The position numbers were made by a program, and so were the translations under genes. From a virus, in the UHGV virus genome UHGV-0862315: 11,037 nucleotides of DNA. The stretch is one strand, 5' to 3'. Positions 1 to 11,037 of the stretch are shown here, piece by piece. Under the pieces are notes generated by a model. The model had not been told where the DNA came from, searched no databases, and saw nothing but the letters and a program-made list of their open reading frames with translations. How positions within the stretch are numbered: the stretch's first letter is position 1; each line of letters starts with the position of its first letter.

Positions 1-58
1 GCCCCATAGCATCGAGGCAGAGCAGGCGGTGATTGGTGGATTGCTTCTGGATGATGAC
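1..58 (+). repeat. 58-bp exact direct repeat; second copy at 1177-1234 inside the 5' end of the helicase gene
   Basis: Direct comparison: bases 1-58 match 1177-1234 exactly and diverge at base 59 (g versus a at 1235). Confidence 0.85.
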
Positions 59-91
59 GTTAACTTATTAGGCGAATTCTTCGAGGCCTGA
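2..91 (+). other. 3' end of an ORF entering from upstream (frame 2); ends ...PHSIEAEQAVIGGLLLDDDVNLLGEFFEA, stop TGA 89-91
   Basis: Open frame from the window edge to TGA at 89-91. The first 19 codons duplicate the helicase N-terminal peptide, then the frame diverges. Start not visible. Confidence 0.35.
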
Positions 92-125
92 TGTAGAAAG
101 ACTGGATCAATCCACAGGAGTAATT

Positions 126-287
126 ATGACAAAACGTCGTAAGAAATACCAGGAAAAAGAAGAGATTCGACACCCTGATTCACCTGAGGGATTAGTGGTA
201 GCCGCAGCAAATAACAGGGCGTTCGCAGAGCGCCTTGTTGGTGTTTACAGACTAGCCAAAGCAGGAGTGAAACATGGGCGTCGTTAA
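126..287 (+). CDS. small basic hypothetical protein (53 aa, MTKRRKKYQEKEEIRHPDSPEGL...)
   Basis: ATG at 126 preceded by GGAG (117-120); open to TAA 285-287. Below the ORF-track size cut-off. Sits immediately upstream of the initiator gene. Function unknown. Confidence 0.4.
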   Translation: MTKRRKKYQEKEEIRHPDSPEGLVVAAANNRAFAERLVGVYRLAKAGVKHGRR

Positions 288-336
288 GTTAGCTGATTAC
301 AGGCATAACCCTGTACAACATCAGGAGGCATCCAGT

Positions 337-1164
337 ATGGGGTATGTCTCTATACACCGCCAGTTTATGGACAGCAGGCTCTATAAGGACTCTCAGGCAG
401 TACATCTTTGGCTTCACTTAATCCTCAAGGCTAATCACGAATCTACTGTCGTCAATACGGATATTGGGCCGATAACTGTTGATCGCGGTCAGATGATAAC
501 TGGACGCCCGTCGCTGGTCAGAGAAACATTCATCCCCGACAACAAAGTTCGGAGCTTATTACGGACTTTTGAGTCGAAAGGGATGCTTAATATTTGCTCG
601 ATGGGGAAGAAATTTAGCCTGTTTACAATCGTTAAATATGACGATTTTCAGGCAAAAAATTGTCCAACGGTTGTCCAACAGTTGTCCAACGCAAACACCA
701 GTAATGGTGCGGCTCTCAGCGGAGATTGTCCAACGGTTGTCCAACGGTTGTCCATAAACAATAATATAAATAATATCTCTAATACTGACGTATTAGAGAG
801 TGCCACAGCAGACAAAAAGTCTGACAAGAAAAAACCTTCCGTCAGCTGTCAGGATGTTGTCGATGCTTACCACGAAATCCTTCCTGAAGCGCCAAGAATC
901 CGCGCACTGAATGACAAGCGTAAAAACCAGATCCGAACGTTCTGGCGCAAAGCCGGAGTGATAACCCGCCAGCTTGACGGGCATGGGTTCACGATGCAGG
1001 ACTGGAGAAATTATTTGAGCTACGTAGGCGAAAATTGCCGATGGATGTTCGAAGAGCGCCCAAACCATCAGCGCGGAACCGTCTGGCACAAAAAGGGATT
1101 TGATTTCCTGCTTAACGATAATACCTACCTGAAAGTTCGTGAGGGTGAACACGATGACCGATAA
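337..1164 (+). CDS. phage replication initiator / replisome organiser (lambda O-like, P22 gene 18-like); alternative upstream start at 274
   Basis: Track ORF 274-1164. ATG 337 has AGGAGG at 323-328; ATG 274 has AGGAG at 262-266. N-terminus MGYVSIHRQFMDSRLYKD resembles the start of a replisome-organiser domain (recalled, not searched). The central linker is encoded by origin iterons (protein repeat CPTVVQQLSN). Immediately followed by, and overlapping, a DnaB-like helicase gene. Confidence 0.8.
   Translation: MGYVSIHRQFMDSRLYKDSQAVHLWLHLILKANHESTVVNTDIGPITVDRGQMITGRPSLVRETFIPDNKVRSLLRTFESKGMLNICSMGKKFSLFTIVKYDDFQAKNCPTVVQQLSNANTSNGAALSGDCPTVVQRLSINNNINNISNTDVLESATADKKSDKKKPSVSCQDVVDAYHEILPEAPRIRALNDKRKNQIRTFWRKAGVITRQLDGHGFTMQDWRNYLSYVGENCRWMFEERPNHQRGTVWHKKGFDFLLNDNTYLKVREGEHDDR
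660..758 (+). repeat. origin iterons: six copies of an 11-bp unit (core TTGTCCAAC) in two clusters of three (660-692, 726-758) separated by 33 bp
   Basis: Seen directly: ttgtccaacgg / ttgtccaacag / ttgtccaacgc, then a 33-bp spacer, then ttgtccaacgg / ttgtccaacgg / ttgtccataaa. Period 11 bp, so units stay in helical phase and in reading frame. Confidence 0.8.
755..795 (+). other. AT-rich tract flanking the iterons (candidate DNA unwinding element of the origin)
   Basis: aaacaataatataaataatatctctaatactgacgtatt is very AT-rich and lies directly 3' of the iterons, the arrangement known for lambda ori inside gene O. Confidence 0.6.
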
Positions 1165-2590
1165 TTTTTATGCGCCGCCCCATAGCATCGAGGCAGAGCA
1201 GGCGGTGATTGGTGGATTGCTTCTGGATGATGACAGCAGTGAGCGCGTCCGGAAAGTTCTGGCGATGCTGAAGCCTGATTCATTTTACAGCCGACCACAC
1301 AAAATCCTTTTCGAAGAAATAACCAGAATGCACCGGGAGCAAAAGCCAGTAGATGGGCTGACGCTTTTCGATGAACTGGAGCGCAAATCGTTAACGGCGT
1401 CTGTTGGCGGTTTTGCTTATATCGCTGAGATCGCAAAGAACACGCCAAGCGCAGCAAACATCGTTGCCTATGCAATGCAGGTTCGTGAAACCGCAATGGA
1501 ACGCTACGCCATCAACCGCATGACTGAAGCGACGGAATTGCTCTATTCCCGCAACGGAATGACTGCAACACAGAAGTACGAAGCTATTCAGTCGATTTTC
1601 ACGCAACTGACAGACCATGCAAAAACCGGATCGCGTCGCGGCCTTCGCTCATTTGGTGAGGTCATGGAAGACTGGGTTAGCGACCTTGAGAAGCGATTTG
1701 ACCCGTCAGGCGAACAACGAGGAATGAGCACAGGGATCCCATCGCTGGACAGGATGCTGTCACCGAAAGGTCTGGTGAAAGGCTCTCTGTTTGTCATTGG
1801 CGCTCGCCCTAAGATGGGGAAAACGACGCTATACAGCCAGATGGCAATCAACTGCGCAGTGCATGAGAAAAAGCCAGCTCTGATGTTCAGCCTTGAAATG
1901 CCCGGTGACCAGATACTGGAAAAACTGGTAGGACAGAAGTCAGGTGTTAACCCGAATATTTTTTACCTTCCGGCGACAAATGACGCTGATGACGGCTATC
2001 AGGGTGATTACGATGGTGACTTCAATAGGGCGATCGAAACAGCCAATCGCTTGAGTGAAATCGACCTGCTTTACATCGACGACACGCCGGGATTATCTCT
2101 GGCTCAAATCGTCAGCGAAAGCCGTCGAATCAAGCGGGAAAAAGGATGTGTTGGCATGATTCTGGTCGATTACCTGACACTAATGACCGCTGAAAAGGCC
2201 GATCGCAACGACCTTGCATACGGCATGATCACCAAAGGACTGAAGAACCTTGCCAAAGAGCTTGATTGCGTTGTTGTGCTTCTGACACAGCTTAATCGCG
2301 CATTGGAAAGCCGAACCAATAAACGCCCATTACCAAGTGACTCGCGCGATACAGGGCAGATTGAACAGGATTGCGATTATTGGGTGGGGATCCATCGTGA
2401 AGGCGCTTTTGATGACAGTGTTCCACCTGGTGAAACCGAACTAATCCTTCGCCTCAATCGTCATGGCAATACCGGCACGGTGTATTGCATTCAGGCAAAT
2501 GGCGCTATTTATGACACAGACCAACAGTCTGCTGAAATGCGCCGACGTGAACGCGAGGAACCGCAGTCCAAGAAGAAAGGAGGATTCTGA
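1154..2590 (+). CDS. DnaB-family replicative helicase (P22 gene 12-like)
   Basis: Track ORF 1139-2590. Preferred start ATG 1154 with GAGGG at 1142-1146; GTG 1139 is possible. Overlaps the initiator stop (1162-1164). Recognisable motifs: N-terminal PHSIEAEQAVIGGLLLDD, Walker A GARPKMGKT, LLTQLNR. Confidence 0.9.
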   Translation: MTDNFYAPPHSIEAEQAVIGGLLLDDDSSERVRKVLAMLKPDSFYSRPHKILFEEITRMHREQKPVDGLTLFDELERKSLTASVGGFAYIAEIAKNTPSAANIVAYAMQVRETAMERYAINRMTEATELLYSRNGMTATQKYEAIQSIFTQLTDHAKTGSRRGLRSFGEVMEDWVSDLEKRFDPSGEQRGMSTGIPSLDRMLSPKGLVKGSLFVIGARPKMGKTTLYSQMAINCAVHEKKPALMFSLEMPGDQILEKLVGQKSGVNPNIFYLPATNDADDGYQGDYDGDFNRAIETANRLSEIDLLYIDDTPGLSLAQIVSESRRIKREKGCVGMILVDYLTLMTAEKADRNDLAYGMITKGLKNLAKELDCVVVLLTQLNRALESRTNKRPLPSDSRDTGQIEQDCDYWVGIHREGAFDDSVPPGETELILRLNRHGNTGTVYCIQANGAIYDTDQQSAEMRRREREEPQSKKKGGF

Positions 2591-2618
2591 TGACCATCTA
2601 CATCACTGAGCTTGTAAC

Positions 2619-2650
2619 AGGCCTGCTGGTAATCGCAGGCCTTTTTATTT
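2619..2650 (+). terminator. intrinsic terminator between helicase and ninB (position analogous to lambda tR2)
   Basis: Stem aggcctgc (2619-2626), loop tggtaatc, stem gcaggcct (2635-2642), then ttttattt (2643-2650). Confidence 0.7.
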
Positions 2651-2666
2651 GGGGGAGAGGGAAGTC

Positions 2667-3107
2667 ATGAAAAAACTAACCTTTGAAATTCGATCTCCAG
2701 CACATCAGCAAAACGCTATTCACGCAGTACAGCAAATCCTTCCAGACCCAACCAAACCAATCGTAGTAACCATTCAGGAGCGCAACCGCAGCTTAGACCA
2801 GAATCGAAAGCTTTGGGCTTGCCTTGGTGACGTTTCTCGTCAGGTTGAATGGCATGGTCGCTGGCTGGATGCAGAAAGCTGGAAGTGTGTGTTTACCGCA
2901 GCCTTAAAGCAGCAGGACGTTGTTCCCAACCTTGCCGGGAATGGCTTTGTGGTAATAGGCCAGTCAACCAGCAGGATGCGTGTAAGCGAATTTGCGGAGC
3001 TATTAGAGCTTATACAGGCATTCGGTACAGAGCGTGGCGTTAAGTGGTCAGACGAAGCGCGACTGGCTCTCGAATGGAAAGCGCGATGGGGAGACAGGGC
3101 GGCATGA
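2667..3107 (+). CDS. ninB: NinB (recombination mediator, lambda NinB-like, 146 aa)
   Basis: ATG 2667 with a purine-rich RBS (gggggagagggaag). Sequence [28 protein letters not shown]... matches lambda NinB as I recall it, and the length matches. The track start at 2649 is a TTG upstream. Confidence 0.85.
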
Positions 3108-3286
3108 GACGACAGCGACGAAGTTTCACCGACATCATCTGCGAAAACTGCAAATACCTTCCAACGAAGCGCTCCAGAAATAAACGCAAGCCAATCCCAA
3201 AAGAATCTGACGTAAAAACCTTCAATTACACGGCTCACCTGTGGGATATCCGGTGGCTTAGAGAACGTGCGAGGAAAACAAGGTGA
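3104..3286 (+). CDS. ninE: NinE-like small protein (60 aa, [27 protein letters not shown]...)
   Basis: ATG 3104 overlaps the ninB stop (ATGA). 60 aa, basic. Recalled resemblance to lambda/DLP12 NinE; the ninD versus ninE naming is not fully certain. Confidence 0.7.
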
Positions 3287-3453
3287 TTGACCCAAATCGA
3301 AGTTACGAACAAGAAAGCGTCGAGCGGGCTTTAACGTGCGCTAACTGCGGTCAGAAACTGCATGTGCTGGAAGTTCACGTGTGCTCCGATTGCTGCGCAG
3401 AACTGATGAGCGATCCGAATAGCTCAATGTACGAGGAAGAAGACGATGAATGA
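3283..3453 (+). CDS. small CxxC...CxxC zinc-ribbon protein (56 aa), NinF-like (possibly NinD-like)
   Basis: GTG 3283 overlaps the previous stop (GTGA); open to TGA 3451-3453. Translation [56 protein letters not shown] has four Cys in a C4 pattern and an acidic tail. Below the ORF-track size cut-off. Confidence 0.6.
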
Positions 3454-4168
3454 GTTAATAAATGGCAATGCCATCAAAATGACAAGCATTGAAATCGCTG
3501 AGTTGGTGGGTAAGCGTCATGACAATGTGAAACGTACCATCGAAACGCTGGCTAAAAATGGTGTTATCCGGCTTCCTCAAATTGAGGTTTCCGAAAGAAT
3601 CAATAACTTAGGGTTCAATGTTCAGTACGAGCATTACGTCTTCGAGGGCGAACAAGGTAAGCGAGACAGTATTGTCGTTGTTGCCCAGTTGTCGCCAGAG
3701 TTCACCGCTCGCCTTGTTGACCGCTGGCGAGAGCTTGAAGAAGCTGCGGTTAATATCCCCAAAACGCTACCGGAAGCGTTGCGCCTTGCTGCCGATCTTG
3801 CTGAGCAGAAAATGCAACTGGAAAACCAGCTCGCAATTGTCGCACCTAAAGTTGAGTTTGCCGATCGCGTTGGCGAGGCCAGCGGAATTTTGATTGGAAA
3901 CTTTGCAAAGGTTGTTGGTATTGGTCAAAACAAACTGTTTGCGTGGATGCGTGATCACAAAATCCTTATTGCTTCAGGTTCCCGGCGCAATGTGCCAATG
4001 CAGGAATATATGGATCGCGGCTATTTCACAGTGAAAGAAACAGCGGTCAACACAAATCACGGAATACAGATATCGTTCACCACAAAAATCACCGGGCGCG
4101 GTCAACAGTGGCTGACCAGAAAGTTGCTCGATAACGGAATGCTGAAAGTAACAGGGGAGGCTGCTTAA
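3446..4168 (+). CDS. Rha-family phage regulatory protein with C-terminal KilA-C/antirepressor-like domain (240 aa)
   Basis: ATG 3446 with GAGGAAG RBS. N-terminal block SIEIAELVGKRHDNVKRTIETL is typical of the Rha N-domain; the C-terminal half looks KilA-C-like. Domain assignment is from memory of the families. Confidence 0.75.
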   Translation: MNELINGNAIKMTSIEIAELVGKRHDNVKRTIETLAKNGVIRLPQIEVSERINNLGFNVQYEHYVFEGEQGKRDSIVVVAQLSPEFTARLVDRWRELEEAAVNIPKTLPEALRLAADLAEQKMQLENQLAIVAPKVEFADRVGEASGILIGNFAKVVGIGQNKLFAWMRDHKILIASGSRRNVPMQEYMDRGYFTVKETAVNTNHGIQISFTTKITGRGQQWLTRKLLDNGMLKVTGEAA

Positions 4169-4458
4169 TGGCTAACCTACGCAAAGAAGCACGCGGCAGA
4201 GAATGCCTGGTACGTATTTACGGCGTATGCAATGGCAATCCTGAAACTACAGTTCTGGCACATTACCGGATGGCTGGAATTTGCGGAACGGGAATGAAGC
4301 CTGACGACCTGATCGGTGCATGGGCTTGTAGTGCGTGTCACGATGAAATCGACCGACGCACCCATAATCTCGACAACAAAGACGCCAGACTTTACCACCT
4401 CGAAGGCGTGATCAGAACGCAGGCGATACTGCTGAGGGAGGGGAAGATTAAGTCATGA
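4168..4458 (+). CDS. ybcO: YbcO-like DUF1364 protein (putative nuclease, 96 aa)
   Basis: ATG 4168 overlaps the upstream stop (TAATG) with GGAGG 8 nt upstream. Cys/His-rich (CNG...CGTG...CSACHDE). Size and position directly 5' of rusA match the DLP12 ybcO-rusA arrangement as I recall it. Confidence 0.7.
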   Translation: MANLRKEARGRECLVRIYGVCNGNPETTVLAHYRMAGICGTGMKPDDLIGAWACSACHDEIDRRTHNLDNKDARLYHLEGVIRTQAILLREGKIKS

Positions 4459-4817
4459 ACGAATATCAGTTTGTGCTTCCATACCCGCCGTCGGTGAATA
4501 CCTACTGGCGAAGACGGGGAAGCCAATATTACATAAGCGATAAAGGCCAGAAATACCGAAAAGACGTTCAGCAAATCATCCGCCAACTCAAGTTAGACAT
4601 TTTCACCAAATCACGACTCCGTATCAAAGTCATCGCAGACGTTCCAGACTCCCGCCGCCGCGACCTCGACAACATCCTGAAAGGTTTACTCGACTCCCTT
4701 ATCCACGCCGGATTTGCGGAAGACGACGAGCAATTCGATGACATTCGCGTAATTCGTGGTGTGAAAGTACCAGGCGGACGGCTTGGAATAAAAATCACCG
4801 AACTGGAGAACGCATGA
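4455..4817 (+). CDS. rusA: RusA-family Holliday junction resolvase (120 aa)
   Basis: ATG 4455 overlaps the ybcO stop (ATGA). Translation PYPPSVNTYW...PDSRRRDLDNILKGLLDSL...GGRLGIKITEL carries the conserved RusA acidic motif (recalled against E. coli RusA). Confidence 0.85.
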   Translation: MNEYQFVLPYPPSVNTYWRRRGSQYYISDKGQKYRKDVQQIIRQLKLDIFTKSRLRIKVIADVPDSRRRDLDNILKGLLDSLIHAGFAEDDEQFDDIRVIRGVKVPGGRLGIKITELENA

Positions 4818-5002
4818 ACGCCACAATTCAAACGATACCAGAGCTTCTTATCCAGACACGAGGCAATCAGACCGAAGTGGCAAGGATGCTTTCCTGCGCA
4901 AGAGGAACAGTGCTCAAGTACAACCGAGACAGCAAAGGCGAGCGTCACGTAATAGTTAACGGCGTCCTGATGGTCAAACAGGGCAAGAGGGGAAGACGAT
5001 GA
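4814..5002 (+). CDS. ninH: NinH-like small DNA-binding protein (62 aa)
   Basis: ATG 4814 overlaps the rusA stop. GNQTEVARMLSCARGTVLKY is an HTH-like segment resembling lambda NinH (recalled). Confidence 0.7.
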   Translation: MNATIQTIPELLIQTRGNQTEVARMLSCARGTVLKYNRDSKGERHVIVNGVLMVKQGKRGRR

Positions 5003-5621
5003 GACTCGAAAGCGTAGCTAAATTTCATTCGCCAAAAAGCCCGATGATGAGCGACTCACCACGGGCTACGGCTTCTGACTCTCTTTCCGGTACTGATGTG
5101 ATGGCTGCTATGGGGATGGCGCAATCACAAGCCGGATTCGGCATGGCTGCATTCTGTGGTAAGCACGAACTCAGCCAGAACGACAAACAAAAGGCTATCA
5201 ACTATCTGATGCAATTTGCACACAAGGTATCGGGGAAATACCGTGGTGTGGCAAAGCTCGAAGGAAATACTAAGGCAAAGGTACTGCAAGTGCTCGCAAC
5301 ATTCGCTTATGCGGATTATTGCCGTAGTGCCGCGACGCCGGGCGCAAGATGCAGAGATTGCCACGGTACAGGCCGTGCGGTTGATATAGCAAAAACAGAG
5401 CAGTGGGGAGAGTTGTTGAGAAAGAGTGCGGAAGATGCAAAGGCGTCGGCTATTCAAGAATGCCTGCAAGCGCCGCATATCGCGCTGTAACGATGCTAAT
5501 CCCAAACCTTACCCAACCCACCTGGTCACGCACTGTTAAGCCGCTGTATGACGCTCTGGTGGTGCAATGCCACAAAGAAGAGTCAATCGCAGACAACATT
5601 TTGAATGCGGTCACACGTTAG
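4999..5621 (+). pseudogene. Q: late antiterminator Q (lambda Q-like), split by a 1-nt frame disruption in a G4 run at 5405-5408
   Basis: Track ORFs 4999-5490 (frame 1) and 5403-5621 (frame 0) together encode one Q-like protein. Adding one G at 5405-5408 yields a continuous 207-aa product (...TEQWGRVVEKECGRCKGVGYSRM...), the length of lambda Q. Lies immediately upstream of the PR'/qut region. Confidence 0.8.
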
Positions 5622-5663
5622 CAGCATGATTGCCACGGATGGCAACATATTAACGGCATGATA

Positions 5664-5692
5664 TTGACTTTTTGAATAAACTTGGGTAAATT
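5664..5692 (+). promoter_or_regulatory. late promoter PR' (-35 TTGACT 5664-5669, 17-bp spacer, -10 TAAATT 5687-5692), with the Q-utilisation (qut) region overlapping it
   Basis: Near-consensus sigma70 hexamers with 17-bp spacing directly downstream of Q. Context matches lambda PR'/qut as I recall the lambda sequence. Confidence 0.65.
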
Positions 5693-5699
5693 TGACCCA

Positions 5700-5891
5700 A
5701 CGATGGGTTAATTCGCTCGTTGTGGTAGTGAGATAAAAAGAGGCGGCGCTTACTACCGATTCCGCCTAGTTGGTCACTTCGACGTATCGTCTGGAACTCC
5801 AACCATCGCAGGCTGAGAGGTCTGCAAAATGCAATCCCGAAACAGTTCGAAGGTAATAGTTAGAGCCTGCACAACGGTTTCGGGATTTTTT
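5700..5891 (+). ncRNA. short PR' leader transcript (lambda 6S RNA equivalent) ending at tR'
   Basis: Predicted start about 7 nt after the -10; ends at the terminator 5834-5892; no ORF with an RBS in between. Assigned by analogy to the lambda 6S transcript. Confidence 0.5.
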
Positions 5892-5892
5892 A
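5834..5892 (+). terminator. tR'-like intrinsic terminator
   Basis: atcccgaaac (5834-5843) pairs with gtttcgggat (5877-5886), followed by ttttttat. Confidence 0.6.
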
Positions 5893-6250
5893 TATCTGCA
5901 CAACAGGTAAGAGCATTAAAGAACTGGCAAAGAGCTTAACGGTCTGCGAAAGCATTTCTTAGTGGCACAACTGGCCGGTACAACTGAGTGCTCTTTCCGG
6001 TGTGGTGAATGCGCAGGCTGATGCGCGCAGGAGAGCTTCGGAAGAACAAGGTGCCTGTATACAAGCCGGAGATCAGCGCCGGCCACCACAGCCAAATCCA
6101 CCCAGAGCAAAACCGTTGTTCATCCTTACCATTCCCTCAGTATTTTGGACTACAACCCTCAGCCCATTTTTTAAAGCGTACTTCCACCAAGAACTAGACC
6201 TAACCAACTCATTGCTGACACTCTGTGGATACGGTTGTCTAGTGCGCTTT

Positions 6251-6279
6251 AAAAAAGAAACCCAGCATCAATGGCTGGG
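6251..6279 (-). terminator. candidate minus-strand intrinsic terminator
   Basis: Stem cccagc (6261-6266) / gctggg (6274-6279) with a 7-nt loop. On the minus strand it is followed by tttctttttt (complement of 6251-6260). No supported minus-strand gene lies upstream of it. Confidence 0.35.
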
Positions 6280-6423
6280 CTTCGTGATATGAGCGGCATG
6301 TATTGTTGGCGCAATCCACGCCTGATTTGCTCATGAATGCGGTCACGAACAAACCCGTTACAAATCAACCGTAACCCGGATTTGTTCAAGCGACCATATC
6401 CATAATTCCTAATTTGAACAGAT

Positions 6424-6436
6424 CCCCTTCTGGGGG
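6424..6436 (+). promoter_or_regulatory. hairpin just upstream of the S start codons (lambda sdi-like element governing the choice between the two starts)
   Basis: cccc-ttct-ggggg ends 6 nt before the S ATG, followed by tandem starts Met1-Lys2-Met3 (ATG 6443, ATG 6449). Confidence 0.45.
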
Positions 6437-6442
6437 TAAGAC

Positions 6443-6766
6443 ATGAAGATGCCAGAAAAACATGACCTGTTAGCTGCCATTCTCGCGGCAAAGGAACAAG
6501 GCATCGGGGCAATCCTTGCGTTTGCAATGGCGTACCTTCGCGGCAGATATAATGGCGGTGCGTTTACAAAAACAGTAATCGACGCAACGATGTGCGCCAT
6601 TATCGCCTGGTTCATTCGTGACCTTCTCGACTTCGCCGGACTAAGTAGCAATCTCGCTTATATAACGAGCGTGTTCATCGGCTATATCGGCACTGACTCG
6701 ATTGGTTCGCTTATCAAACGCTTCGCTGCTAAAAAAGCCGGAGTAGAAGATGGTGGAAATCAATAA
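6443..6766 (+). CDS. S: class I holin / antiholin S (107 aa, dual-start motif MKM)
   Basis: [41 protein letters not shown]... has hydrophobic transmembrane segments and a charged C-terminus; close match to lambda S (recalled). Confidence 0.9.
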
Positions 6767-7226
6767 TCAACGTAAGGCATTCCTCGATATGCTGGCGTGG
6801 TCGGAGGGAACTGATAACGGACGTCAGAAAACCAGAAATCATGGTTATGACGTCATTGTTGGCGGAGAGCTATTCACTGATTACTCCGATCACCCTCGCA
6901 AACTTGTCACGCTAAACCCCAAACTCAAATCAACAGCAGCCGGACGTTACCAGCTTCTTTCCCGTTGGTGGGATGCCTATCGTAAGCAGCTTGGCCTGAA
7001 AGACTTCTCTCCGAAAAGCCAGGACGCTGTGGCACTGCAACAGATTAAGGAACGTGGCGCTTTACCGATGATTGATCGCGGTGATATCCGTCAGGCAATC
7101 GACCGTTGCAGCAATATCTGGGCTTCACTGCCGGGGGCTGGTTACGGTCAGTTCGAGCATAAGGTTGACAGCCTGATTGCAAAATTCAAAGAAGCTGGCG
7201 GAACGGTCAGAGAGATTGAGGTATGA
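6750..7226 (+). CDS. R: endolysin R (lambda-type lytic transglycosylase, 158 aa)
   Basis: ATG 6750 with GGAG RBS, overlapping the end of [25 protein letters not shown]... matches lambda R (recalled). Confidence 0.9.
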
Positions 7227-7690
7227 GCAGAGTCACCGCGATTATCTCCGCTCTGGTTATCTGCATCATCGTCTGCCTGTCATGGGCTGTTAATCATTAC
7301 CGTGATAACGCCATGACCTACAAAGAGCAGCGCGATAACAAGGCCAGTGAACTGGAGAAGGCGAACGCCACCATTACTGACATGCAGCAGCGCCAGCGTG
7401 ATGCTGATGCACTCGATGCTAAATACACGAAGGAGTTAGCTGATGCGAAAGCTGAAAATGATGCTCTTCGGCGCAAGCTTGATAATGGTGGCAGGGTGCT
7501 CGTCAAAGGAAAATGCCCTGTGCCATCCTCAGACGAAACCTCCAGCGCCTCCGGCATGGGCAATGATGCCACCGTCGAACTCTCTCCAGTTGCTGGACGA
7601 AACGTTCTCGGTGTCCGGGACGGAATTATCCGCGACCAAACAGCACTGAGAACGCTTCAGGAATACATCAGGACGCAATGCCTTCGATGA
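7223..7690 (+). CDS. Rz: spanin inner-membrane subunit Rz (155 aa)
   Basis: ATG overlaps the R stop (ATGA). N-terminal transmembrane segment [14 protein letters not shown] followed by a charged coiled-coil-like region. Position after R. Confidence 0.85.
7443..7649 (+). CDS. Rz1: spanin outer-membrane lipoprotein Rz1, embedded in Rz in the +1 frame
   Basis: ATG 7443 with AAGGAG RBS. Lipobox LIMVAGC and proline-rich PPAPPAW. Lies entirely inside Rz in another frame, the classic Rz/Rz1 arrangement. Confidence 0.75.
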
Positions 7691-7830
7691 TAGCGATAAT
7701 TCTACTCATCATCCTTCACATCTGGCTCTGTAGACAGGGTGATGATCACTTCTGGAGTGAATCCAGATTAAACATCTCATTGCTGATGCTTGATATTGAG
7801 CATCTGGCGCGCGGTAAGGGGCTGCGTTGA
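7687..7830 (+). CDS. hypothetical small membrane protein (47 aa, [15 protein letters not shown]...), start overlapping the Rz stop
   Basis: ATG 7687 overlaps the Rz TGA (ATGA); hydrophobic N-terminus; stop at 7828-7830. No independent RBS. Below the ORF-track size cut-off. Speculative. Confidence 0.3.
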
Positions 7831-7863
7831 GATAAGAGCCAGTCATCACAAACACCAGGATTT

Positions 7864-7890
7864 AGCCCCGCATTCGCGGGGCTTTTTATA
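7864..7890 (+). terminator. intrinsic terminator after the lysis cassette
   Basis: agccccgc (7864-7871), loop attc, gcggggct (7876-7883), then ttttata. Confidence 0.75.
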
Positions 7891-8031
7891 TCTGAATTTC
7901 ACAGCGCATCTCACGCGCATATTAACGAGAGCCTTTCAGTAAGCGAGCCTGAGAAATGCCGTTATAGGTGGCGACCTCTCTCGGGCGGCTTTTCTGTGAG
8001 ACAGGCTCACTTTCTAAAAGGTAAAGACGCT

Positions 8032-8556
8032 ATGAATAATCATTCAGTTATTCCAGCCTTCGACTTCCGAGAAATGGTGCAAGCCAAAAACGGAGAGGTC
8101 GTTACCACATCCAGAAAAATTGCCAAGTACTTCGGCAAGCGACACGGTGATGTTCTCAGGAAAATCGAGCAGGTTAAGGCTGATTGCTCGCGTGAGTTTA
8201 GCCAACGCAATTTTGCGTCGGCTGATTATATCGATGAGCAGGGCAAGGTTCGCCCGATGTACAGCCTGACGAAAGATGGCTGGATCATGGTTGTGATGGG
8301 GTTCACCGGGAAAGCTGCTGCGGCAATCAAGGAGAGCTATATCGCAGCATTCAACTGGATGGCAGAGCAACTGAGCCGCCGCATGGCAATTGGCGAAGAA
8401 ATGCAGCACCGCTACGCCATCAAAGAAACACGCTCAAAGCTGAAAGGTACGATCGGCAGTCGGTTAATGAACGAACGGAAGAAAGAGAAGCGTGTCCTGG
8501 CTGTCGAGCATGAATACATCTTGCAGGTGACGCAGCCCGAATTGCTGATTAATTGA
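8032..8556 (+). CDS. rha: Rha-family phage regulatory protein (174 aa)
   Basis: ATG 8032 with AAGG about 10 nt upstream (the track's alternative start is 7996). SRKIAKYFGKRHGDVLRKIEQ and MYSLTKDGWIMVVMGFTGKAA are Rha-domain-like. Position between lysis and terminase genes resembles P22 rha (recalled). Confidence 0.8.
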   Translation: MNNHSVIPAFDFREMVQAKNGEVVTTSRKIAKYFGKRHGDVLRKIEQVKADCSREFSQRNFASADYIDEQGKVRPMYSLTKDGWIMVVMGFTGKAAAAIKESYIAAFNWMAEQLSRRMAIGEEMQHRYAIKETRSKLKGTIGSRLMNERKKEKRVLAVEHEYILQVTQPELLIN

Positions 8557-8856
8557 AGATGCCATCACAAAGCCCATCTACGGGTGGGCTTGATAATGAA
8601 ACCGGAATTTATTCTGGGCAACCAATTAACGGCAGTACAGCGAAACAACCCAAGCCAGTAAGTGGGGAAATAACACTGGCAGCCACTGAAAGATGAACCT
8701 CCTGCCTTATGGCAAAAAAGATTCTTTGTGGTGGCGGACTGATGGAAAGACATCGGTTATTGCAGAGACCATTCAATGAGTGGTCTCGACAATGGCTTAT
8801 ACCCTACACGGGATAACTTAACTGATATCCCTTTTAACGGATAAACGGAGCCAACA

Positions 8857-9099
8857 ATGGCAGAGATTATTCCCATGACTGAAGAACAGAAATTCCAGTT
8901 AGAGATTTACAAACTGGTCATGAACCAGAACGCAGCCGCAGAGGAAGCATTTCAGTTCATTGGCACTGACGAACTGAAGCTTGAGCTATTCAAAATTCAC
9001 TTCCAGTCAGGCGGCGCTAATTCGGATATCACGATCCGCACATTCGAAGCGGTGCGTAAATCTAAGGAAGCGTTAGACCTGTTCACTACCGGAGCATGA
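8857..9099 (+). CDS. hypothetical protein (80 aa) upstream of small terminase
   Basis: ATG 8857 with GGAG 6 nt upstream; acidic, helical-looking product. Occupies the position of a small ORF that precedes gene 3 in P22-like genomes (recalled). Confidence 0.6.
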   Translation: MAEIIPMTEEQKFQLEIYKLVMNQNAAAEEAFQFIGTDELKLELFKIHFQSGGANSDITIRTFEAVRKSKEALDLFTTGA

Positions 9100-9134
9100 T
9101 GCTCAACCTGAAATAACAACTAAGTGAGATGAAT

Positions 9135-9623
9135 ATGGCAGCACCAAAGGGCAACCGATTTTGGGAGGCCCGCAGTAGTCATGGGCGAAACCCTAAATTC
9201 GAATCGCCTGAGGCGCTGTGGGCTGCTTGTTGTGAATACTTCGAGTGGGCTGATGATAACCCGCTATGGGAGGGTAAGGTATTTTCATATCAGGGAGAAA
9301 TAATTAAGGCTAATGTCCCTAAGATGCGAGCCATGACTATTTCAGGATTGTGTACCTTCCTTGATATCACCAGGCAAACATGGGGAACCTTTCGGTCAAT
9401 GGAAGGTTTTTCTGACGTCACATCACGAGCGGAAGACATCATCTACGACCAGAAATTCTCTGGCGCAGCCGCTGACCTTCTCAACGCTAACATCATCGCC
9501 CGTGATTTGGGCCTCAAAGAGCAGTCGCAAGTTGAAGACGTGACACCTGATAAGGGAGATCGCGATAAGCGACGCTCTCGTATCAAGGAGCTATTCAACC
9601 GTGGAACTGGACGCGATTCTTGA
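9135..9623 (+). CDS. terminase small subunit (P22 gp3-like, 162 aa from ATG 9135; alternative start 9129)
   Basis: [38 protein letters not shown]... recognised as gp3-type small terminase (recalled); 162 aa from ATG 9135. The 3' end overlaps the large terminase start. Confidence 0.8.
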
Positions 9624-11037
9624 TAACCTGAGCGACGAAGAGCAAATCGAATTGCTCGAGCTACTCGAAGAAGAAGAGAACTACCGAAACACACACCTGC
9701 TATATGAATTTACGCCATACAACAAACAGCGTGAGTTCATCGACGCCGGACATGACTATCCAGAGCGATGTTTTATGGCTGGTAACCAGCTTGGTAAGTC
9801 ATTTACTGGTGCTGCCGAAGTCGCGTTTCACCTTACCGGGCGTTATCCGGGAACAAAAGGATATCCGGCTGATGGTAAATATGGCGGAGAGTGGAAAGGT
9901 AAGCGTTTCTATGAGCCTGTTGTTTTCTGGATTGGCGGCGAGACAAACGAGACGGTAACCAAAACGACTCAACGCATCCTGTGCGGTCGTATCGAAGAGA
10001 ATGATGAGCCTGGCTACGGTTCCATACCGAAAGAGGACATCATTAGCTGGAAGAAGTCTCCTTTCTTTCCGAATCTTGTTGATCACCTTCTGGTTAAGCA
10101 TCACACGGCTGATGGCGTTGAAGATGGCATTTCAATCTGCTACTTCAAACCATACTCGCAAGGCCGTGCTCGCTGGCAGGGTGACACAATCCACGGCGTG
10201 TGGTTTGACGAAGAGCCACCATACAGCATTTATGGCGAAGGTCTTACCCGTACCAACAAATACGGTCAATTCTCAATTCTGACGTTTACCCCGCTGATGG
10301 GGATGTCTGACGTTGTTACCAAGTTCCAGAAGAATCCCAGCAAGTCGCAGAAAGTGGTCAACATGACCATCTATGACGCTGAGCACTATACCGACGAGCA
10401 GAAAGAGCAAATCATCGCATCCTATCCAGAGCATGAGAGAGAGGCGCGTGCTCGCGGTATTCCTACGATGGGTAGTGGTCGAATCTTCCAGATACCGGAA
10501 GAGACGATTAAGTGTCAGCCGTTCGAGTGTCCTGATCACTTCTACGTAATTGGCGGGATGGATTTCGGATGGGATCACCCACAGGCGCAGGTTCAGCTTT
10601 GGTGGGATAAGGATGCAGACACAATCTACGTTTCACGCGTGTGGAAGGCGAAAGAAAAACAGCCGTTCAGGCGTGGGGAGCAGTTAAATCATGGGCGCAT
10701 AAAGTGCCAACCGCATGGCCTCATGACGGAAACCAGCACGAGAAGGGCGGCGGTGAGCAGCTTAAAGGGCAGTACGCGGAAGCTGGTTTTATGATGTTGC
10801 AGGAGCATGCGACATGGCCTGATGGCGGTAATGCTGTTGAGCCTGGCATCACTGAATTGCGCGACATGATGCTTGATGGTCGCTTCAAAGTATTCAACAC
10901 CTGTGAGCCATTCTTTGAGGAGTTTCGCCTCTATCACCGTGATGAAACGGGAAATCGTCAAGCTTAACGACGACGTGCTCTCCGCCGTTCGCTATGCATA
11001 CATGATGCGCCGCTTCGCCAAAATGATGCGCGACATC
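9601..11037 (+). pseudogene. terminase large subunit (P22 gp2-like), reading frame broken at about 10655 and restored at about 10945-10955; 3' end beyond the window
   Basis: GTG 9601 overlaps the small terminase 3' end. Frame 1 (9601 to about 10659) carries the ATPase part (AGNQLGKS); frame 0 (10641-10967) carries nuclease-domain-like motifs (AWPHDG...EKGGGEQ); frame 1 resumes at 10963 (LNDDVLSAVRYAYMMRRFAKMMRDI). Both disruptions fall in A runs. Confidence 0.8.

What the first reader, a model, noticed from the sequence alone, without database searches (positions are those of the whole stretch)
1..1234. 58-bp perfect direct repeat brackets the origin/initiator segment; window opens inside an ORF ending in a helicase-like peptide
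Bases 1-58 are identical to 1177-1234, the 5' coding region of the DnaB-like helicase. In the first copy the frame reads PHSIEAEQAVIGGLLLDDD, then diverges (VNLLGEFFEA) and stops at 89-91. The repeats flank about 1.18 kb holding the small ORF, the initiator gene and its origin. This looks like a recombination scar (module exchange or partial duplication leaving a helicase 5' remnant) and could mediate deletion or duplication of the origin segment. HpaI, EcoRI and StuI sites cluster in 59-91, which would be worth excluding as a construct junction. An assembly artefact is also possible.
Basis: seen in the sequence. Interest (0 to 1): 0.5.

Follow-up and report, generated by a model that had tools for sequence, protein, structure and literature searches.

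The report
Chimeric three-piece joint at window edge
The first 70 bases of this ordinary Sf6/HK620-like phage replication region are a patchwork of three nearby phage genes joined at 4-5-base overlaps. This is most likely a chimeric read or misjoin at the end of a low-quality contig, and less likely a genuine duplication of the replication origin.

Summary
The 58-bp exact repeat (1-58 = 1177-1234) is real, but its left limit is the window edge, so 58 bp is a minimum. The segment between the copies is a standard lambdoid replication module: orf53, an O-like initiator with six TTGTCCA iterons, then a DnaB-like helicase.

The joint has three pieces:
- Helicase codons 9-27 (1-58).
- Twelve bases (59-70) that, with their flanks (55-75, 21 nt), exactly match the 434-type cI repressor gene of Sf6 and Huey, in inverted orientation.
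- The native last codons of cII (71-91).

The overlaps are TGAC and GGCGA. In Huey, all three pieces lie within 2.2 kb.

The EcoRI and StuI sites are native to cII, and the HpaI site is native to cI, so this is not a cloning junction. No phage, plasmid, E. coli genome, viral, genome or metagenome collection contains the joint.

The window carries four single-base homopolymer deletions that break genes. Three are private and lie in the last 400 bases, which looks like a low-coverage contig end.

Most likely (about 0.6) this is a template-switch chimera at a contig end. The rival (about 0.3) is a genuine microhomology-mediated tandem duplication of the 1,176-bp origin unit. Low interest.

The parts
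1..58 (+). First copy of the repeat: helicase codons 9-27 (PHSIEAEQAVIGGLLLDDD). It is truncated by the window edge.
   Evidence: Identical to 1177-1234. Relatives match it only at their helicase 5' end, and every match stops at base 58. Pfam DnaB N-terminal domain E 1.4e-4, just under the family's cut-off (22.3 against 23 bits).
55..75 (+). A 21-nt exact match to the coding strand of the 434-type cI repressor gene (protein ...DSDVNLLGDG...), inverted relative to its native orientation. Bases 59-70 (GTTAACTTATTA, including the HpaI site) are the only bases unique to it. Bases 55-58 (TGAC) are shared with the helicase and 71-75 (GGCGA) with cII.
   Evidence: Exact 21-mer on the minus strand of Huey (L001 455-475), Sf6 (L031 455-475) and L006. 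Phage 434 itself has one mismatch. The repressor allele occurs in Huey, HK446, Sf101, 434, lambda imm434, HK633 and Sf6. Bases 59-70 are matched by none of the fetched relatives in a direct (same-strand, collinear) alignment.
71..91 (+). Native 3' end of the cII-like activator gene (GEFFEA, stop at 89-91), containing EcoRI (74-79) and StuI (84-89).
   Evidence: 100% identical from base 71 onward in Huey, IME10, mEpX2, HK446, HK542 and many more.
101..133 (+). Conserved intergenic 'boundary sequence' (bsq5 in the Sf6 annotation), where several relatives begin to match.
   Evidence: Sf6 feature at L031 1531-1563. Some relatives align only from base 101.
126..287 (+). orf53, a small conserved gene of unknown function.
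   Evidence: phrog_1331, E 1.4e-37. Annotated in relatives as hypothetical or HK97 gp53-like.
274..1164 (+). O-like replication initiator gene.
   Evidence: phrog_345 'replication initiation O-like', E 2.5e-85. The identical 296-aa protein is listed in 365 blocks of the assembly collection.
660..810 (.). Putative origin inside the initiator gene: two clusters of three 11-bp-phased TTGTCCA(AC) iterons (660-688 and 726-754), followed by an AT-rich stretch.
   Evidence: The equivalent Sf6 stretch is annotated as a putative rep_origin.
1154..2590 (+). DnaB-like replicative helicase gene. Bases 1177-1234 are the second (native) copy of the repeat.
   Evidence: Pfam DnaB and DnaB_C. phrog_19, E 8.3e-137. 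The identical 478-aa protein occurs in 155 blocks, always with a normal cII upstream.

Best explanation
The first 70 bases are a chimeric extension at the end of a low-coverage, error-prone contig. They do not reflect the structure of the phage genome.

The proposed route is a nascent DNA strand that changed template twice:
1. It copied the helicase 5' region.
2. Its TGAC 3' end re-annealed on the opposite strand inside the cI repressor gene about 2.2 kb upstream, and it was extended by 12-17 nt.
3. Its GGCGA 3' end then re-annealed at the end of cII, and synthesis continued rightwards.

Such molecules are typical products of strand-displacement or whole-genome amplification, or of other polymerase template switching. 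They can also be rare in vivo by-products in a replicating phage pool. A single read of this kind can define a contig end.

Shown here: the three-part composition, the inverted orientation, the microhomologies, the uniqueness of the joint, and the sequence errors at the other end of the window.

Inferred: that the window is a whole contig, and that the joint rests on few reads.
For: - **Accounting for every base:** bases 1-75 are explained by three pieces of one Sf6/Huey-type genome that lie within 2.2 kb in Huey (L001: cI 455-475 on the minus strand, cII 3' end from 1501, helicase up to 2664). The filler matches the Sf6/Huey cI allele exactly and the phage 434 allele with one mismatch. Sf6 and Huey are also the best matches to window 71-1300, at 99.0-99.4%.
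- **Junction signature:** both junctions are strand inversions between sites less than 10 kb apart, with 4- and 5-nt complementarity. Lasken & Stockwell report this signature for MDA chimeras: 85% inverted, with complementarity of at least 2 nt (up to 21) in 93.5% of proximal inverted joins, and about 1 chimera per 22 kb of reads (PMC1855051).
- **Position:** the joint lies 58-70 nt from the window start.
- **Sequence quality:** three single-base deletions in A-runs (10655, 10948, 10952) break the large terminase gene in the last 400 nt. They are absent from all 201 E. coli genome records that match this stretch (each spans 481 nt against the 478-nt query) and from IME10. The surrounding sequence is 99.5-100% identical to IME10, which points to sequencing error at a thinly covered contig end.
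- **Uniqueness:** the joint is absent from 50,697 phage records, 5,426 E. coli genomes, 72,556 plasmids, 2.9 M viral contigs, GTDB representative genomes and JGI metagenomes. No chimeric ORF turned up in a search of the 5.8-billion-cluster protein collection.
- **Contiguity:** the sequence runs unbroken from the joint through 1234 into the rest of the helicase. A short-read assembler would not do this if both exits from the repeat were equally covered (inference).
Against: - I could not obtain the source record, reads or coverage, so the claim that the window start is a contig start is inferred, not shown.
- A double switch with only a 12-nt middle piece is not the typical single-junction MDA chimera. 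Lasken & Stockwell analysed two-segment chimeras.
- There are no private substitutions or indels in the first 460 nt, so the left end shows no independent sign of low quality.
- All three pieces are read in their native frames (a 1-in-9 coincidence).
- The same microhomology and filler signature is produced by genuine in vivo template switching.
- The fourth homopolymer deletion (in Q) yields the same 163-aa product as an independent Logan contig. It is therefore not private, so not every frameshift in the window need be an error.
Confidence: 0.6

Rival explanations
1. A genuine tandem direct duplication of the 1,176-bp unit (cII 3' end, orf53, O with its origin, helicase 5' end) exists in a phage or prophage, and the window happens to start 58 nt before the novel joint. 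It would have formed in vivo by serial microhomology-mediated template switching (FoSTeS/MMBIR-like). Alternatively, a tandem inversion duplication was trimmed by two microhomology deletions until only 12-21 nt of the inverted middle copy remained. A deletion between two tandem prophage copies would give the same topology.
For: - The joint runs from a downstream gene to an upstream gene on the same strand, which is the topology of a tandem-duplication novel joint.
- A templated inverted filler flanked by 4-5-nt microhomologies is the hallmark of FoSTeS/MMBIR and TID-type events, as summarised in PMC4689423.
- The fusion is in frame and ends at the native cII stop.
- Prophage decay joints do exist in relatives. 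The E. coli H3 prophage has lost most of O and the helicase-to-Q stretch. Other helicase 5' remnants are on record.
- The Q frameshift also occurs in an independent sample, so the source could be a decaying prophage.
Against: - The upstream copy is unseen.
- If windows are cut arbitrarily, a cut within 70 nt of the joint has a chance of about 0.6%.
- If the contig broke because of the repeat, a short-read assembler should also have broken at 1234.
- A 1.16-kb direct repeat is unstable in a phage that encodes its own recombinase, and in a recA+ host (established knowledge).
- The joint is found in no other genome.
- The three terminase deletions are private and clustered.
Confidence: 0.3
2. An engineered cloning or construct junction, as suggested by the cluster of HpaI, EcoRI and StuI sites.
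For: Three six-base restriction sites lie within 31 bp (59-89).
Against: - EcoRI and StuI lie in the native cII 3' end, which is identical from base 71 in many natural phages.
- HpaI is part of the 434-type cI coding sequence.
- No vector, linker or foreign base is present, because every base of 1-91 is phage-derived.
- Neither junction falls at a restriction cut site.
Confidence: 0.03
3. A complete, unrelated natural gene, or an unknown cII allele, that naturally ends with ...DDDVNLLGEFFEA. On this reading the identity to the helicase would be incidental.
For: cII alleles are mosaic upstream of base 71, and some relatives align only from 101.
Against: - 58 nt of exact DNA identity to the helicase and 21 nt to cI cannot be incidental.
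- No cII allele in the collections searched matches upstream of base 71.
- No protein on record has this C-terminus joined to anything.
Confidence: 0.02

Closest known systems
Template-switch chimeras of multiple displacement amplification (Lasken & Stockwell 2007, PMC1855051)
   Same: The joined segments come from the same molecule and lie less than 10 kb apart. Each junction is a strand inversion. A few complementary bases (here 4 and 5) sit at each junction. In an assembly, such joints are expected in single reads or at contig ends.
   Different: There are two consecutive switches with only 12 unique nt between them, giving a net direct (not inverted) rearrangement. The published analysis covers two-segment chimeras. 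Whether the source DNA was amplified is unknown.
In vivo microhomology-mediated complex duplications: FoSTeS/MMBIR, and tandem inversion duplications of Salmonella (Kugelberg et al. 2010, as described in PMC4689423)
   Same: A direct-duplication novel joint carrying a short templated insertion copied in inverted orientation from nearby sequence, flanked by microhomologies.
   Different: The second copy is not visible. There is no evidence of selection for amplification. That deletions remodel a TID down to a short inverted remnant is my recollection, not something read here.
Sf6/HK620/HK022-type lambdoid replication module (cII, orf53, O with internal iteron origin, DnaB-type helicase)
   Same: Gene order and sequence match: 99.0-99.4% identity to Huey, IME10, mEpX2 and Sf6 over 71-1300. 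The iteron origin lies in the same place as the annotated Sf6 origin.
   Different: Only the 70 bases upstream of the cII 3' end differ. All relatives have the rest of cII there.
Lambda-dv-type origin plasmids (own knowledge)
   Same: An illegitimate novel joint connects a point right of the origin to a point in the immunity region, and would circularise an origin-containing segment.
   Different: The 1,176-bp unit lacks pR, cro and a complete helicase. The window also continues linearly into late genes, so it is not a dv-type replicon.

Membership tests
Lambdoid (Sf6/HK022-type) replication module | O-like initiator protein | tested here: met
   phrog_345, E 2.5e-85, full length. The identical protein is widespread in prophages.
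Lambdoid (Sf6/HK022-type) replication module | Iteron cluster plus AT-rich stretch inside the initiator gene | tested here: met
   Six TTGTCCA copies at 11-bp phasing; 0 of 200 shuffles reach six. GC is 0.30 at 751-810. The equivalent Sf6 stretch is annotated as rep_origin.
Lambdoid (Sf6/HK022-type) replication module | DnaB-type helicase gene immediately downstream, overlapping the end of the initiator gene | tested here: met
   Pfam DnaB and DnaB_C. Its start at 1154 overlaps the end of O at 1164.
Lambdoid (Sf6/HK022-type) replication module | Origin fires in vivo | not testable with these tools
   Requires an experiment.
Amplification or sequencing template-switch chimera | Joined pieces derive from one molecule, close together | tested here: met
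   All three pieces lie within 2.2 kb in Huey; Sf6 has the cI 21-mer and the cII 3' end at the same locus positions.
Amplification or sequencing template-switch chimera | Strand inversion at the junction, with 2-21 nt of complementarity | tested here: met
   The cI piece is on the opposite strand. The overlaps are TGAC and GGCGA, and these match the criteria in PMC1855051.
Amplification or sequencing template-switch chimera | Supported by few reads, absent from unamplified DNA, located in a low-coverage contig end | tested here: inconclusive
   Indirect only. The joint lies 58-70 nt from the window start, and three private homopolymer deletions lie in the last 400 nt. Reads and the source record could not be obtained.
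Genuine tandem duplication of the origin unit | Novel joint running from downstream to upstream sequence on the same strand | tested here: met
   Helicase 5' end, then filler, then cII 3' end.
Genuine tandem duplication of the origin unit | A full second copy of the unit upstream, and doubled read depth | not testable with these tools
   The window starts inside the first copy, and no upstream sequence or reads are available.
Engineered cloning junction | Restriction sites, linker or vector sequence foreign to the parental DNA at the joint | tested here: not met
   EcoRI and StuI are native to cII. HpaI is native to cI. No base is left unaccounted for.

The most novel reading that the evidence does not exclude
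The joint is real and fixed in the genome. On this reading, an Sf6/Huey-like (pro)phage carries a tandem duplication, or an amplifiable array or excised 1,176-bp circle, of its origin-plus-initiator unit. The unit would have been created by origin-proximal serial template switching, leaving a 12-nt inverted cI footprint. That would be a natural example of replication-error-driven origin amplification in a lambdoid phage.
Probability: 0.2. Interest if true: 0.35.

Novelty: not a real feature. Interest (0 to 1): 0.12.

Why it matters
If it is an artefact, its value is practical. The first 70 bases of this record should be trimmed, and the helicase-like ORF ending at 91 should not be annotated. 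The frameshifts in the large terminase gene, and probably in Q, should be treated as probable errors rather than pseudogenes.

If it is real, it would be a neatly resolved case of microhomology-mediated, templated-filler duplication of a phage origin module. That mechanism is already known, so this would be a modest addition. The module itself is a textbook Sf6/HK022-type replication region.

Tried and rejected
- **Looking for the joint elsewhere.** BLAST of 1-1300, 1-140, 1-75 and 1-200 against phages, E. coli genomes and plasmids found nothing. Exact-pattern scans of viral, genome and metagenome contigs for the whole joint and for each half-joint gave 0 hits.
- **Locating the source contig to read upstream.** Exact-protein look-ups were run with O, the helicase, the truncated terminase and the truncated Q. 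O and the helicase always sit downstream of a normal cII. The truncated terminase is not on record. The truncated Q occurs only in an unrelated 3.5-kb Logan contig. A scan of GTDB genomes with O returned 6 loci, with no N-masked neighbour and no joint. Scans for the private terminase deletion k-mer gave 0 hits.
- **Protein search.** A hypothetical 40-aa chimera was used as the query, because the visible 29-aa peptide was too short. No chimera is on record.
- **E. coli H3 hit.** It seemed to cover 94% of 1-200, but it is a different thing: a decayed prophage with normal gene order and internal deletions.
- **Alternative helicase or cII allele.** I tested whether 59-70 could belong to one. All matches stop at 58 or start at 71.
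- **Sf6 boundary sequence.** I tested whether the joint sits on bsq5. It does not, because bsq5 corresponds to 101-133.
- **Local source for the filler.** Within the window there is only a 2-mismatch chance-level match.
- **Mate-pair or circularisation junction.** Rejected, because the filler is phage cI sequence, not a linker.
- **Low quality at the left end.** I looked for private substitutions there and found none in 71-460.
Full report
**Observation.** Bases 1-58 are identical to 1177-1234, with a start-to-start spacing of 1176. The first copy begins at the window edge, so 58 bp is a lower bound on the repeat length. Frame 2 of 2-91 reads PHSIEAEQAVIGGLLLDDDVNLLGEFFEA*.

The second copy is the native 5' end of a DnaB-like helicase gene at 1154-2590 (Pfam DnaB and DnaB_C; phrog_19). 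Between the copies lie two genes:
- orf53 (126-287, phrog_1331).
- An O-like initiator (274-1164, phrog_345, E 2.5e-85).

The initiator contains two clusters of three 11-bp-phased TTGTCCA iterons, followed by an AT-rich stretch. This is the position where Sf6 is annotated with a lambda-like origin.

**What the window is.** It is an ordinary mosaic P22-like/lambdoid early-right and late region. It runs from the cII 3' end through O, the helicase, the nin genes, Q and the lysis genes to the small and large terminase genes.
- Bases 71-1300 are 99.0-99.4% identical to phages Huey, IME10, mEpX2 and Sf6.
- The whole window is covered 70% by IME10 and up to 88% by E. coli prophages, at about 96-97% identity.

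**Anatomy of the joint.** Every relative matches 1-58 only at its own helicase 5' end, and every such match stops at base 58. Every relative matches from base 71 (or 101) at the end of cII.

In Huey, cII ends ...KEKAPKNGEFFEA*. Window 71-91 is therefore the native cII 3' end, and the EcoRI (74-79) and StuI (84-89) sites are natural.

The 12 remaining bases (59-70, GTTAACTTATTA) looked like orphan filler. Together with their flanks, however, window 55-75 (TGACGTTAACTTATTAGGCGA, 21 nt) is an exact match to the coding strand of the cI repressor gene of Huey, Sf6 and one E. coli prophage. There it encodes ...DSDVNLLGDG....

That repressor is the 434-type immunity repressor. Phage 434 itself differs at one base of the 21. 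The filler therefore matches the allele carried by the same phages that best match the rest of the window.

The repressor is transcribed leftward, so the piece is inverted in the window. The sequence reads helicase(+) | cI(-) | cII(+), with these overlaps:
- TGAC (55-58), shared between the helicase and cI.
- GGCGA (71-75), shared between cI and cII.

In Huey coordinates the three donor sites lie within 2.2 kb (L001 455-475, 1501 and 2664). All three pieces are read in their native frames, which has a 1-in-9 chance. No base of 1-91 is foreign, and the HpaI site belongs to cI. The construct-junction idea is rejected. The joint is also not at the Sf6 boundary sequence bsq5, which maps to window 101-133.

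**Uniqueness.** The joint, and each half of it, is absent from every collection searched:
- 50,697 phage records, 5,426 complete E. coli genomes and 72,556 plasmids.
- Exact scans of IMG/VR viral contigs, GTDB representative genomes and JGI metagenomes.

A protein search with the hypothetical 40-aa fusion found helicase 5' fragments of other origins but no such fusion. I could not find the source contig by any route. What lies upstream of base 1 remains unknown.

**Sequence quality.** Compared with relatives, the window carries four single-base deletions in homopolymers that break genes:
- G5 to G4 at 5405 in Q.
- A6 to A5 at 10655 in the large terminase gene.
- A4 to A3 at 10948 in the large terminase gene.
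- A4 to A3 at 10952 in the large terminase gene.

The three terminase deletions lie in the last 400 nt. The surrounding sequence is 99.5-100% identical to IME10. All 201 matching E. coli genome records span 481 nt against the 478-nt query, so the deletions are private to the window.

Three private homopolymer undercalls with almost no substitutions look like sequencing error in thin coverage. This suggests the window's 3' end is a contig end and that the 11,037-base window is a whole contig (inference).

The Q deletion is less clear. An independent Logan contig that is 97.4% identical over the shared region encodes the same truncated 163-aa product.

**Interpretation.** A joint made of nearby pieces, inverted at each junction and with a few complementary bases at each, is the signature reported for strand-displacement (MDA) chimeras. 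The published figures are as follows (PMC1855051):
- 85% of chimeras are inverted.
- Joined sites are mostly less than 10 kb apart.
- Complementarity of at least 2 nt (up to 21) is present in 93.5% of proximal inverted joins.
- There is roughly one chimera per 22 kb of reads.

The joint also sits 58-70 nt from the window start. If the duplication were real and the window cut were arbitrary, that position would have a chance of about 0.6%. A chimeric read that extends a contig end lies there by construction.

The sequence continues without a break past 1234 into the rest of the helicase. A short-read assembler would not do this if the exit into the joint were as well covered as the exit into the helicase (inference).

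I therefore rate a chimeric read or misjoin at a contig end, including a rare rearranged molecule captured by one read, at about 0.6.

**Rival.** Genuine in vivo template switching gives the same signature. Candidate mechanisms are FoSTeS/MMBIR, or a tandem inversion duplication trimmed by microhomology deletions (models summarised in PMC4689423). That such trimming leaves a short inverted remnant is my recollection.

The topology, from a downstream gene to an upstream gene on the same strand, is that of the novel joint of a tandem duplication of the 1,176-bp unit (cII 3' end, orf53, O with its origin, helicase 5' end).

Several points favour the rival:
- A double switch with a 12-nt middle piece is atypical for MDA.
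- The left end shows no private errors.
- The fusion is in frame.
- Decayed prophages with deletion joints exist among relatives.

I give this about 0.3. Such a 1.16-kb direct repeat would be recombinationally unstable (established knowledge), and it has not been seen in any other genome.

**Verdict.** The 'recombination scar' reading is partly supported: the joint is a two-step, microhomology-mediated, templated-filler joint. The construct reading is refuted. The underlying module is a textbook Sf6/HK022-type replication region. Interest is low. Upstream sequence, spanning-read counts and depth over 71-1234 would settle the question.

Noticed in passing
window 5400-5410 (Q gene, 4999-5621): A G5-to-G4 deletion relative to 9 relatives splits the Q antiterminator into a 163-aa ORF and a 72-aa ORF. 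An independent Logan contig (ERR10497706_996), 97.4% identical over the shared region (window 4166-5721), encodes the same 163-aa product. This may therefore be a real, recurrent or inherited frameshift rather than an error.
   Followed up: partly
window 10655, 10948, 10952 (large terminase gene, 9601 to the window end): Three single-base deletions in A-runs break the large terminase gene and together restore the frame after about 100 codons. They are absent from IME10 and from all 201 matching E. coli genome records. The flanking sequence is 99.5-100% identical to IME10, so these are probably sequencing errors at a low-coverage end.
   Followed up: yes
L032 1416-1568 and L033 1014-1224 (metagenome contigs): In two human-gut metagenome contigs, the same helicase allele is interrupted by an IS629 (IS3-family) end. 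The interruption is within 1-4 nt of the window's breakpoint (...CTGGATGATGA|ACCGCCCCGGG). The search only recovered breaks in the first ~40 codons, so the coincidence is weak (about 10%).
   Followed up: partly
L002 6001-7960 (E. coli H3 chromosome NZ_CP028732.1): This is a decayed P22-like prophage. The equivalent of window 464-1125 (most of O, including the origin) and of 2005-5227 (helicase 3' end through the nin region into Q) are deleted. It is an example of genuine deletion joints in this module.
   Followed up: partly
window 5918-6222 and 7447-7654: These two stretches had no counterpart of at least 90% identity in any of the relatives fetched by then (about 30 loci). One lies between Q and the holin gene, and the other is in the 3' part of the Rz-like gene. 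They were not examined further.
   Followed up: no
window 7996-8556: A 186-aa ORF lies between the lysis cassette and the terminase genes, at the position where relatives carry Rha or KilA-N family genes. It was not characterised.
   Followed up: no

What the first reader, a model, noticed from the sequence alone, without database searches (positions are those of the whole stretch)
655..800. Replication origin embedded in the initiator gene: two triplets of 11-bp iterons plus an AT-rich tract
Six TTGTCCAAC-core units at exact 11-bp periodicity form two clusters 33 bp apart, followed by a roughly 40-bp AT-rich stretch. The iterons also encode the repetitive linker of the initiator (CPTVVQQLSN twice), so DNA-level and protein-level constraints coincide. 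This is the classic lambdoid ori-within-O arrangement, here with a distinct iteron sequence that should define this replicon's specificity.
Basis: partly seen in the sequence, partly recalled or inferred. Interest (0 to 1): 0.45.

Follow-up and report, generated by a model that had tools for sequence, protein, structure and literature searches.

The report
Phage replication origin inside initiator gene
This is the replication origin already annotated, but never tested, in Sf6/HK620/L-type temperate phages: six 11-bp initiator-binding repeats, an easily melted AT-rich tract and a small palindrome, all lying inside the initiator protein's own gene, so it is an ordinary feature correctly recognised.

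Summary
Five exact TTGTCCAAC units and one TTGTCCATA unit sit at an exact 11-bp period in two triplets that start 66 bp apart. Next comes the least stable duplex of the whole 11-kb window (754-793).

The region is 98.7% identical to Shigella phage Sf6. The Sf6 record annotates exactly these bases as a putative origin, HK620 carries the equivalent feature, and the phage L paper describes six TGTCCAACGGA repeats as the likely origin.

Comparison of 246 related loci supports a DNA-level function:
- The 8-nt cores are almost invariant, while the 3-nt and 33-nt spacers vary freely.
- The 66-bp spacing never changes.
- Relatives keep the architecture with other cores (TTACCAGC, TGTCCAGC, GTGCCAAC and others).
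- The palindrome is kept through compensatory changes.
- Natural variants carry 3, 6 or 9 units.

Its N-terminal domain is homologous to SPP1 G38P, and it is followed by a DnaB-type helicase rather than a lambda P-type loader.

The parts
274..1164 (+). Initiator gene (296 aa). N-terminal origin-binding-type domain is about aa 20-127, a disordered linker of about aa 125-187 is encoded by the origin itself, and the C-terminal domain is aa 190-293.
   Evidence: phrog_345 'replication initiation O-like', E 2.5e-85. It is 98.7% identical at the DNA level to Sf6 gene 43. The N-domain matches SPP1 G38P at 28% identity, E 8e-13. The AF2 model gives pLDDT below 30 for 120-187 and 80-92 for 190-293.
660..692 (.). 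Iteron triplet 1: three 11-bp units (660-670, 671-681, 682-692) with 8-nt cores TGTCCAAC at 661-668, 672-679 and 683-690.
   Evidence: The cores are almost invariant in 35 unique type-A origins: 2 of 48 core columns vary, against 10 of 12 unit-spacer columns.
693..725 (.). 33-bp in-phase spacer between the triplets. Its sequence is free but its length is fixed.
   Evidence: 19 of 36 columns scored as inter-cluster (691-726, i.e. this 33-bp spacer plus three flanking bases) are polymorphic among type-A origins. The 66-bp triplet period is kept in all 246 loci.
726..758 (.). Iteron triplet 2: units 726-736, 737-747 and 748-758. Cores are at 727-734 and 738-745 (TGTCCAAC) and 749-756 (degenerate TGTCCATA, running into the AT tract).
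754..793 (.). AT-rich tract, the presumed DNA unwinding element. The strictly conserved part is 757-775.
   Evidence: It is the least stable 20-50-nt duplex in the whole window. 0 of 19 columns are polymorphic among type-A origins, including ENT47670 whose C-domain DNA differs by 35%. The tract is 78-95% A+T in all 246 relatives.
776..799 (.). Perfect inverted repeat TCTCTAATAC-TGAC-GTATTAGAGA (arms 776-785 and 790-799, 4-nt loop).
   Evidence: As a single-stranded DNA hairpin it has dG -7.5 kcal/mol, z -6.4. It is present in all 246 relatives, 17-20 nt after the sixth unit, with at least 8 different arm sequences. 8 of 10 pairs show double changes, 98.3% of cells are paired, and there are no one-sided changes. 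Lambda has an analogous inverted repeat after its AT tract.
1154..2590 (+). DnaB-type replicative helicase gene, overlapping the end of the initiator gene. It is the presumed partner of the initiator's C-terminal domain.
   Evidence: Pfam DnaB (E 4.9e-31) and DnaB_C (E 2.9e-60). The start is placed by homology to Sf6 gene 44.
126..287 (+). Small conserved ORF (53 aa) upstream of and overlapping the initiator gene (Sf6 gene 42 / P22 orf48 position). Function unknown.
   Evidence: phrog_1331, E 1.4e-37. Sf6 and phage L annotations.

Best explanation
The region 660-799 is the replication origin of a lambdoid/P22-like temperate phage of the Sf6/HK620/L replication type.

Inferred mechanism:
1. The initiator encoded by 274-1164 binds through its N-terminal domain to the six TGTCCAAC cores. 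The cores are spaced one helical turn apart in two triplets that are themselves in phase.
2. The resulting nucleoprotein complex distorts the DNA and melts the adjacent AT-rich tract (about 754-793).
3. The initiator's C-terminal domain brings in the phage's own DnaB-type helicase (1154-2590). After that, host primase and polymerase take over.
4. The conserved 10-bp palindrome at the far edge of the AT tract acts as a structural DNA element. This last step is the most speculative.

Shown here: the anatomy, its identity with annotated putative origins, DNA-level selective constraint, co-inheritance of iteron type with the N-domain, and homology of the N-domain to a proven origin-binding protein.

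Inferred only: binding, unwinding, helicase recruitment and the role of the palindrome.
For: Identity with annotated origins:
- The region is 98.7% identical to Sf6, whose record annotates rep_origin at 28385-28480, equal to window 659-754.
- HK620 annotates the equivalent feature.
- The phage L paper names six TGTCCAACGGA repeats in gene 18 as the likely origin and cites genetics showing that the replication region works only as a whole unit (PMC8022706).

DNA-level selection rather than protein-level selection:
- The 11-nt period is read in three frames.
- Polymorphic columns among type-A origins are 2 of 48 in cores against 29 of 48 in spacers, Fisher p 1.8e-9.
- Between the window and phage L the N-domain DNA differs at 34.7% of sites, yet 0 of 48 core sites differ, including 0 of 16 third-codon positions.
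- The encoded linker is predicted to be disordered.

Conserved architecture with different cores:
- All 246 loci have CCA in the same register in six units at offsets 0, 11, 22, 66, 77 and 88.
- Every N-domain cluster (at least 80% identity) carries a single core type, whereas identical C-domains occur with different cores.
- The HK022/HK620 to window mosaic joint lies right after the iterons.

Other origin features:
- The AT tract is the duplex-stability minimum of the window.
- The palindrome is kept by compensatory changes, and lambda has an analogue.
- The N-domain is homologous to SPP1 G38P (E 8e-13). G38P binds repeats of oriL inside its own gene, and that system has been reconstituted in vitro (PMC6316719).
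- The iteron array expands and contracts in 66-bp steps, giving 3, 6 or 9 units.
Against: No paper or database record that I found reports an experimental test (binding, unwinding or autonomous replication) for this iteron family. All annotations say 'putative' or 'likely'.

Co-inheritance of the N-domain and the iterons is also expected from physical linkage alone.

The N-domain fold could not be confirmed. AF2 gave pLDDT 30-50 for it, there was no Foldseek hit and no PDB relative.

No DnaA boxes or IHF consensus sites were found nearby. That is neutral for a lambda-like mechanism.

In this particular window the sequence upstream of position 71 is rearranged: a dnaB fragment replaces cII. Whether this copy is expressed and active is unknown.
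Confidence: 0.85

Rival explanations
1. The repeats are only a repetitive, flexible protein linker produced by slippage or duplication, and have no function as DNA.
For: The region encodes a near-duplicated 10-aa peptide in a segment predicted to be disordered. Copy number varies in 22-aa steps.
Against: The unit is 11 nt, not a multiple of 3, so the three copies in a triplet encode different residues. The cores are almost invariant, including synonymous positions, while the interleaved spacers change, often non-synonymously. Relatives change the core sequence coherently in all six units. The adjacent AT tract is invariant and is the stability minimum of the window.
Confidence: 0.03
2. The iterons are genuine initiator-binding sites, but they serve mainly for control (initiator titration, handcuffing, autoregulation or replicon incompatibility). 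Initiation itself would take place at another site in the genome, as with the second origin oriR of SPP1.
For: SPP1 G38P binds two distant regions, and binding at oriR is proposed to stall forks rather than to start replication (PMC6316719). Plasmid-borne lambda iterons inhibit rep-lambda phages (PMC3349717). Promoter-like hexamers overlap the iterons, but their number is not above chance: 4 found against 1.7 +/- 1.4 expected.
Against: No other copy of the core exists in the 11-kb window. The iterons are immediately followed by the strongest unwinding-prone tract and a conserved palindrome, which is the full lambda-type origin layout. Only 11 kb of the genome could be inspected.
Confidence: 0.07
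3. This concerns the palindrome 776-799 only. It would be an RNA-level signal, either an intrinsic terminator for leftward (antisense) transcription or an mRNA hairpin, rather than part of the origin.
For: The terminator scan flags it on the minus strand, as a stem followed by TATTATTTAT. The phage L record carries an automatically predicted minus-strand terminator at the same place.
Against: The stem has only 3 G-C pairs of 10. One terminator-like site in 1.3 kb matches the chance expectation of 1.1 +/- 1.0. Across 18 distinct sequences all 45 changed cells are double Watson-Crick changes with no G:U-type intermediates, which fits a symmetric DNA element better than an RNA stem. Its fixed position 17-20 nt after the last iteron in 246 loci, and the analogous inverted repeat in lambda's origin, tie it to the origin.
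Confidence: 0.1

Closest known systems
Putative origins annotated in Shigella phage Sf6 (AF547987, rep_origin 28385-28480) and Salmonella phage L / ST64T gene 18, and the equivalent HK620 feature
   Same: It is essentially the same element. The window is 98.7% identical to Sf6 over 2.5 kb. It has the same six TGTCCAAC units, the same spacing, the same AT tract and palindrome, and the same flanking genes.
   Different: There are only point differences in the 3-nt spacers, for example AGT against GTT at unit 3. HK620 and HK022 carry a different core (TTACCAGC) with a diverged N-domain but the same AT tract, palindrome and C-domain.
Bacteriophage lambda ori-lambda within gene O (four 18-19-bp iterons, about 40-bp AT-rich tract, inverted repeat; O and P proteins)
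   Same: The origin lies in the middle of the initiator gene at the junction of the N- and C-terminal domains (lambda codons about 117-145, here 129-161). The order is the same: iterons, AT-rich tract, then an inverted repeat with a 4-nt loop. The N-domain plus iterons behave as an exchangeable specificity module.
   Different: No protein similarity to O is detectable and there is no Pfam Phage_rep_O hit. The iterons here are 11-bp units in two triplets, not four units of about 19 bp with internal dyads. The partner is a DnaB-type helicase, not the P loader that captures host DnaB.
Bacillus phage SPP1 oriL within gene 38 and the replisome organiser G38P
   Same: The N-terminal domains are homologous (28% identity over 111 aa, E 8e-13). 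Direct repeats begin right after that domain inside the initiator's own gene, followed by an AT-rich unwinding element (PMC6316719). A DnaB-family phage helicase is part of the module.
   Different: The repeat sequences and layout differ. SPP1 has a separate helicase loader (G39P) and a second origin (oriR). The C-terminal domains are unrelated: SPP1 has Phg_2220_C, while this protein has a weak DUF7376 hit and phrog_24933.
Phage P22 gene 18 / gene 12 replication module
   Same: It has the same gene order and logic: an initiator containing an internal origin, followed by a DnaB-type helicase. Many database records label the window's genes 'gp18/gp12'.
   Different: According to PMC8022706, P22 gp18 is only 25% identical to the L-type protein, and P22 has four repeats of about 20 bp with a different sequence.

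Membership tests
Sf6/HK620/L-type phage origin (11-bp iterons inside the gp18-like initiator gene) | Six imperfect 11-bp repeats (TGTCCAACGGN in the Sf6/L subtype) in two groups in the middle of the initiator gene | tested here: met
   The coordinates coincide with the Sf6 rep_origin feature and with the description in PMC8022706.
Sf6/HK620/L-type phage origin (11-bp iterons inside the gp18-like initiator gene) | Initiator of the phrog_345 / Sf6 gp43 family, followed by an overlapping DnaB-type helicase gene | tested here: met
   phrog_345, E 2.5e-85. The protein is 99-100% identical to those of many IMG/VR contigs. The helicase domains are shown.
Sf6/HK620/L-type phage origin (11-bp iterons inside the gp18-like initiator gene) | Supports initiator-dependent replication | not testable with these tools
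   No experimental report was found. All annotations say 'putative'.
Lambda-type origin (ori-lambda / O / P) | Iterons, an AT-rich tract and an inverted repeat embedded mid-gene in the initiator gene | tested here: met
   Window. Lambda.
Lambda-type origin (ori-lambda / O / P) | Initiator belongs to the lambda O family (Pfam PF04492 Phage_rep_O) | tested here: not met
   Lambda O hits PF04492 at E 5.7e-36. The window protein and five relatives do not. BLASTP against lambda O gives nothing better than E 4.5.
Lambda-type origin (ori-lambda / O / P) | Partner is a P-type loader that recruits host DnaB | tested here: not met
   The downstream gene is itself a DnaB-type helicase, with Pfam DnaB and DnaB_C domains.
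SPP1 G38P-type replisome organiser with an internal origin (oriL) | N-terminal origin-binding domain homologous to G38P | tested here: met
   BLASTP E 8e-13 and 28% identity over aa 20-127. tblastn E 1e-5 against the whole phage collection. PHROG hits to DnaD-like/replisome-organiser families reach E 1e-22.
SPP1 G38P-type replisome organiser with an internal origin (oriL) | Pfam Phage_rep_org_N (PF09681) signature | tested here: inconclusive
   Only one of six family members gives a weak hit, E 0.2. SPP1 G38P itself shows no PF09681 hit at E <= 0.01.
SPP1 G38P-type replisome organiser with an internal origin (oriL) | Separate helicase loader (G39P-like) between the initiator and the helicase | tested here: not met
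   The initiator gene overlaps the helicase gene directly (1154-1164), so there is no room for a loader gene.

The most novel reading that the evidence does not exclude
The small palindrome at the far edge of the AT-rich tract would be an obligatory structural DNA element of initiator-embedded phage origins, for example a hairpin or cruciform that fixes the edge of the melted region or marks where the helicase is loaded. It is conserved in position and pairing, but not in sequence, in all 246 relatives. The changes are strictly Watson-Crick double changes that often alter amino acids. A counterpart exists in lambda, whose initiator shows no detectable sequence similarity. That pattern would point to convergent or very ancient conservation of a three-part origin grammar: iterons, unwinding element, hairpin.
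Probability: 0.3. Interest if true: 0.45.

Novelty: already known. Interest (0 to 1): 0.18.

Why it matters
The finding itself adds little. The element is already annotated as a putative origin in Sf6, and the equivalent feature is annotated in HK620. It is described as the likely origin in the phage L paper, and it occurs in hundreds of E. coli, Shigella and Salmonella prophages.

The follow-up has modest value:
- It gives the first family-wide in-silico support I am aware of that the 8-nt cores, the 66-bp phasing, the AT tract and a palindrome are under DNA-level selection.
- It shows that the module is built on a G38P-like initiator rather than a lambda-O-like one.
- It lists several natural iteron specificities (TGTCCAAC, TGTCCAGC, TTACCAGC, TTACCAAC, GTGCCAAC) and natural 3/6/9-unit variants. 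These are ready-made material for testing origin specificity and the minimal number of iterons.

Tried and rejected
Approaches that led nowhere:
- **Structure.** AlphaFold2 on a 13-sequence alignment gave a usable C-domain only. The N-domain had pLDDT 30-50. Foldseek against the PDB found nothing with E below 0.6.
- **PDB sequence searches.** Sequence or profile searches with the window protein, the family profile and lambda O found no solved relative.
- **Family libraries.** NCBIfam gave no hit. Pfam gave only a sub-threshold DUF7376 hit.
- **Literature search on the literal core sequence.** It returned only unrelated primer matches.
- **Plasmid collection.** The aim was to see whether the module occurs as a stand-alone replicon. 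Only one record of about 50 kb, of phage-genome size, carries most of it, so the search was uninformative.
- **RNA screens.** Rfam and tRNA scans found nothing in the window.
- **Host-factor sites.** No DnaA-box or IHF consensus was found within 1-1300.

Ideas considered and rejected:
- **Internal dyad symmetry of the iteron.** GTTGnnCAAC and CAACnGTTG, and the long cluster-to-cluster hairpin, are not functionally relevant. The flanking G/T positions are exactly the ones that vary (GGT, AGT, GTT, GGC, GGA, GAT), and phage L lacks the symmetry.
- **Promoter-like hexamers inside the iterons.** Their number is not above chance.

The unusual junction at window 58-71 was searched for in complete E. 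coli genomes (first 400 bases of the window), in the plasmid collection (first 2,600 bases), and as exact patterns in IMG/VR and in GTDB representative genomes. It was not found in any of them.

Full report
**1. The observation**

- TTGTCCAAC occurs without mismatch at 660, 671, 682, 726 and 737, and a degenerate copy TTGTCCATA at 748. No other exact copy exists on either strand of the 11,037-base window.
- From base composition the 8-mer TGTCCAAC is expected about 0.15 times per strand.
- Tandem Repeats Finder reports two arrays of period 11, and the repeat finder gives start-to-start spacings of 11, 11, 44, 11, 11.
- The two triplets therefore start 66 bp apart, which is six periods. In register they are separated by 33 bp (693-725).
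- Downstream, GC falls to 22-27% against 49% for the window.
- With nearest-neighbour energies, 754-793 is the least stable duplex of the whole window at every window size from 20 to 50 nt. For 30 nt it is -26.8 kcal/mol against a mean of -41.0 with sd 2.8.
- A perfect 10-bp inverted repeat with a 4-nt loop follows at 776-785/790-799.
- All of this lies in frame inside ORF 274-1164. Because 11 is not divisible by 3, a triplet of units (33 bp) is read in all three frames and gives CPTVVQQLSN, then CPTVVQRLSI 22 codons later.

**2. What it is**

- The ORF is a 296-aa 'replication initiation O-like' protein (phrog_345, E 2.5e-85).
- It is immediately followed by, and overlaps, a DnaB-type helicase gene (Pfam DnaB and DnaB_C).
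- The rest of the window is the ordinary right arm of a lambdoid/P22-like temperate phage: NinB, an antirepressor, a RusA-like resolvase, a Q-like antiterminator, holin, endolysin, spanin and terminase.
- The first 2.6 kb are 98.7% identical to Shigella phage Sf6. The Sf6 GenBank record annotates rep_origin 28385-28480 as 'putative; repeat region reminiscent of the phage lambda origin; similar to phage HK620'. In window coordinates that is 659-754.
- HK620 carries a two-piece rep_origin feature at the equivalent place.
- Phage L annotates a 'putative origin of replication' there as well.
[quoted passage not shown] It adds that genetics show the L and P22 replication regions can be exchanged only as whole units (PMC8022706).
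- The element is therefore already known as a prediction. I found no report of a direct experimental test.

**3. Evidence that the DNA, not the peptide, is under selection**

I collected 246 related loci from IMG/VR and GenBank phages in which the gene and a conserved KYD(D/E)(F/Y)Q motif could be located.

Among 35 distinct origins of the window's type, the polymorphic columns are distributed as follows:

| Region | Polymorphic columns |
|---|---|
| Iteron cores | 2 of 48 |
| 3-nt unit spacers | 10 of 12 |
| Inter-cluster spacer | 19 of 36 |
| AT tract | 0 of 19 |

- Cores against spacers gives Fisher p = 1.8e-9.
- Between the window and phage L the N-terminal domain DNA differs at 34.7% of sites (57.8% of third-codon positions). 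None of the 48 core positions differs, including 16 third-codon positions.
- The triplet-to-triplet distance is exactly 66 bp in all 246 loci, although in-frame indels of 3 nt would be tolerated by the reading frame.
- The AlphaFold2 model gives pLDDT below 30 for residues 120-187, the segment encoded by the origin. This fits a linker with little protein-level constraint.

**4. Relatives keep the grammar but change the words**

- Every relative has three plus three 11-bp units with CCA in the same register, then an A+T-rich stretch of 17-20 nt (78-95% A+T), then a perfect 9-10-bp inverted repeat with a 4-nt loop.
- The core differs between groups:
  - TGTCCAAC in the window, Sf6, L, ST-29 and Cronobacter ENT47670
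  - TGTCCAGC in a large IMG/VR group
  - TTACCAGC in HK022 and HK620
  - TTACCAAC in Pantoea PA-1
  - GTGCCAAC in Yersinia vB_YenM_30.14 and others
- Each cluster of N-terminal domains (at least 80% identity) carries one core type.
- Pairs with different cores never exceed 78% N-domain identity, yet they can have identical C-terminal domains.
- HK022 and HK620 have a diverged N-domain and a different core. From the AT tract rightwards they are essentially identical to the window, so the mosaic joint lies between the iterons and the palindrome.
- This is the pattern expected if the N-domain and the iterons form the specificity module and the C-domain goes with the helicase. Physical linkage alone would also produce co-inheritance, so this evidence is supportive rather than decisive.

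**5. The palindrome**

- Across 18 distinct sequences, 98.3% of cells pair and 8 of 10 pairs show changes on both sides.
- There are 45 double-change cells and no one-sided (G:T-type) change. Sliding the partner by 1-3 columns drops pairing to 29-46%.
- Several of these changes alter amino acids, for example TCA/GAG (Ser, Glu) in PA-1 against TTA/AAG (Leu, Lys) in the Yersinia phage.
- Arm sequence is shuffled relative to iteron type.
- Lambda has an analogous element: 12-nt arms, 92% complementary, 4-nt loop, directly after its AT-rich tract.
- A terminator scan flags the window's palindrome on the minus strand, and the phage L record carries such an automatic prediction.
- Against that reading, the stem is AT-rich and the number of such sites matches chance. 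The absence of wobble intermediates fits a symmetric DNA element better than an RNA stem.
- I regard a structural role in the origin as the most likely explanation, but it is unproven.

**6. Copy-number variation**

Homologous proteins occur in three lengths that differ by exactly 22 aa: 274/277, 296/299 and 318 aa. The DNA of representatives shows one, two or three triplets (3, 6 or 9 units) in an otherwise identical context. The 3-unit allele examined lies in Shigella flexneri 5 str. 8401, in a prophage carrying an IS4-family insertion, so it may be defective. For lambda, two iterons next to the AT tract suffice for unwinding and for in-vitro replication (work cited in PMC7466680).

**7. Which family?**

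In lambda the iterons occupy codons of about 117-145 of a 299-codon gene. Here they occupy 129-161 of 296.
- The protein is not a detectable lambda O homologue. BLASTP gives nothing better than E 4.5. Lambda O hits Pfam Phage_rep_O at 5.7e-36, while the window protein and five relatives do not.
- Instead, residues 20-127 align with residues 2-112 of the SPP1 replisome organiser G38P (28% identity, E 8e-13; tblastn E 1e-5 in the whole phage collection). They also match the N-terminal parts of 'DnaD-like helicase loader' PHROGs.
- SPP1 G38P binds direct repeats of oriL located inside gene 38, next to an AT-rich unwinding element, and that system has been reconstituted in vitro (PMC6316719). In the SPP1 sequence the repeats begin right after the homologous domain.
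- The best description is therefore an origin with the lambda layout, built on a G38P-like origin-binding domain and coupled directly to a phage DnaB-type helicase, with no P- or G39P-type loader gene.

**8. Mechanism, with status of each step**

- Shown: the anatomy, DNA-level constraint on the cores, phasing, AT tract and palindrome, modular inheritance, and homology of the N-domain to a proven origin binder.
- Inferred from the lambda and SPP1 paradigms:
  - Initiator molecules bind the six cores, which lie on roughly one face of the helix at about one turn apart.
  - The complex stresses and opens the adjacent AT tract.
  - The C-terminal domain recruits the phage helicase.
  - Host primase and DNA polymerase III complete the replisome.
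- Speculative: the palindrome stabilises or delimits the open region, or marks the helicase loading site.

**9. Verdict**

The feature is already known, so interest is low. The additional observations (compensatory palindrome, several iteron specificities, 3/6/9-unit alleles) are minor but usable leads.

Noticed in passing
window 1-70 (and 1177-1234): Window 1-58 is an exact copy of the 5' part of the DnaB-type helicase gene (1177-1234). It is fused in frame, through a unique 12-nt stretch GTTAACTTATTA (59-70), to the last 21 nt of the cII-like gene (71-91). In Sf6 and L this position holds the cII 3' end and the left arm of the oop-terminator hairpin, which is therefore missing here. The ori-containing module is thus bracketed by a 58-bp direct repeat 1176 bp apart, which could be a tandem duplication, another rearrangement or an assembly artefact. 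The junction was not found in complete E. coli genomes (query: window 1-400), the plasmid collection (query: window 1-2600), or by exact-pattern scans of IMG/VR and GTDB representative genomes.
   Followed up: partly
relatives L253/L254 (2888-3050) and L255/L256 (2888-2920); corresponds to window 660-758: Natural alleles of the same origin carry 9 units (three triplets, initiator 318 aa) or 3 units (one triplet, initiator 274 aa). The array changes in 66-bp / 22-aa steps. The 3-unit allele examined is in S. flexneri 8401, in a prophage with an IS4-family insertion next to cII.
   Followed up: yes
window 776-799 and the same position in 246 related loci: A perfect inverted repeat with a 4-nt loop is conserved in position and pairing but not in sequence. 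It has at least 8 arm variants, only Watson-Crick double changes, and some of those changes are non-synonymous. Lambda has an analogous inverted repeat after its AT tract.
   Followed up: yes
window about 757-775; HK620 AF335538 10464/10467; HK022 L085: A mosaic recombination joint lies between the iterons and the palindrome. HK620 and HK022 have a different N-domain and different iterons, but from the AT tract rightwards (C-domain, and in HK620 also the helicase) they are about 97-100% identical to the window.
   Followed up: partly
window 101-133: There is an exact copy of the 33-bp sequence ACTGGATCAATCCACAGGAGTAATTATGACAAA. It is conserved among lambdoid phages at the oop promoter and 5' end, and is annotated in Sf6 as boundary sequence bsq5. 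It overlaps the start of the small ORF 126-287.
   Followed up: no
window 4999-5490 and 9601-10794: The Q-like antiterminator ORF (163 aa) matches only positions 1-114 of a 253-position profile. The large-terminase ORF is 397 aa and matches only part of its profile. These genes may be truncated or frameshifted, which would suggest a defective prophage.
   Followed up: no
window 3446-4168 and 7996-8556: There are two Rha/antirepressor-type genes. One is in the nin region and the other lies between the lysis cassette and the terminase genes.
   Followed up: no
window 656-760: In the window's allele the unit junctions CAACGGTTG and CAACAGTTG are palindromic, so the two triplets can pair into a long single-strand hairpin (dG -26 kcal/mol, z -5.4). 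The symmetry depends on spacer bases that vary between close relatives and is absent in phage L, so it is probably incidental.
   Followed up: yes

What the first reader, a model, noticed from the sequence alone, without database searches (positions are those of the whole stretch)
5401..5412. Q antiterminator reading frame broken by a single-base deficit in a G4 run
Frame 1 reads ...TEQWGELL... and stops at 5490. Restoring one G in gggg (5405-5408) gives a continuous 207-aa Q-like protein. As it stands, only a 163-aa product lacking the C-terminal third would be made, which should abolish late gene antitermination. Either this is a defective prophage or a homopolymer sequencing error.
Basis: seen in the sequence. 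Interest (0 to 1): 0.45.

Follow-up and report, generated by a model that had tools for sequence, protein, structure and literature searches.

The report
Lambda Q frameshift, probably sequencing error
The phage lambda-type Q antiterminator gene in this window is interrupted by one missing G, but the break is most likely a homopolymer sequencing error and not a biological feature, so it is ordinary.

Summary
ORF 4999-5490 encodes 137 native residues of a lambda-type Q antiterminator plus 26 out-of-frame residues. The other 70 residues lie in the next frame, up to 5621. Adding one G to the G4 run (5405-5408) gives a 207-aa protein that is 206/207 identical to phage lambda Q (PDB 7UBM).

Every relative checked has G5: 114 aligned reference loci, 483 complete E. 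coli genomes and at least 120 viral contigs.

The break is probably not biological, for four reasons.
- The window has four more private one-base deficits and no private one-base excess. Three are in the terminase large-subunit gene, within 400 nt of the window's end. One is intergenic.
- The restored Q and terminase are 99.4-100% identical in protein to intact relatives. Private substitutions are 15 synonymous to 3 non-synonymous, so there is no decay.
- The same G5-to-G4 change recurs in 11 other public contigs, on at least five Q haplotypes counting the window's.
- Seven of those 11 carry further deletion-only differences, several at Dcm (CCWGG) motifs. That pattern is the published nanopore error profile.

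A real, very recent inactivating deletion remains possible (about 0.2). As written, the product would lack half its zinc ribbon and its DNA-binding helix-turn-helix. Interest is low.

The parts
4999..5490 (+). Open reading frame as it stands: 163 aa, made of 137 native Q residues and 26 out-of-frame residues, ending at TAA 5488-5490
   Evidence: Pfam PF03589 Antiterm, E = 2.8e-30
5405..5408 (+). G4 run; G5 in every relative examined. This is the site of the one-base deficit
   Evidence: 114 of 114 references have the extra G
5409..5621 (+). C-terminal 70 codons of Q (RVVEKECGRCKG...NAVTR, stop at 5619-5621), in the frame reached by adding one base. Protein is 100% identical to lambda Q over this part
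   Evidence: Pfam PF03589, E = 5.8e-22 for ORF 5403-5621
5664..5692 (+). Late promoter pR' (TTGACT, 17-nt spacer, TAAATT). The Q binding element lies between the hexamers (5670-5690, ttttgaataaacttgggtaaa, two mismatches to the lambda site quoted in phage records)
   Evidence: promoter scan; sequence; annotation notes of mEp235 and HK633; HK620 annotation of pR' and qut
5699..5704 (+). AACGAT, a -10-like element at the start of the pR' transcript. It is the sigma-dependent pause element where Q loads. The assignment rests on knowledge of lambda and was not tested here
   Evidence: sequence; mechanism in PMC9388147
5833..5891 (+). tR' intrinsic terminator (end of the lambda 6S RNA): an 11-bp outer stem followed by six T. 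This is the terminator that Q-modified RNA polymerase reads through
   Evidence: free energy -21.3 kcal/mol, z = -4.14, none of 200 shuffles as stable; sequence
6257..6260. Intergenic A run with a private one-base deficit. One search aligns it as A3 against A4 in HK620. Ten references have one more base and none matches the window
9601..11037 (+). Terminase large-subunit gene, running off the window end, broken by three private one-base deficits. The ORF as written stops at 10794 (397 aa; relatives have 499 aa)
10654..10659 (+). First terminase deficit: gaaagAAAAAcag, against AAAAAA or AAAAGA in relatives
   Evidence: 14 references with one more base, none like the window; 0 of 194 genomes share it
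10945..10954 (+). Second and third terminase deficits, 7 nt apart: gatgAAAcgggAAAtcg, against gatgAAAAcgggAA(A/G)Atcg in relatives
   Evidence: (0 of 58 genomes share them)

Best explanation
The G4 run is most likely a one-base under-call of a true G5 run, made during sequencing or consensus building. It is not a mutation. The real phage would then encode a normal 207-aa lambda-type Q. Q binds the Q binding element inside pR', loads onto RNA polymerase paused at the AACGAT element, and lets it read through tR' into the lysis and head genes. The platform is inferred, not shown. The error pattern (deletions only, in short homopolymers, clustered near the window end) fits a deletion-prone method such as nanopore or Ion Torrent. 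The G5 run in this Q gene appears to be a site where that error recurs across unrelated data sets.
For: (1) The Q break is not isolated. The window has five private one-base deficits (5405, 6257-6260, 10654-10659, 10945, 10952-10954) and no private one-base excess. (2) Three of them lie in the terminase gene within 400 nt of the window end. Over the last 420 nt the window differs from E. coli ISHS7 by one substitution and three one-base gaps. The preceding 1,000 nt show about 30 substitutions and no gap. (3) There is no decay. The restored Q protein equals that of phage Dewey and is 206/207 identical to lambda Q. The restored terminase is 99.4-99.6% identical in protein over 480 aa to four intact relatives, although the DNA is only 94-98% identical in the three of them whose DNA was aligned. 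The window's private substitutions are 15 synonymous, 3 non-synonymous and 2 intergenic. All other genes have the same length as in relatives. (4) The change recurs. The predicted G4 products of 4 of the 10 commonest Q haplotypes are on record. Together with L009 that makes 11 further contigs from 11 different runs or assemblies. (5) Seven of those 11 carry further deficits that at least 90% of references lack, 14 in all, with no credible excess. Five are at Dcm motifs (CCTGG or CCAGG), and two specific extra deficits recur in different runs. Dcm motifs followed by homopolymer lengths are the published main classes of nanopore consensus error in Enterobacteriaceae (PMC6591954). (6) High-quality data lack the change: 0 of 483 complete E. 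coli genomes have G4, and 6 complete genomes carry the window's exact 131-nt local haplotype with G5.
Against: No reads or platform information were available for the window or for any of the other G4 contigs (searches found nothing), so the error is inferred from pattern only. Four of the 11 other G4 contigs (L142, L145, L147, L150) show no other deficit in 2.5-5 kb, so a real recurrent deletion at this run cannot be ruled out for them. The window has no deficit at any of its 12 Dcm motifs, so its error profile differs from that of the worst contigs. A3/A4 runs are short for homopolymer errors. One-base deletions in runs are also the commonest real frameshift mutation.
Confidence: 0.78

Rival explanations
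1. The G4 run is a real, very recent one-base deletion caused by replication slippage in the G5 run. The prophage is then defective. The 163-aa product lacks Cys144 and Cys147 of the zinc ribbon and the helix-turn-helix half of the body, so it cannot bind the Q binding element or load onto RNA polymerase. Transcription from pR' stops at tR', and the lysis and morphogenesis genes stay silent. The terminase frameshifts would be further hits in the same grounded prophage.
For: The sequence as given encodes only the truncated product. The parts lost are those needed for DNA binding and for contacts with NusA and the polymerase flap (PMC9388147). Four other G4 contigs have no further deficit in 2.5-5 kb, so they could be real mutants. 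Loss of Q would stop prophage-induced lysis and could be favoured in lysogens; this last point is an inference from general knowledge of prophage domestication.
Against: This reading needs five independent one-base deletions, no insertion and almost no accompanying non-synonymous change (15 synonymous to 3 non-synonymous) in 11 kb. In E. coli, spontaneous base substitutions outnumber small indels by roughly ten to one; that ratio is from my own knowledge of mutation-accumulation studies and was not checked here. Three hits in 300 nt of one gene at the window end fit low-quality consensus better than mutation. None of the changes is seen in any complete E. coli genome. The same G4 change travels with error-type deletions at Dcm motifs in other data sets.
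Confidence: 0.19
2. The G4 run is real, but full-length or functional Q is still made. Possible routes are a -1 ribosomal slip on U GGG GA, polymerase slippage, two fragments that reassemble, or reversible G4/G5 switching that acts as an on/off switch for late genes.
For: A glycine tRNA on GGA could re-pair with GGG one base back, which would restore the native frame exactly (read from the sequence). The change recurs on several haplotypes.
Against: There is no X XXY YYZ slippery heptamer; the codons are CAG UGG GGA GAG. The 81 nt downstream fold no better than shuffles (z = -0.40). The G4 state is not conserved anywhere: it is absent from hundreds of relatives. Four or five G are far below the run lengths known for transcriptional slippage or phase variation (general knowledge). 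The GTG at 5403 has no evident ribosome-binding site upstream. The zinc ribbon would be split between two chains.
Confidence: 0.03

Closest known systems
Phage lambda Q antitermination protein (Q-lambda; PDB 7UBM, 7UBN, 4MO1; Pfam PF03589)
   Same: After one G is restored the protein is 206/207 identical to lambda Q. The gene order is the same: ninH, Q, pR' with the Q binding element, tR', then S, R and Rz. The four zinc-ribbon cysteines are at 118, 121, 144 and 147.
   Different: As written, the frame shifts after residue 137. Cys144, Cys147 and residues 153-207 are therefore not in frame. There is one substitution relative to lambda (Gln for Leu at residue 136), and phage Dewey shares it.
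Intact Q genes of P22-like and HK97-like coliphages and E. coli prophages (Dewey, HK97, HK620, mEp506, IME10; strains PK12, STEC384, ISHS7)
   Same: DNA identity is 96-98% over ninH, Q and pR', with the same neighbouring genes.
   Different: All of them have G5 and a 207-aa Q. All have an uninterrupted 499-aa terminase large subunit where that type of terminase is present.
Nanopore-type consensus errors in Enterobacteriaceae (Dcm-motif and homopolymer-length errors; Wick et al. 2019, PMC6591954)
   Same: The window shows deletion-only, one-base differences in short homopolymers that are private to the sequence and clustered at one end. Other public contigs with the same G4 also have deletions at CCWGG motifs.
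   Different: The window itself has no deficit at its 12 CCWGG motifs. Its sequencing platform is unknown.
Defective (grounded) lambdoid prophages with inactivated late-gene regulators
   Same: On paper, a frameshift truncates the late-gene activator and would block lysis.
   Different: Apart from the five one-base deficits, the usual marks of decay are absent: no large deletions, no insertion sequences and no excess of non-synonymous change.

Membership tests
Lambda-type Q antiterminator (PF03589; Q-lambda) | Full-length sequence similarity to Q-lambda | tested here: met
   Both halves match PF03589 (E = 2.8e-30 and 5.8e-22). The restored protein is 206/207 identical to 7UBM chain Q.
Lambda-type Q antiterminator (PF03589; Q-lambda) | Four-cysteine zinc ribbon (residues 114-152) within one reading frame | tested here: not met
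   As written, only Cys118 and Cys121 are in frame; Cys144 and Cys147 follow the shift. The feature is met once one G is restored.
Lambda-type Q antiterminator (PF03589; Q-lambda) | C-terminal half of the body with the helix-turn-helix (residues 153-207) in frame | tested here: not met
   These residues are encoded at 5409-5621 in the next frame. Domain limits are from PMC9388147.
Lambda-type Q antiterminator (PF03589; Q-lambda) | Cognate target downstream: pR' with a Q binding element, a pause element and the tR' terminator, ahead of the lysis genes | tested here: met
   Promoter at 5664-5692. The Q-binding-element-like sequence has two mismatches to lambda. The tR' hairpin has z = -4.14. S, R and Rz are at 6443-7690.
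Programmed -1 ribosomal frameshift site | Slippery heptamer X XXY YYZ in the zero frame | tested here: not met
   The zero-frame codons are CAG UGG GGA GAG.
Programmed -1 ribosomal frameshift site | Stimulatory RNA structure downstream | tested here: not met
   The 81 nt downstream have a free energy of -23.4 kcal/mol and z = -0.40; 68 of 200 shuffles fold as well.
Programmed -1 ribosomal frameshift site | The frameshifted arrangement is conserved among relatives | tested here: not met
   No G4 copy in 483 complete genomes, 34 phage records or 114 aligned loci.
Homopolymer or deletion-type sequencing artefact | The difference is private to the sequence and lies in a homopolymer | tested here: met
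   G5 becomes G4; 114 of 114 references disagree with the window.
Homopolymer or deletion-type sequencing artefact | Other indels of one direction only in the same sequence | tested here: met
   Five private deficits and no private excess.
Homopolymer or deletion-type sequencing artefact | Coding sequence beyond the break still looks selected | tested here: met
   The Q C-terminus is 100% identical to lambda Q. The restored terminase is 99.4-99.6% identical to four intact relatives. Private substitutions are 15 synonymous to 3 non-synonymous.
Homopolymer or deletion-type sequencing artefact | The same change recurs in unrelated data sets that carry other error-type differences | tested here: met
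   Eleven other contigs; at least five haplotypes counting the window's. Seven of the 11 have further deficits, five of them at CCWGG motifs.
Homopolymer or deletion-type sequencing artefact | Read-level support: accurate reads show G5 | not testable with these tools
   No reads or platform information were available; accession searches in the paper library found nothing.
Decaying defective prophage | Marks of relaxed selection beyond the frameshifts (non-synonymous excess, truncations, insertion sequences, deletions) | tested here: not met
   All other genes have the same length as in relatives. Private substitutions are 15 synonymous to 3 non-synonymous.
Decaying defective prophage | The broken allele is inherited, meaning it is seen in related high-quality genomes | tested here: not met
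   For the Q site 0 of 483 complete E. coli genomes share the change; for the terminase sites 0 of 194 and 0 of 58.

The most novel reading that the evidence does not exclude
The G5 run in lambda-type Q genes could be a genuine slippage hot spot. It would recurrently, and perhaps reversibly, switch off late-gene antitermination in lysogens, grounding the prophage without further damage. That would explain why G4 copies turn up on at least five Q haplotypes, four of them in contigs with no other defect.
Probability: 0.04. Interest if true: 0.45.

Novelty: not a real feature. Interest (0 to 1): 0.06.

Why it matters
As biology it matters little. If the break were real, it would be one more defective lambdoid prophage with an inactivated late-gene activator, which is a well-known kind of thing.

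The practical value is for quality control. The window carries at least five deletion-type differences, four of them in two essential late genes. Any call of "pseudogene" or "defective prophage" from this sequence should therefore wait for accurate reads. The G5 run in lambda-type Q genes also appears to be a recurrent under-call site in public assemblies, and it can create false truncated Q proteins in protein databases.

Tried and rejected
1. Finding the window's source. Exact look-ups of the truncated terminase product found nothing. The truncated Q product was on record in only one other contig, a different phage mosaic. The source and its sequencing platform remain unknown.

2. Treating L009 as evidence that G4 is inherited. 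L009 shares the G4 and a rare local haplotype with the window: 0 of 93 panel genes have it, and 6 of 748 genomes carry it with G5. I rejected this as evidence of descent. L009 was found by exact match of the 163-aa product, and the out-of-frame tail of that product depends on those same sites. Looking up the predicted G4 products of common haplotypes showed that the change recurs on other backgrounds.

3. Programmed frameshifting. There is no slippery heptamer and no downstream structure.

4. Platform information. Searches for the run and assembly accessions in the paper library found nothing. The Logan paper does not mention sequencing platforms.

5. Rfam and tRNA scans of the window found nothing.

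6. A first census of private indels missed events, because gap placement inside runs varies and two events lie 7 nt apart. It was replaced by a junction k-mer test and a census with gap positions shifted to the left end of each run.

Full report
**Observation**

The window reads cagtGGGGagag at 5401-5412, with the G4 run at 5405-5408. ORF 4999-5490 gives a 163-aa product that ends ...AKTEQWGELLRKSAEDAKASAIQECLQAPHIAL. ORF 5403-5621 in the next frame reads GRVVEKECGRCKGVGYSR...NAVTR. The alignment with phages Dewey and HK97 shows one gap, G4 against G5. Restoring one G gives 207 aa. The truncated product shares its first 137 residues with the restored protein.

**What the gene is**

The restored protein is 206/207 identical to the phage lambda Q antitermination protein of PDB 7UBM, 7UBN and 4MO1. 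Both halves match Pfam PF03589.

The window is the early-right to late region of a P22-like or HK97-like lambdoid coliphage. It holds O and a DnaB-type P gene, then ninB, ninE, ninF, roi, a ybcO-family gene, rusA, ninH and Q. After Q come pR', tR', S, R, Rz, a Rha-family gene, a DUF2560 gene and the small and large terminase subunits.

The target of Q is intact downstream:
- pR' lies at 5664-5692.
- A sequence like the Q binding element lies between the promoter hexamers, with two mismatches to lambda.
- The -10-like AACGAT element is at 5699-5704.
- The tR' hairpin with six U is at 5833-5891 (free energy -21.3 kcal/mol, z = -4.14).

**What the break would do if real**

In Q-lambda, the body is residues 61-113 plus 153-207 and carries the helix-turn-helix. 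The arm is a zinc ribbon at residues 114-152. Residues 133-137 at the arm tip touch sigma region 4. Residues 182-197 touch NusA, and residues 202 and 206 touch the polymerase flap-tip helix (PMC9388147).

The shift falls after residue 137. The product keeps Cys118 and Cys121 but loses Cys144, Cys147 and everything from residue 138 on. Such a protein should neither bind the Q binding element nor load onto RNA polymerase. Transcription from pR' would end at tR'. This step is inferred from the published structures and was not tested here.

**Is the break real?**

Five lines of evidence say probably not.

1. *It is not isolated.* Against many references, the window has private one-base deficits at 5405, 6257-6260, 10654-10659, 10945 and 10952-10954. 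It has no private one-base excess. The last three break the terminase large-subunit gene, whose ORF stops at 10794 after 397 aa where relatives have 499 aa. Three frame changes are needed to read it through.

2. *The terminase deficits cluster near the window end.* They lie within 400 nt of it. Over the last 420 nt the window differs from E. coli ISHS7 by one substitution and three one-base gaps. The 1,000 nt before that show about 30 substitutions and no gap.

3. *Nothing has decayed.* The Q C-terminus is 100% identical in protein to lambda Q. The restored terminase is 99.4-99.6% identical over 480 aa to four intact relatives, although the DNA is only 94-98% identical in the three of them whose DNA was aligned. 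The window's 20 private substitutions are 15 synonymous, 3 non-synonymous and 2 intergenic. Every other gene has the same length as in relatives.

4. *None of the deficits appears in complete E. coli genomes.* Counts are 0 of 483 for Q, and 0 of 194 and 0 of 58 for the terminase sites. Six complete genomes carry the window's exact 131-nt local haplotype with G5.

5. *The same change recurs in poor-quality data.* This is described in the next section.

**Recurrence in other data sets**

The exact 163-aa product was on record in one other contig, a Logan assembly of run ERR10497706 (L009). L009 is a different mosaic phage that shares the window's local haplotype. That sharing comes from how L009 was found. 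The out-of-frame tail of the product depends on the two rare sites, so an exact protein match can only find the same haplotype.

I therefore predicted the G4 products of the ten commonest Q haplotypes in my panel and looked them up. Four are on record. They come from ten further contigs, in ten runs or assemblies.

A census of all 11 contigs against the intact references shows the following:
- Seven carry further one- or two-base deficits that at least 90% of references lack. There are 14 such deficits in all, with no credible excess.
- Five of the deficits are at Dcm motifs: gcc[T]gg, catt[C]ccctgg, cacc[TG]gtc (seen twice) and gcca[G]gt.
- Two specific extra deficits recur in different runs.

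Dcm motifs first, and homopolymer lengths second, are the published main classes of nanopore consensus error in Enterobacteriaceae (PMC6591954). The G5 run of this Q gene therefore behaves as a recurrent under-call site.

**What remains open**

- I could not obtain reads or platform information for any of these sequences.
- Four of the 11 contigs show only the G4 change in 2.5-5 kb. A real recurrent deletion at this run is not excluded for them.
- The window has no deficit at its 12 CCWGG motifs. Its error profile is purely of the homopolymer type, and the platform is uncertain.
- A real deletion, meaning a grounded prophage, therefore keeps about 0.19. It would require five deletions, no insertion and almost no non-synonymous change. 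That is far from the roughly ten-to-one excess of substitutions over small indels known for E. coli; the ratio is from my own knowledge and was not checked here.

**Function despite the break**

This is unlikely. There is no X XXY YYZ slippery heptamer. The downstream RNA folds no better than shuffles (z = -0.40). No relative conserves the G4 state. Four or five G are too few for transcriptional slippage or phase variation.

**Verdict**

The finding is ordinary, and its main use is as a warning about the quality of this sequence.

Noticed in passing
window 9601-11037 (sites 10654-10659, 10945, 10952-10954): The terminase large-subunit gene is broken by three private one-base deficits in A-rich runs, all within 400 nt of the window end. 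Once restored, the protein is 99.4-99.6% identical to four intact relatives.
   Followed up: yes
window 6257-6283: The window has a private one-base deficit in an intergenic A run (A3 against A4 in HK620). The run forms the T tail of a terminator-like hairpin on the minus strand (10 pairs, 6 of them G-C).
   Followed up: partly
L009, L141-L150 (public contigs from ERR10497706, GCA_045585275.1, SRR11513900, SRR12299103, SRR11871737, SRR22106270, ERR14677075, ERR3986168, SRR30949657, SRR12298638, SRR31065154): The same G5-to-G4 change in lambda-type Q occurs in 11 other public contigs, on at least five haplotypes counting the window's. As a result, truncated 163-aa Q proteins sit in protein collections. 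Seven of these contigs have further deletion-only differences.
   Followed up: yes
L143 690 and L144 496; L143 1561 and L149 811: Two other deficits recur in contigs from different runs. One is gact[C]ccgccg in rusA. The other is cacc[TG]gtcac at a CCTGG motif near the 3' end of Q. This looks like systematic, context-dependent error.
   Followed up: partly
window 4206-4210: One of the window's three private non-synonymous substitutions (4208 T where 58 references have A; Gln to Leu in the ybcO-family gene) is the central base of a Dcm motif (CCAGG becomes CCTGG). It may be another methylation-related miscall.
   Followed up: no
L003 6234-7043 (phage IME10, NC_019501.1): The RefSeq record annotates 'regulatory protein Q' as 810 nt (269 aa), extended upstream of the usual ATG. 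The 624-nt Q gene proper begins near L003 6420. The annotation is probably over-extended.
   Followed up: no
window 663-740: Repeated TGTCCAAC units lie inside the O gene, and their copy number differs from L014 by 22-nt and 33-nt blocks. These are presumably the iterons of the lambdoid replication origin.
   Followed up: no
window 5920-6440: A stretch of about 500 nt lies between tR' and the holin gene and is shared with HK620. Its ORFs (6002-6292 on the plus strand, 5916-6110 on the minus strand) have no Pfam match, and it holds no tRNA genes, unlike mEp506 at the same position.
   Followed up: partly

What the first reader, a model, noticed from the sequence alone, without database searches (positions are those of the whole stretch)
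5900..6340. Non-coding segment between tR' and S with nested inverted repeats and a minus-strand terminator-like hairpin
The roughly 430 bp between the late terminator and the S leader has no ORF with a credible RBS; the track ORFs here are Pro/Arg-rich and look spurious. It contains a 12-bp inverted repeat (ttttttaaagcg at 6167-6178, cgctttaaaaaa at 6245-6256) enclosing a 7-bp inverted repeat (actagac 6193-6199, gtctagt 6237-6243), and a GC-rich hairpin (6261-6279) that on the minus strand is followed by a U-tract. As far as I can recall, the segment differs from the lambda sequence at the equivalent position, though the flanks (tR' and the S leader) look lambda-like. The Q-to-S interval is a known site for moron and small-RNA insertions in lambdoid phages, so this could be a structured RNA element or a remnant of an inserted element.
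Basis: partly seen in the sequence, partly recalled or inferred. Interest (0 to 1): 0.5.

Follow-up and report, generated by a model that had tools for sequence, protein, structure and literature searches.

The report
tRNA-shaped phage RNA and antisense sRNA
The "spacer" between the late terminator and the holin gene of this lambda-like prophage is a pair of facing small-RNA genes, and the forward one has a conserved cloverleaf-like fold found in hundreds of unrelated phages, partly including lambda, that no RNA database lists.

Summary
The 12-bp inverted repeat extends to 15 of 16 bases and is rare in shuffles (2/300). It is the U-tract plus AAAGCG tails of two terminators that face each other: a weak + strand one (6147-6172, annotated "tQ" in HK620) and a strong - strand one (6283-6251).

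The main structure lies upstream and was missed. Positions 5899-6094 (+) fold into hairpin P1 followed by a four-way junction. The junction has a 7-bp closing helix, an invariant AAU, two 5-bp hairpins with complementary loops, and a variable arm. The helix is followed by G-CCA.

Across 96 distinct copies, 20 of 25 pairs show compensatory changes. Copies occur in phages of at least five families and in prophages of alpha-, beta- and gammaproteobacteria, sometimes inside tRNA arrays. Lambda has the same P1 scaffold.

Rfam 15 has no matching family. The closest known is STnc100/EcOnc27. It has the same core order and the same position opposite an antisense sRNA (AsxR), the "convergent sRNA" locus of lambdoid prophages.

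Function is inferred, not shown. My best guess is a late-expressed, stable trans-acting or decoy RNA with a swappable arm.

The parts
5833..5891 (+). tR' late terminator (context, lambda-identical): arms 5833-5847 / 5873-5887, then a T run
   Evidence: I3; near-identical to lambda PR'-tR'. The element starts 8 nt after the T run.
5899..6001 (+). Domain 1, hairpin P1. The 5' strand is AAC-A-GG-U-AAGAGCA (5902-5915), preceded by CAC (5899-5901). The variable apical region VAR1 is 5916-5988. The 3' strand is UGCUCUU-U-CC-GGU (5989-6001).
   Evidence: The MFE fold recovers P1 on the + strand only (z -1.6 against +0.5). The same two strands occur in lambda and in more than 100 viral contigs, with VAR1 of 45-192 nt. 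Compensatory variants exist, such as GGUAAGGGUA/UACCCUUACC and GUUGAGAACAC/GUGUUCUCAAC. A hairpin of unrelated sequence abuts P2 in other copies.
6001..6090 (+). Domain 2, a four-way junction. P2 is 6001-6007 / 6084-6090 (7 bp). The AAU linker is 6008-6010. Hairpin P2a is 6011-6026 (GCGCA-GGCUGA-UGCGC). The variable arm VAR2 is 6027-6064. Hairpin P2c is 6065-6083 (GCCGG-AGAUCAGCG-CCGGC) and abuts the P2 3' strand. A proposed loop-loop pairing joins 6017-6021 with 6073-6077.
   Evidence: Covariation count on 96 distinct copies: 91.3% of cells paired against 81.4% shuffled (0/500), against 27-47% for slid partners; 20 of 25 pairs show double changes. G.U 53 against A.C 13. + strand z -2.5 against -1.2.
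6027..6064 (+). VAR2 module GCAGGAGAGCUUCGGAAGAACAAGGUGCCUGU (+AUACAA)
   Evidence: 34/34 nt identical to the stretch that fills the anticodon-arm position of an aberrant tRNA-like gene in Salmonella Ackermannviridae phage SW16-7. The whole 104-nt block 5987-6090 is 99% identical in T1-like Klebsiella and E. coli phages.
6091..6094 (+). G + CCA directly after the 7-bp P2 helix (tRNA-like 3' end)
   Evidence: Read. CCA lies within 2 nt of the helix end in 43/90 enterobacterial-type and 17/55 other copies.
6095..6146 (+). Single-stranded C/A-rich 3' tail
   Evidence: a tail followed by an intrinsic terminator follows the element in most lambdoid copies. STnc100 and PasD have the same layout, with seed regions in the tail (PMC8550237).
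6147..6172 (+). Weak + strand intrinsic terminator: GGACU (6147-6151) / AGCCC (6161-6165), A, U6 (6167-6172). This is HK620 "tQ".
   Evidence: HK620 annotation maps to 6146-6172. The stem is weakened here (GGACU against GGGCU in HK620; dG -1.2). Other copies have strong terminators at this place.
6167..6256 (+).
   Evidence: The outer arms are the U6+AAAGCG tails of the two facing terminators. The outer stem is kept in L033 and L034, with U.G changed to C-G. The inner 7-bp repeat is not conserved in L033 or L034.
6251..6283 (-). - strand intrinsic terminator: 10-bp stem, 7-nt loop (6283-6257), then U6 (6256-6251)
   Evidence: The stem covaries (CCCAGC/GCUGGG against CCCGC/GCGGG) in L034. One pair is G.U on the - strand and would be A.C on the + strand.
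6251..6320 (-). Candidate 65-70 nt antisense sRNA: variable 5' part, conserved GCCGCYCAU..UCACGAAGCCC core, terminator
   Evidence: Alignment A3. Same position and orientation as AsxR/AgvB (Tree 2014) and PasA/PasC (PMC8550237). The 5' end is not determined.
6324..6352 (-). Weak promoter-like site for the antisense RNA: TTGTTC (6352-6347), 17 nt, CAAATC (6329-6324)
   Evidence: By eye only. It is conserved as TTGTTC-17-CAAGAT in L034. The consensus scan did not report it.

Best explanation
The segment is a convergent pair of phage small-RNA genes, not an empty spacer. On the + strand, directly after tR', lies a structured RNA of about 270 nt (5899-6172). It has a long hairpin (P1) with a variable tip. 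Next comes a four-way junction with the order of a tRNA cloverleaf: a 7-bp closing helix, an AAU linker, a 5-bp hairpin, a variable arm, and a 5-bp hairpin abutting the 3' strand. The loops of the two conserved hairpins can pair with each other. G-CCA follows the closing helix. A single-stranded tail and a weak intrinsic terminator complete the unit.

Inferred: the RNA is made from PR' when Q lets RNA polymerase read through tR', so in the late lytic phase. It folds into a compact, nuclease-resistant body. It acts in trans, with the conserved scaffold giving stability and possibly tRNA-type end processing. The exchangeable arm (VAR2, VAR1) and the tail would give specificity, through base-pairing with host RNAs or by acting as a decoy for a host RNA-binding or tRNA-targeting factor.

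On the - strand, a 65-70 nt sRNA candidate ends at the 6283-6251 terminator. It has a variable 5' end and a conserved 3' end, like the prophage anti-sRNAs.

Shown: the structure, the covariation, the strand, the distribution, and the parallel with STnc100/AsxR. Inferred: transcription, processing and function.
For: Structure:
- 96 distinct copies, 20/25 pairs with double changes, 0/500 shuffles reach the observed values, slid controls 27-47% paired against 91%.
- G.U 53 against A.C 13, which favours + strand RNA.
- better z-scores on the + strand.

Distribution:
- 115 phage records, including Drexlerviridae, N4-like, Ackermannviridae, P22-like and lambdoid phages.
- prophages of alpha-, beta- and gammaproteobacteria.
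- lambda carries the P1 scaffold.

tRNA link:
- 26/171 copies have a tRNA within 1.5 kb, 25 of them with one on the same strand; 7 start 4-19 nt after P2.
- the VAR2 module is identical to the anticodon-arm filler of a tRNA-like gene.
- CCA enrichment after P2.

Position after a late-promoter terminator:
- lambdoid copies.
- Pseudomonas prophages show promoter, short terminated leader, element, terminator.

Parallel with a known, experimentally detected sRNA locus:
- STnc100 has the same core order, then tail and terminator, with AsxR convergent to it.
- PMC4104026 describes the convergent sRNA pairs. PMC8550237 describes PasA/PasC/PasD.

Minus strand:
-.

Not coding:
-.
Against: - There is no expression data for this locus or its close relatives. 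None was found in the paper searches.
- The + terminator is very weak in this window (dG -1.2).
- The consensus scan finds no sigma-70 promoter on the - strand.
- Rfam STnc100, AgvB and AsxR models do not hit the window. My scaffold-only model cannot bridge VAR2. Kinship with STnc100 therefore rests on architecture and on one hybrid copy (L080).
- CCA is present in under half of the copies, and only 15% lie near tRNA genes.
- STnc100, EcOnc27 and PasD are detected as 170-250 nt RNAs that span the junction, which argues against tRNA-like cleavage in those relatives.
- The loop-loop pairing has compensatory changes in only two related sequences.
- P2a was fixed by the search pattern in two of the scans, so its sequence conservation is overstated.
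Confidence: 0.6

Rival explanations
1. Transcriptional insulation only. The segment is a stack of terminators. A backup + strand terminator behind tR' keeps late genes silent in the lysogen. A - strand terminator stops antisense transcription from running into Q. The upstream hairpins are just RNA structure with no trans-acting role.
For: Two facing terminators are present. Many copies of the element lie between two terminators. From memory, tandem terminators in the lambda late leader were described by Luk and Szybalski in 1983; I did not check this here.
Against: This does not explain a junction with sequence-conserved loops kept across three proteobacterial classes and several phage families. 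It does not explain copies inside tRNA arrays of lytic phages that have no Q system. It does not explain the sharing of identical variable modules between unrelated scaffolds.
Confidence: 0.15
2. A cis-acting element of the late transcript. One form is an entry site for RNase P, RNase E or RNase III that trims the 5' leader. Another is a Nus-factor (boxA-like) or put-like signal that helps polymerase through downstream terminators.
For: It is the first thing transcribed after tR' in lambdoid and Pseudomonas prophages. The P1 3' strand UGCUCUUU equals the first 8 nt of rrn boxA (from memory). The fold resembles an RNase P substrate, with a 7-bp helix plus NCCA. Hammerhead-like cores sit inside variable arms in some copies.
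Against: Many copies are not at the head of an operon. They lie after recT or ssb, before a tail gene, or inside tRNA arrays. The boxA-like strand is base-paired in P1, and variants lose the motif. No Nus or put feature was tested.
Confidence: 0.12
3. A DNA-level feature. It could be a decayed tRNA gene array, or a recombination or mosaic joint, whose conserved flanks are kept by homologous exchange of cassettes rather than by RNA function.
For: Conserved flanks surround hypervariable inserts. Identical inserts are shared between unrelated phages. T-arm-like motifs occur in 20/166 upstream regions, and one VAR2 holds a whole tRNA. Tandem copies exist.
Against: Helices keep pairing while their sequence is fully replaced: P2 has 9/10 pairs with double changes. 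G.U is favoured four-fold over A.C. ARAGORN and the tRNA covariance model find no tRNA here. A decaying pseudogene would not keep an invariant AAU and loop sequences across proteobacterial classes.
Confidence: 0.08
4. A new self-cleaving ribozyme or other catalytic RNA that processes phage transcripts.
For: It is a compact multi-helix junction with conserved unpaired nucleotides and a tertiary loop-loop contact. It occurs in phages next to tRNAs, and some copies carry hammerhead-like cores. Earlier ribozyme classes were found in the same kind of neighbourhood (from memory).
Against: No cleavage site can be inferred and there is no experimental hint. The relatives STnc100 and PasD accumulate as full-length RNAs (PMC4104026, PMC8550237).
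Confidence: 0.05

Closest known systems
STnc100 (Rfam RF02076), also known as EcOnc27. PasD and EcOnc13 are related, prophage-encoded, Hfq-associated sRNAs of Salmonella, EHEC and EPEC.
   Same: Same place, in the lambdoid moron site between Q/PR' and the lysis genes, on the + strand. Same core order: an 8-bp helix (GCAUGGUG/CACCAUGC), an AAU(C) linker, a 5-bp hairpin with a 6-nt loop, variable hairpins, and a 5-bp hairpin abutting the 3' strand. Then a tail, an intrinsic terminator and a convergent antisense sRNA. One copy (L080) combines P1 and GUGGUG-AAU with the STnc100-type last hairpin CCGGGAGGCACCCGG.
   Different: The hairpin sequences differ. The RF02076 model does not hit the window at E up to 10. 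STnc100 has no P1 domain, no GCUGAU/AUCAGC complementary loops and no CCA. Its function is also unknown (PMC12370729).
Convergent sRNA pairs and anti-sRNAs AgvB/AsxR (RF02702/RF02703; Tree et al. 2014) and PasA/PasC (Pearl Mizrahi et al. 2021)
   Same: The - strand candidate has the same position and orientation. It is short, with a variable 5' region, a conserved 3' region and an intrinsic terminator. Its terminator faces the + strand RNA's terminator. Its 5' region shares CAACAAUA with the AgvB seed.
   Different: The 3' conserved region and the terminator differ (A3). There are no Rfam hits. About 80 nt separate the two terminators here, against 6 nt in Sp5. No promoter and no transcript have been shown.
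tRNA (RF00005) and aberrant phage tRNA-like genes
   Same: Four-arm order. In the window, a 7-bp closing helix followed by N-CCA. The last hairpin has a 5-bp stem and abuts the 3' strand. Some copies sit in tRNA arrays with 4-19 nt spacing. The VAR2 module is identical to the anticodon-arm filler of the SW16-7 tRNA-like gene.
   Different: There is no anticodon arm, no D-loop or T-loop consensus, and a 3-nt linker. The elbow contact is replaced by 5-6 Watson-Crick pairs. ARAGORN and the tRNA model do not detect it.
T4 rnaC and rnaD ("species 1 and 2" stable RNAs)
   Same: Phage RNAs encoded in a tRNA cluster, with tRNA-like ends (rnaC has a T arm) and a large non-tRNA interior. Their function has stayed unknown for decades (function unknown is from memory).
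   Different: I found no sequence or motif similarity. Homology was not shown.
GOLLD and ROOL, large ornate phage-associated RNAs
   Same: Structured non-coding RNAs of phages and prophages, often next to tRNA genes, sometimes enclosing one. Function unknown (from memory; 10.1101/2024.12.08.627333).
   Different: They are three to four times larger and occur mainly in Firmicutes and other hosts. Their folds are unrelated and there are no Rfam hits here.

Membership tests
tRNA | Detected by a tRNA covariance model or ARAGORN (cloverleaf with D, anticodon and T arms) | tested here: not met
   ARAGORN finds 0 genes in the window. RF00005 gives no hit at E up to 10 on 5880-6110.
tRNA | 7-bp acceptor helix followed by discriminator + CCA, with the T-arm-position hairpin abutting the 3' strand | tested here: met
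   6001-6007 / 6084-6090, G6091, CCA 6092-6094; P2c ends at 6083. CCA is not universal in the family.
tRNA | Anticodon arm and conserved D-loop and T-loop nucleotides | tested here: not met
   VAR2 is a 38-nt non-anticodon module. The loops are GGCUGA and AGAUCAGCG.
tRNA | Processing by RNase P and CCA maturation; aminoacylation | not testable with these tools
   This needs an RNase P assay and end mapping.
STnc100 (RF02076) | Score at or above the Rfam gathering threshold (47 bits) | tested here: not met
   No hit in the window at E up to 1 or E up to 10. Positive control: Sp5 scores 207.7 bits.
STnc100 (RF02076) | Core architecture: closing helix, AAU(C), 5-bp hairpin, variable hairpins, 5-bp hairpin abutting the 3' strand, tail, terminator | tested here: met
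   I compared the Rfam consensus structure line with the window fold.
STnc100 (RF02076) | Location in the lambdoid moron site, convergent with an antisense sRNA | tested here: met
AgvB/AsxR anti-sRNAs (RF02702, RF02703) | Conserved 3' 42 nt (GUAUCUCAUGCWAUUGCCCGAACCCAYUCGGGC) or a model score above threshold | tested here: not met
   No Rfam hit on 6100-6445 at E up to 10. Alignment A3 shows a different 3' region.
AgvB/AsxR anti-sRNAs (RF02702, RF02703) | 51-60 nt primary transcript with its own promoter; Hfq-dependent; pairs with a core sRNA | not testable with these tools
   Only a weak promoter-like site is present (TTGTTC-17-CAAATC). The scan found none.
Convergent sRNA locus of lambdoid prophages (Tree et al. 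2014) | Two facing intrinsic terminators between the PR'/moron site and the downstream conserved gene | tested here: met
   The + terminator is 6147-6172 (HK620 tQ). The - terminator is 6283-6251. S starts at 6443.
Intrinsic (rho-independent) terminator, - strand | GC-rich stem-loop followed at once by a U run; stem conserved by covariation | tested here: met
   10 pairs, 6 of them GC, 7-nt loop, U6. Covarying stem in L034.
Intrinsic (rho-independent) terminator, + strand | Stable stem-loop followed by a U run | tested here: inconclusive
   U6 is present, but the stem is 5 pairs with a mismatch and dG is -1.2. It is intact in HK620 and strong in other copies.
Hammerhead ribozyme (in variable arms of other copies, not in the window) | CUGANGA ... 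GAAA core with three stems, scored by Rfam | tested here: inconclusive
   Core motifs can be read in L022, L067, L090 (VAR1) and L130 (VAR2). Rfam at gathering threshold reported none for L022 and L067. The window has no such core.

The most novel reading that the evidence does not exclude
The + strand element defines a large, so far unlisted superfamily of cloverleaf-shaped phage non-coding RNAs. The superfamily would include the STnc100/EcOnc27/PasD sRNAs and lambda's own tR'-S spacer. In it, a conserved scaffold carries exchangeable "specificity" arms. The scaffold is a closing helix, AAU, and two hairpins locked by a loop-loop contact, often with a CCA end. Known arms include a tRNA T-arm mimic, a 16S helix-11 mimic, hammerhead-like cores and whole tRNAs. 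The RNA would be matured like a tRNA. Phages would use it as a stable decoy or guide against host RNA-binding or tRNA-targeting systems.
Probability: 0.3. Interest if true: 0.85.

Novelty: new variant of a known kind. Interest (0 to 1): 0.62.

Why it matters
- The Q-to-S interval of lambdoid phages is usually treated as a spacer or a moron landing pad.
- Here it holds a conserved, covarying RNA fold shared by phages of many families. The fold is absent from Rfam 15, and its P1 scaffold is present in lambda, where deletion and probing experiments are easy.
- It also gives an architecture for STnc100 and EcOnc27. These are abundant sRNAs in EHEC, EPEC and Salmonella, and their role is still unknown.
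- If the variable arms are specificity modules, this would be a natural "RNA display scaffold" in phage-host conflict.
- It would also give a new reason why phages carry tRNA-like genes.

Tried and rejected
- Rfam scans: the whole window at E up to 1, the two halves at E up to 10 and compact copies from other genomes. None found a family. The only signals were a local rydB-like hairpin and chance hits.
- tRNA: ARAGORN found none.
- Protein coding: rejected.
- K-12 links: RydB shares only the P2c-like hairpin. The DLP12 Q-to-holin interval has no copy. Neither gave a useful K-12 handle.
- General mimicry of host rRNA by the variable arms: rejected. Only the 16S helix-11-like module matches.
- Always behind a Q-type antiterminator: rejected. 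Neighbours include recT, ssb, KTSC-domain genes and a tail gene.
- Scaffold-only covariance model R1: it misaligned the window because it cannot span VAR2. It found nothing in lambda, T4 or the STnc100 loci, so it is uninformative.
- Literature: searches by sequence string and by topic found no description of this fold. A catalogue of about 10,000 unnamed viral RNA candidates (PMC10690425) could contain it, and I could not check.
- Pas sRNAs: PasA sequence was recovered from E2348/69. It shares layout but not clear homology with the minus-strand candidate.
Full report
**Context.** The window is a lambdoid or P22-like prophage.
- Positions 5900-6340 are 99.3% identical to phages HK620 and HK633.
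- Positions 5890-6100 are 100% identical to the E. coli HS chromosome.
- Q ends at 5621. PR', the 6S-type leader and the tR' hairpin (5833-5887 plus a T run) are almost base-for-base lambda.
- S starts at 6443.

**Check of the observation.**
- All the listed features are at the stated coordinates.
- The 12-bp repeat extends to 16-nt arms, 6167-6182 / 6241-6256, with 15 of 16 complementary.
- A 12-bp perfect arm with a loop of 100 nt or less was reached in only 2 of 300 dinucleotide shuffles.
- The hairpin is 6257-6283. On the - strand it has 10 pairs and is followed by U6.
- None of the four ORFs matches Pfam, and HK620 annotates no CDS here.

**What the inverted repeats are.**
- HK620 annotates a late terminator "tQ" that maps to 6146-6172. 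It reads GGACU...AGCCC-A-U6. The stem is weakened in this window (dG -1.2) and intact in HK620.
- The - strand terminator ends with U6 at 6256-6251.
- Each U-tract is followed by AAAGCG.
- The outer stem is kept in the divergent copies L033 and L034, with U.G changed to C-G. The inner 7-bp repeat is not kept.
- On the - strand, the RNA ending at this terminator has a variable 5' part and a conserved GCCGCYCAU..UCACGAAGCCC-hairpin-U run. The terminator stem covaries.
- Only a weak promoter-like site exists, TTGTTC-17-CAAATC at 6352-6324. The consensus scan does not report it.

- BLAST showed that 5987-6090 is 99% identical in unrelated T1-like Klebsiella and E. coli phages, where it lies just upstream of tRNA genes.
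- Its first 40 nt recur in many of the 115 matching phage records. These include N4-like, Ackermannviridae, P22-like and lambdoid phages.
- Aligning the window with lambda showed that lambda keeps CACAACAGGUAAGAGCA ... AGUGCUCUUUCCGUUGUG around a different interior. It also has GUGCUG...CAGCAC where the window has GUGGUG...CACCAC.
- From these copies I derived the following model.

**Domain 1** is hairpin P1. Its strands are 5902-5915 and 5989-6001, and the apical region ranges from 45 to 192 nt.

**Domain 2** is a junction with these parts:
- P2, 6001-6007 / 6084-6090.
- An invariant AAU, 6008-6010.
- P2a, 6011-6026.
- A variable arm VAR2, 6027-6064.
- P2c, 6065-6083, abutting the P2 3' strand.
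- The loop sequences GCUGA and UCAGC are complementary.

**Test of the model.** I counted pairs on 96 distinct scaffold sequences with the variable arm removed (alignment A2).
- 91.3% of cells pair, against 81.4% after shuffling (0 of 500 shuffles reach the observed value).
- Slid partners pair in 27-47% of cells.
- 20 of 25 pairs show changes on both sides.
- Nine of ten P2 pairs show double changes. The helix sequence is completely replaced in many copies, for example GGAGCCGG/CCGGCUCC, GAUUGGAUG/CAUCCAAUC and UGCAGAUG/CAUCUGCA.
- P2a and P2c also covary.
- The loop-loop pairing is 98.8% paired, but compensatory changes occur in only two related copies (GGUCGA with UUCGAC).
- G.U outnumbers A.C by 53 to 13, and folding z-scores favour the + strand. 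The functional form is therefore + strand RNA.
- P1 shows clear compensatory variants. A hairpin of unrelated sequence abuts P2 in many non-enterobacterial copies.
- Caveat: P2a was fixed by the search pattern in two scans, and P2c was located by a fuzzy match.

**tRNA likeness.**
- The order is closing helix, short linker, 5-bp hairpin, variable arm, then a 5-bp hairpin abutting the 3' strand. This is the order of a cloverleaf.
- In the window the closing helix is 7 bp and is followed by G-CCA (6091-6094).
- CCA lies within 2 nt of the helix end in 43 of 90 enterobacterial-type copies and 17 of 55 others.
- Of 171 copies, 26 have a tRNA gene within 1.5 kb. In 25 of these a tRNA is on the same strand, and seven tRNAs start 4-19 nt downstream.
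- One VAR2 holds a whole tRNA.
- The window's VAR2 module matches 34 of 34 nt in Salmonella phage SW16-7. There it fills the anticodon-arm position of a tRNA-shaped gene that ARAGORN calls "tRNA-???".
- It is not a tRNA. ARAGORN and the tRNA covariance model find nothing, and the D-loop, T-loop and anticodon features are absent.

**Distribution and context.**
- The exact 19-mer AAUGCGCAGGCUGAUGCGC, with a paired P2 and a P2c hairpin, occurs in genomes of alpha-, beta- and gammaproteobacteria and in a few metagenome bins of other phyla.
- About 15% of those hits are chance matches inside a conserved high-GC coding gene.
- In lambdoid prophages the element directly follows tR'-type terminators of several kinds.
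- Pseudomonas prophages show a sigma-70 promoter, a short terminated leader, the element and a terminator. This is the lambda layout.
- Elsewhere the neighbours vary. They include recT, ssb, KTSC-domain genes and a tail gene.

**Relation to known RNAs.**
- Rfam 15 has no matching family.
- Tree et al. 2014 (PMC4104026) described convergent sRNA pairs in the lambdoid moron site downstream of PR'. These include the antisense anti-sRNAs AgvB and AsxR.
- In Sakai prophage Sp5, Rfam calls STnc100 (also called EcOnc27) on the + strand and AsxR facing it.
- The STnc100 consensus has the same core order: helix GCAUGGUG/CACCAUGC, AAUC, a 5-bp hairpin with a 6-nt loop, variable hairpins, a 5-bp hairpin abutting the 3' strand, a tail and a terminator.
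- One copy (L080) joins P1 and GUGGUG-AAU with the STnc100-type last hairpin.
- PasD, a weak STnc100 match, and the antisense PasA and PasC occupy the same sites in EPEC (PMC8550237, PMC13192938).
- The window therefore holds a variant of this known locus type. Neither RNA is a member of the curated families.
- The function of STnc100 is itself unknown (PMC12370729).

**Mechanism.**
- Shown: the fold, the strand, the conservation, the modular variable arms and the parallel with experimentally detected sRNAs.
- Inferred: the + RNA is made from PR' on Q-dependent read-through of tR'.
- Inferred: it is stabilised by the junction and perhaps trimmed by tRNA-processing enzymes.
- Inferred: it acts in trans through its exchangeable arm and tail, as a base-pairing RNA or a decoy.
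- Inferred: the - strand RNA would act like the prophage anti-sRNAs.
- Against tRNA-like cleavage: STnc100 and PasD accumulate as RNAs that span the junction.
- The rival explanations are terminator stacking only, a cis-acting processing or antitermination signal, a DNA-level cassette joint or decayed tRNA array, and a new ribozyme. I weigh each with its refuting experiment in the Rival explanations section.

**Verdict.**
They are two facing terminators and a likely antisense sRNA.
- The unexpected part is the unlisted, widely conserved cloverleaf-like RNA just upstream. Lambda shares its P1 scaffold.
- I rate the finding as a new variant of a known kind of locus, with moderate to high interest.
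- The fold and its distribution are solid. The function is open.

Noticed in passing
L004 about 1000-1160 (lambda about 44.80-44.96 kb): Phage lambda carries the P1 scaffold and a 9-bp P2-like helix (GUUGUGCUG/CAGCACAAC) around a different inner junction. A + strand terminator follows. So lambda's tR'-S spacer is a member of this group.
   Followed up: partly
L313 1478-1566 (Salmonella phage SW16-7): A tRNA-shaped gene with a normal D arm, T arm and ACCA end. Its anticodon-arm position holds the same 34-nt module as the window's VAR2. ARAGORN calls it "tRNA-???" and the record calls it tRNA-Pro.
   Followed up: partly
VAR2 of L028, L036, L075, L102: The variable arm resembles 16S rRNA helix 11 (GGUGGGGUAAUGGCUCACCAUGGCGACGA; 26/29 identical to E. 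coli 16S 254-282) and has compensatory stem changes. No other rRNA-like arm was found.
   Followed up: partly
VAR1 of L022, L067, L090; VAR2 of L130: Hammerhead-like cores (CUGAYGAG ... CGAAAC with three stems) sit inside the variable arms. Rfam at gathering threshold did not call them in L022 or L067.
   Followed up: partly
L009, L016, L098, L105, L215: A second P1-type unit follows the first within about 10-110 nt, like members of a tRNA array.
   Followed up: no
window 5989-5996, P1 3' strand: UGCUCUUU equals the first 8 nt of the rrn boxA (UGCUCUUUAACAA, from memory), and a GU-rich GUUGUGGUG follows it. This could be a Nus-factor site or a coincidence. The strand is base-paired in P1.
   Followed up: no
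window 5899-5905 (+) and about 6298-6312 (-): The + RNA starts with CACAACA, the consensus target of the GcvB R1 seed (PMC4104026). The - strand candidate shares CAACAAUA with the AgvB seed region. Either could be a GcvB sponge.
   Followed up: no
L314 2714-2781 (-), E. coli K-12 rydB: RydB contains GCCGGAGAUAAGCGCCGG, 17/18 identical to P2c, followed by a strand that pairs upstream. It has no AAU or P2a. It may be a chromosomal remnant or a coincidence.
   Followed up: partly
L379 and L129 (Pseudomonas prophages): A 187-aa gene (phrog_3412, unknown function) is followed by a good sigma-70 promoter (TTGACG-17-TAAATT), a short terminated leader, the element and a terminator. This layout suggests phrog_3412 is a Q-like antiterminator.
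   Followed up: partly
L002 2410-2784: ARAGORN calls a "tmRNA" that spans the element and the downstream tRNA-Met. This is almost certainly an artefact of the tRNA 3' half combined with the structured upstream region.
   Followed up: no
window 6183-6240: The 58-nt core between the two terminators (CCACCAAGAACYAGACCYAACCAACUCAUUGCUGA...) is better conserved among divergent copies (L033, L034) than the terminator stems. Yet it should be transcribed only by read-through. I have no explanation.
   Followed up: partly
L338, L351, L355, L376, L387, L397 and others: The 19-mer AATGCGCAGGCTGATGCGC also occurs by chance inside a conserved high-GC protein-coding gene (context atgtcgatcgccag...). These are false positives in pattern-only searches.
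   Followed up: yes

What the first reader, a model, noticed from the sequence alone, without database searches (positions are those of the whole stretch)
10650..10960. Large terminase reading frame shifts out at an A5 run and back in about 290 bp later
The ATPase part is in frame 1 up to about 10659 and the nuclease-like part is in frame 0 (10641-10967); frame 1 resumes at 10963. The first break sits in aaaaa at 10655-10659. Frame restoration near 10945-10955 needs either one extra base or, as a comparison with recalled P22 gp2 suggests, two single-A deficits (gaaac and gggaaat). Net effect: an internal roughly 100-aa segment is out of frame, which would inactivate packaging if real.
Basis: partly seen in the sequence, partly recalled or inferred. 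Interest (0 to 1): 0.45.

Follow-up and report, generated by a model that had tools for sequence, protein, structure and literature searches.

The report
Homopolymer miscalls break a phage terminase gene
An ordinary P22-type phage DNA-packaging gene looks broken because three single A's are missing from short A-runs, and the pattern across the window points to sequencing or assembly error rather than to biology.

Summary
Window 9601-11037 encodes a P22-like (IME10/SPN9CC-type) large terminase. Compared with about 95 relatives it lacks exactly three single A's: A6->A5 at 10655-10659, A4->A3 at 10945-10947 and A4->A3 at 10952-10954. The first deletion shifts the frame, with a premature TGA at 10792-10794. 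The other two shift it back. Restoring the three A's gives a protein that aligns without gaps to the P22 nuclease-domain crystal structure (E 3e-115).

The break lies inside the nuclease domain (aa 352), not at the ATPase/nuclease boundary.

The same signature occurs elsewhere in the window. The antiterminator gene Q is split by G5->G4 at 5405-5408, and a non-coding A4 is A3 near 6260. Every window-specific 1-bp indel is a homopolymer contraction.

The corrected terminase differs from IME10 by 29 synonymous and 2 non-synonymous changes. The identical Q contraction recurs on three unrelated haplotypes, one of them an E. coli assembly with seven annotated frameshifted genes in 14 kb.

Most likely explanation (about 0.75): homopolymer under-calls in an error-prone assembly. 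Main rival (about 0.2): real slippage mutations in a defective prophage. Programmed recoding is not supported. Interest is low.

The parts
9601..11037 (+). Large terminase gene (P22 gp2 type), cut by the window end about 60 nt before its stop. As written it is interrupted by three 1-base deletions.
   Evidence: 97.6% nt identity to IME10 gene 2 and 97.8% to an E. coli prophage terminase, 1437 vs 1440 nt. Pfam Terminase_6N 57-302 and Terminase_6C 318-470 on the corrected protein. PDB 4DKW E 3.4e-115.
10655..10659 (+). A5 run that is A6 in relatives. This is the first frameshift (-1 base), at codon 352.
   Evidence: gap in 80 of 81 aligned relatives. A6 allele in 93 IMG/VR stretches against A5 in 1.
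10792..10794 (+). Premature TGA reached in the original frame after the first deletion. It yields a 397-aa product with a 45-aa nonsense tail.
10641..10967 (+). Phase-0 ORF holding the displaced core of the RNase H-like nuclease domain.
   Evidence: Pfam Terminase_6C E 6.5e-15, profile positions 36-132 of 155.
10945..10947 (+). A3 run that is A4 in all relatives. This is the second deletion.
   Evidence: gap in 80 of 80 relatives. It is unique to the window.
10952..10954 (+). A3 run that is AAAA or AAGA in relatives. This third deletion restores the original frame.
   Evidence: Shared only with IMG/VR contig L005.
9129..9623 (+). Small terminase gene (gp3 type), intact, overlapping the start of the large terminase gene.
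   Evidence: and annotation of IME10 and the E. coli relative.
4999..5621 (+). Antiterminator Q gene, split by a G5->G4 contraction at 5405-5408. It shows the same error signature as the terminase gene.
   Evidence: gap in 18 of 18 relatives; adding one G gives a full 207-aa Q.
6258..6260 (+). Non-coding A3 run that is A4 in the two close relatives covering it.

Best explanation
The gene is an ordinary, intact P22-type large terminase whose sequence was recorded with three homopolymer runs one base too short (A6 read as A5, and two A4 runs read as A3). These are consensus errors of an error-prone sequencing or assembly process that under-calls homopolymer length. The same process shortened a G5 run in gene Q and an A4 run in non-coding DNA of the same window. 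That the three terminase deletions sum to three bases, so the frame comes back, is coincidence. Shown here: the positions and nature of the indels, their restriction to homopolymers, their absence from relatives, and exact restoration of a conserved protein on repair. Inferred: that they arose in sequencing rather than in the cell.
For: (1) Every window-specific 1-bp indel is a deletion inside a homopolymer run: three in the terminase gene, one in Q and one non-coding. There are no window-specific insertions. (2) Adding back the three A's gives a protein that aligns with no gaps to the P22 nuclease domain 4DKW, E 3.4e-115, with the repaired sites reading ...TAVQAW... and ...HRDENGKIVK... as in P22. 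(3) The corrected gene differs from IME10 by 29 synonymous and only 2 non-synonymous changes. The 290 nt between the breaks are identical to IME10. The window has only 2-4 private substitutions in 1437 nt against 3 private indels, a ratio far from what mutation accumulation gives (my knowledge: about 10 substitutions per indel in E. coli). (4) A second essential gene, Q, is broken the same way. The identical G5->G4 contraction occurs on three other Q haplotypes that differ by 8-13 SNPs. Among 1206 complete E. coli records it appears only in strain ET479, whose prophage has 7 genes annotated 'frameshifted' in 14 kb, most of them traceable to homopolymer contractions. It also appears in a metagenome contig of coverage 0.95. 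(5) The terminase A5 allele is absent from the top-scoring of 196 complete E. coli records, from 11 phage records, and from the genome and metagenome collections. It occurs once in IMG/VR against 93 for A6. That one contig, L005, is a different phage (96.4% identity) with two of the same three contractions plus a T7->T6. This is recurrence at the same sites, not shared descent. (6) Published profiles of long-read assembly errors match this pattern: deletions dominate, are tied to homopolymers (mostly 4-5 bases, A/T most often) and are non-random by context (PMC12007338).
Against: No reads, quality values or platform information are available, so the error is inferred, not seen. The source contig was not found in any collection. 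Homopolymer slippage is also the commonest real indel mutation. Recurrence at A6 and G5 runs is expected for real hot spots too. The quality of L005, of the Logan contig L101 and of their platforms is unknown; if those are accurate short-read assemblies, the alleles exist in nature. Both non-synonymous differences in the terminase gene (S41N, L243Q) are private to the window, which could hint at relaxed selection, or at further errors. The density is 5 window-specific contractions among roughly 116 runs of 4 or more bases. That is about half the density in ET479, so the assembly, if noisy, is only moderately so.
Confidence: 0.75

Rival explanations
1. The deletions are real. The window comes from a defective (cryptic) P22-like prophage that has lost late-gene activation (Q) and DNA packaging (large terminase) through replication slippage in short homopolymer runs. 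Once one essential gene was lost the others drifted. The frame restoration in the terminase gene is chance.
For: Two essential genes are broken in one element, as expected once a prophage is no longer selected for lytic growth. Slippage in mononucleotide runs is the commonest natural indel (my knowledge). The same alleles are seen in independent records, as expected for mutational hot spots. The two non-synonymous terminase changes are private to the window.
Against: There is no other sign of decay: no IS elements, large deletions or nonsense substitutions. The other ORFs of the window that have an annotated counterpart in HK620 or IME10 are intact. The window has 3 indels against 2-4 private substitutions in 1.4 kb, and 29:2 synonymous to non-synonymous changes against IME10. 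Time enough for three A4-A6 slippage events should have left many more substitutions. The alleles are essentially absent from finished genomes: none found among 196 records for the terminase site, and 1 of 1206 for Q, that one in an error-laden assembly. All indels are deletions.
Confidence: 0.21
2. The frameshifts are decoded: ribosomal or transcriptional slippage on the A runs restores a full-length terminase. This would be a programmed recoding or phase-variable switch on packaging.
For: A -1 slip of tRNA-Lys on the A5 run would regenerate exactly the wild-type peptide ...KEKTAVQ... (read from the sequence). Lysine codons in A-runs are known to be slippery (my knowledge).
Against: There is no X XXY YYZ heptamer in the right phase, because the in-frame codons are GAA AAA CAG. 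The downstream 101 nt fold no better than shuffles, z -0.61. Three separate slips would be needed. 95 of 97 homologues have a plain open frame, so nothing is conserved. A5 is far shorter than the runs known to give efficient transcriptional slippage (my knowledge). The Q gene break has no such rationale.
Confidence: 0.01

Closest known systems
Large terminase gp2 of P22-like phages (Lederbergvirus), closest Enterobacteria phage IME10 gene 2 / Salmonella phage SPN9CC; P22 gp2 nuclease domain structure PDB 4DKW
   Same: 97.6% nucleotide identity to IME10 over 1437 nt. Same gene order, small terminase then large terminase. After repair, the same domain layout (Terminase_6N plus Terminase_6C) and a gap-free alignment to the P22 nuclease domain.
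   Different: As written, the window lacks three A's and so has no continuous reading frame. It also carries two private amino-acid changes, S41N and L243Q.
Gene-fragmenting homopolymer indel errors in long-read or low-coverage assemblies (for example as profiled in PMC12007338)
   Same: Deletions only, all in mononucleotide runs of 4-6 bases, mostly A. They are scattered over coding and non-coding DNA and reproducible at the same sites in other assemblies. Repair restores conserved proteins.
   Different: The platform and reads of this window are unknown. The density, about 1 per 2 kb, is lower than in the clearly noisy ET479 record.
Defective lambdoid/P22-like prophages of E. coli with inactivated late genes
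   Same: Q and the terminase gene are both non-functional as written.
   Different: Typical cryptic prophages show large deletions, IS insertions and many substitutions. Here the gene set is complete and the sequence is otherwise under clear purifying-selection history.
Programmed -1 ribosomal frameshifting (for example phage tail chaperone G/GT, dnaX)
   Same: A frame change at a run of A's.
   Different: No in-phase slippery heptamer, no stimulatory structure, no conservation, and three shifts would be required.

Membership tests
P22-type large terminase (TerL, gp2) | N-terminal packaging ATPase domain | tested here: met
   Pfam Terminase_6N, residues 57-302, E 8e-47. This part is in frame in the window.
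P22-type large terminase (TerL, gp2) | C-terminal RNase H-like nuclease domain contiguous with the ATPase domain | tested here: inconclusive
   Present and gap-free against PDB 4DKW only after three A's are restored. As written it is split over two frames, with a stop at 10792-10794.
P22-type large terminase (TerL, gp2) | Position directly downstream of the small terminase gene and upstream of the portal gene | tested here: met
   Small terminase at 9129-9623 (annotation of relatives). The portal side lies beyond the window end, so that part was not testable.
Homopolymer under-call assembly error | Indels confined to mononucleotide runs and biased to deletions | tested here: met
   Five of five window-specific 1-bp indels are contractions of A4, A4, A4, A6 and G5 runs. 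There are no window-specific insertions.
Homopolymer under-call assembly error | Repair restores a conserved protein; several unrelated genes and non-coding DNA are affected; no matching excess of substitutions | tested here: met
   29 synonymous and 2 non-synonymous against IME10; 2-4 private substitutions against 3 indels in the terminase gene.
Homopolymer under-call assembly error | Same sites miscalled in other, independently error-laden assemblies and absent from high-quality ones | tested here: met
   The Q G4 allele occurs in ET479 (7 'frameshifted' genes in 14 kb) and in a 0.95x-coverage contig, and in 1 of 1206 complete records overall. The terminase A5 allele occurs only in L005; the quality of L005 is unknown.
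Homopolymer under-call assembly error | Reads or quality values disagree with, or only weakly support, the consensus at the sites | not testable with these tools
   No reads, and the source contig was not found.
Programmed -1 ribosomal frameshift site | Slippery heptamer X XXY YYZ in the zero frame | tested here: not met
   In-frame codons are AAA GAA AAA CAG. No phase of the run satisfies the heptamer rule.
Programmed -1 ribosomal frameshift site | Downstream stimulatory structure and conservation of the shift among homologues | tested here: not met
   Fold z-score -0.61. 95 of 97 homologues have an uninterrupted frame.
Defective prophage pseudogene | Independent signs of relaxed selection: nonsense or many non-synonymous changes, large deletions, IS insertions | tested here: not met
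   No other broken ORFs in the window against HK620/IME10. 29 synonymous and 2 non-synonymous against IME10. Two private non-synonymous changes are too few to decide.

The most novel reading that the evidence does not exclude
The A6 run in the terminase nuclease domain and the G5 run in Q are genuine, recurrent slippage hot spots. They switch P22-like prophages off, and potentially back on, in natural E. coli populations, so the rare A5/G4 alleles seen on several unrelated backgrounds are real and not technical.
Probability: 0.03. Interest if true: 0.45.

Novelty: not a real feature. Interest (0 to 1): 0.07.

Why it matters
It matters mainly as a quality flag. Anyone annotating this contig would call the large terminase and Q genes pseudogenes and the prophage defective, when the underlying phage is probably intact. 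If the deletions were real, the element would be an ordinary defective P22-like prophage, which is also well known. Neither reading opens a new question. The recurrence of identical homopolymer contractions in unrelated public records is a useful reminder that shared frameshift alleles are not evidence of shared descent or of function.

Tried and rejected
(1) I tried to find the source contig with exact scans for the A5 allele. IMG/VR gave only a different phage, and the genome and metagenome collections gave nothing. Exact look-ups of the 397-aa truncated product, with V or M start, found nothing. So platform and coverage stay unknown.

(2) A search of the 5.8-billion-protein set with the 49-aa out-of-frame tail gave no hit. 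The frameshifted product is not a recurrent called protein.

(3) Shared descent of the A5 and third-site deletions between the window and L005 is rejected. The window is identical to intact IME10 between the two sites, whereas L005 differs there by many SNPs.

(4) The 17-mer for the second-site deletion hit two IMG/VR contigs. Neither turned up in the later terminase comparison against all loci, so I treated them as chance matches and did not follow them.

(5) The programmed-frameshift reading is rejected.

(6) The P22 nuclease structure paper (PMC3431676) is not held. I therefore do not name catalytic residues and describe the loss only by Pfam profile positions.

(7) tRNA and Rfam scans of the window were empty.

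(8) The TT->T difference at 7843 looked window-specific against HK620, but only about half of the relatives carry TT. It is ordinary non-coding polymorphism and was dropped from the error count.

Full report
**What is in the sequence**

Window 9601-11037 is the large terminase gene of a P22-like phage or prophage. It is cut about 60 nt before its stop by the window end. It is 97.6% identical in DNA to gene 2 of Enterobacteria phage IME10 and 97.8% to a prophage of E. coli 503440. In every listed relative the matching stretch is 1440 nt against the window's 1437.

- The terminase frame is open from the GTG at 9601 to a TGA at 10792-10794.
- A phase-0 ORF runs 10641-10967.
- The original phase is open again from 10963 to the end.

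Alignments and a 97-sequence alignment locate the cause as three single-base deletions, each in a run of A's:
- A6->A5 at 10655-10659.
- GAAAAC->GAAAC at 10945-10947.
- GGGAAAATC (or GGGAAGATC)->GGGAAATC at 10952-10954.

**What the gene is**

With the three A's restored, the protein has Pfam Terminase_6N at residues 57-302 and Terminase_6C at residues 318-470. Its residues 289-480 align without a gap to the crystal-structure sequence of the P22 large terminase nuclease domain, PDB 4DKW, E 3.4e-115. The repaired junctions read as in P22. The N-terminal 33 residues match the P22 TerL peptide of PDB 6VI1.

The phase-0 ORF alone matches Terminase_6C profile positions 36-132 of 155.

The first break is at residue 352. 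As written, the gene would give a 397-aa product with the ATPase domain, the first part of the nuclease domain and a 45-aa nonsense tail. Such a product could not cut concatemers, so packaging would fail if the sequence were true.

**The surroundings carry the same signature**

I compared the whole window with HK620, IME10 and about 95 IMG/VR relatives. The window-specific 1-bp indels are as follows:
- The three in the terminase gene.
- G5->G4 at 5405-5408 inside the antiterminator gene Q, seen as a gap in 18 of 18 relatives.
- A4->A3 near 6258-6260 in non-coding DNA, seen in 2 of 2 relatives.

All five are deletions in homopolymer runs, and there is no window-specific insertion.

Adding one G to Q turns the 163-aa and 72-aa fragments into a normal 207-aa Q with its two Cys-x-x-Cys motifs (CRDC, CGRC) intact. 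The other ORFs of the window that have an annotated counterpart in HK620 or IME10 are intact: O, P, NinB, NinE, NinF, Roi, RusA, NinH, S, R, Rz and the small terminase.

**Real mutation or error?**

Four lines of evidence bear on this.

First, the substitution record. The repaired terminase gene differs from IME10 by 29 synonymous and 2 non-synonymous changes. The 290 nt between the breaks are identical to IME10. Only 2-4 substitutions are private to the window among 60-90 relatives. Three private indels against 2-4 private substitutions is far from the roughly ten-to-one excess of substitutions over indels seen in E. coli mutation accumulation (my knowledge, not computed here).

Second, rarity in good data:
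- The A5 allele is absent from the top-scoring of 196 complete E. coli records, whether queried on the window's or on L005's background.
- It is absent from the 11 phage records that match the site.
- It is absent from the species-representative genomes and JGI/ENA metagenome contigs.
- In IMG/VR it occurs once, against 93 stretches with A6.

Third, recurrence on unrelated backgrounds. The one IMG/VR carrier (L005, from isolate genome 2531839195) is a different phage at 96.4% identity. It has the first and third deletions but not the second, plus a T7->T6 contraction elsewhere. Between the two shared sites the window is identical to intact IME10 while L005 differs at many positions. The deletions are therefore recurrent, not inherited together.

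The Q contraction behaves the same way. It is found on three other Q haplotypes that differ from the window and from each other by 8-13 SNPs in 623 nt.

Fourth, the company these alleles keep. Among 1206 complete E. coli records with this Q type, only strain ET479 has G4. In that record seven of 25 prophage genes in 14 kb are annotated "frameshifted". Most of its indels against relatives are homopolymer contractions, so it is a visibly error-laden assembly. Another carrier is a 1265-nt metagenome contig with k-mer coverage 0.95.

A published error profile of nanopore bacterial assemblies describes this pattern. Deletions are tied to homopolymers, most often of four to five bases. A/T runs are the most affected. 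The errors are non-random by context (PMC12007338).

**Weighing**

Both "noisy consensus" and "decaying prophage" explain why several rare alleles sit together in one 11-kb window. Four observations favour error, at about 0.75:
- The indel-to-substitution ratio.
- The clean purifying-selection history.
- The absence of any other decay.
- The link between the same contraction and a demonstrably noisy assembly.

Real slippage in a defective prophage stays possible, at about 0.2. No reads are available, homopolymers are also natural hot spots, and the quality of L005 and of the Logan contig is unknown. The two non-synonymous terminase changes (S41N, L243Q) are both private to the window, which fits either further errors or relaxed selection.

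The three deletions sum to three bases, so the frame returns. I take this as coincidence under either reading. L005 has only two of them and stays out of frame.

**Recoding**

A -1 slip on the A5 run would regenerate the wild-type peptide, but the evidence is against it:
- There is no in-phase X XXY YYZ heptamer; the codons are GAA AAA CAG.
- The downstream 101 nt fold no better than shuffled sequence, z -0.61.
- Three separate slips would be needed.
- 95 of 97 homologues have a plain open frame.

I put this at about 0.01.

**Comparison with the known, and novelty**

The gene belongs with the P22/IME10-type large terminases. The ATPase domain and the synteny criterion are met. The contiguous nuclease domain is met only after repair. 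The finding itself belongs with gene-fragmenting homopolymer errors of sequence assemblies. It is not a new biological feature.

If the deletions proved real, the element would be a commonplace defective P22-like prophage.

The most novel reading not excluded is that these A6 and G5 runs are true recurrent on/off slippage sites of prophages. That has a probability of about 0.03 and would be of moderate interest.

**Verdict**

- Observation: confirmed.
- Interpretation: partly supported.
- Most likely cause: a sequencing or assembly artefact.
- Interest: low (0.07).

Noticed in passing
window 4999-5621 (G4 run at 5405-5408): The antiterminator gene Q is split by a G5->G4 contraction into 163-aa and 72-aa ORFs. 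Adding one G restores a normal 207-aa Q. The exact 163-aa truncated product is also encoded on Logan contig ERR10497706_996 (L101). The same G4 allele is in E. coli ET479 (L102) and in ENA metagenome contig OQIC01013194 (L103), each on a different Q haplotype.
   Followed up: yes
window 1-70 and 1177-1234: The first 58 bases of the window are an exact copy of 1177-1234, the N-terminal part of the replicative helicase gene P. They are followed by 12 unique bases (GTTAACTTATTA) and then the 3' end of a cII-like gene. This could be a rearrangement or partial duplication upstream of the replication genes, or an assembly or contig-end artefact. The sequence upstream of the window is not available.
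   Followed up: partly
window 6258-6260: A non-coding A4 run between Q and the holin gene is A3 in the window (2 of 2 close relatives have A4). It shows the same contraction signature as the coding frameshifts.
   Followed up: partly
L005 4957-4981 and 5258-5275 (IMGVR_UViG_2531839195_000016): An independent IMG/VR prophage contig, 96.4% identical in the terminase gene, carries two of the same three single-A deletions and stays out of frame. It also has a T7->T6 contraction at L005 about 1839. Its terminase gene is probably mis-sequenced or defective in the same way.
   Followed up: partly
L102 1-14096 (E. coli ET479, NZ_CP100950.1 1489445-1503540): This RefSeq 'complete genome' has seven of 25 prophage genes annotated as frameshifted in 14 kb: cII, O, P, RusA, Q, holin and small terminase. 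Most of the indels found against relatives are contractions of mononucleotide runs, chiefly G/C runs. The record looks like an unpolished long-read assembly.
   Followed up: partly
L035 near the position matching window 9628 (IMGVR_UViG_2513237219_000006): This is the only other frame-disrupting indel among 97 aligned terminase genes: a single T insertion (CCTG->CCTTG) near the 5' end of the gene.
   Followed up: no
window 9722 and 10328: Two non-synonymous terminase substitutions (S41N, L243Q) are private to the window. All 62-88 aligned relatives have G and T respectively. They could be further base-call errors or real private changes.
   Followed up: partly
window 7337-7357: A 21-nt in-frame insertion relative to one relative, inside the Rz-like spanin gene (7223-7690), and a 9-nt repeat-unit difference at about 7552 (CGGCGCCTC). 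This is ordinary length variation in the lysis cassette.
   Followed up: no
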